From: Vicinamibacteria bacterium
Lineage (GTDB): Bacteria; Acidobacteriota; Vicinamibacteria; Marinacidobacterales; Marinacidobacteraceae
Reading direction: 5' to 3'
NCBI GenBank assembly: GCA_964291235.2
Contig: OZ219815.1
Location: 864,001-928,000, forward strand
Length of the DNA stretch: 64,000 nucleotides
The notes under the pieces were generated by a model, which saw only the letters and a list, made by a program, of their open reading frames with translations, was not told where the DNA came from and did no database searches. How positions within the stretch are numbered: the first letter of the stretch is position 1; every line of letters starts with the position of its first letter. Shown piece after piece: positions 1 through 64,000 of the stretch. The position numbers were made by a program, and so were the translations under genes.

Positions 1-2
1 AT

Positions 3-512
3 CCCCGGATTCAGGATCAGCTGGCCGACAGCCTGACCGGGTCCCTGAAGGGCGCTCCGGCTACCGCCAGCGATCTTCTTCGGATTCCGCTGCTGAAACG
101 GGTGGTCCAGGAATCGATGCGTCTCTATCCGCCGCTGTGGATCATTCCGCGCAAGGCCGAACGGGCGAGGGAGTTCGGCGGATTTCGTCTGCCCGCGGGG
201 GCCTACGTCAGCGTGGTCCCGTACGCGCTTCATCGGCACCCCGAGTTCTGGCCGGATCCGGAACGTTTCGACCCGAACCGGTTCCTTCCCAGCAATGTCA
301 AAAATCGTCACTTCTACTCCTATATTCCCTTTGGCGCGGGGCCGCGGACCTGCATAGGGGCGGGGCTCGCAATGCGCCAGGTGCAAATGATCCTGGCCCA
401 GATCATCCAGCGGTTCAGGATACGGATGCCCAACGCGCATCCGGTGGATGTGCAGGGCGGCATCGCCCTCACGCCGCGCTACGGAATTCCGGCAACCCTC
501 ACCCCTCGCTGA
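3..512 (+). CDS. Cytochrome P450, C-terminal part (5' truncated by window edge)
   Basis: Frame open from position 3. ExxR (ESMR), PERF and heme-binding FGAGPRTCIG motifs. Confidence 0.95.
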   Translation, partial: PRIQDQLADSLTGSLKGAPATASDLLRIPLLKRVVQESMRLYPPLWIIPRKAERAREFGGFRLPAGAYVSVVPYALHRHPEFWPDPERFDPNRFLPSNVKNRHFYSYIPFGAGPRTCIGAGLAMRQVQMILAQIIQRFRIRMPNAHPVDVQGGIALTPRYGIPATLTPR

Positions 513-628
513 TTCCGGGTAGCGCCGCCCCCCGCCGCGCGTGCTAGCGTAAGAGTGAGCATCAGGGAACAGAAAATGAGGCAGAAAGCGTTGACCTTCC
601 ACGGCCTCGGGAGGGTCGTGGAGCGGCG

Positions 629-1990
629 ATGAGCGCGGCCGGCGGCAACGGGGACGACGGGAACGGCCGGCGTCCGCCGACCACCCCGCGGTTCTACCGC
701 CTGCGGCAGGCTGCCCGGAACCCGCACACCACCATGCTCGAGATGCTCCGGGAGTACGGGGACCTCATGCGCTGGCGGGGTCTTTTGGACATGTACGTCG
801 TGAACCACCCGGATCTCATCCGCCCGGTGCTGACGCAGGACTACCGCCACTACTCCAAGAACACCACCCACTACCGGATGCTCCGGCAGGTGATGGGGAA
901 CGGCCTTGTCACGAACGACGGGCCGGACTGGGTCCGGCAGCGAAGGCTGATCCAACCGGCGTTCGCGAGCCGCCGGATTGCCCGTTTCGACGGGACGATC
1001 AACGCGCTGACCTCGTCCCTGCTGGCCCGTTGGGACGAGCGGGACCCCTCGGAGGCCGTCTGGATCGACCGGGAGATGAGCGAGCTGACCTTCGACATCG
1101 TCGGTGAGACGCTCTTCGGGCGCGACATCAAGGAGCACGCCCGCGAAATGGGGGAGATTCTCGATGTCGTCAACCTGTCCTCGAACGACCTGCGCTCGTT
1201 CCTGACCCTCTATCCCCGGATCCCCACGCCCTACAACCTCAAGTGGAGACGGGCCATGAAGCGCCTGGACGCCATCGTCTTCGGCCTCATGGCCGAGCGC
1301 GGACCGGGCGGGGACGACAGCGACGATCTCCTGGGCCGCCTCTTTGCGGCCCGCGACGAAGAGACCGGCAAGGGAATGAACGACCGGCAGATCCGGGACG
1401 AGGCCGTGACGCTGATCCTCGCCGGGCACGAGACCTCCGCCATGGCGCTCTCCTGGACGCTCTATCTGCTCGCCACGCATCCGGACATCGAGGACCGGCT
1501 CGTGGAGCATCTCGAGGCCAACCTGCACGGCGAACCAGCGGAGACGGACGACCTCCCCCGGCTCACCTACCTGAAACAGGTCGTGCAGGAAGCGATGCGC
1601 ATCTACCCCCCGGTATGGGGGTATGTGCGCCGCGCGGAAGAGGAAACGGAACTCGGCGGCTACGTGCTGCCGGCGAAGGCCTGGGTCGGGATCGAACCCT
1701 ACGCGCTCCACCGGCATCCGGAGTTCTGGCCCGATCCCGAGCGCTTCGATCCGGAACGGTTCGCGCCGGACCGCGTCCAGGCAAGGGACTTCTTCGCCTA
1801 TCTGCCCTTTGCGGCGGGACCCCGGACCTGCATCGGGGCCGGAATGGCGATGCTCGAAACCCAGTTGATCCTCGCCCAGCTCGTCCCGCGATTCCGGATG
1901 CGCGTCGTCCCCGACCATCCGATCGAGACCGAGGCCCTGGTGACGCTGAAACCGCGCCACGGGATCCCCGTCACCCTCAGCCGGCGCTGA
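629..1990 (+). CDS. Cytochrome P450
   Basis: AGHETS I-helix, EAMR, PERF and FAAGPRTCIG motifs. C-terminus is clearly paralogous to the upstream P450. Confidence 0.97.
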   Translation: MSAAGGNGDDGNGRRPPTTPRFYRLRQAARNPHTTMLEMLREYGDLMRWRGLLDMYVVNHPDLIRPVLTQDYRHYSKNTTHYRMLRQVMGNGLVTNDGPDWVRQRRLIQPAFASRRIARFDGTINALTSSLLARWDERDPSEAVWIDREMSELTFDIVGETLFGRDIKEHAREMGEILDVVNLSSNDLRSFLTLYPRIPTPYNLKWRRAMKRLDAIVFGLMAERGPGGDDSDDLLGRLFAARDEETGKGMNDRQIRDEAVTLILAGHETSAMALSWTLYLLATHPDIEDRLVEHLEANLHGEPAETDDLPRLTYLKQVVQEAMRIYPPVWGYVRRAEEETELGGYVLPAKAWVGIEPYALHRHPEFWPDPERFDPERFAPDRVQARDFFAYLPFAAGPRTCIGAGMAMLETQLILAQLVPRFRMRVVPDHPIETEALVTLKPRHGIPVTLSRR

Positions 1991-2099
1991 CCCGACCTTC
2001 CAAACAAGTTTCCGCCCCTGCCAGCCGGTAGAATCCGGCCCCCGCTCCTGACGAGTTGTCCTGACGAGCGAGCCTCCCGGAAACACCGGGGCCTGAGCA

Positions 2100-3413
2100 A
2101 TGACCGAGCGAGCCACCGAATCCGACCTCGGCAACGTCTTCGTCTCCAACTACCCGCCCTATTCCCGCTGGAATCCGGACCAGGTGCCGGCTCTGCACGA
2201 AGTCCTCGGCGAGGCGCCGGGGCCGAATCCGGCCGACCTCGGGCTCTACCTGCACATTCCCTTCTGCCGGAAGCGCTGCAAGTTCTGCTATTTCCGGGTC
2301 TATACGGACAAGAACAGCAAGGAGGTCGAGCGCTACCTCGACGGGCTGGCGCGGGAAGTCGAGATCTACGCGGCCCAGCCGTTCCTGACCGGCCGGCCGC
2401 TCCACTTCGTCTATTTCGGTGGGGGCACCCCGTCTTTCATCAGTCCGAAGCAGCTCTCGGGGTTGGTGGTCCGGCTGAAGGACGCCTTCTCCTGGTCGGA
2501 AGTGGACGAAGTCGCCTTCGAGTGCGAACCGGGCACCCTGACCGAAGCCAAGGTCCACGCGATCCGGGGCATCGGCGTCACGCGGCTGAGTCTCGGCCTC
2601 GAAAACATGAACGACGAGATCCTGCGGGAGAACGGGCGGGCCCACACCACCAAGGAGATCCACCGTTGCATGCCCTGGATCCGGGAGGCGGACTTCCAGC
2701 AGGTCAACGTGGACCTGATCGCCGGGATGCTGGGCGAAACCTGGGAGCTCTGGCGCGACACGGTGCAGCAGACGATCGATCTCGACCCGGACAGCATCAC
2801 CGTTTACCAGATGGAACTGCCCTACAACACGGTGTACGCCAAGACGATCCTGGGAAGCGACACCGAGGCGCCGCTCTTCGCGAGCTGGCAGACTCGCCGC
2901 GACTGGCACGCCTACGCCTTCGAGCAGTTCGCGAACGCGGGCTACGAACCCTCAAGCGCCTATACGGTAAAGAAGGCGGGGCGCGGGGCGCGCTTCACCT
3001 ACCGTGACGCTTTATGGCGTGGCGCCGACATGATGGCGACGGGTGTGTCATCTTTTGGCCATCTGCGGGGAGTGCACTACCAGAACACTTCGTCCTGGGA
3101 CTCCTACCTGGAGGCGCTCGGACAGGGCTCGCTCCCCGTCGATCGCGCCCTCGCCACCTCTTCCAGGGAACGCCTGATCCGGGAGACCATCCTGCAACTG
3201 AAGCTCGGGCATCTGAACCCCGCCTACTTCCGCGACAAATTCGGGGTCGAGCTGACCGACGAGTTCGGCTCCGCGTTCGACAAGCTCGAGCGGGAGAGCA
3301 TGGTGACCCGCTACGGAGACAACATCCGGCTGACCCCACAGGGCCTCCTGCGGGTGGACTCCCTCCTTCCGGAGTTCTACGAACCCGAGAACCGGAACGT
3401 CGCCTACGTTTGA
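2100..3413 (+). CDS. HemN-like radical SAM protein (coproporphyrinogen III oxidase family / class C radical SAM)
   Basis: LYLHIPFCRKRCKFCYF (CxxxCxxC), YFGGGTPS, RLSLG, NVDLIAG and a HemN_C-like tail. Confidence 0.9.
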   Translation: MTERATESDLGNVFVSNYPPYSRWNPDQVPALHEVLGEAPGPNPADLGLYLHIPFCRKRCKFCYFRVYTDKNSKEVERYLDGLAREVEIYAAQPFLTGRPLHFVYFGGGTPSFISPKQLSGLVVRLKDAFSWSEVDEVAFECEPGTLTEAKVHAIRGIGVTRLSLGLENMNDEILRENGRAHTTKEIHRCMPWIREADFQQVNVDLIAGMLGETWELWRDTVQQTIDLDPDSITVYQMELPYNTVYAKTILGSDTEAPLFASWQTRRDWHAYAFEQFANAGYEPSSAYTVKKAGRGARFTYRDALWRGADMMATGVSSFGHLRGVHYQNTSSWDSYLEALGQGSLPVDRALATSSRERLIRETILQLKLGHLNPAYFRDKFGVELTDEFGSAFDKLERESMVTRYGDNIRLTPQGLLRVDSLLPEFYEPENRNVAYV

Positions 3414-3441
3414 CGGGGCTCGCGCGCCGGTTCCCACCCCC

Positions 3442-4689
3442 GTGTTTCGAGAGCCGCCGGATGTCGTCGTCATGGGCGGCGGGCCGGCCGGCAGCACCGT
3501 AGCGACGCTGGTCGCGAAACAGGGCTTCCGGGTCGCCCTCCTCGAACGCGAGAAGGAGCCGCCCTTCAAGGTCGGTGAGTCCCTGGTTCCTTACACCTAC
3601 GAGACGTTCGAGCGGCTCGGGCTCGTCGAGCGCCTGAAGGAAAGCCATTTCCAGAAGAAGCACAGCGTCCAGTTCTTCAGCGCTTCGGGACGCGGCTCGG
3701 CGCCTTTCTACTTTTCCGAGACCGACCCGCACGAGCGCTCCACCACCTGGCAGGTCCGGCGCAGCGAACTCGACGGACTTCTGCTGGAGAACGCGGTACA
3801 GCACGGCGCGGAGCTCCGGCAGGGCGTTCAGGTGCAGGACGTGCTGTTCCACGGAGACCGGGCGGTGGGAGTGAGAGCACGCGCACCGGAAGGCCCTCCG
3901 GTCGATATCTCCGCCCGGGTGGTGGTGGACGCCACCGGCCGGAGCGCGCTGATCGCCCGCAAGCTCGGTCTAAAGGTTTCCGAACCGCACCTGCAGAAGG
4001 TGTCGATCTTCAGCCACTTCCGCGGTGCGCAGCGCGATGCGGGCCTCGCCGAGGGGGCGACCCTGATCATGCATACCCGGAACCGGGACTCCTGGTTCTG
4101 GTACATCCCGCTCGCCGGCGACATCGTGAGCGTCGGGGTGGTGGGCGATCTCGACTACCTGTTGCCGCCGGGAAGTGACGCTCAGGCCCGCTTCGAGGAG
4201 GAGATCCGGAACTGCCCGGCGCTCGCGGAGCGGGTGGCCGGCGCCGAACAGACGATGCCGGTCCGGGTCGTGCAGGATTTTTCCTACTGCGCCGAGCGTA
4301 TCGCCGGGGACGGCTGGGTTCTCGTCGGCGACGCGTTCGCGTTCCTCGATCCCATCTACTCGACCGGGGTGTTGCTCGCGCTCAGGTCAGGAGAGTGGGC
4401 TGCTGACGCTATTTGTCATGGCCTGACGAACGATGACGTGTCCGGCGCGACCCTGGGCGCGTTCGGCGACGAGTTCATCGCCGGCATGCGCGCGTTTCGG
4501 AAGGTGGTGTACGCCTTCTACGACCGCCGCTTCAACTTTGCGGACTTTCTCAAGGCACATCCGGAATGCCGGCAGGGCGTGATCGACATCCTCTCGGGCA
4601 ACGTCTTCGGATCGGGCGTGGAGAGCATCTTCGGACCGATGGAAGCGATGGCCCGGTTGCCTGCGGACCGGAGCGTGGGCGCCGTCTGA
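3442..4689 (+). CDS. FAD-dependent oxidoreductase, flavin-dependent halogenase family
   Basis: GGGPAG FAD motif, KVGESL, DATGR, WFWYIP (WxWxIP), GDAFAFLDPIYSTG. Confidence 0.88.
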   Translation: MFREPPDVVVMGGGPAGSTVATLVAKQGFRVALLEREKEPPFKVGESLVPYTYETFERLGLVERLKESHFQKKHSVQFFSASGRGSAPFYFSETDPHERSTTWQVRRSELDGLLLENAVQHGAELRQGVQVQDVLFHGDRAVGVRARAPEGPPVDISARVVVDATGRSALIARKLGLKVSEPHLQKVSIFSHFRGAQRDAGLAEGATLIMHTRNRDSWFWYIPLAGDIVSVGVVGDLDYLLPPGSDAQARFEEEIRNCPALAERVAGAEQTMPVRVVQDFSYCAERIAGDGWVLVGDAFAFLDPIYSTGVLLALRSGEWAADAICHGLTNDDVSGATLGAFGDEFIAGMRAFRKVVYAFYDRRFNFADFLKAHPECRQGVIDILSGNVFGSGVESIFGPMEAMARLPADRSVGAV

Positions 4690-4705
4690 GCCCGGCGCGA
4701 GTCCC

Positions 4706-6202
4706 TTGCAGCTCGGGGAGATCCTGCGGCTCGCCGCCCGGCGGTCGCCGCGGAAGACGGCGGTCGTCGCCGGGGGGCGGCGGCTCGACTTCGAGGAATA
4801 CGACCGACTGGCGAACCGGTTTGCGAACGTCCTGATCGGGGCGGGCGTCGGGCCCGGCGACCACGTCGCGAGCCTCATGTTCAACAGCCCCGACTACGGC
4901 ATCGTCCATTTCGGGAACGCCCGGGCGGGGAGCGTCCTCGTCCACATTCCGCCGCTCTATGCCGCGGCCGAGATCGCGGACATCCTGGCGCGTACCCGCC
5001 CGCGGGTCCTGGTGGTGGATGCGGCGGTCCGGGACCGGGTGGGCGCGGGGGTCCTGGACGCCGTTCCCAACGTGATGGTCGCGGGCGATCAAGCGTTTGG
5101 TGATGCACTGGCGGTGGCTTCCGATGATGCACCGGCTCGGGATATCGATCCCGCGGCGCCGGTCGCGATGACGTTCACGGGAGGCACCACCGGCGGGCCA
5201 AAGGGAGCGGTGGTCAGCCACCGGGCGCGCTACGTCTCCGCGAAGACCACGGCGCTCGAACACCAGGTGACGAGCGAAGACGTCGTCGGGGTCGTCACCC
5301 CTATGTTCCACGCGGTGGGGCTGATGATCTGGTACCAAGCCTCGATCCTCGCCGGCGCCACGGCGGTGATCTTCCGGAAGTGGGATCCCGCGGATTTCGT
5401 GGCGCAGACCGAGCGTCACCGGATCTCGTCGGTGTTCCTGGTCCCGGTCCAGGTGCGCGACCTGCTCCGCTCGCCGGCCTTCGACCGGGAACGGCTGGCT
5501 TCGCTCCGAAACATCGGGGTGGGCGGAGCGCCGACGCCGCCCGGTCTCATCGCGGAGTGCCGGGAGGCCCTGCCCGACTGTGGATACACGGATCACTACG
5601 GCCAGTCCGAGACCGGGCCCCTGACGATCCTGAAGCCCGGGGACACCGCGACGCACGCCGGCACGGTCGGCAAGCCGGCGGCGGGAGTGGATCTCCGGAT
5701 CGTCGATCCGGAGGGGAACCCGGTCCCTCCGGGCGCCATCGGAGAGCTGGTGACCCGCGGGCCCTACCTGATGGAGGGGTACTTCGGAAACGAGGACGAG
5801 ACGGCCCGCTACTTCCGGGACGGCTGGGGCTGGACCGGCGATCTGGCGACCGCCGACGAGGACGGCTACGTCACGCTGGTGGGGAGATCCCGCGAGGTAA
5901 TCATCTCGGGCGGCTTCAACATCTACCCCGCCGAGCTCGAGACGGCGCTCGGCGCCCACCCCGCGGTCGAGGACTGCACGGTCTTCGGCGTCCCGGACGA
6001 CCGCTGGGGCGAAGCCCCAGTCGCATACGTGGTGCCCGCCGTCGACGTCTCGGCGGACAAACTCATCGCCCACTGCGCGGACCAACTGGCCCGCTACAAG
6101 CGCCCCCGCGAGATCGTCTTCGTGGACAACATCCCCCGCACCCCGTCCGGCAAGGTCCAAAAGCCCCTCCTCCGCGCCGCCTACCTGAAGCTGGCTGAGT
6201 AG
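4706..6202 (+). CDS. AMP-binding acyl-CoA ligase
   Basis: FTGGTTGGPKG AMP-binding motif, YGQSETG, TGDL, PRTPSGKVQK. Confidence 0.93.
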   Translation: MQLGEILRLAARRSPRKTAVVAGGRRLDFEEYDRLANRFANVLIGAGVGPGDHVASLMFNSPDYGIVHFGNARAGSVLVHIPPLYAAAEIADILARTRPRVLVVDAAVRDRVGAGVLDAVPNVMVAGDQAFGDALAVASDDAPARDIDPAAPVAMTFTGGTTGGPKGAVVSHRARYVSAKTTALEHQVTSEDVVGVVTPMFHAVGLMIWYQASILAGATAVIFRKWDPADFVAQTERHRISSVFLVPVQVRDLLRSPAFDRERLASLRNIGVGGAPTPPGLIAECREALPDCGYTDHYGQSETGPLTILKPGDTATHAGTVGKPAAGVDLRIVDPEGNPVPPGAIGELVTRGPYLMEGYFGNEDETARYFRDGWGWTGDLATADEDGYVTLVGRSREVIISGGFNIYPAELETALGAHPAVEDCTVFGVPDDRWGEAPVAYVVPAVDVSADKLIAHCADQLARYKRPREIVFVDNIPRTPSGKVQKPLLRAAYLKLAE

Positions 6203-6210
6203 TCGGCAAG

Positions 6211-6490
6211 AGCGCCGACCTCCAGGCCGGCATCGCTCCCCCAGGGGAGCGAAACCGCGCATCGCCAGCCGCGCCGAAGCACGGGGACCGCTGGGAACGC
6301 CGGCCTCCAGGCCGGCACAGCCCGCCGCAGGCGGGCGGCGGGACAGCCCCCCAACAGCCTTCGCGTCACCGCAGGCACGGGAACGCCGGTCTCCAGACCG
6401 GCACAGCCCGCCGCAGGCGGGCGGCGGGACAGCCCCCCAACAGCCTTCGCGTCACCGCAGGCACGGGAACGCCGGCCTCCACGCCGGCAC
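6211..6490 (+). repeat. Tandem array of REP-like palindromic units (86-bp period)
   Basis: Units start GGGAACGCCGG at 6293, 6379 and 6465 (last partial), with a degenerate copy at ~6211. Each full unit has hairpins GCCGGCC-TCCA-GGCCGGC and GCCCGCC-GCA-GGCGGGC. Confidence 0.9.
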
Positions 6491-6572
6491 CGCTCCCCGG
6501 AGCGGAGCGCTCACAAAATCCCTTCCCCCTCACGACGTGTCCCAGTCCACAATCCCCCCCAGGAGAACCCCT

Positions 6573-6971
6573 ATGCCATCCACCGTCGCTACCTTCCTCA
6601 TGTTCGAGGGCAGCCAGGCCGAAGAGGCCATGAACTTCTACGTCCAGGTCATTCCGGACAGCGAGATCCTGAACGTCCAGCGTCACGGCCCGGAGGGCCC
6701 CGGCCCCGAAGGCTCCATCTTCGTCGCCTCCTTCTCCCTCCGCGGCCAGGCGGTGATGGTGAGCGACAGCTACATCAGCCACGACTTCACCTTCACGCCT
6801 TCAATCTCTCTGTTCGTCACCTGCCAGAGCGAGGAGGAACTCACGGAGATCACCACCGCCCTCGCCGAAGGCGGCGAGTACCTGATGCCGCTCGACAACT
6901 ACGGCTTCAGCCGCCGCTTCGCGTGGGTGGTAGACCGCTTCGGCGTGTCGTGGCAGTTGAACCTGCCGTAG
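6573..6971 (+). CDS. VOC/PhnB family protein (3-demethylubiquinone-9 3-methyltransferase-like)
   Basis: TFLMF..AEEAMNFY, FTFTPSISLFV, YGFSRRFAWVVDRFGVSWQL. AGGAG RBS before ATG 6573. Confidence 0.92.
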   Translation: MPSTVATFLMFEGSQAEEAMNFYVQVIPDSEILNVQRHGPEGPGPEGSIFVASFSLRGQAVMVSDSYISHDFTFTPSISLFVTCQSEEELTEITTALAEGGEYLMPLDNYGFSRRFAWVVDRFGVSWQLNLP

Positions 6972-7011
6972 GGGATCGAACAGCGACTAAGCCCGCCCGG
7001 GGATCAGTTCG

Positions 7012-7476
7012 TTATTCGCTTCCGAGTTCCTCCAGCTCGATTTTGTACCAGTCATCCGCAGGGTGAACGACTTTTGTTGCGCGGATCTCGAAAATCCAGG
7101 AGTCGTCCTCGTACGCTATTGCTTCCGGTGGACGAATCTCTGCACGCTCGGTGTTGAAGGTCTCATGCCATGTTCCGGCCTGCAACAAGTTTCTATGTGC
7201 TGCCATGAGGCCATCACTCACGCCCGTGACGAAATTGTCGAGATCGCCCTTCGCTTTGAGAGCCTTTTGGCGAGCTTCGGTGTCCAGCGTTTCCCATTCT
7301 GGAATTCCGACGTGAACGGTCAGAGTCAATCGGACTTTCCCAGTCAGTAACCCCTCGAGTTTCTTGTCAGCTTCGTCCCGGAGCTTAATCAGCCTTTTGG
7401 CCTGTTCCTTGTTAGCCCACATTGACCCCCTCACGCTCTTGTGCGGTGGCAAGCCAGCCACTTCGAAACCCGGCAT
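7012..7476 (-). CDS. RusA-like hypothetical protein (lower GC)
   Basis: DLDNF...DGL and YEDDSWI resemble RusA acidic motifs. Strong GGAGGAGG RBS. Confidence 0.6.
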   Translation of the reverse strand: MPGFEVAGLPPHKSVRGSMWANKEQAKRLIKLRDEADKKLEGLLTGKVRLTLTVHVGIPEWETLDTEARQKALKAKGDLDNFVTGVSDGLMAAHRNLLQAGTWHETFNTERAEIRPPEAIAYEDDSWIFEIRATKVVHPADDWYKIELEELGSE

Positions 7477-7539
7477 TCCTAGCCTCCTCCTAATCTAACG
7501 CCTAGTCGAGAGTGGCAGCAGAACGAGTGCAGCATCGCG

Positions 7540-8226
7540 TTAGAAATCCACCCCCACCGCGTTCGACAGAAACTTGACGAACGGCGCACCCCGCCGCGCG
7601 ATCCCGGCGAACCACTCGAGCAGATCGTCCCGCAGCGCCTCTTCCTCGGCGAAGCTGGTAACCGCCACGAAATCCTTGCGTTTCAGGTCCTCGACCAGGG
7701 GGTGGTTGGGGTCGTAGCCCCGTGGCGGCCGCTTCAGCGACTCTCCTTCCAGCTCGAATGTTTCGGTGAACTGCTGAGCCTTCGTGATCCGCGTCCAGTC
7801 GTCCTGCCCTTCATGGATCGCTTCGCGAATCTTCGTCACTGTCAGGCCGTCCGGCCGCCAGACGCCGCACGCGGCGAAGCAGATCCCCGGTTCGAGGTGG
7901 AGGTAAAAGCCCGGAGCGTGGGCGTCCTTGCCGGCGGCGTGGCGGAAATGCGCCCCGACGTTCGTCTTGTAGGGCGTTTTGTCCCGTGAGAACCGGGTGT
8001 CCCGGTAGATCCGGAAGAGTGAGCCCCCGTTCGCCCGCGGGTCGGCCACGAAGTGGGGGCTGATCTCGGCGAGTGGCGCCGCAAAGTCAGCGATGAACCC
8101 GAGCATCGGATCGCGCACGTCGGCCAGATAGCGCCCCTTGTTGGCCGCGAACCACTCGCGATCGTTGTTGTCCCGCAGGTCACGCAGAAAATCGAAGAGC
8201 GCACCTGCAATCGGCTGGGTCGTCAT
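7540..8226 (-). CDS. DUF2461 family protein
   Basis: LFDFLRDLRDNNDREWF, FRIYRDTRFSRDKTPYK, LKRPPRGY motifs. Confidence 0.92.
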   Translation of the reverse strand: MTTQPIAGALFDFLRDLRDNNDREWFAANKGRYLADVRDPMLGFIADFAAPLAEISPHFVADPRANGGSLFRIYRDTRFSRDKTPYKTNVGAHFRHAAGKDAHAPGFYLHLEPGICFAACGVWRPDGLTVTKIREAIHEGQDDWTRITKAQQFTETFELEGESLKRPPRGYDPNHPLVEDLKRKDFVAVTSFAEEEALRDDLLEWFAGIARRGAPFVKFLSNAVGVDF

Positions 8227-8326
8227 GTACTGGCCTCTCCCGGTCGGTGGGCGCGGACGGTACCGCAGCAACGCCAGCCGTCAGATCGGCTCGCACCGTC
8301 GCGATAGCCTCCGCCCCACGGACCCG

Positions 8327-9478
8327 ATGCCGGACGCCGCTACCCCCGAGACCGCCGCCGAAACGCGGCCGGATCTCATCCGGCGCGCCGAAGTCCGCGT
8401 TCCCACGCGTGCGTTCGACGCCGACATGCGTTTTTTCATCGACGCGCTCGGCTTCCGGCTCGACCGCATCTGGCCCGCCGATGCGCCCGCCTTCGCGGCG
8501 CTCTCGGGACACGGGACGGCGATTCTGCTGGAACGGAGCACGGATCCGGACCCGGTGGCGCTCCGGCTCTACGCCGACGACCCGCAGCGGTTCGCGGACG
8601 GGGAGACCGAGCTGATCACCCCCGGCGGCCACCGGATTGCCGTCCAGGACGCGAATCCGCCGCTCCTCATTCCCGACGCGCAGCACGAACTGGTGGTGCG
8701 GCGGCTTGCGGACAGCGAGTCCTGGGTCATCGGCCGCGCGGGCATGCACTACCGCGACCTGCTGCCCGATCGCCTCGGCGGCGCCATCATCGCCTCCCAC
8801 ATCCGCATCGCCGACGCGGGACCGGTGGCCGACATGGTCCACTACCACACGGTCGGCTTCCAGCTCATCTTCTGCCACCGCGGCTGGGTGCGGCTCGTTT
8901 ACGAGGACCAGGGGCCTCCCTTCGTGTTGGGCGCCGGCGACTGCCTGATCCAGCCCCCGGAGATTCGGCATCGGGTACTCGAGGCCTCGGCCGGCGTCGA
9001 GGTGATCGAGATCGGCGTTCCCGCCGAGCATCTCACCAGCGTCGATCACGAGATGGAGCTGCCCACCCCGCACTTCCGCCCCGACCGGGAGTTCCAGGGC
9101 ACGAAGTTCGTCCTCCACCGGGAGGCGGAGGCGACCTGGGAACCCTGGCGAATCCCGGGCTTCGAGGCCCGCGAGACCGGGATCGGCGCGGCGACGAAGG
9201 GGGTCGCCGGGGTTCAGGTGGCGCGGCGCGTTCCGGGCGTCGAAATTCCGCCGACCCGTCACGACACGGACATCCTCTTCGGATTCCTGCGGACGGGGTC
9301 CCTGACACTGACCGCCGAGGGGCATCCGAGCCGGCCACTCACCGAGGGAGATGCCTTCGTGCTACCTCCGCGGCTCGCGGTCCTGATCGCGGAGCCGTCG
9401 GACGATCTGGAGATTCTGGAGGTGACGCTGCCCGCGGGGTTCGCGACCGAACGCATCGGAACGCGCTCCGCCCGCTGA
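8327..9478 (+). CDS. Glyoxalase-like N-terminus plus double cupin domain protein
   Basis: GRAGMHYRDL, HYHTVGFQLIFC, GDCLIQPPEIRHRV cupin motifs and a second C-terminal cupin. Confidence 0.82.
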   Translation: MPDAATPETAAETRPDLIRRAEVRVPTRAFDADMRFFIDALGFRLDRIWPADAPAFAALSGHGTAILLERSTDPDPVALRLYADDPQRFADGETELITPGGHRIAVQDANPPLLIPDAQHELVVRRLADSESWVIGRAGMHYRDLLPDRLGGAIIASHIRIADAGPVADMVHYHTVGFQLIFCHRGWVRLVYEDQGPPFVLGAGDCLIQPPEIRHRVLEASAGVEVIEIGVPAEHLTSVDHEMELPTPHFRPDREFQGTKFVLHREAEATWEPWRIPGFEARETGIGAATKGVAGVQVARRVPGVEIPPTRHDTDILFGFLRTGSLTLTAEGHPSRPLTEGDAFVLPPRLAVLIAEPSDDLEILEVTLPAGFATERIGTRSAR

Positions 9479-9510
9479 CCGATGCGGGTCTCGCGCTTCC
9501 GCTTCCACGC

Positions 9511-9537
9511 GATGCCGGCCTGGAGGCCGGCGGTCCC
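9511..9537 (-). repeat. Single REP-like palindrome between convergent genes
   Basis: Reverse complement reads GGGACCGCCGGCCTCCAGGCCGGC, same family as the 6293 units. Confidence 0.8.
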
Positions 9538-9578
9538 TTGCCTACCCGCCGCAGTGCCCGTTGCCGGTTCCCCAGGGT

Positions 9579-10337
9579 TCACCACACCCCGGGAATGAGG
9601 GCGCGGCGGTTCGGCGGGTAGTTCGGGAAGTTCTCGCGGTACCACCGGTGGTTACTGCGAGCCCGGGGCGCCAGGTTCGCGAACGTGAAGACCGCGAAAG
9701 CCAACCCGGCCGGTGACCACGTCGCGATCGCCCAGCCGGTCCACTCCAGGATTTCGCCGAGGTAGTTCGGACAGGAGACGCACCGGTAGGCTCCACCGTT
9801 CGGAACGCCATATCCTGTCGTCTCGGACTCCCGCAATCTGAGCAGGATCTTGTCGGCATGCGTGTTCACGGACATTCCGACGACAAACACCGCCACCCCG
9901 ACCACGAAACGGGGGTCCGTCAGCCACGACATCTCGTAGGGATCAATGTGTGAGACGAACCGCGCGTTCAGGTAGGCGTTCAGGATGTTGAAGAAGAACC
10001 CCGATCCGGCGACATAAAGTGGCATCCGGCGTCCGGAACGAATCCGGAGCGGGTAGATCAGCGTCCGGTTCACGTAGTGGACCTGCCACATCGTCAGGAA
10101 TACCAGCGGCACGACGTCCCACGCGTGCTGACCCCAGAAATAGACGAACCCGAAGAAGAAGACGGCCGGCGACTCCATGAGGATCCAGCCCGCCCTGCTG
10201 GAAACCGTCGGCCCCCAGCCGGCCCCCGCGTAGTGCCGCCCGTAGGGCGCCGGCCGGCGGAGCAGATAGAAGAACGTCACCACGGCCGCGCCGAGCAGCG
10301 CCCACACCAGGAAGCGGTGGACCTCGAGCTCCGTCAT
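9579..10337 (-). CDS. 3-oxo-5-alpha-steroid 4-dehydrogenase (steroid 5-alpha-reductase family)
   Basis: APYGRH, WILMESP, HYVNR, PNYLGEILEWTG, NLAPRARSNHRWY, YPPNRRALIP motifs; hydrophobic membrane protein. Confidence 0.93.
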   Translation of the reverse strand: MTELEVHRFLVWALLGAAVVTFFYLLRRPAPYGRHYAGAGWGPTVSSRAGWILMESPAVFFFGFVYFWGQHAWDVVPLVFLTMWQVHYVNRTLIYPLRIRSGRRMPLYVAGSGFFFNILNAYLNARFVSHIDPYEMSWLTDPRFVVGVAVFVVGMSVNTHADKILLRLRESETTGYGVPNGGAYRCVSCPNYLGEILEWTGWAIATWSPAGLAFAVFTFANLAPRARSNHRWYRENFPNYPPNRRALIPGVW

Positions 10338-10338
10338 C

Positions 10339-11322
10339 TCAACCGGCCAGCTTGCCGTTCTCCTCAAGCCACCGATAGGCGTCCCGCACCGAATCCGGGG
10401 TTGGACGCGGGGCAAACCCGAGGCCCTTCTTTGCCTTGGCGTTCGATACGCGGACGTTGCCGGCGGCCAGGTGGTGGAGGGCGTCTGGCGTGTAGAGCGG
10501 GGGACGGCCCTGAAACCGATCCCAGGCCATCTGGAACGGTGCCCAGATGCGCGCGACCCCGATCGGACAGACGAACCCAGGGCTCCGCACGCCGGTCACC
10601 GCCTCCGCCAGGCTCGCCAGCTCCCGCACCGAACGCCAACGCCCCGAGAGAATGTAGTTCTCGCCGCGTCCGCCACGCGTCTCGGCAGCGAGAGCGGCCG
10701 CGGCGCCATCGCGCACGTCCACGCAGTCGAAACCGCCGGCGATCAGCGTTGGAACCTGCCGCCGGTGAAGATCCACGAAGAACCGGCCCACGTCGGTGGG
10801 GCCGCCATCGTACGGCCCGATGACGCCGGTCGGATTCAGGATCACCGCATCCAGCCCCCGGTGCACACCACGACGAATTTCGTCCTCCCCGTGCGCCTTC
10901 GAGCGGTCGTAGGCCGGCCGGCACAGCCCGCCCGACCCGTCACGCGTCTCGTCGAGCACCTCGTCGAGGGGAAACTGGTTGAAGGCGCGTATCGAGGAGA
11001 AGTGGATCAGGCGCCGCACGCCGCACTGCAGCGCGGCTTCGACCACGTTGCGAGTGCCCACCACGTTCGTGCTGCGCATTGCGTCCGCCATCCGGGGGTC
11101 AATGGAGACGAGCGCCGCCAGGTGATACACGACATCCGCTCCCCGAAACGCCGCCACCAGCGAGTCCCGGTCCAGGACATCGCCTCCGACCCATTCCACA
11201 CCGGGCTCTTCAAAGATCCCCGAGCGTTCGTGGAAGACCGCCCGAACGGGATCGCCGCGCTCCGCCAGGGCGCGCACGAGCACGCCTCCGATGTACCCGG
11301 TCGCCCCGGTGACCACTTTCAT
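10339..11322 (-). CDS. NAD-dependent epimerase/dehydratase (3beta-HSD/HpnA/DFR-like extended SDR)
   Basis: TGATGYIG, HLAA, NVVGT, YDRSK (YxxxK). Confidence 0.9.
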   Translation of the reverse strand: MKVVTGATGYIGGVLVRALAERGDPVRAVFHERSGIFEEPGVEWVGGDVLDRDSLVAAFRGADVVYHLAALVSIDPRMADAMRSTNVVGTRNVVEAALQCGVRRLIHFSSIRAFNQFPLDEVLDETRDGSGGLCRPAYDRSKAHGEDEIRRGVHRGLDAVILNPTGVIGPYDGGPTDVGRFFVDLHRRQVPTLIAGGFDCVDVRDGAAAALAAETRGGRGENYILSGRWRSVRELASLAEAVTGVRSPGFVCPIGVARIWAPFQMAWDRFQGRPPLYTPDALHHLAAGNVRVSNAKAKKGLGFAPRPTPDSVRDAYRWLEENGKLAG

Positions 11323-11352
11323 CGCACTCGGCCGCCGGGTTGGGACGGTACT

Positions 11353-11850
11353 TCAGGTGGTCACGTTGTCAGCTTGCTGATCCCACTCCCGAAGAACCGC
11401 CACCGCCTCGTCTCCCAGCATCCGGCGCACGGGGACCCGGCGAGCCGGCGCGGGCAGCAGGAGCTCCTGAAGGAACGATTCGTAGCTGAGGCCGATGCGC
11501 TGCGCGTCTTCCGCCCGGCTGGCGTAGTAGATACGGCCCAGGCGAGCCCGGTAGATCGCGGCCAGGCACATGGGGCACGGCTCGCCGGACGCATAGATCT
11601 CGCAGCCCTCCAGCGAGACGGCGCCGAGCTTGGCGCACGCCGCGCGGATCGCGTTCAACTCCGCGTGCGCGGTCGGATCGTTTTCCGAGGTCACGGTGTT
11701 GTGCGCCTCGCCGACGACCTCGCCGTTCCTCACGATCACGGCCCCGAAGGGGAACCCGCGGCCCTCCCGGATCGCGCGGAGCGAAAGCGCGATGGCCCGA
11801 CGCATCGCTTGTTCGTGACTCAATCGATCTGCTTCTCTTTCTCTTGTCAT
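11353..11850 (-). CDS. Nucleoside/guanine deaminase (cytidine deaminase fold)
   Basis: PFGAVIV, DPTAHAE, EPCPMC zinc motifs. Confidence 0.92.
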   Translation of the reverse strand: MTREREADRLSHEQAMRRAIALSLRAIREGRGFPFGAVIVRNGEVVGEAHNTVTSENDPTAHAELNAIRAACAKLGAVSLEGCEIYASGEPCPMCLAAIYRARLGRIYYASRAEDAQRIGLSYESFLQELLLPAPARRVPVRRMLGDEAVAVLREWDQQADNVTT

Positions 11851-11921
11851 CTCATCGTTTAGGGTAGCGCCGGGCGCCCGGCGGGGGGGCTTCCTTCCCC
11901 GCAACACAAAGGAGGGAGCCG

Positions 11922-12935
11922 ATGCTGGACAGATTCGAGCGCTATCCGCTCACTTTCGGTCCGACACCCATCGAGCGGCTGGAGCGGCTGTCCGCCCACC
12001 TCGGCGGCGCCGTGCAGATCTACGCCAAGCGCGAGGACTGCAATTCGGGCCTCGCTTTCGGCGGCAACAAGCTGCGGAAACTCGAATACATCGTGCCGGA
12101 CGCCATCGCCTCCGGCGCCGACACGCTGGTCACGATCGGCGGCATCCAGTCGAACCACACCCGGCTGGTCGCGGCCACCGCCGCCAAACTCGGGATGAAA
12201 TGCCGGCTCGTGCAGGAGCACTGGGCGCCGTTCGACGACCTCCTCTACCACCGGGTCGGGAACATCCTGCTGAGCCGGGTGATGGGCGCCGAAATCGAAC
12301 TGGTGGACCAGGGCTTCGACATCGGTATCCGCGAGAGCTGGGAGCGGGCGATCGAGGACGTGCGAGCCAAGGGAGGAAAGCCGTACGCCATCCCGGCCGG
12401 CGCTTCCGTCCACAAGTACGGCGGACTCGGGTTCGTCGGTTTTGCCGAGGAAGTCCGGGCGCAGGAGGAAGAACTCGGGTTCCGGTTCGACGACATCGTG
12501 GTCTGCACCGTCACGGGATCCACCCACGCCGGAATGCTGGTGGGTTTTGCCAGGGACGGCCGCGCCAACCGGGTGATCGGCATCGACGCCTCGGCGACGT
12601 TCGACCGGACCCGCGCCCAGGTCATGGACATCGCCCGGAACACGGCGGATCTGGTGGAACTGGGGCGCGACCTCACGGACGAGGACCTCGTGCTGTTGTC
12701 GGCGTACGCCCACCCCGCCTACGGGGTCCCCTCGGACGAAACCAACGAGGCCATCCGGCTCACCGCCCGGCTCGAGGGCATGATGACCGACCCCGTGTAC
12801 GAGGGGAAGTCCATGCAGGGACTCATCGATCTCGTGAAGAAGGGCTACTTCCCCGCGGGGTCAAGAATCCTCTATGCCCATCTCGGCGGGGTTCCCGCCA
12901 TCAACGGCTACAGCACCATCTACCGCAACGGCTGA
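11922..12935 (+). CDS. acdS: 1-aminocyclopropane-1-carboxylate deaminase
   Basis: [35 protein letters not shown] and HLGG carry the AcdS-diagnostic Glu and Leu. Confidence 0.95.
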
Positions 12936-12950
12936 CGCCAGGAGAACTCC

Positions 12951-13772
12951 ATGGCCAAACAACGCATCGGCTCCTACCTCGAGGTCGCACCCGGCATCGA
13001 CATCTACTACGAGGACGAGGGCGAAGGCGTCCCGCTGGTCCTCATACCAGGATGGACGTTCACGACTCAGGTTTTCGACCACCAGTTCGCCGCGTTCTCC
13101 GGCTCCCATCGGGTGATCTCGTTCGACCCCCGCAGCCACGGGCGCTCCACCGTGACCACCGACGGGAACAACTACGCGACCCAGGCCGCCGACCTGGCGA
13201 AGCTCCTCGATCACCTGCACGTAGAGAACCCCATCCTGGTGGGCTGGTCCACCGGATCCATGACGGCCTGGCACTACGTCCGCAGCCGGGGCACGGAGGG
13301 CGTGCGCGGGTTCGTTGCGATCGACATGCCGCCGCTCGGCATGAGCGAGGACCAAGGTGACTGGGTCGAAGGTTCGCTCCCCGAACTCGCCGGCTTCTTT
13401 CAGGCCGTCCAGACCTCCGCCGGCCAGCGCGGCGTCATCACCTGGTACGCCGACAACGTGATGATCGAGGGCGAGATGTCCCCGGAGCTCACGAAGTGGA
13501 TCGTTGAACAGTCACTCGCCACCCCGCCGCTCATGGCCGCCCACTTCCTCGCTGACGCCTGTTTCGGCAACTACCTGGACGAGGCGAAACAGGTGGATGC
13601 GGCCATCCCATCGCTCTTCGTGGTCGCGGAACACTGGTCGGAGAACGCCAGGACATTTCTTGACACACACTGCCCGAAGTCCCGGGTCGAGGTCTTCGGC
13701 GGGCACATGATGTTCTGGGAGTACCCGGAGCGTTTCAACAAACTGCTCGCGGAGTTCGCCGCGGCCCCCTGA
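12951..13772 (+). CDS. Alpha/beta hydrolase (non-heme haloperoxidase-like)
   Basis: LIPGW, DPRSHGRS, GWSTG nucleophile elbow, GGHMMFWE. Confidence 0.88.
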   Translation: MAKQRIGSYLEVAPGIDIYYEDEGEGVPLVLIPGWTFTTQVFDHQFAAFSGSHRVISFDPRSHGRSTVTTDGNNYATQAADLAKLLDHLHVENPILVGWSTGSMTAWHYVRSRGTEGVRGFVAIDMPPLGMSEDQGDWVEGSLPELAGFFQAVQTSAGQRGVITWYADNVMIEGEMSPELTKWIVEQSLATPPLMAAHFLADACFGNYLDEAKQVDAAIPSLFVVAEHWSENARTFLDTHCPKSRVEVFGGHMMFWEYPERFNKLLAEFAAAP

Positions 13773-13888
13773 GCCCGGCCGATTCGCTGCCGGCGCCCGC
13801 CACTAGTGCGCGCCGCGCGCCGCCGAGGTGATGAGCAGCAGCTTGCTCGATACGATCAGCAGCCCCGCGGAGAGGAGCGCCTCGTAGA

Positions 13889-14704
13889 TCACTGCCGCGG
13901 CTTCGGGTCCGCTTTCTTGCGGAGACGCCAGTCCGGCGGCCGCTTCACCGGCGGCCGGCTGGGCCGCAACTCGATCCGGCTGGCAAGCGCCTGGCTCCGC
14001 TGGAGGACCACCGCCAGAACCGCTTCGGCCACGTCTTCGGGGGACAGCTTCCACTCCGTGCCGTCCTCGGCGGAGCGCCCGGCGAACCCGGTCGCCACGC
14101 TGCCGGGCATGACGGTCGAAACCCGCACGCCGGCGTCCCGAAGGTCGAGCATCATCGCCTCGCTGAGGCCGACGAGCCCGAACTTGGAGGCGTTGTAGGC
14201 CGCGCCGCCCTTGAACGGGTGGCGGCCGGCGAGGCTCCCGATGTTGATGACGGTGGCGCCGGACGGCGCGTCGCGGTCGGCGCCCGCTCCCGCTTCGAGG
14301 AGGAGCGGCAGGCAGGCTTTCGTGACCCGGAAGACCCCGACGAGGTTCGTTTCCACAACCTTGCGGAAATCCTCGAGCGCCAGTTCCGGGGTGGGGTGAT
14401 AGATCCCGATGCCGGCGTTATTGATGAGGACGTCGAGTCGGCCGCAGCGGTCGCGCACGAAGTCGGCGAGCGCGGCAACGCTCGCGTCATCGGTGACGTC
14501 GCAGGCGACCCCGTGGGCGCGGGCGCCGGTGGGCGTTTCCGCGCCGAGCTCGGCGGCGGTGTCCTCCGCCGCCTGGCGGTTCCTCCCGGTCAGGACTACC
14601 TCGATGCCGGCGTCCAGCAGGAACGCGGCGACCGCGCGGCCGACGCCGCGGGTGCCGCCGGTAACGAGGGCGACCTGGCCGGTGAGGGGTTGGGACTCGG
14701 ACAT
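13889..14704 (-). CDS. Short-chain dehydrogenase/reductase
   Basis: TGGTRGVG, NNAG, YNASK. Confidence 0.92.
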   Translation of the reverse strand: MSESQPLTGQVALVTGGTRGVGRAVAAFLLDAGIEVVLTGRNRQAAEDTAAELGAETPTGARAHGVACDVTDDASVAALADFVRDRCGRLDVLINNAGIGIYHPTPELALEDFRKVVETNLVGVFRVTKACLPLLLEAGAGADRDAPSGATVINIGSLAGRHPFKGGAAYNASKFGLVGLSEAMMLDLRDAGVRVSTVMPGSVATGFAGRSAEDGTEWKLSPEDVAEAVLAVVLQRSQALASRIELRPSRPPVKRPPDWRLRKKADPKPRQ

Positions 14705-14767
14705 CTTCGGCCGAGTGTACGGGGGCCTACCGCCGCCCGCGCCCCGCAATTTCGGCCCGGCCGAGGC

Positions 14768-15124
14768 TCATCCCGCGCGCGTCCCGTTGGGGACCGGACG
14801 TTCGGGAATCGCCAGCGCCGGCGGGATCCCGTCGGAATACCCCAGATCGAACAGCATCGCTTCCGACACCACGCCGGCCATTTTTCGCGGCGGCAGGTTG
14901 ACGATGAAGAGCGCCTGCAAGCCTTCGATCTCCTTCGGCTCTTCCCGTTCCTGCTTCATCCCGACAACCACCGTCCGGATCGCAAAACCCAGATCTATTT
15001 TCAACGCGACCAGCTTCCTGGACGCCGGGATGTCCGTCACTTCCAGGATCGTCCCGACCCGAATGTCGATCCGGGTCAGGTCTTCAAAACTGATCTCCTT
15101 CTTGGGAGGGGCGATCTCCGTCAT
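14768..15124 (-). CDS. csaA: tRNA-binding / secretion chaperone CsaA family protein
   Basis: ISFEDL..IDIRVGTI, NLPPRKMAGVVSE OB-fold motifs. Confidence 0.85.
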   Translation of the reverse strand: MTEIAPPKKEISFEDLTRIDIRVGTILEVTDIPASRKLVALKIDLGFAIRTVVVGMKQEREEPKEIEGLQALFIVNLPPRKMAGVVSEAMLFDLGYSDGIPPALAIPERPVPNGTRAG

Positions 15125-15140
15125 GCACACGGGTCCTTTC

Positions 15141-15851
15141 TCAACTGCGGAAGTGGCTCAGCGAACGTCGTTGCCGTCCGTCCGCATCGAAGTTGTCCGG
15201 CCGGAGCCAGGCGCGCTGCGCCTCCCGGATCGCCGGCCATTCGTCGTCGGTGATCGAGTACCACGCGGTGTCGCGGTTGCGGCCCTTGTAGTGGATCGCC
15301 TGGCGGAAGATCCCCTCGAACGTGAACCCGAGTCGTTCCGCCGCCCGCCGCGAAGGCGCATTCAACGCGTCGCATTTCCACTCGTAGCGGCGATATCCCA
15401 ACTCGAAGACGTGGGCCATCAGCAGGTGCATCGCCTCGGTGGACATCGGCGTGCGCTGCAGAAGCGGCGAGAGCCAGATGTATCCGACTTCGATGCTTCC
15501 CACCGCCGGCTGAATCCGCAGGTACGACCCGAACCCGCGGGCCTTGCCGGATGCCCTGTCCACGAAGGCGAAGGGGAGTCGGCCGCGTTCCGCGGCCGCC
15601 GCCCAAAGCCACCCGGTGAAGGAGTCGAGACTCTCGAACGGGCCGTCCGGCAGGTAGGTCCAGCTCGCTCCGGTGGCGTCCACCCGGCCGGCTTCAAACA
15701 GGTCGCGTGCGTGCGCCGCCGAGTCGAGCGGCTCGACGCGTACGAAGGCGCCCTCCATCGTGACGGGCGACGGCGCGGGCGGCGGGGTCCAGCCAGCGGG
15801 GAGAGGCTCCCCGATGGGCTGCCCGAGTTCGTTCGTCCGCGCCACCGCCAC
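15141..15851 (-). CDS. GNAT N-acetyltransferase (RimJ/RimL family)
   Basis: GYRRYEWKCDALNAPSRRAAERLGFTFEGIFRQ, KGRNRDTAWYS. Confidence 0.92.
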   Translation of the reverse strand: MAVARTNELGQPIGEPLPAGWTPPPAPSPVTMEGAFVRVEPLDSAAHARDLFEAGRVDATGASWTYLPDGPFESLDSFTGWLWAAAAERGRLPFAFVDRASGKARGFGSYLRIQPAVGSIEVGYIWLSPLLQRTPMSTEAMHLLMAHVFELGYRRYEWKCDALNAPSRRAAERLGFTFEGIFRQAIHYKGRNRDTAWYSITDDEWPAIREAQRAWLRPDNFDADGRQRRSLSHFRS

Positions 15852-18800
15852 TAACGGGTCCGGATCGGATCCGCCGGGCGGGGCGGGAGCGGCCGGGGGT
15901 TCGCCTCGACGGCCGCCATCACCTCGGCGATGGCGCGCTCGAGCTGGGGGTCGCCCCCTTCGATGACGGATTTCGGGTCGTTCTCCACCTCGATGTCGGG
16001 GTCCACGCCGTAGCCCTCAATCACCCACTCGCCCTCGGCGGAAGCGAAGCCGAATTCAGGGACGTTCACCGACCCGCCGTCCATCAGGGTGCCGCGGTTG
16101 GTGATCCCGATGACGCCGCCCCAACTGCGCTTGCCGATCAGGGGACCCAGCCCGGCCTTTTTGAACATGGCGGGGAAGATGTCGCCGTCGGAACCCGAGT
16201 TTTCGTCGAGCAGGCACACGAGATGCGGCGGCGGAACCACGCCCGGATAGGTGCTCGCCGCCTCGCTGGTCCGCGAGTAGCCGAGCGACAGGGTCTCCCG
16301 GCGGAACCGCTCGATGAGCATCTGGGAGATGTTCCCGCCGCCGTTCCGGCGCACGTCCACGATCATTCCCTCGCGGCGCACCTGGCTGTAGTACCACTTG
16401 ATGAACTCGCGGATGCCGTTCGCGCCCATGTCGGGGATGTGCAGGTAACCGATCCGGCCGCCGGTCGCTTCCTCGACCCGCCGCCGGTTCGCCTCGATGT
16501 CGTTCAGGTAAATGAGCGGGTCTTCGTTGGCGACGGGCTGGAACATCACCTTGCGGGCGCCCTCGAAGCTGGGCGCGCCGTTCACGGTGAACTCGATCGG
16601 ACGGTTCGCCTTGTGGAGAAGCTGCCGGTAGGGGCTCTCGTCCTCGCGCAGTTCCACCCCATCGATCGCGAGCAGGTAGTCCCCCTCGGAAACGTTCACC
16701 CCGACCTCGCGGAGCGGCGAGCGGTAGCGCGCCTCCTCGTTGTGCCCCTCGAAGATCCGGGTGATCCGGTAGCGCCCCGCGTCCTCGTCCCAGGCGAAAC
16801 GCGCCCCCGGGAAGCCGGCGCCGGGACGGTCCGGGACCTCGAAGTCGCCTCCCTGGATGTAGGCATGCGAGACCTGGAGTTCCGCGATCATCTCGTTGAT
16901 CAGGTAGTTCAGGTCGGAGCGGTGCTCGACGTACGGCAGGAGCGACCGGTAGCGGGCGCGGAGGTCGTCCCAGTCGTGGCCGTGGAGGTTCTGGACGTAG
17001 AAGAAGTCGCGGAACCGCCGCCACACCTCGTCGAAGATCTGGGCCCACTCGGCCTTCGGATCCCGGTCCGCTTCGAGCCCGGCGGTGGAAACCGCTTTTT
17101 TGGATGACGCGGCGTCCGTTCCGATGTTGTAGCGGTTGAAGGAGTTGCCCTCGCGGGTTGCCACCGTTTTCCCGTCGCCGCTCACCGCGTACGCCGAGAT
17201 CCCGGTGGCGAGGGTTCCCGCCTTCCGCGCGTTCAGGTCAAAGACCCGGAGCTCCGGCGGGCTCGAGCCGCTCCGGCCGTAGAAGGGGGCGGCGGTCCGC
17301 GCGTAGAGCAGGAAGCCCTCCACCGCGGAGAGTCCCTGGTAGTTGTCCTCGTCCACCGGCACCCGCATCACCCGGTCCTGGAGGCCGTCGAAGGCGATCT
17401 CGATCGGAGCGTCTTCGGCGGCGGCGGCGTCAGCGTCGTCGCCGTCCGGTGCTTCGCCTTCCTCCTCGGGCGCCGGCTCCTCGTCGCTCTCCGGCGGGAA
17501 GAGATGGGGAACGTCGGGGCGGAGCGCCACCGCGTAGATCCCGCTCTCGCGGTCGAGCGCGTAGTTCCACTCGAAATCCGCGATCTGCGGTTGGAACATC
17601 CGGTCACTGATGTAGAAGAGGTAGTCCCCCTTCGCGCCCCAGGCCGGGGAAAACTCGTTGAAGTAGGGGCCGGTGACCCGCCGCAGCGCGCCGTCCCCCG
17701 CGGACCAGATGTAGATGGACGAGAAACCCACCGCATCGTTCAGGCTCATCGCCAGATGGCCGCCCCGGGGCGACCAGGCGTAGTCGTTCACCTGGCCGTG
17801 CCTCTCGTTGGCGATCTCGACGACCGTCTTGTCCGCGACGGTGACCACGAAGATCCGGCCCTCCTTGTCGCTGAAGGCGAGCTGGTCTCCGTCGGGGGAC
17901 CAGAGCGGGTTGTAGCGCATCGCCCGGCCGCGCTCGGTGAGCTGCACCGGCGCTTCGCCGCCGCCCTGGGCGACCACGTAGATCTCCTCTTCGCCGCTCG
18001 CGTCGGAGATGTAGGCGATCCGCGTCCCGTCCGGCGACCAGGCGGGCCATTTCTCGTGCGCCTCGGGGGTCGCGACCAGCGTCCGCGTCGCTCCCTTCTC
18101 CACGGGGGCCGAAAAGAGCTCACCCCGCGCCGCGAAGACCAGCCGCTTCCCGGTCGGCGAGATGTCGAAGTGCTCGATGTTCCCGGCAGCGGAAACGCGG
18201 GACGGACGGCTGTGCAGCCCGTCGGTGGGGACGGTGATCTCGATCGGCGCCGGCGCTCCGGCGCCGTTCGTGTCGAGAAGGTGCAGGGTCCCCGCCTGCT
18301 CGAAGACGATCCGGCCGCCGGCGTCGCTGCCCGGCCAGCGGAGGTCCCAGGTGTCCGAGTCCGTCCAGCTGCGTGTCTCGCCGGACCCGGTGTCGTAGGA
18401 ATAGAGGTTGTTGGTCCCCGAACGATCGGAGGTGAAGAAGATCCGGGAGCCGATCCACATCGGGTCCCGGTCGGAGCGCGGATCGTCGGTGATCCGGGTC
18501 AGTTCCCGGCTCGCCAGCTCGAACACGTAGAGGTCCTGCGCCCAGCCGCCGGCGTAACGCTTCCAGGCGCGGAAGTCCCGGAAGAGCGGCGAATACACGA
18601 CGCTGCCGCCGTCCGGCGACCAGGCGCCGCCCCCGGCGCGCGGCATCGGAAGGGCGCTCGCGAGGCCACCGCCCCGCGGGACCTCGTGGAGCCGTCCCTC
18701 GCCGACCCCGTTTCCGTCGCGAAGGGAGCGGAAGAGGATCCGCTCGCCGTCGGGCGACCAGTCATAGACGATGTTGTCGTAGCCCCAGCGGGTGGGAAGC

Positions 18801-19129
18801 GGCCCGGTGGCGGGGTAGAACGTCAACTGCTTGGGGACCCCGCCCCCCGACGGCATGACGTACACCTGTTCGTCGCCGTCGTACTGGCCGGTGAAGGCGA
18901 TCTCGCTGCCGTCCGGCGAGAAGCGCGCGAAGAGTTCCTGTCCGGGATGGGAGGTCAGCCGCACCGCGGCGCCGCCGGCGGTTGAGGCCGACCACAGGTC
19001 ACCCGCATAGGTGAAGACCACCCGGTCCCCATGGACGTCGGGGAACCGGAGCAGCCGGGTCTCGGCGACGGCGGGATTCGCGAACAACACGCCGCCGAGG
19101 GCGAACAGGATGGAAACGGGAATGCGCAT
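15851..19129 (-). CDS. Tricorn protease-like S41 peptidase
   Basis: Signal peptide, PD40 beta-propeller repeats, PDZ region, IGYLHIPDMG, DVRRNGGG, SGSDGD, KRSWGGVIG. Confidence 0.95.
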   Translation of the reverse strand: MRIPVSILFALGGVLFANPAVAETRLLRFPDVHGDRVVFTYAGDLWSASTAGGAAVRLTSHPGQELFARFSPDGSEIAFTGQYDGDEQVYVMPSGGGVPKQLTFYPATGPLPTRWGYDNIVYDWSPDGERILFRSLRDGNGVGEGRLHEVPRGGGLASALPMPRAGGGAWSPDGGSVVYSPLFRDFRAWKRYAGGWAQDLYVFELASRELTRITDDPRSDRDPMWIGSRIFFTSDRSGTNNLYSYDTGSGETRSWTDSDTWDLRWPGSDAGGRIVFEQAGTLHLLDTNGAGAPAPIEITVPTDGLHSRPSRVSAAGNIEHFDISPTGKRLVFAARGELFSAPVEKGATRTLVATPEAHEKWPAWSPDGTRIAYISDASGEEEIYVVAQGGGEAPVQLTERGRAMRYNPLWSPDGDQLAFSDKEGRIFVVTVADKTVVEIANERHGQVNDYAWSPRGGHLAMSLNDAVGFSSIYIWSAGDGALRRVTGPYFNEFSPAWGAKGDYLFYISDRMFQPQIADFEWNYALDRESGIYAVALRPDVPHLFPPESDEEPAPEEEGEAPDGDDADAAAAEDAPIEIAFDGLQDRVMRVPVDEDNYQGLSAVEGFLLYARTAAPFYGRSGSSPPELRVFDLNARKAGTLATGISAYAVSGDGKTVATREGNSFNRYNIGTDAASSKKAVSTAGLEADRDPKAEWAQIFDEVWRRFRDFFYVQNLHGHDWDDLRARYRSLLPYVEHRSDLNYLINEMIAELQVSHAYIQGGDFEVPDRPGAGFPGARFAWDEDAGRYRITRIFEGHNEEARYRSPLREVGVNVSEGDYLLAIDGVELREDESPYRQLLHKANRPIEFTVNGAPSFEGARKVMFQPVANEDPLIYLNDIEANRRRVEEATGGRIGYLHIPDMGANGIREFIKWYYSQVRREGMIVDVRRNGGGNISQMLIERFRRETLSLGYSRTSEAASTYPGVVPPPHLVCLLDENSGSDGDIFPAMFKKAGLGPLIGKRSWGGVIGITNRGTLMDGGSVNVPEFGFASAEGEWVIEGYGVDPDIEVENDPKSVIEGGDPQLERAIAEVMAAVEANPRPLPPRPADPIRTR

Positions 19130-19338
19130 GGTGGATCTCCTGAAGCGGCGCAAGGGGAAAGGCGCGGCGCCCGCGCGCGGCGGGTCTCGTCTGTCCGAAC
19201 GGGCCGCGGCGGGAATCGCTCCGCAACCCGTACGGACTCCGGCGCCACAGCCTGTCACGTTACAGCCGTCACGCTTCGCGGCCCCCAAGATGGGGGCATA
19301 CACTCCACCTCCGTGTTGGCAGTGCCGGGAGGAAGCCC

Positions 19339-21042
19339 ATGACGCGCCTGCTGGCCCTGCTTCGCTCGGAGTTCCGCAGGGTCGTCCCCGCAGGGTACTC
19401 GCGATCCGACCTGACCACCGACCTCTCGGCGGGACTGACGGTTTCGGTGGTCGCCCTGCCGCTGGGCCTGGTGGTCGCGATCGCCGCGGGAGCGAGCCCG
19501 GACAAGGGCCTGGTCGGGATCATCATCGGCGGCGCGGTCATCGCACTCTTCACCGCGAGCCGCTTCCAGATCGGCGGTCCCACGGAGGCCTGCATCCTGA
19601 TCGCGGTGGTGGTCATCGAGATATTCGGCTACGAGGGCCTGCTCGCCGCGACCCTGCTGGCCGGGATTTTCCTGGTGGGGATGGCGATCTCCCGGGTCGG
19701 GATCCTCATCGAGGCCATGCCCCAGGCGGTGATCACTGGCTTCGTGACCGGGATGGGGCTGATCATCTTCACCGGACAGATCGTGCCCTTCTTCGGGCTA
19801 GCGGGCTCGGTGCACGCACACGAACACGGCGGCGCCGAACACTCCCACTCCTTCCTCTTCATCATCGAAGGCGTGGTCAGCCGGCTCGGCAACATCGAGA
19901 TGACCACGCTCCTGGTGGGCAGCGTTTCGCTGCTCGCAGTGGTGCTGACCAAACGGTATGCGCCGAGGCTGCCGTCCTATGTGATGGGCCTGCTGGCCGG
20001 CGCCCTCGTGACCGGCGTGCTCGGGCTGGAGGTGGCCACCATCGGCGGCACCTTCGGCGAGCTACCCAATCGCCTGCCGCTGCCCCTGATTCCGTCGCTC
20101 GACGAGTGGGTGGCGCTGATGCCATACGCGGTGGCCATCGCCTTCCTCTCGAGCGCCGAGTCCCTGCTCGCCGCCTCGATGGCGAGCCGTTCCCGCGGCG
20201 TTCCCAGCCGCCCCAACCGGGAGTTCACCGCCGTCGGTGTGGGGAACATCGCGACTGCGATCTGGGGAGGCTTCCCCGTGGGTGGGTGCGTGGCGCGCAC
20301 CGCGACGTGCCTCGCTGCCGGGGCGCGGTCCCCGCTGGCCGGTCTCTTCCACGCGATCTTCGTCGCGCTCTTCGTCCTGTTCTTCTCCTGGGCGCTCGAG
20401 TTCATCCCGCTCACCTCGCTGGCGGCGGTACTGCTGGTAGTCGCGAGCCGGATGGTCGAGGTGGACCAGATGCGGGTGATCTGGCGGGCCCCCATCGGGG
20501 ACCGGATCATCCTGCTCGGCACTCTCGGCACCACCCTCTTCTGGGATATCCGCTTCGTGCTGCCGGTCGGGCTCGCCCTCGGCGCCGTCATCTTCATCCA
20601 GCGCGTCTCGGGGATTTTCGAGGTGCGGCGCGGCGACGCGGCGCTCTTCGATTCGGAGGAGATGGTGCATACGCGACCCCTGCCCTTCCTGATGCCGGAC
20701 GGCGTCGAGATGTTCACCTTCCGGGGGGCTCTCTTCTACGGAACGGTGAGCAGCCTTTCGGACCTGCTCGCCCGGGCCGCTGACGAGCGGCCGGCCTGCG
20801 TCTTCGGAATGCGGAACGTGTACTTCATCGATCCGACCGCGTGCCTGCTGCTGCTGGACCTGGCCCGCAGCCTGCGCCGGAGCGGCACCACCTGCTACTT
20901 CTGGGGGATCCAGCCCGAGGTCGCGGAGGTCATGCACGCCACCGACTTCAAGCCGGAGGAGGGCATCTTCTTCTTCCCGGACGCCGCGAGCGCCGTGGAA
21001 GCCGCGAGCGAGCGCGCCGCCACGACGGGCGAGACCGCCTGA
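19339..21042 (+). CDS. SulP/SLC26 anion permease with STAS domain
   Basis: DLSAGLTVSVVALP, QIGGPT, many TM helices, C-terminal GALFYG STAS domain. Confidence 0.93.
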   Translation: MTRLLALLRSEFRRVVPAGYSRSDLTTDLSAGLTVSVVALPLGLVVAIAAGASPDKGLVGIIIGGAVIALFTASRFQIGGPTEACILIAVVVIEIFGYEGLLAATLLAGIFLVGMAISRVGILIEAMPQAVITGFVTGMGLIIFTGQIVPFFGLAGSVHAHEHGGAEHSHSFLFIIEGVVSRLGNIEMTTLLVGSVSLLAVVLTKRYAPRLPSYVMGLLAGALVTGVLGLEVATIGGTFGELPNRLPLPLIPSLDEWVALMPYAVAIAFLSSAESLLAASMASRSRGVPSRPNREFTAVGVGNIATAIWGGFPVGGCVARTATCLAAGARSPLAGLFHAIFVALFVLFFSWALEFIPLTSLAAVLLVVASRMVEVDQMRVIWRAPIGDRIILLGTLGTTLFWDIRFVLPVGLALGAVIFIQRVSGIFEVRRGDAALFDSEEMVHTRPLPFLMPDGVEMFTFRGALFYGTVSSLSDLLARAADERPACVFGMRNVYFIDPTACLLLLDLARSLRRSGTTCYFWGIQPEVAEVMHATDFKPEEGIFFFPDAASAVEAASERAATTGETA

Positions 21043-21049
21043 ATTCACG

Positions 21050-22123
21050 ATGGAACGACGCACCTTTCTCGGCCTGATGGCCGCCTCCCTCGGCACGCGC
21101 CGTTCCTGGGCGCAGCAACCGCCCCGGAACCCGGCGATTGACGCCCTCTACGACCGCTCGGTGGTCATCGATTCGCTCGCGGTCGGCTACGAATGGGACG
21201 AGGTGGAGTACGACGCGATCGAGCGCTCGGGATACACGGGGATCCAGACCACCCTCCCGAGCGGAAACTTCCAGACCGCGGCACGGGCGCTCGCCGAGTG
21301 GAGGCAGCGGATTCGTGAGAACCCGGACAAACTGGTCCACGCCACCAAGGCAGCGCACATCGAGCGGGCGAAAGCCGAGGGAAAGATGGCTGTGGTGTTC
21401 GGTTTCCAGAACGCCACCATGCTGGAAGGCGAACTGCGGAACCTGGACCCGCTCTACGAACTCGGGACCCGCTGCATCCAGCTCACCTACAACTCCCAGA
21501 ACCGGTTGGGCAGCGGCTGCACCGAGCGGGTGGACGGCGGGCTCTCGGACTTCGGAGTCGAAGTCGTCGGGCGGATGAACGAACTCGGGATCATCGTGGA
21601 CCTCTCCCACTGCGGCCGGAAGACTTCGATGGACGGGATCGAGGTCTCCCGAACGTCCCCGGCGTTCACTCACACCTTCTGCGAGGCGATCTACAACGAT
21701 CATCCGCGCGCCAAGACCGACGAACAGATCCGCGCGATGTCCGACAAGGGCGGAATCACCGGCATCGCCAGCCTCGGCTATTTCGTCGGCCCCGATCCGG
21801 ACTCCTCGCTCGAGGACTACGTGAACCACATCATGCACGCGGTGGACATCGGCGGCATCGAGCACGTGGGCATCTCGACCGACCACGCGATCCGCGGTCT
21901 CCGGTCCTGGGCCACCCGCGAAAACTGGTATGAACCGCGGCTGAGGAACTTCAAGCCGAGCTACCGCGTGCGCTGGCCTCCCTTCATCGAAGGCCTCGAC
22001 GAGCCGGAGCGTTTCCGGAACGTCGCCCACTCCCTCGACCGGCGCGGGGTCGCCGAGGTGGACATCGCGAAGATCCTCGGCGGCAACTGGGTCCGCTACT
22101 TCCGGGACATCTTTGGCGGCTGA
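21050..22123 (+). CDS. Membrane dipeptidase (M19 family), Tat-exported
   Basis: RRTFL Tat motif, QLTYN, VDLSHCG, HPRAKTDEQ, HVGISTD. Confidence 0.9.
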   Translation: MERRTFLGLMAASLGTRRSWAQQPPRNPAIDALYDRSVVIDSLAVGYEWDEVEYDAIERSGYTGIQTTLPSGNFQTAARALAEWRQRIRENPDKLVHATKAAHIERAKAEGKMAVVFGFQNATMLEGELRNLDPLYELGTRCIQLTYNSQNRLGSGCTERVDGGLSDFGVEVVGRMNELGIIVDLSHCGRKTSMDGIEVSRTSPAFTHTFCEAIYNDHPRAKTDEQIRAMSDKGGITGIASLGYFVGPDPDSSLEDYVNHIMHAVDIGGIEHVGISTDHAIRGLRSWATRENWYEPRLRNFKPSYRVRWPPFIEGLDEPERFRNVAHSLDRRGVAEVDIAKILGGNWVRYFRDIFGG

Positions 22124-23189
22124 ACCGGAGCGCCGGCCGTCAGACCGGCGCCGTTCGTCGGCCGGAGACGAAGCACGAGTCGCCAACCGCTTTCAAACAC
22201 GGCTGGATCGGGGTGGGATTCCCCAGCCCCTGATTCTCGACGGCGGCCTCGCGACCGAGCTGGAAGCCGACGGGTTCGACCTGAACCACCCGCTCTGGTC
22301 GGCGAAGGTGCTGATCGAAACCCCGGAGGCGGTCCGCGCCGTCCACGCCCGTTTTCTCGTGGCGGGCGCCGACTGCATCATCTCCGCCACCTACCAGGCA
22401 AGCTTCCCCGGCCTGGCTCGCTACGGACTCTCCGACAAGGACTCGGAGCGGCTGTTCCGATTCGCGGTGGAACTGGCGACCGAAGAACGCAACCGCTTCT
22501 GGCGCGATCCGGCAAACCGGGTCGGACGCCGGCGCCCGCTGGTGGCGGCGAGCGTCGGCCCCTACGGCGCATTCCTCGCCGACGGGTCGGAATACACGGG
22601 CGACTCCGTGATCGACGACGCCGGGCTCGCCGCCTTCCACTGGCGGCGGCTGGGGCTGCTCGCGCGGGCGGGCGCCGACCTGCTGGCGATCGAGACGATC
22701 CCGTCGGCGCGCGAGGGGCGCGTGCTCCGGCGCCTGCTCGAACGGCTCGAGAACGCGCCGCCGGCGTGGCTGTCCTTCACGTGCCGGGACGGAGCGCGCC
22801 TCTCCGACGGGACACCGGTCGAGGAAATCGCGGCGGATCTCGCCGACTGTGAGCGCCTCCACTGGATCGGCGTCAACTGCACCGCCCCGAAACACCTCGC
22901 TGCACTCCTCCCGAAGTTCCGGGCGGCGACCCGCAAGCCGGCGGTCGCCTACCCGAACGGCGACGGCCGCTGGGACCCGGTCCGGAAGATCTGGGAGACA
23001 CCAGCCGAAACGGCGGATTTGCCGACGCTGGCTCCCGAGTGGCGGCGCCTGGGAGCCGCCCTCATCGGCGGTTGCTGCCGGACGCGTCCGAAGGACATCC
23101 GCGGGATCCGCGCGGAGTTCCGCAGCCAGGCCGGTGTGGCGTCCGCCTCAGCCTGTGGTGAAACCCTTGTGAGTGGCCGAGACGGGTGA
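22113..23189 (+). CDS. mmuM: Homocysteine S-methyltransferase
   Basis: LDGGLATELE, SVGPYGAFLADGSEY, GVNC, IGGCCR. Start uncertain; last codons lie inside a MITE. Confidence 0.92.
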   Translation: MAAEPERRPSDRRRSSAGDEARVANRFQTRLDRGGIPQPLILDGGLATELEADGFDLNHPLWSAKVLIETPEAVRAVHARFLVAGADCIISATYQASFPGLARYGLSDKDSERLFRFAVELATEERNRFWRDPANRVGRRRPLVAASVGPYGAFLADGSEYTGDSVIDDAGLAAFHWRRLGLLARAGADLLAIETIPSAREGRVLRRLLERLENAPPAWLSFTCRDGARLSDGTPVEEIAADLADCERLHWIGVNCTAPKHLAALLPKFRAATRKPAVAYPNGDGRWDPVRKIWETPAETADLPTLAPEWRRLGAALIGGCCRTRPKDIRGIRAEFRSQAGVASASACGETLVSGRDG

Positions 23190-23382
23190 GGCCCAGTTCT
23201 CCCGGTGGAGCCAGTTCTCCCGGTGGGGGCCCGGCTGACCAGGCGCGTGGGGGAGGAATACCGGGTGTATTTCGACCGAAACGCAACGCCGAGCGCCTCG
23301 TAGGGGCGCGGTTCGGCCGGGATGCATCGCCCGTCGAGCCCCCACCGGGAGAACTGGGCCTCGGGGGTTTTGCCACAGGCTG
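23149..23382. mobile_element. MITE-like element, 234 bp
   Basis: Terminal inverted repeats CAGCCTGTGGTGAAACCC (23149) and GGGTTTTGCCACAGGCTG (ends 23382) match 16/18. Internal perfect 21-bp inverted repeat at 23188-23208 and 23342-23362. No transposase. Confidence 0.75.
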
Positions 23383-23816
23383 CCAAACGGGGATTCCGGG
23401 CCGGCCTGCCAACCCGAACAGGCTCCCCGAGGGGAGCGTCGGGCGCCGCGCGTGACACCGCAAACGTGCTGGGACGTCGCAATTGACGAATGTTCGGTGT
23501 ACCGTAGTACCGTCTGGTCCCGGAGGTGGATGCCTTGCTCAAGCAGCCAGTTGAACTCTGGCAACTCCGGCGGCGGCCATCGTCGGGAGTCATCAGCAGC
23601 ATCACGTCGAGATGGTCGAGGCGCTGACGACGCACGATCACGAAACTCCATGACCAAGACGACGGGCATCCTGCGGGACACGCGGCGCTGGAGGAAGAAT
23701 CCACGCCATCCGCGAAGATGTTGCCGGAATGGCGGGCCATTTTGGAACATGTTGACCCCCTTTCCAGGTGCCGCCGCGGATCCGCACGCACCGTGTGCCG
23801 GAGCCGGGAAAGGTAG

Positions 23817-24848
23817 ATGGCATTGACGAACGCAAACAGTCCCAACGCCGGTTCCCAGCTGCGGGGTCCAGCCCCTCCGGGCCACTCCGGCGACGATTAC
23901 CAGGATCCCTTCCAGGGCGACCCGGGCCGGTCCGAGAGTTCCGCTGCCGCGGGCAACCGAGGCCTGTGGATCGCGCTGGTTCTGATCGTCGGGTTCATGA
24001 TCGGCGAGGTCACCGCCGGCTTCCTGGCGGGCAGCCTGATCCTCCTCGCCCACGCGGGACACATGCTTGCGGACGGCGTGTCCATCGGGATCGCCCTGGT
24101 GGCGATGCGCTTCTCGCCCCAGTCAGCGACGGTGGAGCGGACCTACGGTTTCCATCGCACGGAAGTCTTCGCCGCCCTCGTGAACGCGCTGGTGCTGTGG
24201 GGGATTTCCGTCGCGGTGCTCTTCGAGGGATACCGGCGTCTCTCCGACACTCCGGAAGTCCAGGGTGAACTCCTGCTGATCGTGGGATCGATCGGTCTCG
24301 TCGTGAACATCTCGGCTGTCTGGCTCCTGCACGGGCCGGCACAGCGGAACGTCACGGTCCAGGGTGTGGTGCAGCACATGATCACCGACCTGCTGGGGTC
24401 GGTTGCGGTGGTGGTCGCCGGGGTGCTCGTCTGGGCGTTCGGCTGGCAGGTGGCGGATCCCGTCCTGAGCCTGCTGATCGGGGTCCTGATCCTGGCGAGC
24501 ACCTGGCGCCTGCTGTCCAAGGTCGTGCAGGTCCTTCTGGAGGGCACTCCGGAACACATCGACGTGTACGCACTCTGCTACCAGATCGAGCAGTTGGAGG
24601 GCATCACGCTGATTCACGACGTGCATTGCTGGACCCTGGCTCCGGGATACGACGCGATGACCGCGCACATTCTGGTGGAACCCGACTCCGGGTCGGGTGA
24701 CGGCCGTGATTCCCTGCTGGACAGCATCAGGGACATTGCCTACAAGGAATTCAACATCCACCACATCACGATCCAGCTCGAAACCGCAGCCGGCCGCTGC
24801 CTCGAAGCTCACCACGTCGGCCACCTGATGGCTACCGCCCGCGACTAG
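23817..24848 (+). CDS. Cation diffusion facilitator (CzcD/ZitB-like)
   Basis: AGHMLAD, TYGFHRTE, HMITDLLGS, HDVHCW, HHITIQLE. Confidence 0.93.
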   Translation: MALTNANSPNAGSQLRGPAPPGHSGDDYQDPFQGDPGRSESSAAAGNRGLWIALVLIVGFMIGEVTAGFLAGSLILLAHAGHMLADGVSIGIALVAMRFSPQSATVERTYGFHRTEVFAALVNALVLWGISVAVLFEGYRRLSDTPEVQGELLLIVGSIGLVVNISAVWLLHGPAQRNVTVQGVVQHMITDLLGSVAVVVAGVLVWAFGWQVADPVLSLLIGVLILASTWRLLSKVVQVLLEGTPEHIDVYALCYQIEQLEGITLIHDVHCWTLAPGYDAMTAHILVEPDSGSGDGRDSLLDSIRDIAYKEFNIHHITIQLETAAGRCLEAHHVGHLMATARD

Positions 24849-24900
24849 GCGAACGGGTAGGCAGTGGCTCCTGAGGCCTAGTCAGCCGGAGGAGGGAGGA

Positions 24901-26166
24901 ATGCGAACGTCGGGTCCGCGAACGCTACTGGCTCTCGGCAGCCTTCTCCTGCTGCCGAACGCCGCCATCGGCCAGGAAGGCGTTCGTCGCGTGACTCTCG
25001 GCGAAGCTCTGCAGGAGTTCGTCGAGAACAGCCTCGCGTTGAAGATCGCCCGGTCGGAGGCCGCAGAGATCGCGGGGGCCGCGCGCCAGTCCCGGGTCTA
25101 TTCGAACCCGTCGCTCTCCTTCAGCCACGACGACCTCCACCACGACGACCCCGTGACCGGGACGGAGAGGTTCTGGGAACAGACCATCCAGTTCGTTCAG
25201 GAAGTCGAATGGCCCGCCCGCACCTCCGCGCGGCGCCGGGCGGCCACCCACACCATCAGCGCCAGCCGGGCCGGGCTGCGCGCCGAGTCGGTTGAGCTCG
25301 CCTTCGAGGTCCGCGAGGCCTACGCCGTGGCATGGTTTGCCGAGGAGGCGGAACGCACCGTAAGCGAGGCCGCCGAGGTGATCCGCAGGGTGGCGGAGGA
25401 CGCCGAGGCCCGCCTGGAGGCGGGAGACATCTCGGCCTACGAGACCCGCCGGCTACGCCTCGAGCGGGTACGAGCCGAGCAGGAGGTGGTGGACGCCGGA
25501 CTCCGGGCCCGCACCGCCCGAAGGCGTCTGGCCGCGCTCATCTCCCCCGGAACCGGAACGGAGGAGGTCGGTCCCTCGAACGGGCTTGATCGAATTCCAC
25601 CACCGGTGACCCGCGAAGCCGCGCTGGGCGCTCTCTCCGAGCGGCCGGATCTGGAAGCCGCGGCGCGAGAGCGGGACGCTGCCGAGGCCAGTGTGGAGGT
25701 AGCCAGTTTCGCCATGAGACCCGCCCCGGCCGTCGGCGTCGGATACCGGCATCATCTGGACGGATTCGCCGGCGCCGCTCTGAGCCTCGATGTGCCCCTG
25801 CCGGTGTTCGACAGGGGAAGGGGGACACAGGAGGAGGCGGCCGCCCGGAGTTCCGCGGCCGCCTATCGGCTGGATCTGAGGCGACGGCTGGCCGAGTACG
25901 ATCTGGTGGGCGCTGCGGATCACTACGCAGCCGGGCGGGCCCGCGTCGAAGCGGCGGTGGACGGGCTGCTGGCGGACGGCGAATTCGTCCTGTCCTCCGC
26001 GACCGCGGCGTATGCCGAGAACGAAATGACCCTGGTCGAACTGCTCGACGCGGCCGACGCGTTTCAGGGGGCCCGGCTCACGGCGCTGTCGCTGCAGTCC
26101 GACGCCTGGATCGGCTATTTCGACCTGCTTCGCGCCATGGGAAGGGGCTCGGAGGAGCAACCATGA
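24901..26166 (+). CDS. TolC/CzcC family outer membrane efflux protein
   Basis: Signal peptide, helical OEP repeats, VPLPVFDRGRG, MTLVELLDA. Confidence 0.9.
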   Translation: MRTSGPRTLLALGSLLLLPNAAIGQEGVRRVTLGEALQEFVENSLALKIARSEAAEIAGAARQSRVYSNPSLSFSHDDLHHDDPVTGTERFWEQTIQFVQEVEWPARTSARRRAATHTISASRAGLRAESVELAFEVREAYAVAWFAEEAERTVSEAAEVIRRVAEDAEARLEAGDISAYETRRLRLERVRAEQEVVDAGLRARTARRRLAALISPGTGTEEVGPSNGLDRIPPPVTREAALGALSERPDLEAAARERDAAEASVEVASFAMRPAPAVGVGYRHHLDGFAGAALSLDVPLPVFDRGRGTQEEAAARSSAAAYRLDLRRRLAEYDLVGAADHYAAGRARVEAAVDGLLADGEFVLSSATAAYAENEMTLVELLDAADAFQGARLTALSLQSDAWIGYFDLLRAMGRGSEEQP

Positions 26167-27890
26167 CCGCCCGTGGAAAAAGCGCCCCGCATCATCACGC
26201 CTTAGCAGCCGGTGGAGACCCGGTTCCCTTCGAGGTCCCGGGAATGTGGGGCGCTTTCCCCACGGGACGGCGGAACGAAGCGCCGCGGGCGCTGGGTGGC
26301 GTCCCGCGGGGAATGCAACGAACCGCCGTTCACGGGTGGCTGCTCGCTTCGCTGATGAGCCTCGGGCTGGCAGGTTGCGGCGGCGCCGGGGAGGAGAGCG
26401 ACGCCGCTGTCTCGGCGCACGATCCCCACCCCGGCGGAGGACAGTTCACCGCGCGGTCCGGAGACATCGAGCTGTTCGCCCTGTACCCGCACCAGATCGT
26501 GGGCACCGAGAGCGAAGAGACCTGGGAGATCCACCTGACCTGGGTGGAAAGCTGGCAGCCGGTCGAGGACGCCAGGGTGACGCTCAACATGGTCGGGCCG
26601 ACCCGCACGGAGCGGCAGCTGGCCGCCCAGCCGGGCGTCCCGGGCGTGTATCTCGCGGTGCCCACGCTGCCGACCATCGGAACCTGGCGGGCTGCGTTTG
26701 CGGTGTCGGCCGACGGCCGGGAATACGCATTCGAGGCTCAGCCGTTCGAGGTTTTCGAGAGCGAGGAAGGGGTCGATCCGCATGCCGGGCATGACCATGA
26801 CGACCATGAGGGGCACGGCCTGCCGGGAGACGTGCACGAAGACGAGCCCGACGCGGGGCTGATCACCCTGGCCGTGGAAGAACAGTGGTCCATTCCTTTT
26901 GCGGTCGCCACCGCCGAGGAACGCGAAATCCCGGCCTCGTTTCCGGCCGCCGGTGAACTGGTAGCTCCCCCCGGAGGTCTCGTACACGTATCCGCCCCGG
27001 TCGCGGGACTCGTGCAGGTGGATGGCCCCCCGCTGGGACCCGGTGATTTCGTGCGGGCCGGGCAGGTTCTGGCTCTGATTGCACCCGTCCGCCTGGACAA
27101 CTCGTACGAGCGCACTCAGGCGGACGTGGCGGCGGCGCAACTCGAGGCCGAAAGGGCCGAGCGCCTTCTTGAGGCGGGCGCCATTCCCGCGCGCCGCCTG
27201 GAGGACGCGCGCCGTGAGCTCGCGGTCGCGGTCGCGGCCTTCGAAGCCATCCGGGGAGGCACGCCGGGAAACGTCGGTGATGACAATGCCGCTTCCGACC
27301 TCTACCGCGTGCGGAGCCCCATTGACGGGATGATCGCGGTCCGTGACGCCGCGCTCGGCGAGCAGGCGGAAGTGGGGGAACATTTCTTCACGATCGTGAA
27401 CACCACGACGCTCTGGTTCGTCGCCCGGGTTCCCGCCCGCTACGCGGCGGAAACCGGCCGGATCCGGGGCGCGTGGTTCACCGTCGAGGGAGGCGCGAGC
27501 CCCTACACGGTGAGCCGGGTGCTGTCCGTCGGCAGCATGATCGACCCGGAAAGCCGCACCCTCCCGGTCCGGTTCGCCGTCCCGAATTCCGACCGGGCCC
27601 TGAAGGTGGGGATGCTGGCGGAAGGACAGATCCTCATTGGCGATGCGGTGCGAGGCGCGGCGGTCCCAACCTCCGCGATCCAGGACGAGAACGGTCTCTC
27701 CGTCATCTACGTCAAGGTCACCGGAGACATGTTCGATCGCCGCGTAGTGGACATCGGCGCGTCGGACGGATCATGGACGCTGGTCGCCTCGGGGCTCGAA
27801 CTCGGGGAGCAGGTGGTCACCGAAGGGGCGTACCAGGTCAATCTGGCCGCCCTGGGCACCATCGAACCGTCCCATGGCCACGCTCACTGA
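26163..27890 (+). CDS. RND efflux periplasmic adaptor (CzcB/CusB-like) with His-rich linker
   Basis: Lipobox LAGC, HAGHDHDDHEGH, RSPIDG, IDPESRT, LKVGML, C-terminal HGHAH. True start may be downstream. Confidence 0.9.
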   Translation: MTARGKSAPHHHALAAGGDPVPFEVPGMWGAFPTGRRNEAPRALGGVPRGMQRTAVHGWLLASLMSLGLAGCGGAGEESDAAVSAHDPHPGGGQFTARSGDIELFALYPHQIVGTESEETWEIHLTWVESWQPVEDARVTLNMVGPTRTERQLAAQPGVPGVYLAVPTLPTIGTWRAAFAVSADGREYAFEAQPFEVFESEEGVDPHAGHDHDDHEGHGLPGDVHEDEPDAGLITLAVEEQWSIPFAVATAEEREIPASFPAAGELVAPPGGLVHVSAPVAGLVQVDGPPLGPGDFVRAGQVLALIAPVRLDNSYERTQADVAAAQLEAERAERLLEAGAIPARRLEDARRELAVAVAAFEAIRGGTPGNVGDDNAASDLYRVRSPIDGMIAVRDAALGEQAEVGEHFFTIVNTTTLWFVARVPARYAAETGRIRGAWFTVEGGASPYTVSRVLSVGSMIDPESRTLPVRFAVPNSDRALKVGMLAEGQILIGDAVRGAAVPTSAIQDENGLSVIYVKVTGDMFDRRVVDIGASDGSWTLVASGLELGEQVVTEGAYQVNLAALGTIEPSHGHAH

Positions 27891-27900
27891 CGGATCCGCC

Positions 27901-30900
27901 ATGGGTGGATCCGAACAGCGGGGCTTTCTCGACCACTTCGTCAGCGCTTCCCTCAAGAACCCCTTCCTGGCGCTCATCCTCGCCATGGGCCTCTTCGTGG
28001 GCGGCAGCTGGATCGCCGCCACGTTCCCGGTCGATGTCTTCCCCGACCTGACGGCTCCGACCGTCACGGTGTTGACCGATGCGCAGGGGCTGGCGCCGGA
28101 GGATGTCGAGGTAGCGATCACCTTCCCGATCGAAACGGCGCTGAACGGGGCGCTGGGGGTGCGGCGGGTCCGCTCGAGATCCGCCCACGGGATCAGCATT
28201 GTCTGGGCCGACTTCGAGTGGGGAACGGACATCTTCCTCGCCCGGCAGATCGTGAGCGCCCGATTGCAGGCGCAGGCGCTGGATCTTCCGGAAGGCGTGG
28301 ACCCGCCTGTGCTCGCGCCCGTCAGTTCGATCATGGGCGAGATCATGCTGGTCGGCTTGAGTGCGCCCGAACCGCGGCTCATGGAGGTCCGCACCCTGGC
28401 GGACTGGGTGGTGCGCCGCCGGCTGCTGGCGGTGCCGGGCGTCTCGCAGGTGATCTCCCAGGGCGGCGATGTCCGCGAATACCAGGTCCTGATCCATCCG
28501 CAGCGCCTGCTGGCCTACGAGGTGGGGCTCGAGGACGTGCTCGCCGCCACCGCGGGATCCAGCGAGAACGTGTCCGGAGGCCTCTACTGGACGAGCGGGC
28601 GTGAGGTTCTGGTTCGCGGGATCGTGCGCCCCGGCAATGCCGAAGACATCGCCCGGACCGTGGTGACGACGAGGGAGGGAATCCCGGTCCTGATCGAGGA
28701 TCTCGCGGACGTGCAGGTGGGTCCCAAGATCACCTACGGAACGGGGTCCGTGAACGCGGAACCCGCGGTGATCCTCTCGATCCAGAAACAGGCCGGAGCC
28801 AACACCCTGGAACTCACGGAGCGGGTAGAAGCCGAACTGGACCAGATCGAGGCCGTCCTCCCGGAGGGGATCACCCTGGAACGGGAGATCTTCCGGCAGG
28901 CGGACTTCATCTCGCTCGCGGTGGACAACGTGATCCTCGCGCTCCGTGACGGCGCCCTGTTCGTCATCGCCACGCTGCTGTTCTTCCTCTGGAACGTGCG
29001 CACGACCCTGATCTCGGTGGTCGCGATTCCCCTATCGCTCGCTCTCGCGATCATCGTGATGCGTGCTCTCGGCGGCACGGTGAACACCATGACGCTGGGC
29101 GGGATGGCGATCGCGATCGGGGCCCTCGTTGACGACGCGATCATCTTCGCCGAGAACGTCCATCGCCGCCTCCGTGACAACCGCCGGCGGCCGCGCGGTG
29201 AGCGCAGCGCCCCGCTGTCCATCATCAGCGGCGCCGCCAGCGAGATCCGGGATCCGATCCTCAATGCGACGTTGATCATCACGATCGTCTTCGTGCCGCT
29301 GTTCTTCCTTACCGGCGTGGAAGGGCGGATGCTCAAGCCCCTCGGCGAGGCGTACATCATCAGCATCCTGTCGTCGCTGTTCATCGCCGTGACCGTGACC
29401 CCGGCGCTGTGCTATCTGCTGCTCCCGAACGACCGCTCGATACGGCGCCAACGCGAACCGTGGCTGGTCCGCGGACTCGAGTTCCTCTACCGGTGGGTGC
29501 TCGACTGGGCGCTCCTCCGGTCCGGGAAGATGCTTCTCGCGTCGGCGCTGCTGCTGGCCGGGACGCTGGCGGTCGTTCCCACGCTGGGCCGGGAGTTTCT
29601 GCCGGAATTTCAGGAGGGCTCGCTGACGATCGCGATCATCGGAGTACCGGGTACCTCGCTCGACGAGTCCGACGAGACCGGCAGACGCGTGGAACGGAGG
29701 CTGCTACAGGTCCCGGGGGTGGTTTCGACGGCGCGGCGCACCGGCCGCGCCGAACTGGATGAGGAGGCGCAGGGCGCCAACGTCTCGCACGTGGAAGCCC
29801 AACTGGATCTCACCGGCCGGGAACTCGCCGCGGTCATGGCCGAGGTCCGCGAGCATCTTGCGGGGATTCCCGGAACCAGCATCACGGTGGGACAGCCGAT
29901 CGGCCACCGCATCGATCACATGCTTTCCGGGACGCGCGCCGCGATCGCGATCAGCATCTTCGGACCCGATCTGCGGGAACTGCGCAACATCGCGGGCCAG
30001 ATTGAGGCCATCGCCCACGACGTCCAGGGTCTCGTGGACGTCTCCGCGGAGCAGCAGGCCGAGGTGCCTCAGTTGCAGGTCCGGGCGAACCGCCGGGCTA
30101 TGGCCCGCTACGGCGTCACTCCCGGACACCTTGCGCAAGCCGTCAACGTCGCGATTCAGGGCGAGGCCGTTTCCATCGTGCGGGAGGGGGAGCGGACGTT
30201 CGATCTCCTGGTGCGCTACGCCGACGAGTACCGCACCGACCCGGAAGCCATCGGCAGCGCGCTGATGGCAACCCCCGCCGGGCCGATCGTGCCCTTGTCA
30301 CAACTCGCTTCCATCGTGAGGGCCATGGGACCGAACATGATCACGCGAGAAAACGTCCAGCGAAAGATCGTGGTCAGCGCCAACGTGGCGGAGCGCGACG
30401 TCATCGGGGCCGTCACCGAGCTTCAGGATCGGGTCGCGGCCGGACTGGACCTTCCGCCCGAGTACTTCCTCCAGTACGGAGGCCAGTTCGAGAGCGGCGA
30501 AGCTGCCAGCCGCCGCATCACCATTCTGTCGCTGTTCTCGGTCGGGGCGATCTTTCTGATCATGTTCCGCGCGTTCGGAAGCTTCCGGACGGCCATGTTC
30601 CTCATGGTGAATCTGCCGCTGGCCCTGACGGGCGGCATTGCCGCCGTCCTGCTGATCGGCGGCACCGTGAATGTCGCCACGCTGGTCGGCTTCATAACCC
30701 TGTTCGGAATCGCGGTCCGGAACGGGATGCTCCTCGTGAGCCGGTACCAGGACCTGTGCGCGGGCGGGATGCCGCTCCCCGAGGCCATCCGGCAGGGCTC
30801 GGTGGAACGTCTGAGCCCCATTCTGATGACCGCCCTGACCGCAGGCCTCGCCCTCATCCCGCTCGCGCTGGGGATCGGCGAACCGGGGAAGGAAATCCAG

Positions 30901-31038
30901 GCGCCACTTGCGGTCGTCGTCCTCGGCGGCCTGACCACCTCGACCGTGCTCAACATGATCGTCGTTCCGGCCCTGTTCCTGCGATACGGGCGAATGACGG
31001 TCGGAACCCCGTCCGAGACGCCGCAGCTTCCGGGATAG
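27901..31038 (+). CDS. CusA/CzcA family heavy-metal RND efflux permease
   Basis: VDVFPDL, MTLGGMAIAIGALVDDA, VGFITLFGIAVRNG, RLSPILMTA. Confidence 0.96.
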   Translation: MGGSEQRGFLDHFVSASLKNPFLALILAMGLFVGGSWIAATFPVDVFPDLTAPTVTVLTDAQGLAPEDVEVAITFPIETALNGALGVRRVRSRSAHGISIVWADFEWGTDIFLARQIVSARLQAQALDLPEGVDPPVLAPVSSIMGEIMLVGLSAPEPRLMEVRTLADWVVRRRLLAVPGVSQVISQGGDVREYQVLIHPQRLLAYEVGLEDVLAATAGSSENVSGGLYWTSGREVLVRGIVRPGNAEDIARTVVTTREGIPVLIEDLADVQVGPKITYGTGSVNAEPAVILSIQKQAGANTLELTERVEAELDQIEAVLPEGITLEREIFRQADFISLAVDNVILALRDGALFVIATLLFFLWNVRTTLISVVAIPLSLALAIIVMRALGGTVNTMTLGGMAIAIGALVDDAIIFAENVHRRLRDNRRRPRGERSAPLSIISGAASEIRDPILNATLIITIVFVPLFFLTGVEGRMLKPLGEAYIISILSSLFIAVTVTPALCYLLLPNDRSIRRQREPWLVRGLEFLYRWVLDWALLRSGKMLLASALLLAGTLAVVPTLGREFLPEFQEGSLTIAIIGVPGTSLDESDETGRRVERRLLQVPGVVSTARRTGRAELDEEAQGANVSHVEAQLDLTGRELAAVMAEVREHLAGIPGTSITVGQPIGHRIDHMLSGTRAAIAISIFGPDLRELRNIAGQIEAIAHDVQGLVDVSAEQQAEVPQLQVRANRRAMARYGVTPGHLAQAVNVAIQGEAVSIVREGERTFDLLVRYADEYRTDPEAIGSALMATPAGPIVPLSQLASIVRAMGPNMITRENVQRKIVVSANVAERDVIGAVTELQDRVAAGLDLPPEYFLQYGGQFESGEAASRRITILSLFSVGAIFLIMFRAFGSFRTAMFLMVNLPLALTGGIAAVLLIGGTVNVATLVGFITLFGIAVRNGMLLVSRYQDLCAGGMPLPEAIRQGSVERLSPILMTALTAGLALIPLALGIGEPGKEIQAPLAVVVLGGLTTSTVLNMIVVPALFLRYGRMTVGTPSETPQLPG

Positions 31039-31089
31039 CCCCCCAGGAACGACTCCGGAGCGTTTGTCAGGTGGGCGCCTCCCCGCTCA

Positions 31090-31111
31090 CGGGGGTTTTG
31101 CCACAGGCTGC
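31090..31111. repeat. Solo MITE right end
   Basis: CGGGGGTTTTGCCACAGGCTGC is identical to 23362-23383. Confidence 0.8.
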
Positions 31112-32418
31112 TACGGGGTTCCAAGCTTGCGAAAGCGCTGGCGGTGGGTCCGGACGGTCATTGGCGTGCGGGCGCCGTCACGGAGCACGCCGAGCTCAAC
31201 CTCGTCCCCGGCGGAGACGTTCAGCCGCAGATAGACGAGACAGTCCGAGACCTCCGGGTCCGCCTCGACCCCGTCCACGGAGTAGATGACATCTCCGGCC
31301 CGGAGGTCGTGGAGCTTGAGCACCCCGGCGCGGGGGTTGACGCGGGTGACCTCACAGGCGAAGCCTTCGGGATCGAAGCCGAGGTCGCGCTTCCTCGCGT
31401 CGGCGAGCGGAGCGGTGGTCACGTGGGTCTGGGGATCGATCGACCAGAAACGGTGGGCGATGTCCGAAACCCACCACTGCGCCGGCAGTTCGATCGAGAG
31501 ATCAACCGGCCCGACCCCGGTTCGCTCGACGGTCAGGGAGAGGTGCGTGGCGGCCCGATCCAGACCGTCGTGGACGTAGAGCAGGTCGCCGAACGTCAGG
31601 ACCCGTTTCCCGGAGAAGTTCACGATGGCGTCGCCGGGGAGCAGTCCGGCGGCCATGGCCGCTCCCTCGGCGCGCTCGACCACGAGGCCCCGCGGCACCT
31701 CGAGGTGGATGCCGAGGTTCCGAATGTCGGGCGAGCGGAACATCTCTTGCCGCTTGTCCAGCGTTCCCTCCCGCTCCCTCGCGGCGGCCCGGTAGTCCCC
31801 GATCATGTGGCATTCGACGCAGCGCCCCCGCTGCAGTTGCTGCTCGCGCAAGCGCTGCAGGTCGCCGGGGAAGAAAGGCGGCGGCCGCCGAGGCGCCGGC
31901 AACTCCCCGGCGAGCCATCGCTCGTGCTCTCCGAGGCCCGCCCGGAGCGCGAGCGCGAAGCTGTCGAGATCCAGGTACGAGTCGGCCGAGACCGCGTCGC
32001 GTCCGCCGTAGCGCAGGTAGATCTGCTCGTCCGGACTGACGATGAAGAAGTAGATGGAGTGATGCCAATCGAAGTCGTAGAGGCCGACGTCGATGGGACG
32101 CATGTTCGTGATGCGGGCGCGGACGAAGCGTTCGAGCAGACGTCCCCTCTCGGAATCTCGCGGCGACAGCACAACCTGTGCGTCGAATCGTCGGCCGGTG
32201 ATTCAGGGCGAGCAGCGGAATTCGACCAGTAACGGCCGTCCCGTCTCTTTCGCCAGCGCCAGCGCCTGCTCGTAGTTGCTCAGCCATTCGAGAGTGTCGT
32301 CCTCGAGCGGCTGTCCCCCGGCCGCCGCCGAGTGTCCCGGACCGCTCAGCCCGACGAACAGGCCGGCAGCAGCGAGGAGCAGGGCGCCGGGGCCTCTGAC
32401 CGATGTGTGTTGTTGCAT
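31111..32418 (-). CDS. Secreted thioredoxin-like/PDZ selenoprotein (C69-S-P-U72) with CxxCH motif
   Basis: ORFs 32203-32445 and 31111-32172 are in one frame, separated only by TGA at 32203-32205. Read-through gives LLVEFRCSP-U-ITGRRFDAQVVLS. SECIS-like hairpin follows; CVECH and two PDZ-like repeats lie downstream. Confidence 0.88.
32164..32185 (-). promoter_or_regulatory. Bacterial SECIS element
   Basis: CGAC-GCACA-GGU-UGUGC-U-GUCG hairpin at +18 to +39 after the UGA, with a GGU apical loop and one bulged U. Confidence 0.78.
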
Positions 32419-32513
32419 GGCAGTCCTTCCAGGTGCGGCACCCATCCCTGGCGGCGCGCCACCGGAGGCACCCCGATCAGCAGAAACGGAAAGCAGTTTC
32501 TCGGTGCGGCGCC

Positions 32514-32542
32514 AGATTAGAGAGCGGGCGGTGCAGATGCAA
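32514..32542 (-). promoter_or_regulatory. Putative sigma70 promoter of the selenoprotein gene
   Basis: TTGCAT-17 bp-TAATCT on the minus strand, about 95 nt upstream of ATG 32418. Confidence 0.5.
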
Positions 32543-32575
32543 CCCGCGCTCGCGGCTGCCGTCCAGCTCCGCCGA

Positions 32576-33136
32576 CTAGTCCTCCGAACTCCCTACCACC
32601 GCAAGGGACCCGGGATCGACGGATGGTCCGTCGCCGCGCGTCACCGGGACGCGGAGGGCGTCCACCATCGCGCACAACCGGTCGGTACAGGCCTGCGCAT
32701 CCACCTGGACCCAGCTCCCGGGATCCGCGCGCACGACGCGGGCCGCGAAGAACGAACGGTCTTCGAAGCCCCAGGTGTACCAGCGGAGGTCGGGCTGAGA
32801 GAGTTCGGTCGGGCTCGTCTGGCGCCAGGGCTTCGCCAATTCGATCCCGGGTGAAGGGGTGATGCGCGTCGGCAACTCGGTGTCGGGGGTGGCCTTCCCG
32901 GTCACCTCTCTCGCGCGTTCCACATTGTCCATCGCGTAGGTGTGCCAGCCGGGCTCGTGCCAGACATCGACAATGAGCCAGTCGCCCTCGATCCGCGCCG
33001 CGTAGCTCGCCGCGAAGGTGTCGCCCAGCCAGACCTCCTGGCGTGCCGGTTCTCCGGTTTCCTGAGCGGCGGCGGTTGCTGCGATGCCGGCGAGCATCAG
33101 CACCGCCAACGCGTTTGCGGGGATCAGGTCTCTCAT
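32576..33136 (-). CDS. Secreted DsbD N-terminal-like domain protein
   Basis: Signal peptide, HEPGWHTYA motif, C-terminal QACTDRLC Cys pair as in the DsbD-alpha fold. Confidence 0.7.
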   Translation of the reverse strand: MRDLIPANALAVLMLAGIAATAAAQETGEPARQEVWLGDTFAASYAARIEGDWLIVDVWHEPGWHTYAMDNVERAREVTGKATPDTELPTRITPSPGIELAKPWRQTSPTELSQPDLRWYTWGFEDRSFFAARVVRADPGSWVQVDAQACTDRLCAMVDALRVPVTRGDGPSVDPGSLAVVGSSED

Positions 33137-33223
33137 TGAATCGTTCCTGGCTGGTGTGGTGTTCCGGAAGTAGTGCGGGGCACCCAGAGCGGCCCGGTTC
33201 GCCCGGCGGGGGCGGTGCGAATC

Positions 33224-33269
33224 GGGAGGAATACCAAGTGTATTCCGACGGATGCCGAACGCCGAGCGC
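33224..33269 (+). repeat. Second copy of the MITE internal core
   Basis: GGGAGGAATACC..GTGTATT.CGAC...AACGCCGAGCGC matches 23251-23296 with identical spacing. Confidence 0.65.
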
Positions 33270-33293
33270 AGCGGCTATTCTCCCGGAGAGCAC

Positions 33294-33313
33294 TTGACAA
33301 ATATTTTTGTCAA
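33294..33313. promoter_or_regulatory. Palindromic operator overlapping a -35 box
   Basis: TTGACAAA-TATT-TTTGTCAA perfect dyad, 18 nt before the regulator start codon. Confidence 0.75.
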
Positions 33314-33331
33314 TGCTTTGATCCGTAGCCC

Positions 33332-33934
33332 ATGCTCGACATCGCCGTCATCGAGGAACCGGTCGCCGCCGCGCTGACGCTGGACCCGAAGCGGGCCCGG
33401 CTGCTCGCGGAAATGGCGGAACCGGTGTCGGCCGCGACCCTGGCGGCCCGGGTCGGCCTCCCCCGCCAGAAGGTCAACTACCACGTGCGCACCCTCGAGA
33501 AACACGGGCTCGCGCGGGTCGTGGAAGAACGCCGTTGGGGCGGGCTGACCGAACGGCGGCTGGTGGCGACCGCCCGCTCCTACGTGGTGAGTCCGGCGGC
33601 CCTCGGCCCGCTGGCCAGCGACCCCGGACGGACGCGGGACCGGCTGTCCGCCGGCTACCTGATCGCCCTCGCCGCCCGCGTCGTGCGTGAGCTCAGTCAA
33701 TTCCTGCGGCGCGCCACCGAGACCGGCAAGCGGCTCGCCACCCTCTCGATCGATACCGAGGTCCGGTTCTCCTCCCCGGAGGCCCGGGCCCGGTTCAGCA
33801 GCGAACTCGTCGGCGCGATCACGGAACTCGTCCGGCGCTACCACGACGAATCCGTTCCCGGGGGGCGCAGCCACCGACTGGTGGTCGTCGCCTATCCGGC
33901 TCCGGCGGGCACTTCCGCCAAGGAAACATCATGA
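33332..33934 (+). CDS. ArsR-like winged HTH transcriptional regulator
   Basis: SAATLAARVGLPRQKVNYHVRTLEKHGL HTH. Translationally coupled to the SRPBCC gene. Confidence 0.9.
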   Translation: MLDIAVIEEPVAAALTLDPKRARLLAEMAEPVSAATLAARVGLPRQKVNYHVRTLEKHGLARVVEERRWGGLTERRLVATARSYVVSPAALGPLASDPGRTRDRLSAGYLIALAARVVRELSQFLRRATETGKRLATLSIDTEVRFSSPEARARFSSELVGAITELVRRYHDESVPGGRSHRLVVVAYPAPAGTSAKETS

Positions 33935-34731
33935 GCATCAAGCACGATCCATCCGGCCGCCGCTCGATCCAGGTCGAAGCCGAGGTCCCCGGCACGCCCG
34001 AGGAGGTGTGGGAGGCCATCGCCACCGGCCCCGGCATCGGTTCCTGGTTCTACCCGACCGACGTCGAGGAACGCGTCGGCGGCAGCCTCGCCTACCACAC
34101 CGGTTCCGAAATGGACCACATTCCGGCGAAGGTGACCGCCTGGGATCCGCCCCGGCGTTTCCGCCACGAGGGGAAGGACTGCGGAGCGGAGGGGCCGCCG
34201 ACCGCCACCGAGTGGACCATCGAGCCGCGCGCCGGGGGCCGCTGCCTCGTCCGCGTGGTGCACAGCCTGTTCGCGAGCACGGACGACTGGGACGACCAGC
34301 TCGAGAACTTCGAGAACGGATGGCCCCAGGCGCTCGCCATTCTGCGGCTCTACCTCACCCACTTCCGCGGTCAGCGCGCCACCATCGTCCGGGCCTACGG
34401 CGCCTTCGACGGTTCGGTGGAGGACTCCTGGAATGCCCTCCTCGCCACGCTCGATACCGGCGGGCTCGCACCTGGCGACCCCTGGGCGCTCCCCGATTCC
34501 GACGCCGGCAGCCTCGCGGGGGTTCTCGATGAACTCCGGCCCGAGGGCCTCCAGCCCTGCGTGCTGGTCCGCCTCGACCGGCCGGCGCCGGGCATCGCGG
34601 CGGCGTGCGCCTACAAGATCGCGGAGCGGGCGACCGTGGTCCTCAGCGTCTACTACTACGGCGACGAGGGGCCGGCGGCGGCCGGCGACGCCGCCGGATG
34701 GCAGGCCTGGATCGCGGCGCGCTTTCCGTAG
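33931..34731 (+). CDS. SRPBCC/AHSA1 domain protein
   Basis: PGTPEEVWEAIATGPGIGSWF, AWDPPRRF, GWPQAL. Confidence 0.88.
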   Translation: MSIKHDPSGRRSIQVEAEVPGTPEEVWEAIATGPGIGSWFYPTDVEERVGGSLAYHTGSEMDHIPAKVTAWDPPRRFRHEGKDCGAEGPPTATEWTIEPRAGGRCLVRVVHSLFASTDDWDDQLENFENGWPQALAILRLYLTHFRGQRATIVRAYGAFDGSVEDSWNALLATLDTGGLAPGDPWALPDSDAGSLAGVLDELRPEGLQPCVLVRLDRPAPGIAAACAYKIAERATVVLSVYYYGDEGPAAAGDAAGWQAWIAARFP

Positions 34732-34768
34732 GCGGGATTTCTCCTGCTCACGGCGCCGAAATCGACGC

Positions 34769-34874
34769 CGGATGGTTCCCCTCTCGGCGGGCACCCGACC
34801 AGCCGTGATGTTGCAGAGGCACGGGAACGCCGGCCTCCAGGCCGGCACAGCCCGCCGCAGGCGGGCGGCGGGAC
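34769..34874 (+). repeat. REP-like composite element
   Basis: GGATGGTTCCCCTCTCGGCG followed by a full GGGAACGCCGGCCTCCAGGCCGGCACAGCCCGCCGCAGGCGGGCGGCGGGA unit. Confidence 0.85.
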
Positions 34875-34913
34875 GGACCTTTGCGGCTACGGCGGCTTTA
34901 GGATTCAGCGGCC

Positions 34914-35579
34914 ATGAGAATCCGCGCCGGCCTCGTCCTCGCCACTGGCCTCCTCGCAACGTCCGCGGCAGCGCAGTCCGGCCTCAACCTCGAACGGCCC
35001 TCCCACTGGAACGCGCGCTACGACGACGGCACGACGGACACGGATCGCCGCTTCGTGGTGATGCGGCCCGGCTGGCACGTCTTCGCCGGCCCCGGCGGGC
35101 TCTTCTGGGACCCGGGCAGCTTTGCCTCGGGCGCCTACGGGGTCAGCAGCACCATCTTCCTGTTTCCGGAGGGCGACCCGGACCAGTCGGGCTCCATCCG
35201 CCTCGACAGCCCCTTCGGTCTCTTTCTTGCCGGCAGCGGCCTCGACGGTGACTCGGCCGGCTACGTCTCGTTCGAACTGCGGAACGATCGCCACTTCCGG
35301 ATCGCCAGGCACTCCGGAGGGAAGACCAGCGATCTCGTGCCCTGGACAGAGCACGACGCGGTCGCGGCGCTGGGCGCCGAGGCTGCGGGACCGGTCAAGA
35401 ACGTGCTCGCGGTGGACGTCCGCGGAGACCGCACGGTCTTCTATCTGAACGACGCCCAGATCGCGGAGCTGCCGGGGGACCAGGTTGCCCTCGACGGGGT
35501 GATCGGCGTCCGCGCGGGAGCGGGCCTCAGCATCCACGTGACCGAGGTGGATATCGGCCCGAACCGCCGCGCGGAATAG
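34914..35579 (+). CDS. Secreted hypothetical protein (concanavalin/DUF1080-like beta-sandwich)
   Basis: Signal peptide, beta-rich sequence, NVLAVDVRGDRTVFYLND. Confidence 0.7.
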   Translation: MRIRAGLVLATGLLATSAAAQSGLNLERPSHWNARYDDGTTDTDRRFVVMRPGWHVFAGPGGLFWDPGSFASGAYGVSSTIFLFPEGDPDQSGSIRLDSPFGLFLAGSGLDGDSAGYVSFELRNDRHFRIARHSGGKTSDLVPWTEHDAVAALGAEAAGPVKNVLAVDVRGDRTVFYLNDAQIAELPGDQVALDGVIGVRAGAGLSIHVTEVDIGPNRRAE

Positions 35580-35600
35580 CGCCGCCCGCCGGGATCTACC

Positions 35601-36782
35601 TTGAAAAAACGCACCTCGCCCGTGGAATTTCAAGGTAGGGGCCCGTCCCGGGTTCTGCCGGTGCTTCCCGGCGCGGCGGTCCTCGTGCTGCCCGGGTTGC
35701 TGCTGGCGCCATCCGGCGGGAGCGCCCAGGAGATGCAGGCGGTTCCGCTCGAGGCAACCGCCGAGACCAGTGCGAACGCGACCCTGGGGGATCTCGATGG
35801 GGACGGCGATCTCGACATCGTGCTCGCGAAGGGCCGGCACTGGCCGCTGAAGGACTGGGTGCTCCTGAACGACGGCTCGGGCGGTTTCGCCGAACGCCAC
35901 GAACTCCCGGGATCGGCGGACAACACCTACACCGCGGCGCTCGCCGATCTGGACGGGGACGGCGACCTCGACCTGGTGGTGGGCAACGACCGCCCCGACG
36001 ACAAGCGCGTCTATTTCGGGGACGGGGCGGGTTCCTTCGCGCTTGCCGGAACGTTCGGCGAGGCGTCGTGGCCCACGCGGAACGTCACCGTGGCCGACCT
36101 GAACGGCGACGACCGGCCCGAGATCGTCGTGGCCAACCGCGGCGGCGCCGAGAACCGCAGCGCCAACTACGTCTGTGTCAACGATGGATCCGGGGCGTTC
36201 CCCGACTGCCGGGTCCTGTCACGGAATTCGGCGACCTCCATCGGGGCGGCGGACCTCACCGGCGATGGGTTCCAGGACCTGTTCGTCCCGCACCGGGACG
36301 GCGGCCAGAGCTTTCTCTATGTGAATGACGGACACGGCGGCTTCTCCGAGACCCACGCGGTGGGCCCCGCCGAATCCGCCACCCGGGCGGTGACCTTCGG
36401 CGACCTGAACGGTGACGGGAGGCTCGACATCGTGCTGGGCGAGCAGCGCGGGGGCGGGGTGTGGCTCTACCGGGGCCGCGACGGCGTTACGTTCGAGGAA
36501 CGCCGGCAGATCGCGGACCCGTCCGACAACGCCTACTCGCTGGCGGTGGCCGACCTCGATGGCGACGGGGATCTGGATGTAGTGGTCGGCAACCGTGGAG
36601 CGCCCGGAGCGATTCTGGCGAACGACGGCTCCGGAACCTCCTTCACCCGGACCCCCTTCGGCGACGCCGAAGGCGCCATGTACGGGCTCGCGATCGGCGA
36701 CGTCAACGGCGACGGCGCGCTCGACATCGTCGCCGGGCGATCGGACGCGCCGAACACCCTCTATCTCGGCAGCAACCGTTAG
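35601..36782 (+). CDS. FG-GAP/VCBS repeat protein
   Basis: Seven DLDGDGDLD-type repeats. Start uncertain. Confidence 0.92.
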   Translation: MKKRTSPVEFQGRGPSRVLPVLPGAAVLVLPGLLLAPSGGSAQEMQAVPLEATAETSANATLGDLDGDGDLDIVLAKGRHWPLKDWVLLNDGSGGFAERHELPGSADNTYTAALADLDGDGDLDLVVGNDRPDDKRVYFGDGAGSFALAGTFGEASWPTRNVTVADLNGDDRPEIVVANRGGAENRSANYVCVNDGSGAFPDCRVLSRNSATSIGAADLTGDGFQDLFVPHRDGGQSFLYVNDGHGGFSETHAVGPAESATRAVTFGDLNGDGRLDIVLGEQRGGGVWLYRGRDGVTFEERRQIADPSDNAYSLAVADLDGDGDLDVVVGNRGAPGAILANDGSGTSFTRTPFGDAEGAMYGLAIGDVNGDGALDIVAGRSDAPNTLYLGSNR

Positions 36783-36814
36783 TCGAAGCCGCGCCGAGCG
36801 GCGGGGGAAATTCC

Positions 36815-37924
36815 CTAACCGGGAACTCCCGGAGCGACGAATCGTCGCTGCCCCATCGCCTTCAGGTGCCGATAGTGCGATCGGAGCGCCGAAGCGAACG
36901 TGGGAAAGGACATGTAGCGAACCGAAAAGTCCCGGCAGGTCTCCTCAACGACGCGGCGGATGCGCGGATAGTGGAGATGGCACACATTGGGGAACAGATG
37001 ATGTTCGATCTGGGAATTCAGACCGCCGAGGTACCAGGCAGCCAGTCTGCTCCGGGGCGCGAAGTTCGCCGTGGTCTCCACTTCGTGAATGGCCCACTCC
37101 TTTTCGATCGCGCCGGACTTGGGGTCCGGTATCGGAAAGGTCGTGCCCTCCACCGTGTGAGCCAGCGAAAACACCGCGGCCAGGGTCACGCCGGCGATCA
37201 GGTTGATGAACAAGAAGACCGCCAGCACCTGCCACCAGCCGTTGAAAAAGAGCGGGAGCACCAGGGCGTAGCCGAGATAGAACAGCTTGGTCCCCCAGAA
37301 GGTTGCTTGCTGCGACGCGCTTGGCTTTGGCAGTGAGTAGTTGCCGATGCGCCCGGAGATGATCCTCTTGAAATCGCTGTAGATCACCTGCAGGGTCAAC
37401 ATGCTGTACATCGGATAGGCATACAGGTGCTGAAACCGGTGCCACGGCCGCCATTCCTGCAACTGGCTCCACCGCATGATGGCGTTGGTCTGAATGTCCG
37501 TGTCCATTTCCTCGACATTCGTATAGGTGTGATGGAGGACATTGTGCTTGTGCTGCCAGATCATCTGGCTGGCTCCGATGAAACTCGCGGTGGAGCCCAT
37601 CAGCCAGTTGATCTTCTTGTTGTCGCAATAGCTCCCGTGTGCGCCTTCGTGCACCAGATTGAAGCCGACCAGAACCAGGGCCTGCGAGAGGGCAAACGCC
37701 GCGATGATCGTCGAGATCACCGACGTGGAAAAGAAAACCAGGAAGATGTACGAAACGACCAGCGCCGTCAGGATGATTGCCGTCTTGGGCAGCATCCGCC
37801 AGCCTCCCGTTTTTCGGGTCTTGAGGTCCGGGAATCGCTCATGCACGCGTTTTTTGAGCGTGGCGTAAAAGCCTATGTCGCTGTCGAAGACGATCTTCTT
37901 GTAGGTTGTTTCTGCAGTTGACAT
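36815..37924 (-). CDS. Fatty acid (acyl-CoA) desaturase
   Basis: His boxes HEGAH, HNVLHH, QIEHH. Confidence 0.93.
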   Translation of the reverse strand: MSTAETTYKKIVFDSDIGFYATLKKRVHERFPDLKTRKTGGWRMLPKTAIILTALVVSYIFLVFFSTSVISTIIAAFALSQALVLVGFNLVHEGAHGSYCDNKKINWLMGSTASFIGASQMIWQHKHNVLHHTYTNVEEMDTDIQTNAIMRWSQLQEWRPWHRFQHLYAYPMYSMLTLQVIYSDFKRIISGRIGNYSLPKPSASQQATFWGTKLFYLGYALVLPLFFNGWWQVLAVFLFINLIAGVTLAAVFSLAHTVEGTTFPIPDPKSGAIEKEWAIHEVETTANFAPRSRLAAWYLGGLNSQIEHHLFPNVCHLHYPRIRRVVEETCRDFSVRYMSFPTFASALRSHYRHLKAMGQRRFVAPGVPG

Positions 37925-37991
37925 GAATTGACTACTCTCGATCTTGAGGGTTGTGCTGATGCGCCGGCCGTACCGGCGTCACTGGAACCGG

Positions 37992-39974
37992 CTACCGATC
38001 CCGTGACTCCCAGGCGTCTTTCCCGTAAAGCGTGAACTCGTCCACCTCGAACCAGAACGTTCCGAGTTCGGATTCGCCGCGCCGGGAGAGGTAGATCCCC
38101 GTGCAGTTGTTCCCGTCCCAGAGGGCGGCATCCTCGGGCACCGCGACGGGGACGAGTTCGTCCGCCGCGAGTTCCACGACCTGCCAGTCCTCCGAGATCC
38201 CCACTTCCCGCCCGAAATCGACCCCGCTGCAACGGAGGGTCAACTCGAAGGCGTGGCTTCCCCTGGCATGGAGCCGGATGCCGCCGAGTCCCTCCAGGCT
38301 GACCGGAACCCCGCCACGGTCGAACGGCTGGTACATCTGAGCCAGCGGGCCGCGGGCGGCGCCGGCCGCGAGCGTGCCGTCAACCCGCGCGGCGGCGGGA
38401 GTCGAGGCCGCGCCCCCGGCGGCGAGGGAGAGATCGGCGCTCGAGACGCCGTTCGTGAAGGTGTGCCAGCGGACCCCGGTGTGGGCGAAGAGGTCACCGT
38501 CTTCGAAATCATCGAAGGGCAGCACCTGATCGGCCGCAAACACCTCCGGAAATGGCGACGAGGACGACGTCGCGGCGGCCATGGTCGGGGCGATGCCGTC
38601 GCGGATCGCCACCAGGTGGTTTGTCGTGCGGATGAAGAGCTGCCCCTCGGAGATCGCCGGGGTGGCGAGACACACCTCGTCCATGGTGTTCGTCGCGAGT
38701 TCTTCGTACTCCGGGCCGGCGCGGATGACGAAGATGTCGCCGTCCTCGCTCGTCAGGTAGATGCGGCCGTCGGCCGCGACGGGCGAAGCGGTGTAGGCGC
38801 CGCCCCGCTGGCCGATGCGCCGCTTGTACACCCGCTCGCCGCTCGCGGCGTCGAAGACGGTGAGGACGCCGTTGGTCGCCACCACGTAGAGATAGCCCTG
38901 GTACACGAGCGGCGAGGCCATGTACGGCCCGTCGCGGGGCGAACTCCAGGCGACGTGGTCATTGGACCGCGTCCCTTCGGCCAGCGAGATGTCACCGCTC
39001 GCGCCGGTGCGGATCGCGAAGATCGGGCGGATCCGGTAACCGCTCGTCAGGTAGATGAGCTCCCCATCCACCACCGGGGTCGGGGTGGTGTTGAACGAGC
39101 TGCCCGACATGCGCCAGAGCTCCTCGCCCGTCATGGGGTCGTAGCCGAACATGGTGCCGGCGCCGTTCGTGATCAACTCGGTCCGCTCGGCTCCCGCGTG
39201 GACCGTGGGCGTCGAGAAGGCGGAGATCACGTCCCGCTCGGTCCGCCACACCTGCTCCCCACTGGCCACGTCGAAGGCGGCGATGAAGGAGCCTTCCTGC
39301 TGGTCGGCCTGCACGATCACCAGGTTCTCCCAGATGATCGGGGAACTGGCGGCCCCCCACTGGTAGGTGTCGTCGTAGGAGGCGCCCGAATCCAGCGGAC
39401 CGAGGTCCGCCTCCCAGAGGAGCGCTCCGTCGAAGTCGTAGAGAAACAGGTTGCCGGTGGCGACCAGCACCGCGACGTGTTTCCCGTCGGTAGCCGGCGT
39501 CGCCGAGGCGTAGCTGTTCTTGGGGTGGCGCTGGATTTCCGGAGCCTCGCTGACCGCTTCGCGCGCCCAGAGCACGTCTCCGCCCTGACGGTCGATCGCG
39601 TATACGAACCAGGTGTTCCGCTCGCGGTCGGAGCGGCGGTCGATCCGCCCGTCCGGCCCGTAGCGGAAGACCGGGTCCGGGTCGTCGCTCACCGCGGTGG
39701 TCACGAAGATGCGGTCACCCCAGATCACCGGGCTCGAGTGCCCGAGGCCCGGAATCCTGGCCTTCCAGAGGATGTTGTGCCCGGTCACCGCATCCCAGAG
39801 CGTCGGCGGATCCTGCCCGTCAGCCACCCCGGAAGCCAGCGGGCCCCGGAACGAGGGCCACTGGAACCGGTCCGTGTCGCCCTGGGCGCCGGCCGCGGTC
39901 GCGGCGCACAGACTCACGCAGCACGCGACAACAGTCAGGGCACGGTCCATCCGCAGCGTCTCCGGACCCCCCAT
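37992..39974 (-). CDS. PQQ-like beta-propeller protein with C-terminal CIA30/CBM-like domain
   Basis: WPSFRGP, GHSSPVIWGD and repeated ASP/TP propeller motifs. C-terminal FDDFEDG...FWFEVDEFTLY domain. Confidence 0.85.
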   Translation of the reverse strand: MGGPETLRMDRALTVVACCVSLCAATAAGAQGDTDRFQWPSFRGPLASGVADGQDPPTLWDAVTGHNILWKARIPGLGHSSPVIWGDRIFVTTAVSDDPDPVFRYGPDGRIDRRSDRERNTWFVYAIDRQGGDVLWAREAVSEAPEIQRHPKNSYASATPATDGKHVAVLVATGNLFLYDFDGALLWEADLGPLDSGASYDDTYQWGAASSPIIWENLVIVQADQQEGSFIAAFDVASGEQVWRTERDVISAFSTPTVHAGAERTELITNGAGTMFGYDPMTGEELWRMSGSSFNTTPTPVVDGELIYLTSGYRIRPIFAIRTGASGDISLAEGTRSNDHVAWSSPRDGPYMASPLVYQGYLYVVATNGVLTVFDAASGERVYKRRIGQRGGAYTASPVAADGRIYLTSEDGDIFVIRAGPEYEELATNTMDEVCLATPAISEGQLFIRTTNHLVAIRDGIAPTMAAATSSSSPFPEVFAADQVLPFDDFEDGDLFAHTGVRWHTFTNGVSSADLSLAAGGAASTPAAARVDGTLAAGAARGPLAQMYQPFDRGGVPVSLEGLGGIRLHARGSHAFELTLRCSGVDFGREVGISEDWQVVELAADELVPVAVPEDAALWDGNNCTGIYLSRRGESELGTFWFEVDEFTLYGKDAWESRDR

Positions 39975-40168
39975 CGTACCCGGGTCGGGCCCCCGAGGGA
40001 ACGCCGCGGTTCAGACCTGATCTTCGGACCGGCACCGCCGCCCGTCGGGATCTGGCATCCATTCGCGGCCCTCCTTCGCCGCCTCCGGAGGATCTTCGCG
40101 TCGTTTCCGCGCCTTTCCGGCGGACAATCAGACCGGGATGCCGCCGCATCCCCACGGGTGTCTTGAGC

Positions 40169-40579
40169 CTACCCGCGCCAGGGATTCACGATCTCGACTC
40201 CGGTTTTCGCGAAATCCGTTTCGTTACGAGTAACGACCGCAAGGCGGTGGTGGCGAGCGGTCGCGGCGATCAGCCCGTCGATGACCGGCAGGGTTGGGAG
40301 TTGCGCCGCCAGACACCCCCACGTATCGGCGACCACCGGGCTAACCGAAAGGACACGACCCTCAAACCAGCCCGGCAGCTCCGTCTCGAGCCACGCGGAG
40401 ATTCGATCCCGCCGGCGCCCCCGGGGCATGCCCTCGACGCCTTTCCGGATCTCGCCCAAGGTCAGCGAACTGAGGAACAACCCGTCCGGATGGGCAGCCT
40501 GAAACCAATCGAAGACCGGCGCGTGCGGACGGAGCTTGATGAGTTCCGAAACGGCGCAGGTATCGACGAGATAGCTCAC
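40169..40579 (-). CDS. vapC: PIN-domain toxin
   Basis: YLVDTCAVSE, GEIRKG, DGLIAATA, TRNETDF. Confidence 0.92.
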   Translation of the reverse strand: MSYLVDTCAVSELIKLRPHAPVFDWFQAAHPDGLFLSSLTLGEIRKGVEGMPRGRRRDRISAWLETELPGWFEGRVLSVSPVVADTWGCLAAQLPTLPVIDGLIAATARHHRLAVVTRNETDFAKTGVEIVNPWRG

Positions 40580-40845
40580 AGGTCCACGTCGCGCGGCAAC
40601 GAGCGGTCGCGCGCCAGCTTCAGGTCCGCTCCGGCCAGCGGAGAACGGGCGAGGAACTCCGCTAGTGACGAGGGCGGACGTTTCAGCCGGTCGTAGTCCT
40701 CGGGGGAAAGGAGAACCGCGGCGCGCCGTCCGTGAATCGTGATCGTTTGTGGACCCTGGGTGGAGGCGTCGCGCACCAGCGCACTAAAGCGCGCTTTCGC
40801 TTCCTGGACCTGCCAGACCCGCGGGCGCGTCCTGTATCTGACCAT
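40576..40845 (-). CDS. Phd/YefM family antitoxin
   Basis: WQVQEAKARFSALV, GPQTITIHG. Overlaps the toxin start; TGGTCAGA direct repeat at its start. Confidence 0.9.
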   Translation of the reverse strand: MVRYRTRPRVWQVQEAKARFSALVRDASTQGPQTITIHGRRAAVLLSPEDYDRLKRPPSSLAEFLARSPLAGADLKLARDRSLPRDVDL

Positions 40846-40974
40846 TCTGACCAGAATATCGTAGCCAGCCGCGCGCGGTGCGGCAACGCGAATTCCGCCG
40901 GTCTCGCACTGGTCGCGCGGACCAGTCATTCGCTGCGTTTCTAGACTCGGCGGTCCTCGCGGTCGGGAATCACA

Positions 40975-41193
40975 TCAGCTCTCCGATTCGGTGCGGGTTT
41001 TGTCGAGGACTCGCTCCGCCTGGCTGGGGGTCAGTTTGTCGGGCGGCCGACCGAACCATCTCTTGCACAGCGTGATTACGGACTTGTTGAGTTCTTCCTG
41101 TTTCTTCCTACTTAGGCTGTTGTACCAAGCGAGGGTATAGCTGCCACCCGCGATCGCTACGAGTGCAGCAATGGGAACCATTGGAATTACCAC
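40975..41193 (-). CDS. Small hypothetical membrane-anchored protein (lower GC)
   Basis: GGAGGG RBS before GTG; hydrophobic N-terminus then a basic tail. Confidence 0.5.
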   Translation of the reverse strand: MVIPMVPIAALVAIAGGSYTLAWYNSLSRKKQEELNKSVITLCKRWFGRPPDKLTPSQAERVLDKTRTESES

Positions 41194-41272
41194 GTTACGT
41201 CCCTCCAGAGAGTGCGATTGACTCCACCTTCCGAATAGCCTCCCAAGTCTAGTTGATGACATTCTTGGGCAA

Positions 41273-41545
41273 TCAGGACTCGGCACCCTCAGCGACCGCC
41301 CGCTCAGCCAGAAACCGTGCCAACGGCTCAATGCGCTGCCCGCTGCTAGCTTCGTCCAGCGCGGCCATGTATTCCGCCCGGTGTTCCACCCGGATCACCG
41401 CCTAGGGATAACCACCAGAACACAGCATGAGGTTCATCAGGAAACGTGCGACGCGCCCGTTGCCATCGGGCCATGGATGGATGTAGCCGAGCGCCCAGTG
41501 ACCGAGCGCCGCACGCGCTGCGGGCTCCGGCTCGCTCAGATCAGC
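41273..41545 (-). pseudogene. Fic domain protein fragment
   Basis: Translates to ...GHWALGYIHPWPDGNGRVARFLMN...GGYP*AVIRVEHRAEYMAALD (Fic motif). In-frame TAG at 41402-41404; N-terminus missing. Confidence 0.88.
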
Positions 41546-41709
41546 TCCCTCAAGTAGAAGCAGGTGCCGAGAAACTCCGTGAAGAGCGTGACCCCATCAG
41601 CCAGGGTTGCGGGGCCCTCTAAAGATGCACAGTTGCTTGAAAACCTGCACTCCTCGCTTTCCGGGCACCAAACTGCCGTTGAAGACATGTGTGCCTGTTT
41701 GCTTCTAAT

Positions 41710-42885
41710 TCACTCCGGGCATTCGATCCCCGAGCTCTCAATCAGCCTTACCCACTCATCGGTGACTTCCCTCGCGTCCACCATCGCTGTCAGGCCACCG
41801 GAGAGACGCCGAAGCACTGGTCGGAGATCCCTCGACAGGTTTTGCAAGTTGAAGAGAATTCCGACCATGCCCTTCACCGCTTCAAGGCTTTCCGTGACAC
41901 TCGAAGCAAGAGTCCGCACCCTCGCGAAGAACTCGCATAGGGCCTCCCTTTCGCCCTCGCCACCCTCTCGAGCCTCCCTTGTTCCTCCGTCGATCAAAGT
42001 CCGAATGCCATCATCCACTACGTGGAGTTGCGACGCAAATTCGTGGCCGTGCCCAAAAATCCTATTCGCGGGTTCTTCAAGCTGTTGGGCCAGCTGACGA
42101 GCTACCTGCTTTCTGTAAACGAAATCCGCTGGACCGGCGGGTCGATTCGTGATCTTGTTTGTTGCGTCTCGCATTGCTTGACCGACTTCTTCTATGCACC
42201 CGGCGATGGACTCGCTCGTGTCCTTCCACTTAGGCATAGTTTCTTCGAGCCTAGCCAGGCGATCGATCAGTCCGAATGGCTCCTTCTCCGAACTGTCCCC
42301 ATCCTCCGCCAGAGGTGTTTCCATTCGTCGCGTCTCGTCTACCTGCTTGTTTTCTGAAATCAACCGTTTGGCAACCTCGTCTACAGCCCGGCGATACTCC
42401 TCCGTTTCAACCTCTTTGAACCGCCGTTCCCTCCAGTCCATATATTGGAATCGTCGCACCGATTCAAGCAGATCATCGTTGGGGGCAGCATCACTAAGAG
42501 ACGGCACATCAACGTAGTAGAGAGGCAGTATCAGTCCCCGTAATCCGGTTTCTTCCGCCTGCTGAGCAAAAGAGCGGAACTCTCGCCGACACTCGTCACT
42601 TAGCAGATAGCGCGGGGTAATCACAGCGATGAAGAAGGCCGCTGACTCCAGGAACTCATCAACCTTCTGCTTCCAATCATCACCCCACACAAGAGAAGTC
42701 TGGTCGAAGAACAACTGGATCTTCTCTCCGGTCAACATCTCATACTGAGCGACTACGTCTTCTGCCAGTACCCGTATGCGCCCGCGATCGGCGCGGTCAT
42801 CCGCGCGGACATAGGACCAGAATCCCCGTATTGGGCCCGAGTACGGCGTCCGATCTGGGGCGTTACGCCGCTTGCGCCGGGCCAT
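41710..42885 (-). CDS. TIR domain protein with C-terminal helical/coiled-coil region
   Basis: FWSYVRAD, FFDQTSLVWGDDW, ITPRYLLSDECRREF, ILPLYY. Lower GC. Confidence 0.88.
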   Translation of the reverse strand: MARRKRRNAPDRTPYSGPIRGFWSYVRADDRADRGRIRVLAEDVVAQYEMLTGEKIQLFFDQTSLVWGDDWKQKVDEFLESAAFFIAVITPRYLLSDECRREFRSFAQQAEETGLRGLILPLYYVDVPSLSDAAPNDDLLESVRRFQYMDWRERRFKEVETEEYRRAVDEVAKRLISENKQVDETRRMETPLAEDGDSSEKEPFGLIDRLARLEETMPKWKDTSESIAGCIEEVGQAMRDATNKITNRPAGPADFVYRKQVARQLAQQLEEPANRIFGHGHEFASQLHVVDDGIRTLIDGGTREAREGGEGEREALCEFFARVRTLASSVTESLEAVKGMVGILFNLQNLSRDLRPVLRRLSGGLTAMVDAREVTDEWVRLIESSGIECPE

Positions 42886-43020
42886 TCAGCAACTTACTCC
42901 CGAGGACGCCGAGATGGAACGAATTCGCATGTCAAGAGGCAGGGATTGGACCTTGCGTCACCATATTCGGCACCAACGGCTTGTCGATGCGTAGCCCGGT
43001 TCTCTTGTATCTCTGTAGCA

Positions 43021-45252
43021 TTAGTCGCGCTCACGATTCCCGGCCATCGCTTCGAGCGCAGCCCGGGCCACGATGTCCCGGGGGGAAGCCATCGCGGCGG
43101 CTTCCTCGAGGACGGCGGCGGCCGCATCGCCACCGATCTCGCCGAGCGCGGTGACCGCGGCGGCCTGCGCCCGGTAGCTGGAGTCGCCGTGGAACCGCTC
43201 GGTCAGGAACTCGGCTCCCGCCGAGGCGCCCAACCGGGCGATCGCTGAAGTCCGCACGTCGGATTTCGCGTCCTCCATCGCGGCGGTCCGCAGGACCTCC
43301 GCATCCTCCGCGTCTCCCGGGTCGAGTCCGGCGACCGCCGCCTGGCGCACCGACCAGAAGGCGTCGCCCGCGAGCGCCCGACGAAGCGCCGCGCGGGCCT
43401 GGTCGCCGCCCATCTCGCCGAGCGCGACCGCCGCGCGCCGGCGTCCGGCGGCGTCGTCATCCGCGAGTTGCGCCATCCACTCCGCTTCCGATTTGTCGAT
43501 CCGAAGCACGGCGAGCAGCACATCGTCCGCGTCGAAGCGGACGTAGCGCGGTTCCTCGGCGGCCGGGAAGCTGAGGTGCTGCTCCCGGCCTTCCAACGTG
43601 AACGGATGGACCTCGGAATCCGACGCGGTCACCACCCGGACCGAGAGCGGGGCGCGGTACGCCTCCGGCACCGTGCCCATGCTGGCCTCCGGCCCCTGGA
43701 CCTGGCGGATATGCATCTCGACGGAATCCCCATCCCACTCCGAGGCGATCTCCAGCACCGGGTGGCCCGGACGGCGCAGCCACATGTCGATGAACCAGCG
43801 GATGTCCTGATCCACGGCCTCGGCGAAGGCGACGATGAAGTCCTCGGTGTCCACCGGCTGGAAGGAGTGCTTCTCCAGGAAGTGCTTGATGCCGGCCCGG
43901 AACTCCGCGTCGCCGGTTATGTGGCGGAGCAGCCGAATGAGCGCCGCGCCCTTCGGATAGGTGTGCGAATCGAAGTTGTCGTTCGGGCGGCGCCACTGAT
44001 TGGTGATGACCGGGCGGAGCACGGTCTGAGCCTGGCGGAGATAGGACTCGCGCTTCCGGCGCATGTTCTCGCCAGCTTCGTCGGGGCCCAGTTCGTAGGC
44101 GTGCCAGCGGTATTCGGAATAGGTCCCGAAGCTCTCGGTGAGCCACGTCTCGCCCCAGTCCCGGTAGGTGGTGAGGTCGCCCCACCAGTGGTGCGCGACC
44201 TCGTGGGCCACCAGGCCGTGGCTCGGAAAGTCCTGCTCGGCGCGCTCGTCGTGGATCGTGCTCTGCCCGAGCACCGTGGCGGTGGTGCTCTCGGCGCCGC
44301 CGCCGATTCCCGGGATCGTGATCTGGTCGTACTTGTTCCAGGGGTAGGGGACGCCGAACTCCTCGTCGAAGAAGGCCATCATCGCCGTCGTCTTGTGGAA
44401 GCTGCGGTGGGCGTCCTCGACGTCCTTCGGATAGACCCAGTAGTTCACCGGAATTTCGCCGTGGAAGTCCTCGATGACTTCATAGGGTCCGGCGACCAGC
44501 ACCGAGAGGTAGGTCGGATGGGGCTCGTCGAGCCGCCAGTGATGCGTCCTGGTCCCCGGGCGGGCTCCCTCGGTGATGCCGAGGAGCCGGCCGTTCGAGA
44601 GCACCTTCCAGTCCTCCCGCACGGTGGCGAGGAGCTCGAAGGTGGTCCGGTCCGCCGGGTGATCCACGGACGGGTACCAGTGGCGCGCGCCCTCGGGGAA
44701 CGAGAGGGTGTTGATGAGCTGGGGGTTGGCGTCGGTTTCGTCCTTGAAGTCGAGGCCGAGGTCGTAACTGGCCGGCATTCCGTACTGCGTCGCGTCCACG
44801 TCGATGCCGGACCCGCCGTAGTCGATGCTGAGTGTCAGCGTCTCGCCCGCCGCGAGCGGTTCAGCCAGGGTGATGGCCAGCGTTCCGCCCTCGTGGACGA
44901 AGTCGAGTTCGTCGTCGCCGGCGCGCACGGCGCGGACCTCGTAGGTCGCCGCGTCAAGGCCGATCTCGGTGATGTCCTCCTCGGCCTGGAGCCGGACATC
45001 CACGGTCCCGTCCATGCTCTTGGTGGTCTCGTCCAGGTCGAGCGCGACCCGGTAGTGGAGCACGTCGAACGGCTCGTCGCGCTGCTCCCGCACCGGCCAG
45101 TCGGAGCGGTCCTCGTAGGGGGATTCGGTCGCGGGTGGCTCGCCGCTGCCGCCGCCGCAGGCGATCAGGAAGAGCGACGCGACAGAGAGTCCGTGGGACC
45201 ACCGCGACAACATGGCGGCGGGAAACAAGCGAGTACCGATCAAGCGGAACAT
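43021..45252 (-). CDS. M1 family aminopeptidase with HEAT repeats (probable lipoprotein)
   Basis: HEVAHHWWG...WLTE zinc motif, GGAES, YPKGA, C-terminal HEAT repeats, LIAC lipobox. Start uncertain. Confidence 0.92.
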   Translation of the reverse strand: MFRLIGTRLFPAAMLSRWSHGLSVASLFLIACGGGSGEPPATESPYEDRSDWPVREQRDEPFDVLHYRVALDLDETTKSMDGTVDVRLQAEEDITEIGLDAATYEVRAVRAGDDELDFVHEGGTLAITLAEPLAAGETLTLSIDYGGSGIDVDATQYGMPASYDLGLDFKDETDANPQLINTLSFPEGARHWYPSVDHPADRTTFELLATVREDWKVLSNGRLLGITEGARPGTRTHHWRLDEPHPTYLSVLVAGPYEVIEDFHGEIPVNYWVYPKDVEDAHRSFHKTTAMMAFFDEEFGVPYPWNKYDQITIPGIGGGAESTTATVLGQSTIHDERAEQDFPSHGLVAHEVAHHWWGDLTTYRDWGETWLTESFGTYSEYRWHAYELGPDEAGENMRRKRESYLRQAQTVLRPVITNQWRRPNDNFDSHTYPKGAALIRLLRHITGDAEFRAGIKHFLEKHSFQPVDTEDFIVAFAEAVDQDIRWFIDMWLRRPGHPVLEIASEWDGDSVEMHIRQVQGPEASMGTVPEAYRAPLSVRVVTASDSEVHPFTLEGREQHLSFPAAEEPRYVRFDADDVLLAVLRIDKSEAEWMAQLADDDAAGRRRAAVALGEMGGDQARAALRRALAGDAFWSVRQAAVAGLDPGDAEDAEVLRTAAMEDAKSDVRTSAIARLGASAGAEFLTERFHGDSSYRAQAAAVTALGEIGGDAAAAVLEEAAAMASPRDIVARAALEAMAGNRERD

Positions 45253-45372
45253 CGTACCCGGCGGTTTGCCGGACGAGCTCGACACGTTGGCGCGGATATC
45301 CATCTAGACGTCTACAGAATGTAATGTATCTCCACCATGGGATATCATCGCGGGAAGGAAGCGCACACCGTC

Positions 45373-45582
45373 ATGAGGAAGACCAGCGTGGAGATCGACG
45401 ATCGCCTGATCGCTCAGGCGAGGCGCCTTCTGGGGACCTCGTCAATCAAGGACACGATTGACGGCGCGCTGCGCGAGCTCCTAAGGAGAGAAGCGCAGCG
45501 CGAGGAGATCCGGGCGCTCACCAGAATGGACGGCCTCGACCTCGCGGACGAAAGCGTCATGGCGAAGGCGTGGCGCCGCTGA
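45373..45582 (+). CDS. vapB: VapB-type antitoxin
   Basis: MRKTSVEIDDRLI...KDTIDGALRE RHH-like sequence upstream of a PIN toxin. Confidence 0.88.
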   Translation: MRKTSVEIDDRLIAQARRLLGTSSIKDTIDGALRELLRREAQREEIRALTRMDGLDLADESVMAKAWRR

Positions 45583-45598
45583 GCTTCCGTCTGGTCCG

Positions 45599-46006
45599 GT
45601 GCCCTACCTGCTCGACAAGAGCGCGCTGGCGCGCATGCCCCACCCCGCGGTGCGAGCCCGTCTCGAGCCCATCATCGAGGCTGGAGAGGCCGCCACGTGC
45701 GCGATCCTGGAGCTCGAGGTGCTCTACTCAACCCGGAACCAGACCGAACACGCGCAGGTGCGGACGCGGCGCAAACTGGCGTACCGGCGCGTCGAGCTGA
45801 CCGAAGCGATCTTCGAGCGGGCGATCTCCGTTCAGGGACTCCTCGCCGGACGCGGCCGTCACCGGCTACCGATACCCGATCTGATCATCGCGGCCGCGGC
45901 GGAATCGGCGGGCCTGACTGTGCTCCACTACGACACGGACTTCGATGCCATTGCGGCGGTCACCGGCCAGACGACGGAGTGGGTCGCGCCTCGCGGCTCG
46001 CTTTGA
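45599..46006 (+). CDS. vapC: PIN-domain toxin
   Basis: YLLDKSA, ELEVLYS, PDLIIAA, LHYDTDF. Confidence 0.92.
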   Translation: MPYLLDKSALARMPHPAVRARLEPIIEAGEAATCAILELEVLYSTRNQTEHAQVRTRRKLAYRRVELTEAIFERAISVQGLLAGRGRHRLPIPDLIIAAAAESAGLTVLHYDTDFDAIAAVTGQTTEWVAPRGSL

Positions 46007-46063
46007 TCGGGCCAGGGCGCTGCGGCGCCGCTTCCGGCGGCGACGCCCGCGCGGTCCGGCTCG

Positions 46064-48049
46064 TTACCTGCCGAGGTTGACGTCCACGCCGATGTGGACC
46101 GCGCGGGGGGTACCGAGGGTCTCGATCGGTGTGCGAGCCGAGATGATCTCGGCGTCAAGCAGGTTCTCTCCGGCGAGGAAGACGCCCCACTGGTCGTTCA
46201 CCGGATAGGCGACCCGCACGCCGAGGGAGGCGAAGCCCGCCATCGGCAGTTCGTTCCGGTCGTCCTCGAACTGGTCGCTCATGAACCGCAGATCGGCGCG
46301 GACCACCGCAGGACCCCGCCAGGTGACGCCCACCACTCCCTGATGCAGGGGAACCTGGGGGATGCGGAGCCCGGTCTCTTCCACCGACGTCGCCGAGTAC
46401 AGGTACGACGCGAAGACCTCGAGCTGGTCGCTTGCGTACGCGTACGCCTCGGCCTCGAAACCCCGCGCGGTGGAGCGGCCGATGTTCTGGCGCTGGCGAA
46501 AGACTCCCTCGTCGTTCACCTCGAGGGTGATGTTCCCGACCGTGTCACGAAGCGAGTTCCAGTAGGCGTTCCCGCGGATCAACAACATGTCCGTCGGATA
46601 GAAGTCCAATCCGGCTTCCACCCCGTAGAGCGACTCCTCGCCAAGCTGGTCGTTCGCGGCCACCCGGACGTTTCCCACCCGGAACGGCCGGTAGAGCTCA
46701 TTCAGCGAGGGGGCCCGGAAGCCGCGGTAGGCGGAGGCGCGCAGCGCCGCGCTGCGAACCACCCGGTAGTTGATCCCGATACGGGGATTGAGGCTCGCCT
46801 TGGTCCCCGCGTTCTGCCAGAGATCGACCCGGCCGTCGGCGAGCAGCTCCAGATCCGGGGTGAGGTCCAGGCTCTTTTGCACGAAACCGCCGAGCCGGTT
46901 CTGGGCGTGGTCGCCCCACGAGGTCCGCACCCAGTCGCCGCCCGCCTGCAGGCCCTCGCCGAGCCGGGCCGTGAAGACGCCCCCGACCCCGGAGTACTCG
47001 TACATCTGCTGGGACGTGGGGATTTCGCGGTCGCGGCCGGGGAGGATGCGCGAGAAATCACTGTTCAGGCGCGAGTCCTGGCCGAACATCCGCAGATCCC
47101 AGTTCTCCTGGGTGACGCCGCCCTCCAGCATCACCAGCCGCGAGCTGTTGATCTGGGTGGGCGTTCCGTTCCGGCGGTCTTCTTCGTAGTAGTTGACCGA
47201 GAAGTGGACCGGTCCGGAGGAGGCGCGGCCGACCATGGTGCGGAAGTCCACCCCGGCCGGCTGGTCCACCGACCCGCGCTCCGCCTCCCGGATCCGGTGG
47301 TAGCCCTCGCTGTTCAGCATCCGAGCCGCCCCCACGACGGAAATGCCGCCCACCTCGTCGGACCCGAACACCTCCGCGTCCTGAATCCCGAAGTTCCCGA
47401 GGCGGCCCCGGAAGCGAAGCTGGCCCGGCTCGGCGCGGCGCGACAGGAGCTGCACCGTCCCCCCGAGGGCGGAGCTTCCGTAGAGCGGACTCGCCGCGCC
47501 GCGCGCCACCTCGACGCGGTCGAGAAAGAGGGTCGGCAGGCGGTTCCAGTACACCCAGTTTCCGAACGGGTCGTTCAGCGGCACCCCATCCCACAGCACC
47601 AGGGTCCGGCTGGCGCCGCTCGGGCCGATCCCGCGCAGCGAGACACCCGTCGTGGTGGGGTGGGAAATGAAGCTGGTGTTCCGGCGGAAGAGCCCGAAGC
47701 CCGGCACCCGACTCAGCGCCTCGTCCACGAGGGCGCCCGGCGAGTCCGCGAGGTCCTCGCTGTCGAGCACGGTCACCAGGGCGACGGACTCCACGATGGT
47801 CTCCGCGCCGCGGCTCGCGGTCACCACGACGGTTTCGGCGTGGGTCGGGCGCTCGGCCTCCTGTTCGTCCTCGGCCTGTTCGTCTTCGATTTGCCGGGCT
47901 TCGCGGACGGAATCCGCGTCTTCGGGGTCATCCGGCGGAGGCTCCGCGGCCAGCGCGGGCGCGACGATGAAAAGACCCAGGCAGAACGCGATCAGGGGAA
48001 CTCGCCAGCCGGGAGGGCAAAGAAGGGGAGCAGCTTCGGTGCGATCCAT
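46064..48049 (-). CDS. TonB-dependent receptor
   Basis: ETVVVTASR TonB box, plug motifs SLRG and RVEVARGAASPLYGSSALGG, FRAPSLNELY. Confidence 0.92.
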   Translation of the reverse strand: MDRTEAAPLLCPPGWRVPLIAFCLGLFIVAPALAAEPPPDDPEDADSVREARQIEDEQAEDEQEAERPTHAETVVVTASRGAETIVESVALVTVLDSEDLADSPGALVDEALSRVPGFGLFRRNTSFISHPTTTGVSLRGIGPSGASRTLVLWDGVPLNDPFGNWVYWNRLPTLFLDRVEVARGAASPLYGSSALGGTVQLLSRRAEPGQLRFRGRLGNFGIQDAEVFGSDEVGGISVVGAARMLNSEGYHRIREAERGSVDQPAGVDFRTMVGRASSGPVHFSVNYYEEDRRNGTPTQINSSRLVMLEGGVTQENWDLRMFGQDSRLNSDFSRILPGRDREIPTSQQMYEYSGVGGVFTARLGEGLQAGGDWVRTSWGDHAQNRLGGFVQKSLDLTPDLELLADGRVDLWQNAGTKASLNPRIGINYRVVRSAALRASAYRGFRAPSLNELYRPFRVGNVRVAANDQLGEESLYGVEAGLDFYPTDMLLIRGNAYWNSLRDTVGNITLEVNDEGVFRQRQNIGRSTARGFEAEAYAYASDQLEVFASYLYSATSVEETGLRIPQVPLHQGVVGVTWRGPAVVRADLRFMSDQFEDDRNELPMAGFASLGVRVAYPVNDQWGVFLAGENLLDAEIISARTPIETLGTPRAVHIGVDVNLGR

Positions 48050-48109
48050 AGACAACCGGCGATGATAGCGGGCGCCGGGAGCTTCGGCGGGGTGACGATA
48101 CTCCCCGCC

Positions 48110-48952
48110 ATGCATCGCCTGCTCCTCGCCCCGCTTCTCCTCCTGACCGCGGCGCCGGCCGCCGCCCAACCGGAGGAATGGTCGCGGCCGTTCCCCGCGC
48201 ACCGGGTGATCGGCAACCTCTACTCGGTGGGAACCTACGATCTGGGGTGTTTTCTCATTGCGACGGAGGAAGGACACCTGCTCATCAACACCGGCCTCGC
48301 CGATTCGACCGCCCTCATTCGGGAGAACATCGAGTCCCTCGGCTTCCGGTTTGACGATATCCGCATCCTGCTCACCATGCAGGCCCACTACGACCACGTC
48401 GCCGCGTTCGCCGAGATCAAGGAGGCCACCGGCGCCCGGATGTGGGCGACCGCGGCGGACGCCCCGCTCCTCCGGGACGGCGGGGCCAGCGATCCCCATT
48501 TCAAGGGTGAGTACCCCTTCGCTCCGGTCGCGGTGGACCGCGTCCTCCGGGACAACGAGGTGATCGCGTTGGGCGGGGTTCGGCTGACGGTGGTCGAAAC
48601 GCCCGGGCACACCCCCGGGAGCGCCACCTACCTGATGACCGTCCGCGAGAACGGGCGCGACTACCGCGTCGCCATCGCCAACATGGGTTCCATGAACCCC
48701 GGGCTGCGACTCACGAAGGACCCGACGTACCCTGGGATTGCGGACGACTTCGCCAGGACCTTCCGGCGGCAGAAGCAGATGGAAGTGGACGTGTGGGTCG
48801 CGGCGCACGCTTCCCAGACCGGCCTCCACGACAAATACCGCCCGGGGGACCCCTATGACCCCGACACCTTCCGGGACCCCGAGGGCTTCCGGGAGCTTGT
48901 CGCGCACTACCAGGCGCTCTTCGAGAAACAGCTCGCCGCGGAGCGGCGGTGA
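48110..48952 (+). CDS. Subclass B3 metallo-beta-lactamase, GOB-like (Gln116)
   Basis: Signal peptide, WSRPFPAHRVIGNLYSVGTYDL, QAHYDH, TPGHTPG, DVWVAAH. Confidence 0.88.
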   Translation: MHRLLLAPLLLLTAAPAAAQPEEWSRPFPAHRVIGNLYSVGTYDLGCFLIATEEGHLLINTGLADSTALIRENIESLGFRFDDIRILLTMQAHYDHVAAFAEIKEATGARMWATAADAPLLRDGGASDPHFKGEYPFAPVAVDRVLRDNEVIALGGVRLTVVETPGHTPGSATYLMTVRENGRDYRVAIANMGSMNPGLRLTKDPTYPGIADDFARTFRRQKQMEVDVWVAAHASQTGLHDKYRPGDPYDPDTFRDPEGFRELVAHYQALFEKQLAAERR

Positions 48953-48962
48953 CGGGGGCGGA

Positions 48963-49721
48963 TTGACTGCGGACCCTGCGGTCGAAGCCGCGCGGCGGCT
49001 CGTCGGCGGCGCCTCGCGCATCGTCGGCTTCACCGGCGCCGGCATCTCGACCGAGTCGGGCGTCCCCGACTTCCGCAGTCCCGAGGGAGTCTGGGCCCGG
49101 AACCGGATCGTGGACTTCCAGGAGTTCGTCTCCAGCGAGGCGGGGCGCGTCGAGTACTGGCGCCAGAAAGCCGCCGCCTGGCCCGCGATGCGCGACGCGC
49201 AGCCGAACGCGGGTCACCACGCCTTTTTCGAACTTCATCGCCAGGGCCGGCTCGACGCGCTGGTCACGCAGAACATCGAGCGCCTTCACCAGCGATCGGG
49301 GCTCCCGGCCGACAAGGTCTTCGAGCTGCATGGGACCACGACCGAGGCGGCCTGCCTGACCTGCGACGACCGGATCTCCTCCGACGAGGCGTGCCGCCGC
49401 ATCGAGAACGGCGAAAAGGCGCCGCGCTGCCGGCAGTGCGGGGGGTTCCTGAAGCCCGCGACGATCTCCTTCGGGCAGGCGATGCCGCAGGATGTCGTGG
49501 AACGGGCGGTGGCGGCGGCCGAGGCGTGCGACCTGATGCTCGCGGTCGGCTCCTCGCTCGTGGTCGAGCCCGCCGCCTCGATCCCCCGCGTCGCCCGCTA
49601 CGCCGGAGCGCGGCTGATCATCGTGAATCGGGATCCGACGCCGCTCGATCGCTTCGCGGATGCGGTGGTGCGCGGCGAAATCGGCGCGGTGCTGCCGGAG
49701 CTGGTGCGCGGGATCGGGTAG
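48963..49721 (+). CDS. cobB: Sir2 family NAD-dependent deacylase
   Basis: GAGISTESGVPDFRS, TQNI, ELHG, two CxxC pairs, GSSLVVEP. Confidence 0.92.
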   Translation: MTADPAVEAARRLVGGASRIVGFTGAGISTESGVPDFRSPEGVWARNRIVDFQEFVSSEAGRVEYWRQKAAAWPAMRDAQPNAGHHAFFELHRQGRLDALVTQNIERLHQRSGLPADKVFELHGTTTEAACLTCDDRISSDEACRRIENGEKAPRCRQCGGFLKPATISFGQAMPQDVVERAVAAAEACDLMLAVGSSLVVEPAASIPRVARYAGARLIIVNRDPTPLDRFADAVVRGEIGAVLPELVRGIG

Positions 49722-49749
49722 CTGGCGCGACCGAGGCTGCTGAGGTCCA

Positions 49750-49924
49750 CGCCGAGAGGGGAACCATCCTGACGCTGGGGGTTCCATCCCGCCGCCCGCC
49801 TGCGGCGGGCTGTGCCGATCTGGAGATCGGCGGTCCATTGCGGTCCCGGCCGGGCGTGCTGGTGGGGGGCGTCCCGCCGCCCGCCTGCGGCGGGCTGTGC
49901 CGGCCTGGAGGCCGGCGTTCCCAG
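49750..49924 (-). repeat. Two REP-like units plus flanking motif between convergent genes
   Basis: Reverse-complement copies at ~49787-49836 and ~49871-49924. 49750-49769 matches 34769-34788. Confidence 0.88.
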
Positions 49925-49950
49925 CCAAGGCGCCATCCGAGCCAGCGGGG

Positions 49951-50739
49951 TTACGCGGTGTCCAGCACCTCGTTTACGAAGCGGCGCAGGAGGCTGGCGG
50001 CGCCCCGGGTCTCGGGCATGACGGCGCGGAGTTCTTCCAGCGAACTGGCGCCGGTCAGCGGAAGATACGGAGGGTAGGTGGCGATCCTCTGGATCAGATC
50101 CTCCTTGACCAGCTCCGGATGGAACTGGGTCGCGTAGATCGGTTTTCCCGGAAACGTCAGCGCTTCGTTTTCGATCGTGGCGCTCGAGGCGAGACTCACG
50201 GCCCCTTCGGGAAGTTCGTCCACGATGTCCTCGTGACCGATCACCACCGGAAAGCCGGCCCCGAGCGGACCGAAGACCGGATCCCGCCTCCCCGCTTCCG
50301 TCAGGTCCAGCGGAAGCACCCCCACTTCGGCACGGGCGTGATCGGTGACCACCCGGCCGCCGAGGGCCTTGGCCAGCGCCTGGAATCCCCAGCAGGAAGC
50401 GAAGGTCGGGATGGAATGCTCATGGAGGGCCTCCATCGCCCCGAGCGCCCCGGCGAGCCAGGGTCCACCCCGGACGACGGAGTGGTCGCCGCTCCCTCCG
50501 ATGAGGACGGCGTCGGCCGACCGGAGCCGGGAGAGCCCCGGAGATCCCCCCAGCAGGTCGAAGATCTCGAGCTGCTCACCGTCTATCCCGAGCGCGCGCC
50601 GGAAGGAATCGGCCTCGTGGGCCGCCACCCGATCGCCGGGCTCCCGCACCTGCAGCAGCAGGAAGCGCGATGGTTTCGGGCTCACGGATTCGAAGCTGGC
50701 GGAGCGGCCGGAGGAAACGAAGGACTCCGGGGCCGTCAC
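49951..50739 (-). CDS. Type 1 glutamine amidotransferase
   Basis: GGSG, ASCWGFQ nucleophile, TQFHPE. Confidence 0.9.
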   Translation of the reverse strand: MTAPESFVSSGRSASFESVSPKPSRFLLLQVREPGDRVAAHEADSFRRALGIDGEQLEIFDLLGGSPGLSRLRSADAVLIGGSGDHSVVRGGPWLAGALGAMEALHEHSIPTFASCWGFQALAKALGGRVVTDHARAEVGVLPLDLTEAGRRDPVFGPLGAGFPVVIGHEDIVDELPEGAVSLASSATIENEALTFPGKPIYATQFHPELVKEDLIQRIATYPPYLPLTGASSLEELRAVMPETRGAASLLRRFVNEVLDTA

Positions 50740-52240
50740 TCGGACGTATAGCGGCTCAGCAGGGGCTTGCCCGGAAACACGCCTTCCACGAGCGCTCCGT
50801 CCCGCACCACCGGGACGCCGTCCACCACCACGTGGGTGACCCCTTCGGAGAAGCTCATGTCGTCCTCGAAGTTCGCGGTGTCGATGATGGCGTCCGGATC
50901 GAACACGGCGATGTCGGCAATGGCGCCGACTTGGATCCGGCCTTTCCGCCGCATGAGGGGAGCGACTTCCTGAAGCCGCTCGGCCGGCAAGAGCGTGATC
51001 TTCTTGATCGCCTCGGGAAGCGACAGCACCCCCTGATCGCGGACATAGCGCCCGAGGACCCGGGAGAACGTGCCCGCCGAGCGCGGGTGGGCGCCGGGGG
51101 CGTAGGGCATGCCGTCCGAGGCCACCATTACGAACGGGAGTGCTGCATCGCCAGCTCGATCATCGCCGGGTCCATCATGTGCATGATCACCGTGCCCCCT
51201 TCCTCCTGGAAGAAGTTGAAGGTCTCCTCGGTGAGCCGCTCGCCGGTGTCCTGCCACTGGATGTCCTCGTAGGTCATCCCGAGTTTTTCCTGCCAGCCCT
51301 CGTCGAAGATCGCCGAGGAGATTCCCGTGGAGGCCGCGGTGTAGGGATAGGCCTCGGTGGTCACGTCCACGCCGGCGTCCCGGGCGCCCTTGATCAGGGC
51401 CAGGGTGACCGGCAGGTGGTGCAGGCTGGAACTGTTCAGGTGGACGATATGGAGCGGCGCTCCGGTGGCGGTGGCATTGGCGAGGACTTCCTGGATCGCG
51501 GACACCGCCATGTCGCGGACGTGGGTGTAGATCGGAACGTCGAGTTCCGCGGCCAGCTCGAAGATCCGGAAGATCTCCGTGTGGGTGGCGCCCGGGTAGT
51601 ACTGGTGCGGCATGCCGATTCCCAGTCCGCCGGCCCGGAGCTCGGCGGCGATGGCCTCATGGACCGTCTCGGCGTCCTCCACCGCGGCGTAGTTCGCTTC
51701 GCGGAGGAGGTTGGCGTGTTCGATTACCAGTTCGGCGCCGGTGCTCTCCGCGTCCAGGACCCCTTCCGCCACCTCGCTGACATCCGGAATCCCGAGCAGC
51801 CGCAGTCCCCCGTGGGACACCGAGGCGCCGTAGTGAACGATCGCGTCCCCGGCGCGGCTTTCGAGGAAACGGGCAACCCGCGGCACGCCGCCCTCCAGCT
51901 CCAGCGCGGTCGTCACTCCGTCCATCGCCTGGTACTTGTTCGCTTCGCCGGACTGTCCGTGTGCGTGGAGGTCAATGAACCCCGGGCTCACCACCTTTCC
52001 CGAGGCATCGAGCAGCGCGCCGCCCTGCTTCAGGCGGTTCTGGAGCACCTCGCGGGAGATCGCCACGATCTCGTTCCGGACCACTCCCACGTCGCGGACC
52101 GCGTCGAGTCCCGTTTCGGGATCGATGACGCGGCCACCGGTGATCACGAGGTCGAGATCGCGCTCCTGGGCCAGGAGCGCCGCCGGAAGCAGCAGAGCGA
52201 GGATAAGGGCGCCGGAGCGCCGGGAACGGCAGGAACGCAT
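50736..52240 (-). pseudogene. Amidohydrolase (N-acyl-D-amino-acid deacylase-like), frameshifted
   Basis: PGFIDLHAH in the 5' frame and ASDG...HPRSAGTFSR...ADIAVFDP in another frame. Frames switch near 51140. Confidence 0.85.
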
Positions 52241-52275
52241 GGGTGCGGTTCTCCTTGTCGAAATCATCTTGAGGG

Positions 52276-54045
52276 CTATCTGGGAATCACCGGAAGCACC
52301 ACCCTCGAGGGGTGGTCCGCATCGTGGTAGATGGTGTTCGTCGCCACCACGCCCGGACGGTCCTCCATCATCTCCCTCCCGGTGTTTCCATTCGGGTACC
52401 ACTTCGGAAAACTCGAACTGGTGACGGTGAGCCGGATCCGCTGGCCCTTCAGGAAGACGTTGGACATCGGGTAGAGCTCGATCGTGTAGGGGACGATCTC
52501 GCCGGGGGTCAGCAGCACCGGTGCTTCATCCCCTTCCCGGTAGCGGGCACGCTGGATCATCTGGCGGAGCAGTTGCGAGTAGCCCGACTCGTGAACGGCG
52601 GTCATGGTGACCACCCAGTCGGTGTCCAGCGCGGACGAGGAGGCGAAGAACTCGACCCGCACGAAGCCGGTCACCTCGAGCGGAGCTTCGAGCGGCGTCG
52701 AGGTGTAGGTGAGGCTGACGCGATCGGCGGGTCCGTGATCCTGCGCTCCGCGCGGCTCCACAAAGAGGTCGCCGCCGATGGTCGGCGCCGGATTCCGGGG
52801 GTCGTACTCGTAGGAATCCGGGGTTTCGGAGCCCGACGGCGGGTCACGCGAGAGCACGCCGTCGTTGAGCGAATCGGCGCTCCCGGCGGGACCGGCCCGC
52901 AGGTACCACGCCTCCTCCTGCTGGCGGGCGAGCGGGAACTCGTTCTCCTCGCGCCAGACGTTGTCTCCCATCACGTAAATGAGGACCGGCGCCTCGTCCA
53001 TGATGCCGTTGTCGTGGCCCTTGAGGTGGTGGTCGAACCAGCGCAGGCGCAGCGCCAGGTCGTCGATGCTCGATCCCGGGAAGTTCATGTCGCCGACCCG
53101 GTCGTCGGAGGGCGGCCAGCCGTGGATCCAGGGCCCCACGATGAGCTTCTGCTGTCCCTTCCCGTTCGGTCCGCCGATCTCGTTCACCTCCTTGAAGTGG
53201 CGCACGGTGCCGTGGATGTGCCGGTCGTACCAGCCGCCGAGGTGATAGATGGGCACGTCGAACTTCTCGTATTGCTCGTCCACCGCGAGACGGCGCCAGT
53301 AGTCGTTGTAGTACGGGTTGCCGACGAGGTCGTTGTACATGTCCGAGAACATGCTCTCGGTGAACGAATCGCCCACCTCGCGGTGTTCGTCGTACCAGGA
53401 GGTCCACGCCTCGCCGGATCCCAGATAACCCCGGTGGCCCGGAACATTCATCCTCAGCGGCTTCACCATCTCTCGCTGAGTGAGCAGCCAGGTCGGCAGG
53501 ACCATGTGGAGCGCGCCGCCCTGCCAGAAGATGTCCCGGTAGCTGTTCGAGGCGTACTGCGAGCAGAACATCGCTTCGAGGTGCGGCGGTTGGGTGGGCG
53601 CGGTGAGGAGTTGATTCGCGCAGGTGAACGACAGCCCGTGCGTCCCCACCTTCCCGGTGGACATCGGGTGCGCCGCCGCCCACTCGATGGTGTCGTAGCC
53701 GTCCTGGCGTTCCCCCCAGCCCTCGTCCATGAGCCAGTAGTACTCCCCCTCGGACTCGTAGCGGCCGCGTTCGTCCTGGGCCATGGCGATGTACCCGCGG
53801 GCCGCGAAATACTCGGCGGAGGAGCGGGCGCAGGCGCCCTTGTTGTAGGGAGTGCGCTCGAGAACCACGGGAAACGGACCCGGCCCCTGTCCAAGCGGGG
53901 TGTAAACGTCGGTCGCGAGACGGGTGCCGTCCCGCATGGGAACCATCACCTGCTCGCAGGTCCAGTTCTGGGCGGCGCCGAGCGCCGGGAACCAGAGGAG
54001 ACAGACGGTTGCGCCAGCCAGACGGGTGGAGAGACGGGTCATCAC
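52276..54045 (-). CDS. CocE/NonD family hydrolase
   Basis: MRDGTRLATDVY, RTPY, DGYDTIEW, GLSF, GGWYD, GPWIH. Confidence 0.93.
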   Translation of the reverse strand: MMTRLSTRLAGATVCLLWFPALGAAQNWTCEQVMVPMRDGTRLATDVYTPLGQGPGPFPVVLERTPYNKGACARSSAEYFAARGYIAMAQDERGRYESEGEYYWLMDEGWGERQDGYDTIEWAAAHPMSTGKVGTHGLSFTCANQLLTAPTQPPHLEAMFCSQYASNSYRDIFWQGGALHMVLPTWLLTQREMVKPLRMNVPGHRGYLGSGEAWTSWYDEHREVGDSFTESMFSDMYNDLVGNPYYNDYWRRLAVDEQYEKFDVPIYHLGGWYDRHIHGTVRHFKEVNEIGGPNGKGQQKLIVGPWIHGWPPSDDRVGDMNFPGSSIDDLALRLRWFDHHLKGHDNGIMDEAPVLIYVMGDNVWREENEFPLARQQEEAWYLRAGPAGSADSLNDGVLSRDPPSGSETPDSYEYDPRNPAPTIGGDLFVEPRGAQDHGPADRVSLTYTSTPLEAPLEVTGFVRVEFFASSSALDTDWVVTMTAVHESGYSQLLRQMIQRARYREGDEAPVLLTPGEIVPYTIELYPMSNVFLKGQRIRLTVTSSSFPKWYPNGNTGREMMEDRPGVVATNTIYHDADHPSRVVLPVIPR

Positions 54046-54171
54046 GACCTCCGTTGAGAAGCGGGGAAGGGTTTCAATCTTCCCACGCCCCTCAGGGCCG
54101 GACCAAATCGGGCAAAGCCGAACTCCCGGGTGTCCGGGAGGGACCGGGGCGCGGGCGGCGCTTCTCGCGCG

Positions 54172-56232
54172 TCAGCGGTCCAGCGCCTCCAGTTGCACGA
54201 AGTGGTCCACGTACCCCCGGTACCGGTTCCGGATGTCGCTGACGTATCGGGTGACTTCCGAACCCCGGACATAGCCGTGAGCCGCCCGGCTCGCGTACTC
54301 GGGTTCGCTCAGCTTGCGCATTGCCTCCTCGACGTGGCCGAACCAGAGCGAGCCGTCGAGCCCGAGTTGCCGCGCCAGGCGCCGGCCATCCCGCACGTGG
54401 CCGTAGCCGGCGTTATAGGAGGCCAGGGCGAACCAGAGCTGTTCGCCCGGGGGCAGGTCGGGGAACCGGTCCCGCGTCCAGGCGAGATAGCGGACCCCGG
54501 CGTCAATACCGACCTCGGGCTCGGCAAGCCGGTCCGGATCCACCCCGAGTTCCTCCGCCGTGCGGGGCATGATCTGGAGTAGCCCCCGCGCCCCCGCGTA
54601 GCTGACGGTCCGGGGGTTGAAGCCGCTCTCCTGGTACATCTGGGCGATGATCAGGCGCCAGTCGAAACCCTCCTCCTCGGCGACCGGCTTGACCAGGACG
54701 TCGTAACGCGAAAGCTCGTCCCCGGTGACCCGGTGCTCCCGCTGGCGTTCCTGGCGACGGCGATTCGCGAAGTACTTGTTGTAGAGGATGTTGAAGTCGA
54801 GGCCGCGATAGCCGGCGTTCAGGAAGGCGTCCAATTCCCGCTTCAGATCCTCACGCTCCGGACCCACCGCCCAGACGAGTTGCACCGTGGGTTCCACCGC
54901 GAGCCCCAGCTGCAGCCGCGGCTCGAAGGTCGCCGCGAGTTCGGCGCGGTGGCTGTCCACCAGGGTCACGTCCACTTCGCCCTCCGCCACCGCTGCCAGG
55001 ATGGCGTGACTGGAAAGCTGCGATGCCTCGACCTCGAAGTCCCCCTCGAGGCTTCCGAGCGTTGCCAGGTAACTCGTCGCCTCCGGGACCGTCACCGTGC
55101 GTCCGGCGAGGTCGGTCAATAGCGCGACCGGCTCCCCGGCGGTGACGAAGGTTTCCTGGATTTCGAGGTAATGACGGGTGAACAGCAGGCCCTCTGCGGC
55201 GCGCGCCGGCGTCTCGACCCAGCCGGCGGCCACCAGGTCCCCGCGCCCGGCGACGAGTCCCTCGACGAGTTCGGTGTGATCGCGGGCCACGATCACCGCC
55301 AGGTCCAGACCGCGAGCGTCCGCGAACATCCGCACCAGTTCGTACTCGAAGCCGAGCCGCTCGCCTCGCCACAGGTAGTGCGTCACCGGCGAGCTGATTG
55401 TCAGGAGCCGGAGCTGGCCCGACGCCTGGATCGCCTCCCAGTCACGGACTTCCGAAGGTTCGTCGGCGACGGTGTGGTGTTCCGTCAGGAAATCATCAAG
55501 TGTCTCCCGCAGGTCCGGGTTTTCCCGCCGCACCGCCCAGGCGATGCGCTGCGGTTCGGGAAGCTCCGCCAGTTTCTGGATTTCGGAGCTCGTCTGGACG
55601 ACGACCCGGGCGGCCGCTTCATCCATGATCGTGGTGTCGAAGGCGCCGTCTTCGATCAGCTCCTGGATGTTGAGGGGATCGAATACGCCGGCCACCTCAG
55701 CGCGCGGCGCATCCGGGTAGTGGGCGGTGAGGCTCTCCTCATAGGAGGTTCCGGCGGGAACACCGAAGACGCCTTCGCTGCGGCCGATGACCCATTCCCG
55801 CGAAATCGTGAGCGGGACGGTAAAGGCCACCCGCTGCTTGCGGGTCTCCGTAACCGTCAGGGTGGCGACGGCCACATCGGCGCGGCCCTCCTCGAGCGCC
55901 ACCAGCAATCCATCCACGTCGGGGGACACGGTCCACTCGGCGCGCAGGCCGTGGCGCTCGGCGAACCGTTCGGCGAGGAAGCGATAGCGCCCCTTGGACA
56001 ACCCCTGGGAGGGGAGGGTGTCGAACGCTTCGAAACCGTGCCGCACGAAGCGGATCACCCCCCGGTCCAGAATCGCCGGCCAGTCGTCCACGGTCCCCGC
56101 CGGAATCACCGACGGAGGGCCGTCCGCACTCTCGGGAGCGCCACACCCGGGCAGCAGGATCACGAGGAGCGGGAGCGCCGGCACCGCGGTCCCGAGGACC
56201 GCGCGCCAGCGCCGGGCTGTCATCTTCAACAT
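54172..56232 (-). CDS. mltF: MltF-like lytic transglycosylase (two SBP domains plus SLT)
   Basis: Two substrate-binding domains, QMYQESGF, GLLQIMP, ASYNAGYGHV. Start uncertain. Confidence 0.88.
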   Translation of the reverse strand: MLKMTARRWRAVLGTAVPALPLLVILLPGCGAPESADGPPSVIPAGTVDDWPAILDRGVIRFVRHGFEAFDTLPSQGLSKGRYRFLAERFAERHGLRAEWTVSPDVDGLLVALEEGRADVAVATLTVTETRKQRVAFTVPLTISREWVIGRSEGVFGVPAGTSYEESLTAHYPDAPRAEVAGVFDPLNIQELIEDGAFDTTIMDEAAARVVVQTSSEIQKLAELPEPQRIAWAVRRENPDLRETLDDFLTEHHTVADEPSEVRDWEAIQASGQLRLLTISSPVTHYLWRGERLGFEYELVRMFADARGLDLAVIVARDHTELVEGLVAGRGDLVAAGWVETPARAAEGLLFTRHYLEIQETFVTAGEPVALLTDLAGRTVTVPEATSYLATLGSLEGDFEVEASQLSSHAILAAVAEGEVDVTLVDSHRAELAATFEPRLQLGLAVEPTVQLVWAVGPEREDLKRELDAFLNAGYRGLDFNILYNKYFANRRRQERQREHRVTGDELSRYDVLVKPVAEEEGFDWRLIIAQMYQESGFNPRTVSYAGARGLLQIMPRTAEELGVDPDRLAEPEVGIDAGVRYLAWTRDRFPDLPPGEQLWFALASYNAGYGHVRDGRRLARQLGLDGSLWFGHVEEAMRKLSEPEYASRAAHGYVRGSEVTRYVSDIRNRYRGYVDHFVQLEALDR

Positions 56233-56328
56233 CGCAAGCCTTGTGCGGCAGCGGCCCGTAGCCACGAGCCGCCTCGCGTTGTTTTCGCCGCCCGGAAGGC
56301 GACGATTCCCGAAGATTAGCGTCCCGTG

Positions 56329-56404
56329 TGGCGCGCCCTGAGGGATTCGAACCCCCGACCTACAGGTTCGTAGCCTGTTGCTCTATCCACTGAGCTAAGG
56401 GCGC
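56329..56404 (-). tRNA. tRNA-Arg (ACG)
   Basis: 76 nt cloverleaf, anticodon arm ACAGG-CTACGAA-CCTGT, GTTCGAATC T-loop, CCA end. Confidence 0.97.
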
Positions 56405-56528
56405 TTGCGACGCGGGGACCGGGCAATCTAGCAGGTTCCGTGCCGGATCGCCGGTCTTCCGATCGGCATCGTCCGGCGGGAAACGGGCAAAGGGAGCGCT
56501 GTCGCCGCCGGCGGCGGCATCCGTTCCT

Positions 56529-57455
56529 TCAGGCAGCCGCGACCGGAGCCTCCATCCCCCGATGCGCCCAGCCCCGGGCCATCCGGGGGGTGCTCCAGGC
56601 GCTGACGAGGCGGGCGTCCGGAGTCAGGATCAGCAGCCCGGCCGTTCCCCCGAGCCGCGACCAGCAGGCGCCGAGGAGGGTGCGCGCCGCTTGTTCGGGA
56701 TCGTCTCCGGCTTCGATGCGGGCAAGCACCGCGCGGGCCATGGACAAGCGCGCAATGCCCTCTCCCCAGCCGGTGCTCGCCACGCCGCCAACCCGCGAAT
56801 CCGCGTAGAGCCCGGCGCCCGGCAGAGGAGTGTCTCCCACCCGGCCGGGACGCTTGTTCAGGGTCCCACCGGTCGATCCGGCGGCCGCGATCCGGCCGTC
56901 GCAATCGAGCGCCACGGCGCCGACGGTATCCCCGGGCGCGGGTTTCCGGCGGCGGGCCTGGTGCTCCCGCAGACGATTCACTTCGCGGGGCACCACGAGT
57001 TCTCCGGGGCCGATGGCCTCGAATCCCTGCTGGCGGGCGAACTCCTCGGCGCCCGGGCCGGCGAGCAGCACCTGCCCGGTCGTTTCGATGAGCCGCCGGG
57101 CCACCCGGACAGGGTTCCGGATCGTGTTCACGGCGGCCACCCCGCCCACCCGAAGGTCCTCACCGTCCATGATCGAGGCGTCGAGGACGGCCTCGCCGCG
57201 CCGGTTCAAGACGGATCCGGTGCCGGCATTGAGGGCCGGGTCGTCTTCGAGGTGGGTGACCACCGCCTCCACGGTGTCGAGCGCCGAGGCGCCGCGCTTC
57301 AGGAGGTCGAAGCCGAGCCGGACCGCCGCGAGGGAGCCCGCTTCATGAGCCTCCCGCTCCTCGGCGGGAATATCCCAGGCCCCTCCGTGAACCAGCAGGG
57401 CCGGCCCGGAGCCCGGGACAATTTCGCACTGGATCCGGGGCTCGTTCTTGCTCAC
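56529..57455 (-). CDS. iaaA: Isoaspartyl peptidase/L-asparaginase (Ntn hydrolase)
   Basis: VHGGA, DASIMDG, DTVGAVA autocleavage site, STGG, GRVGDTP. Confidence 0.92.
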   Translation of the reverse strand: MSKNEPRIQCEIVPGSGPALLVHGGAWDIPAEEREAHEAGSLAAVRLGFDLLKRGASALDTVEAVVTHLEDDPALNAGTGSVLNRRGEAVLDASIMDGEDLRVGGVAAVNTIRNPVRVARRLIETTGQVLLAGPGAEEFARQQGFEAIGPGELVVPREVNRLREHQARRRKPAPGDTVGAVALDCDGRIAAAGSTGGTLNKRPGRVGDTPLPGAGLYADSRVGGVASTGWGEGIARLSMARAVLARIEAGDDPEQAARTLLGACWSRLGGTAGLLILTPDARLVSAWSTPRMARGWAHRGMEAPVAAA

Positions 57456-57475
57456 CCGAAAAACCAAACCACGCC

Positions 57476-57550
57476 TGGTACCGCTACGGGGATTCGAACC
57501 CCGGTTTGATGGCTGAGAACCACCCGTCCTAACCCCTAGACGATAGCGGC
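57476..57550 (-). tRNA. tRNA-Glu (CTC)
   Basis: 75 nt, anticodon arm GGTGG-TTCTCAG-CCATC, GTTCGAATC T-loop, CCA end. Confidence 0.97.
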
Positions 57551-57593
57551 ACCCGCAGGCGTGGGACCGCGGATTATACGGTTTCCGAATCGT

Positions 57594-58364
57594 TCACGCA
57601 TCCGCGACGCTGGTGGGGATGGTGAGATGCCAGTCGCCGGTGGAGGGCGCCGGAAGGTCGCGGTCGCCGCCCTGTCGCACCAGAACGCGCGCTCCGGAGC
57701 GGCCGGGAAGGAAACGGGCCAGATACAGCCCTCTGGCCAACAGCCGGTGCGGCGTTTCGAACTTCACCGACGTGGCGGAGGCGGCCGCCTGGAGGGTGCT
57801 CGCGGCAAGGAGAGCGGTCACGTCGGGTTCCTCGGGGGGGGCGATCCAGTACGGCACCGCCAGCGGGCCGGAGGCCGGAGGCTCGAACCGGCAACTGGCG
57901 ATCGGCTGGCCGCCGCGCGTCACATGGACCCCCGCCGCCGGCAGCGGCGCCCGATCCGGGAACCCGGCAACCGCGCCGAATGCCGGCCCGAGGCGTTCCC
58001 GGAGACTTTGCTCCTCGGCATCGGGCAACGGGCCCGGGATCACTTCGACGTTCCCCGGCGGCCGGGCGCGCGGCAGGAGGAGAGCGAGCAGGTTCCGGCG
58101 CAGCCAGCCGGGGCGTACCGGGCAGGAATAGCGCGGCAGGGGACCCGCGTCATCGAAACCGAGCGCGCGGAGATCCGGGATCAGGAAACTGGCGTCCTCT
58201 TCGAGGACCACGGCGGTGACGCCGGCGCTTCGGGACCAGGCGGCGAGCCGGGCCAGCCCTTCGCGACGCGACGCCTGCGGCGGAAGACGCAGCCCGCTGA
58301 GGAATTCTCCCGAGCCGGGAGGCGCGATCTGCCGGGTCAGCAGCGGCGCCGTGACGATTTCCAA
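57594..58364 (-). CDS. Hypothetical protein
   Basis: Fills the gap in a minus-strand gene run; no recognisable motif. Confidence 0.55.
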   Translation of the reverse strand: MEIVTAPLLTRQIAPPGSGEFLSGLRLPPQASRREGLARLAAWSRSAGVTAVVLEEDASFLIPDLRALGFDDAGPLPRYSCPVRPGWLRRNLLALLLPRARPPGNVEVIPGPLPDAEEQSLRERLGPAFGAVAGFPDRAPLPAAGVHVTRGGQPIASCRFEPPASGPLAVPYWIAPPEEPDVTALLAASTLQAAASATSVKFETPHRLLARGLYLARFLPGRSGARVLVRQGGDRDLPAPSTGDWHLTIPTSVADA

Positions 58365-58436
58365 GCGGTTTCCCGGGTCTTCACTCGGGCTTCGGGAGGG
58401 GACTCGTGGGCCGGTTGTGAAATGCCTGCTGCCGGA

Positions 58437-58625
58437 TCAGTCCTCGGGGGGCATCAGGATCCCTAGAACGAGATAACACAGGATGCCGGGAAACGCCGCC
58501 GAACAGATGCTCACCAGAACGTAGAGAACCCGAAGCAGCGTCCGGTCCACGTTCCACCAGTCAGCCAGCCCGGCACAGACCCCCAGCACCATCCGCCCCT
58601 GGGATGGACGCACGAGTTTGGCCAT
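58437..58625 (-). CDS. pspC: PspC domain protein
   Basis: KLVRPSQGRMVLGVCAGLA...YLVLGILMP. Confidence 0.9.
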   Translation of the reverse strand: MAKLVRPSQGRMVLGVCAGLADWWNVDRTLLRVLYVLVSICSAAFPGILCYLVLGILMPPED

Positions 58626-58662
58626 TGTCTTCTCCCATCTACGAACTCTTGGGGGGGATGGT

Positions 58663-59511
58663 TCAACCGACCGGGGAGATGCCCGCCACCGACGCCAGGA
58701 TGGCGAGGGCGCTCGCCCCCACCAGCCCGAGGGCCCAGAGCGCGTGCCTGCCCCGTTCGGGGCTGAACGCGCCAAAGCGCGACGCCACCAGGTATCCACC
58801 GAGAAAACCGCCGAGATGGGCGGCATTGTCAATCCCCGGAATCAGCGCCCCGAAGATCCCGATGAAGATCACGTAGCGCCAGATCTGGCGCGCGAAATCC
58901 GAACTGGTGCGCCGCCCGAAATAGAGGAGCGCCCCGATCATGCCGCACAGTGAGGCCGACGCACCGACCGTGATTCCCGGCGCCCCTCCCAGGAAAGGAA
59001 TGGCGATCCCCGAAGCCCCCATGAAGGAGGAAAGCAGAAAACCGGTGACGGCCGAAACCTGGTAGATCACGAGCGCCCGGCTGGTCCCGAACATCTCCCC
59101 CACCGCCGGGAACAGGTTCCAGAGCCAGTACATGTTGAAGAAGATGTGAAGCAGCCCGCCGTGAAGCCAGCCCGCGCTCAGGACGGCGGACCACTTGCCG
59201 ACCCCGAATACCGGGATTCCTCCCGCGGCCCCCAGTCGATAGAGGATGCGGCCGTCCGGACTCAGGAAACCGAGGAGCCCCCGCATCTCGATGGCGCCGA
59301 TGCTCAACACCAGCGCCAGCAGGAACAGCCCGATGTTCGCGGCCAGCAGGATCTTCAGGACCCCGGCGGTATCGAAGCGCAGGAGACCGGCAAAGCCGAA
59401 GAGCCCCGGGTTCCGGCGGCCACAGGAAAGGCACTGCTGGTCATTGACGCCGACGAGCTGCCCGCACCCGGGACACAGGACAGCGCCCTCCCGCTTCGCG
59501 CCGAACACCAT
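58663..59511 (-). CDS. Rhomboid intramembrane serine protease with N-terminal zinc ribbon
   Basis: CPGC..CLSC, LHGGLLHIFFN, VGAS, IDNAAHLGG. Confidence 0.92.
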   Translation of the reverse strand: MVFGAKREGAVLCPGCGQLVGVNDQQCLSCGRRNPGLFGFAGLLRFDTAGVLKILLAANIGLFLLALVLSIGAIEMRGLLGFLSPDGRILYRLGAAGGIPVFGVGKWSAVLSAGWLHGGLLHIFFNMYWLWNLFPAVGEMFGTSRALVIYQVSAVTGFLLSSFMGASGIAIPFLGGAPGITVGASASLCGMIGALLYFGRRTSSDFARQIWRYVIFIGIFGALIPGIDNAAHLGGFLGGYLVASRFGAFSPERGRHALWALGLVGASALAILASVAGISPVG

Positions 59512-59515
59512 CGGC

Positions 59516-60643
59516 CTATTCTGACATCTCCCCGCCCCTCCCCCCCTGGGTGAAGAACGAGCGGACGGCGGCGGCAACCTGCCCCGCTTCTTCATCCGAG
59601 AGTCCGGGGTGGAGGGGAAGGCTCAACACCTCCCGGGCAGCCGCCTCCGCCTCCGGGCAGGCCGCAGCCGCCTCCGAAGCGCTTGCAAATGCCGCCTGTT
59701 CCGTGAGCGCGGCCGGATAGTGGACCAGGGTTTCGATCCCGGACCCGGCGAGGTGGCGCCGCAGCGCATCCCGCCGCGGGGTGCGGATCACGAACAGATG
59801 CGAGGACCCGTCCACCTCGCGCCCCGGGGTCACGACGCGCAGCGGCAGGCCGTCGAGCAACTCCCGGTAGCGGCGCGCCAGCGCGGCGCGCCTTCGGTTT
59901 CCCGCGGGGAGACCGGGCAGGCGCTGGTTGAGCACCGCTGCCTGGATTTCGTCGAGGCGGCTGTTCCAGCCCGGCGCGGCGTGGTGGTGGCGCTGCCCCT
60001 GTCCCCCGGAACGGAGGCTTCGGGCCCGCGCCGCGAGCCGCGCGTCCGCGGTCGCCACCAGGCCGGCGTCACCGAGCGAACCAAGATTCTTGGTGGGATA
60101 GAAGCTGAAGGCCGCGGCCGCGCCGAACGAACCGAGGGCCCGGCCCCGATGGCGCGCCCCGTGGGCCTGGCAGGCGTCTTCGATCACCGGGACTTCGTGG
60201 CCGGCCGCGGTCTCGAGCAGCCGCTCCCAGCCGGCGCCGGCGCCTCCGAAGATATGCACCGGAACGATCGCCCGAATGTTCCCCGCGGCGAGCGCCCGGG
60301 CGGCGGCATCGGCGTCGAGACAGAGGCTGCCGGCTTCGACGTCGGCAAAGACCGGGACTGCCCCGGCGTGCTGAATGCCGAGCGCCGTGTAACCGGTGGA
60401 AAACGCGGCCGTCAGGACGCGGTCACCGGAGCCGATACCGGCAGCGGCGAGCGCGATGGTGATGGCGTCCGTGCCCGAGGCCACGCCGACGGCGTGTTCG
60501 ACTCCGATCGCTTCACCGAAGGCCCGCTCGAACGCTTCCACCTCCGGACCGAGGACGAAACGCCCCGAGGCGAGCACCCGCTCCACGGCGGCCCGAACTC
60601 CGGAATCGGCGCCGGCCTCCAGCCGCTGAAAGGGGATTTTCAT
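59516..60643 (-). CDS. DegT/DnrJ/EryC1/StrS aminotransferase
   Basis: ASGTDA, IEDACQAHG, SFYPTKNLG, NSRLDEIQAA. Confidence 0.94.
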   Translation of the reverse strand: MKIPFQRLEAGADSGVRAAVERVLASGRFVLGPEVEAFERAFGEAIGVEHAVGVASGTDAITIALAAAGIGSGDRVLTAAFSTGYTALGIQHAGAVPVFADVEAGSLCLDADAAARALAAGNIRAIVPVHIFGGAGAGWERLLETAAGHEVPVIEDACQAHGARHRGRALGSFGAAAAFSFYPTKNLGSLGDAGLVATADARLAARARSLRSGGQGQRHHHAAPGWNSRLDEIQAAVLNQRLPGLPAGNRRRAALARRYRELLDGLPLRVVTPGREVDGSSHLFVIRTPRRDALRRHLAGSGIETLVHYPAALTEQAAFASASEAAAACPEAEAAAREVLSLPLHPGLSDEEAGQVAAAVRSFFTQGGRGGEMSE

Positions 60644-61590
60644 GACGTTTCGGGCCGCATGGCGCGCACCGTCTCGGCCAAGCCGCGATCGAGGGCCCAC
60701 GCCGGCTCCCACCCCAGATCGCGGCGGATCGCCGACCAGTCCGCGTGGAAGTCACCGATCGCGATGTCCTCCAAGCCGCGCGGAAGCGCCGCAACCCGCA
60801 CGCGCGGCGCTTCGCCGAGGGCCCGGAAGACCGCCGCCGCGAATTCCCCGAGGCGCACCGGCGCCGCGCCCAGGTTCCAGGTCCCGGCGGGAGCCTCCGG
60901 CCGCCCGGCGCGCAGGAAAGCGTCCACCACGTCGTCTACGTAGTTGAAGTCCCGTACCAAATCGGAATCTCCCAGAATGGTGATTTCCCGCCCGGCGAGC
61001 GCATCGCCCACGAAGCGACCGGTCAGGCCGGTTGCCGGCCCGTCCGTCGGCAGTCCCGGCCCGTAGGTGTTCGTGAGCCGGAGGATGGAATACGGAGCCC
61101 CTCGCGCCGCCGCGCTGTGGCGCACGAGATGCTCCGCCGTCTCCTTGTGAACGGAATGGACATCGGGCGGGGCAAGCGGGTGGTCCTCCGCGGCAGGCAG
61201 GCTCTCGGCCCGCCCGTAGAGCTGACGCGTGCTCGCGAACACCACGCGTGCCCGCGGGGCTCGCTTCAGCACCGCGGCGAGAAGCGACACGGTCCCCATG
61301 ACGTTGTCCTCGAAGTCGGCCCGCGGCTGGTCCATGCTCCGGCGGTGGCCATTCGCCGCCGCGAGGTGGAAGACCGCGTCGGCTTCGGCGACCGCATCCC
61401 CGAGCGCTTCGCAGTCGCGCAGGTCTCCCCGCCGGCACCCGAGGTTCGGCGCGGGGAAATCCGGGCGGCAGCGGTCGAAACCGGTGACCCGCGCGCCGGC
61501 GGATGCAAGGTGCTCCGCGAGACGACTTCCGATGAAGCCCGCGGCGCCGGTAACGAGAACCCGGCGCCCGGTCCAGGCAGCGTGCATCAC
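60640..61590 (-). CDS. NAD-dependent epimerase/dehydratase
   Basis: TGAAGFIG, FHLAA, LRLTNTYGP, RDFNYVDD. Confidence 0.9.
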   Translation of the reverse strand: MMHAAWTGRRVLVTGAAGFIGSRLAEHLASAGARVTGFDRCRPDFPAPNLGCRRGDLRDCEALGDAVAEADAVFHLAAANGHRRSMDQPRADFEDNVMGTVSLLAAVLKRAPRARVVFASTRQLYGRAESLPAAEDHPLAPPDVHSVHKETAEHLVRHSAAARGAPYSILRLTNTYGPGLPTDGPATGLTGRFVGDALAGREITILGDSDLVRDFNYVDDVVDAFLRAGRPEAPAGTWNLGAAPVRLGEFAAAVFRALGEAPRVRVAALPRGLEDIAIGDFHADWSAIRRDLGWEPAWALDRGLAETVRAMRPETS

Positions 61591-61638
61591 GGGAACCGCG
61601 CGACCGCGTCTAGCGGGAAAGGCTCCCGCCTCGATTCG

Positions 61639-62541
61639 TCAACCGCCGCTCGCCGACAGAAAGGTTCGGAGGGCTCGCACACCCTCGCAGTTGACAAAAT
61701 CGGGGCCGAACCTCGCGAGCCGTTCCGCCATGACCCGGATCGCGTCGGGGTTGTTGTCCACCAGCACGAAGTCGCGCCGGTTCCGGGCCGCTGCCTCTCC
61801 GAACGAACCGGACCCGGCGAAGAAATCGAGCAGCAGATCTCCCGGGTTCGAATGAACGCGAACGATCCGCTCCAGAACCCCGAGGGGCTTTTGGGTCGCA
61901 TACCCCGTTCGTTCCTTGCCGGTGGGACTCACGATGGTGTTCCACCAGACATCCGTCGGGGTCTTGCCGCGGGCCGCCTTCTCGGCGCCGACGAGCGTCG
62001 GCGCCAGGTAGGGAATCCGATCAATCTCGTCGTAGTGGAAGGTGTATTCGTCAGGGTCCTTCGCATACCAGAGCAGGTTGTCGTGTTTCGGTGACCAGCG
62101 CTTCCGGCTCCGGGCCCCGTAGTCGTACGACCAGATGATCTCGTTGATGAAGGAATCCCGTCCGAAGATCTGATCCAGCAGCACCTTCGCGTAGTGGACC
62201 TCGCGGAAGTCCACGTGAAGAAAGAAGCTGCCGGTCGGGGTCAGTACTCGACGCGCCTCCTCCAGCCGGGGCTTCAAAAACCCCAGGTAATCGTCGTAGC
62301 GGTCGTCGAATCCCGTGGTGCCGAGGCGGACGGTGCGATAGCGGTTGCCGCCGAATCCGGTGCGATCCCCATCCCGGTCGCGGACGGTGCGGAGTCGGGT
62401 CCGCGCTTGTCGGCGATTCGTGTTGAACGGTGGATCAATGTAGATCAGCGAGAACGTGTCGTCGGTGAATCCCCGCAGGGTCTCGATGTTGTCGCCAAAG
62501 ACGATCTGCCGGCGCGGCGCAACGGAATTCAGGACCTCCAC
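61639..62541 (-). CDS. N6/N4 DNA methyltransferase (beta class), orphan
   Basis: IYIDPPF, YATQKP, LDFFAGSGS. Start uncertain. Confidence 0.92.
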   Translation of the reverse strand: MEVLNSVAPRRQIVFGDNIETLRGFTDDTFSLIYIDPPFNTNRRQARTRLRTVRDRDGDRTGFGGNRYRTVRLGTTGFDDRYDDYLGFLKPRLEEARRVLTPTGSFFLHVDFREVHYAKVLLDQIFGRDSFINEIIWSYDYGARSRKRWSPKHDNLLWYAKDPDEYTFHYDEIDRIPYLAPTLVGAEKAARGKTPTDVWWNTIVSPTGKERTGYATQKPLGVLERIVRVHSNPGDLLLDFFAGSGSFGEAAARNRRDFVLVDNNPDAIRVMAERLARFGPDFVNCEGVRALRTFLSASGG

Positions 62542-62681
62542 GGCCGACTTCGCTCCACGCGCTGAGGGTATCGCGGCCCGCGGGGCTTCACCGCACCGCG
62601 CCGTCCGATGGTCCGCGCCCCAGTGCGGTTGCATTCTCACCGAGACCGGTTGGCGCACCGTCCCGGGCTACCGTTCCCGGG

Positions 62682-63404
62682 ATGGACGCGGGCGCCGGAG
62701 AGGAGACCCGGGGCACGCTCTTCGTCGTCGCAACCCCGATCGGAAACCTGGAGGACCTCTCGCCGCGGGCGGTCCGGGTGCTCCGGGACGTGCCCTGGAT
62801 CGCTTGCGAAGACACCCGGGTCGCCCGGCGGCTCCGCACGCATTTCGGCCTCGGCGCCCGCCTCGTCTCCTGCCATGACCACAACGAGGACCGCCAGGTC
62901 GAATTTCTCCTCGGCCGGCTCCGCGGCGGGGAGGATCTGGCCCTGATCTGCGACGCCGGGACCCCGCTGATCTCGGATCCCGGCTACCGGGTGGTTCGGG
63001 CCGCCAGGATCCAGAACCTGCCGGTCCGTAGCGTGCCGGGGCCGTCGGCGGTGGCCTCGGCGCTTGCCGTGGCCGGCCTTCCGACGGACACCTTTACGTT
63101 CTTCGGCTTTCCGCCCGGAAGGCGCGGCGCCAAGCGGCGCGCATTTCTGGAACGGGCGGCAGAGGCGCCCGGGTCGCTCGTCTTCTTCGAGTCAGCGCGC
63201 CGCGCGGGCGGCCTGCTGGATGAGTTGGGAGAAGCCCTGGGTCCCCGCGAGGCCTCGGTCTCGCGCGAGATGACCAAGATCCATGAGGACCACTGGTTCG
63301 GCGTCCTGCCGGACCTCGCCCGGCGGGCGGCGCGCGAACCGCTCCGGGGGGAAGTGACGATCGTGGTGGCGCCGAGAGAACGCAGGAAGCGGGGACGCCC
63401 ATAG
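62682..63404 (+). CDS. rsmI: 16S rRNA (cytidine1402-2'-O)-methyltransferase
   Basis: LFVVATPIGNLEDLS, ACEDTR, DAGTPLISDPG, REMTKIHE. Confidence 0.95.
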   Translation: MDAGAGEETRGTLFVVATPIGNLEDLSPRAVRVLRDVPWIACEDTRVARRLRTHFGLGARLVSCHDHNEDRQVEFLLGRLRGGEDLALICDAGTPLISDPGYRVVRAARIQNLPVRSVPGPSAVASALAVAGLPTDTFTFFGFPPGRRGAKRRAFLERAAEAPGSLVFFESARRAGGLLDELGEALGPREASVSREMTKIHEDHWFGVLPDLARRAAREPLRGEVTIVVAPRERRKRGRP

Positions 63405-63499
63405 AATCCCGGCAAGGATGGGGATATCGACGGCGGGCTCTCGCTGCCCGCCCGCTCATCCGGCTTTCGCCCGGGCCAACCGGCGTGGGGCCCCCGACT

Positions 63500-64000
63500 A
63501 TGGACTTTCTGCTCGTTTACCCCGATCCACCGGAAACAGGATGTTTCCCGTTCTTTGACGCCACCGTCGCCGAGGCCGCGGCCCGGGCCGCGGCCTCTCT
63601 GGACCCGGGCGAACTTGTGGACTGGAGCGGGAACGGAGGGAGCGTCCCTCCCCTGGGGCGGGCCGGGGCCCGGGGCGCCATCCTGCCCCCGGGGACGGTC
63701 GCGCCGCCGATGGACGCAATCCGGAATCTGGTAGCCGCTGCCGACCGCCGGCCGCTGTGCCTCGAAAACACCGCGGGCCAGATCCTCGCCGTTGCCGGAA
63801 CCGCCGAATCCCTCGCACCGGCCGTGCGCCCCAGTTTCCGGGAGACCGTCAGGGCCCTGAATCCGGCGCCGTCCCCGGCGGGTGCGGTGGCGGGCCATAC
63901 CCGGGTCGAGGACGCCGCGACTTGGTCGGCAGCGATCCGGGAGTCCCAACGGCGTACCGCCAAGCGCTTCCTCGCGAGCGGAGTGCTCGTCGAAGACCCC
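63500..64000 (+). CDS. Partial CDS, GlmU-like (3' truncated by window edge)
   Basis: Open frame from ATG 63500 to the end of the window. Ends ...RVEDAATWSAAIRESQRRTAKRFLASGVLVEDP, like the GlmU helical linker preceding the hexapeptide domain. Confidence 0.6.
   Translation, partial: MDFLLVYPDPPETGCFPFFDATVAEAAARAAASLDPGELVDWSGNGGSVPPLGRAGARGAILPPGTVAPPMDAIRNLVAAADRRPLCLENTAGQILAVAGTAESLAPAVRPSFRETVRALNPAPSPAGAVAGHTRVEDAATWSAAIRESQRRTAKRFLASGVLVEDP

Follow-up and report, generated by a model that had tools for sequence, protein, structure and literature searches.

A Trx7/PDZ selenoprotein gene with a candidate SECIS hairpin and a DsbD-alpha-like partner gene in a Vicinamibacteria bacterium

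Locus organization and domain architecture

The window, meaning the whole 64,000-nucleotide stretch of contig OZ219815.1 from a Vicinamibacteria bacterium that was analyzed, carries on its minus strand a predicted gene for a Trx7/PDZ selenoprotein and a neighboring gene for a smaller exported protein, here termed the partner (Table 1). Two table-11 open reading frames, 32203..32445 (80 amino acids, with a product ending ...VEFRCSP) and 31111..32172 (353 amino acids), share a single minus-strand frame, and if the TGA between them is read as U, translation from the ATG at 32418 runs through to a single product of 435 residues and meets no further in-frame stop. The list of open reading frames and the translation both agree with the initial annotation, which had described one frame interrupted by one TGA at 32203-32205. 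The start codon placement is matched in the alignment of relatives, where L056, L059, and L060 begin at the equivalent MQQ/MQD. The N terminus, MQQHTSVRGPGALLLAAAGLFVGLSGPGHSAAA, has by eye the appearance of a Sec-type signal peptide, and residues 1-30 are disordered in the AF2 model with pLDDT <50. The AF2 model of the read-through product as a whole shows one compact protein (pLDDT 90.3, pTM 0.86).

Table 1. Features of the selenoprotein and partner genes, in window coordinates
Feature	Position	Strand	Evidence
Predicted Trx7/PDZ selenoprotein gene	31111..32418	minus	435 codons and TAG stop; GGAAGGA precedes ATG 32418
Probable signal peptide, about residues 1-33	32320..32418	minus	inspection of sequence; AF2 pLDDT
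Thioredoxin-fold domain, DsbD-gamma-like, about residues 44-170	31909..32289	minus	Pfam Thioredoxin_7; VIA
UGA codon 72 in C69-S-P-U72, predicted to be read as Sec	32203..32205	minus	TGA/Cys alternation; Sec machinery
Putative SECIS hairpin (4-bp lower stem, bulged U, 5-bp upper stem)	32164..32185	minus	covariation, synonymous entropy
GGU apical loop of the hairpin	32176-32174	minus	sequence
C200-V-E-C203-H204 motif, start of helix 203-217	31807..31821	minus	alignment; AF2 model
PDZ domain 1, about residues 234-320	31459..31719	minus	Pfam PDZ_6; VIA
PDZ domain 2, about residues 328-428	31135..31437	minus	Pfam PDZ_2; VIA
Partner gene, 186-amino acid exported DsbD-alpha-like protein	32576..33136	minus	predicted fold; conserved adjacency
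Partner C150-x4-C155 motif	32672..32689	minus	invariant in 60 aligned partners

The read-through product matches the NCBIfam model NF041199, "Trx7/PDZ domain-containing (seleno)protein", with 377.3 bits (E 7.8e-113; curated cut-off 300), residues 44-423 aligning to profile positions 2-389 of 390, and the family named in the initial annotation exists and includes this protein. The Pfam models PF13899, PF17820, and PF13180 are matched, with Thioredoxin_7 at residues 44-103 and PDZ at residues 250-299 and 370-422, and the AF2 model and its VIA alignments contain one Trx fold and two PDZ folds, in keeping with the two PDZ-like repeats first noticed by inspection and now assigned to PDZ_6 and PDZ_2. 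The closest VIA matches of the Trx domain are 3f9u_B (Z 13.8), 2lst (Z 12.0), and 1vrs_D (cDsbD, Z 9.1), the best of these being a DsbD-gamma-like domain related to cytochrome c biogenesis. For PDZ domain 1 the VIA matches include the PDZ of MamP, a heme protein (4jj0_A, Z 11.4), and MucP PDZ1 (Z 9.8), and for PDZ domain 2 they include Deg2 (4fln_A, Z 10.5). The protein shares with the NF041199 family the CxxU motif, the Trx7 domain, the two PDZ domains, and the alternation of Sec and Cys.

Members are spread over Acidobacteriota, Planctomycetota, Verrucomicrobiota, Poribacteria, and other phyla, and they include two distinct subfamilies. That of the window protein (C-V-E-C-H, IYLRYGGRD) is 22-30% identical to a Cys-rich subfamily (C-x-H-C-H, YGRYGTR), which outscores the window protein on NF041199 with 412-426 bits. 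Review tables list a "PDZ domain-containing protein (pfam13899, CxxU)" and a "Trx7/PDZ domain-containing protein" (PMC9312934, PMC13188914), and the selenoprotein tables in these publications trace the Trx7/PDZ family to a 2008 paper. Going by the table entries, Zhang and Gladyshev 2008 (PMC2398784) probably described this family under the name "putative secreted serine protease MucD". Because of the NF041199 match and the listing in published tables, the protein is assigned by sequence to a known kind of selenoprotein, the already catalogued Trx7/PDZ family, and its putative selenoprotein identity is not new. In the parts of these publications that describe the Trx7/PDZ family, neither a partner gene nor a CxxCH motif is mentioned.

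The in-frame UGA codon and the downstream hairpin

Among 80 related loci from several phyla, the codon at the Sec position is TGA in 77, TGC in two, and TGT in one. Among the proteins recorded in databases, 119 of the 120 listed homologues stop just after the TGA position and the sole full-length protein (P0054) has Cys in place of U72; the homologous residue is Cys and not Trp, both in P0054 and in the three loci with Cys codons. The genome encodes the Sec machinery, with matches to selA (498 bits), selB (286/311 bits), and selD (250 bits), all above their cut-offs, and a tRNA-Sec of 69.7 bits, also above its cut-off, that ARAGORN calls as tRNA-SeC with anticodon TCA. The TGA is found unchanged and with no differing letter in contigs of three samples from one study, possibly the origin of this DNA, and in one contig from a second study, which argues against a read error. 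Among the public sequencing runs, none containing the stretch is listed as an RNA run. Comparison across the relatives shows UGA codon 72 to be a predicted selenocysteine codon, and the exported CxxU selenoprotein with a Trx7 domain and two PDZ domains proposed in the initial annotation is upheld by the Pfam domains, the Sec machinery, and the TGA/Cys alternation.

A nonsense mutation or an assembly error, leaving a pseudogene or two separate genes, would fit with the splitting of the locus by standard gene callers and with an additional non-TGA in-frame stop in one relative (L068). This explanation is very improbable and is contradicted by the comparative data, as TGA occupies the same codon in nearly all loci across phyla with the frame intact on either side, a conserved hairpin follows downstream in a genome that has the Sec machinery, independent contigs agree on the TGA, and AF2 folds the read-through product as a single compact protein. 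Reassignment of TGA throughout the genome, for example to Trp or Gly and with no local recoding, has nothing more than the open frame in its favor and is of negligible probability given that homologues carry Cys and neither Trp nor Gly, that the tRNA-Sec has the anticodon TCA, and that TGA terminates four of the 12 Pfam-supported or conserved genes around the locus in the window and 62 of the 80 family open reading frames in relatives. The selenoprotein call matters chiefly for annotation. The gene is recorded as a fragment here, split into two table-11 frames as had been anticipated, and in all but one of the listed homologues just past the TGA, and such fragment records hide the predicted active site of a protein that occurs in several phyla.

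The hairpin CGAC-GCACA-GGU-UGUGC-U-GUCG extends over 32185-32164, at +18 to +39 after the UGA, with the position, sequence, and GGU loop claimed for it from inspection. The bSECISearch rules describe a stem-loop close 3' of the UGA with a G in the apical loop. The E. coli fdhF-type SECIS is likewise directly 3' of the UGA within the coding region, with a short GU-containing loop that begins with G and a bulged U in the stem, and differs in its sequence and in the spacing, the distance from UGA to stem being 18 nt here. The energy of the hairpin is -10.0 kcal/mol in context, and in the isolated 22-mer it is the minimum-energy fold (-9.5 kcal/mol). Pair probabilities are 0.02-0.18, being low because a competing GC-rich fold exists, and the folding energy of the SECIS region compared with shuffles gives z-scores of -0.11 and -0.45 that do not distinguish the hairpin. 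The minimum-energy fold of the region has another pairing, with 74.5% of cells paired, a value reached by 147 of 500 shuffles, and was rejected as the functional structure because its pairing is not conserved in the alignment.

Folding energies by themselves leave the hairpin indistinct. The support for it beyond chance is comparative. In the alignment of relatives 92.5% of the hairpin cells are paired compared with at most 53% in slid controls, and none of 500 shuffles reaches this value. Pair 27-48 switches between U-A (35 sequences) and C-G (21 sequences), and RNAalifold keeps the 4-bp core. Codons 80-86 form the window of least synonymous variation in the gene, with a normalized synonymous entropy of 0.26 where 188 other columns average 0.75, and the hairpin stretch differs in the three forms with a Cys codon. 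By this comparison, the hairpin is shown to be a putative SelB-type SECIS that is selected at the RNA level. A search of the region against Rfam with E values up to 10 returned only a chance match (whalefall-1, E 9.5), and the promoter and terminator scan gave no signal above shuffle expectation.

The adjacent DsbD-alpha-like partner

The partner gene is 158 nt upstream of the selenoprotein gene on the same strand. This neighboring gene does not appear in the initial annotation. In 76 of the 82 loci examined the partner adjoins on the same strand or is fused, and its position relative to the selenoprotein gene varies, being upstream, downstream, or within the same polypeptide. No partner lies within about 6 kb of the gene in four loci with full flanks (L059, L060, L087, and L115). 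The long open frames upstream in L053, L054, L057, and L061 were considered as N-terminal fusions and rejected, the partner being in a different frame according to the L053 coordinates. A wider operon was sought in 13 loci (82 open reading frames), and no neighbor besides the partner is conserved. On the sequence evidence, the one new point is the nearly constant association of the predicted selenoprotein gene with the partner gene, by adjacency or by fusion. Neither this pairing and fusion nor the invariant CxxCH was found in the literature searched. Gene order and the fusions suggest that the selenoprotein and the partner bind one another.

Across 60 aligned partner sequences Cys-150, Cys-155, Trp-64, His-65, Asp-70, Asn-71, Arg-74, Trp-104, and Gln-148 are invariant. 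The partner's match to Pfam PF11412 (DsbD_N) spans profile positions 11-111 of 119 and, at 19.4 bits (E 1.1e-3), does not reach the gathering score of 25. With the same model, the C-terminal extensions in the fusion proteins P0122 and P0125 give 19.2 and 14.4 bits, respectively. NCBIfam has no model for the partner protein. The AF2 model of the partner has a pLDDT of 88.8, and with it the top 13 matches listed by Foldseek are all nDsbD or ScsB-N, with target-normalized TM scores of 0.60-0.70 for nDsbD and 0.36 for the longer ScsB-N chain. The corresponding VIA Z scores are 11.2 (ScsB-N), 9.8 (nDsbD), and 8.1, the next unrelated match being at 6.8. The predicted fold of the partner is the Ig-like fold of DsbD-alpha and ScsB-N. 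Because the DsbD_N score is sub-threshold and the PDB-sequence profile search with the partner alignment found no DsbD, the relation to DsbD rests on the predicted fold, and the protein is termed DsbD-alpha-like rather than a DsbD_N member because its score is below the gathering threshold. The pair Cys-150 and Cys-155 we take to be candidate equivalents of DsbD Cys-103 and Cys-109, the redox Cys pair near the C-terminal strands.

The CxxCH motif and a candidate periplasmic relay

The CVECH motif noted at the outset is present at residues 200-204 (31821-31807), and Cys-200, Cys-203, and His-204 are invariant in 81 aligned sequences, including those of the Cys subfamily at 22-30% identity. Heme c sites typically have a His immediately following the second Cys, which zinc and disulfide motifs seldom do. 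One reading, raised in the initial annotation, is that the motif carries covalent heme c and couples selenol/thiol chemistry to one-electron transfer, for which the odds are placed somewhat below even. Besides the invariance, it is favored by the predicted export of the protein, by two Cytochrom_C_asm (PF01578) matches in the genome (130.9 and 102.5 bits), indicating a cytochrome c maturation system, by the likeness of PDZ domain 1 to that of MamP, and by magnetochrome (PF18509, E 0.1) being the best Pfam match of the segment. The magnetochrome score of 12.7 bits is, however, far under the cut-off of 30.4 and the match spans the motif alone, and no cytochrome family scores above threshold in the CxxCH region. 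The Foldseek and VIA lists likewise contain no cytochrome, with residues 176-233 barely covered. No distal ligand is invariant, His-165 being only nearly so, and the C-x-H-C-H of the distant subfamily also resembles oxidizing CxHC disulfide motifs.

The other reading, tentatively held and not quite an even chance, is that the motif is a second redox disulfide or a metal (Zn/Cu/Fe) site served by the Trx CxxU, with no heme, analogous to the reduction of apocytochrome CxxCH by CcmG and ResA. Cys-200 is placed three residues before helix 203-217 and Cys-203 is its first residue, which is the usual setting of a redox CxxC and counts for this reading, as does the best structural match of the Trx domain, the DsbD-gamma-like domain related to cytochrome c biogenesis. 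The pair in the window also sits among metal-efflux and ArsR-type genes, but this context is absent as a conserved feature in 13 other loci and is accordingly treated as local. The strict invariance of His-204 is not accounted for by a simple disulfide. In either case the strictly invariant CxxCH provides a second testable handle on the Trx7/PDZ family.

Known systems resemble the selenoprotein in part. MamP and MamE of magnetotactic bacteria are also exported and also combine PDZ with a short CxxCH segment, but the segment precedes the PDZ domains here and follows PDZ in MamP/MamE, the NCBIfam MamP model gives 17.1 bits against a cut-off of 300, the magnetochrome score is similarly below its threshold, and the selenoprotein has no conserved upstream His of the P-H-x-G-x-C-x-x-C-H type found in magnetochromes. 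The CcmG/ResA/TlpA reductases share an exported Trx-fold reductase associated with a CxxCH motif, whereas in the selenoprotein the CxxCH is within the same polypeptide and the Trx domain is of the Thioredoxin_7/DsbD-gamma type and not TlpA/AhpC-TSA. DsbD-alpha is the electron donor of CcmG.

The closest parallel to the pair as a whole is in the periplasmic domains of DsbD, the Trx-fold gamma domain (cDsbD) and the Ig-like alpha domain (nDsbD), whose complex is described in PDB code 1VRS. Structural alignment pairs the Trx domain of the selenoprotein with cDsbD-like domains (Z 13.8 and 9.1) and the partner model with nDsbD and ScsB-N (Z 9.8 and 11.2). Each protein has a conserved Cys (or predicted Sec) pair, and the two are encoded together or fused. 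A point against the relay is that neither protein has a transmembrane DsbD/CcdA domain and none is encoded in the neighborhood, the only DsbD_TM (PF02683) match in the genome being located ~750 kb away. The other differences are that the second Cys is replaced by a predicted Sec, the partner has a Cx4C pair and a sub-threshold Pfam score, and the selenoprotein adds two PDZ domains and the CxxCH.

From the likeness of the Trx domain to the DsbD C-terminal domain and from the DsbD-alpha-like partner, we infer a periplasmic thiol/selenol-disulfide relay as the most probable mechanism. The best explanation of the locus, with a probability of roughly 0.85, is a Sec-containing Trx7/PDZ protein with a SECIS that takes part in a relay with its DsbD-alpha-like partner. 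In this relay the DsbD-gamma-like Trx domain, with Cys-69 and Sec-72 forming a selenenylsulfide/thiol-selenol center, would exchange electrons with the Cx4C pair of the partner, so that the two proteins would act like the two periplasmic domains of DsbD without a membrane-embedded part. Peptide substrates, or else the partner, are probably bound by the two PDZ domains, and the invariant CxxCH would constitute a third center, either a covalent heme c or a second redox or metal site. The pairing and fusion with the partner give a family without an assigned function a testable relay hypothesis modeled on the periplasmic half of DsbD.

An extension of the relay, considered unlikely, is that the pair forms a free-standing periplasmic redox module without membrane DsbD, in which a CxxCH heme links the selenenylsulfide center to the soluble cytochrome c pool and the module could form or break disulfides, or reduce sulfur, selenium, or metal species, in envelope substrates captured by the PDZ domains. 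One-electron carriers would then serve as the electron sink or source.

Reading frame and selenocysteine codon

The two ORFs delimited by the ORF caller share one frame interrupted by a single TGA, and reading this TGA as U gives a single product of 435 residues with one U, at residue 72 in the motif C69-S-P-U72, and zero other stops. GGAAGGA precedes the start codon, the ATG at 32418, which is equivalent to the start in the close relatives L056, L059 and L060. The observation in the initial annotation is correct in each detail, from the joined frame and the hairpin to the CVECH motif (residues 200-204) and the two PDZ domains, which Pfam identifies together with a Thioredoxin_7 domain.

Features of the selenoprotein locus (window coordinates)
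Feature	Position	Strand	Remarks
Selenoprotein gene	31111..32418	-	435 codons
In-frame TGA	32203..32205	-	codon 72
80-aa ORF	32203..32445	-	ORF caller; ends ...LLVEFRCSP
353-aa ORF	31111..32172	-	ORF caller; frame shared with the 80-aa ORF
SECIS hairpin	32185-32164	-	+18 to +39 after UGA; 4-bp lower stem, bulged U, 5-bp upper stem, GGU loop
Partner ORF	32576-33136	-	186 aa; signal-peptide-like N terminus; upstream of the selenoprotein gene
CDF cation-efflux gene, CusCBA/Czc-type RND efflux operon, and divergent ArsR/SmtB-type regulator with AHSA1/SRPBCC protein	23817-31038 and 33332-34731	+	flank the pair; RND operon: OEP, HlyD/CusB-like protein with YtkA-like domain, AcrB-type pump

The product matches the NCBIfam model NF041199, 'Trx7/PDZ domain-containing (seleno)protein', over almost its entire length with 377.3 bits (curated cut-off 300), and the main initial reading of an exported Trx7/PDZ selenoprotein is upheld by this match and by comparison at the TGA. 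The gene therefore belongs to a known, curated selenoprotein family and is ordinary as a discovery. The family is tabulated in two reviews, one of which, PMC9312934, enters it in its selenoprotein table as 'PDZ domain-containing protein, pfam13899, CxxU'; both cite Zhang and Gladyshev 2008 (PMC2398784), which describes a 'putative secreted serine protease MucD' family of 2 Sec and 12 Cys sequences with a CxxU motif and shows a SECIS for it. From the rows of the review tables and from PMC9402790, this 'MucD' would be the Trx7/PDZ family.

Five lines of evidence identify the TGA as a predicted selenocysteine codon: the homologues, the related loci, the nucleotide conservation downstream, the pairing of the hairpin, and the Sec machinery together with a standard code. 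Among the database matches listed, 119 of 120 homologues are fragments starting just past the TGA position; P0054 alone is full-length, and its residue at that position is Cys (RCAPCINGR). Across 80 related loci, taken from one-genome-per-species contigs, this codon is TGA 77 times, TGC twice and TGT once, so the proposed alignment of homologues returns Cys in P0054 and three loci and TGA in the other 77. These loci are mostly from Acidobacteriota, with others from Planctomycetota, Verrucomicrobiota, Poribacteria, Hydrogenedentota, KSB1, Nitrospirales and bins labelled Acidimicrobiia. The Sec machinery sought is all present in the genome, with selA (498 bits), selB (286 bits, 311 including the C-terminal part), selD (250 bits) and tRNA-Sec (69.7 bits, anticodon TCA). 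Of 12 genes near the locus, 4 use TGA as their normal stop, as do 62 of 80 family ORFs, and the code is therefore standard overall. As for an error at the TGA, it is covered with zero differences by contigs of one study (three samples, possibly the source of this DNA) and by one contig of a second study. No public RNA runs holding the stretch are listed.

Among 301 sampled genomes of the phylum, whose negatives include three unpublished genomes, only this genome and one other (G110) contain the family, with one TGA each. A locus from Thermoanaerobaculia (L068) has an extra in-frame non-TGA stop ~414 nt past the Sec codon (locus position ~6580), directly after C-I-E-C-H-M-I-G-D-Y with the frame beyond still intact, perhaps through a recent nonsense mutation or through misassembly. 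In one Bryobacterales genome (L082:4480-5856, +) selA (SelA 417 bits) lies directly upstream of the Trx7/PDZ gene. The selD of the genome occupies the C-terminal half of a longer ORF of 778 aa (L011:220-2556, +; ~G000:C1:1306478-1308814), whose N-terminal half is a pyridine nucleotide-disulfide oxidoreductase domain (Pyr_redox_2, 109 bits), and is a fused SelD; such fusions have previously been reported. The 2827-aa protein P0246 matches the query in 23 stretches (best, query residues 122-166) and may be a large protein whose repeats derive from part of the Trx7 domain.

Conservation of the SECIS hairpin

The alignment shows a conserved hairpin by which the UGA is predicted to be recoded locally. 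The stretch GACGCACAGGTTGTGCTGTC downstream of the TGA is near-invariant in the TGA forms, synonymous sites included, and the three Cys forms have not retained it. Computed over 74 distinct TGA forms, the normalised synonymous-codon entropy of codons 80-86 is 0.26 compared with a mean of 0.75 over 188 other conserved columns, and residues 76 to 89 hold all six lowest-entropy 7-column windows of the whole gene. The pairing first proposed is kept in 92.5% of cells compared with at most 53% in slid controls, a level reached by 0 of 500 shuffles, and the pair between the wobble bases of Phe78 and Ser85 is U-A in 35 rows, C-G in 21, U-G in 3 and unpaired in 12. RNAalifold retains a 4-bp core with an AGGUU loop and nothing more. 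The hairpin has an energy of -10.0 kcal/mol in context; folding energy by itself does not mark it (z -0.11 and -0.45; pair probabilities 0.02-0.18), and Rfam has zero matching models for the region. The minimum-energy fold that competes with it in this GC-rich stretch is not conserved, its 74.5% pairing being attained by 147 of 500 shuffles.

Domain structure and the CxxCH motif

The AlphaFold2 model (81-row alignment) is compact, with a pLDDT of 90.3 and a pTM of 0.86. Residues 39-175 form a thioredoxin fold best matched by 3f9u_B, a DsbD-gamma-like 'cytochrome c biogenesis-related' C-terminal domain (Z 13.8, rmsd 2.4, 118 aligned), and also resembling cDsbD of the nDsbD-cDsbD complex (1vrs_D, Z 9.1). 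PDZ folds follow at residues 232-325 and 328-429 (MamP 4jj0_A, Z 11.4; Deg2, Z 10.5), and the Foldseek matches listed include the PDZ tandems of DegQ, DegP and RseP; residues 176-233, with the CxxCH, are scarcely covered in either fold-search list.

Cys-200, Cys-203 and His-204 are invariant in 81 of 81 aligned sequences, including a 22-30% identical subfamily with C-x-H-C-H, and this strict invariance is a useful addition beyond family membership. Helix 203-217 of the model starts at Cys-203. Given export of the protein and the presence of cytochrome c assembly genes in the genome, covalent heme is possible at this motif, and the assignment is a tentative one at somewhat under even odds: its lone family hint is a magnetochrome domain (E 0.1), essentially the motif itself, and zero distal ligands are invariant among the aligned sequences. 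The CxxCH would fit a redox disulfide or a metal site equally well.

The DsbD-alpha-like partner and gene neighborhood

The conserved DsbD-alpha-like partner is a new point and suggests how the Trx7/PDZ family works; no mention of the pairing was found in the literature searched, passages of the selenoprotein reviews included. The partner adjoins the selenoprotein gene on the same strand in 76 of 82 loci by tblastn (80 related loci, the window and L023, a repeat of L065), lying upstream in 10 (the window and its close relatives), fused in 2 of the 82 and downstream in the remaining adjacent loci, mostly 0-231 nt away. It is missing within ~6 kb in L059, L060, L087 and L115, and L102 and L121 end at the selenoprotein gene, so it could not show there. 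A partner-type domain forms a C-terminal extension in the family members P0122 (606 aa) and P0125 and in the Cys forms L112 and L120. At L101:7176-7520 the partner aligns over 115 residues only and then diverges, which may reflect a frameshift in the MAG.

The partner scores 19.4 bits against Pfam DsbD_N, below the threshold of 25, covering profile positions 11-111 of 119, and no NCBIfam model covers it. Trp-64, His-65, Asp-70, Asn-71, Arg-74, Trp-104, Gln-148, Cys-150 and Cys-155 are invariant in 60 aligned partners. Its AF2 model (pLDDT 88.8) has nDsbD or ScsB-N as the top 13 rows among the Foldseek matches listed (best E 3.1e-5), with target-normalised TM of 0.60-0.70 for nDsbD rows and 0.36 for the longer ScsB-N chain, and VIA aligns it with ScsB-N and two nDsbD entries at Z 11.2, 9.8 and 8.1 compared with 6.8 for unrelated folds.

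Beyond the family membership, domain architecture, gene pairing and fusions established here, the Trx CxxU center and the Cx4C of the partner would exchange disulfide or selenenylsulfide in the manner of cDsbD and nDsbD. Escherichia coli nDsbD takes electrons from cDsbD and passes them on to clients with a Trx fold, CcmG among them, and because it both receives and donates, either electron direction is possible. There is no membrane DsbD/CcdA gene near the locus, and the single DsbD_TM match in the genome is ~750 kb away.

No neighbor other than the partner is conserved in 13 diverse loci, and the metal-efflux and ArsR genes on either side of the pair are therefore local context. In the Verrucomicrobiota, at L112:3004-7704 and L120:2475-7824, genes for a TonB-dependent receptor and an EF-hand protein precede the Cys forms fused to the DsbD-alpha-like domain, and at L115:7206-8072 an EF-hand protein follows the Sec form in which no partner was found. 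These arrangements may represent a lineage-specific operon.
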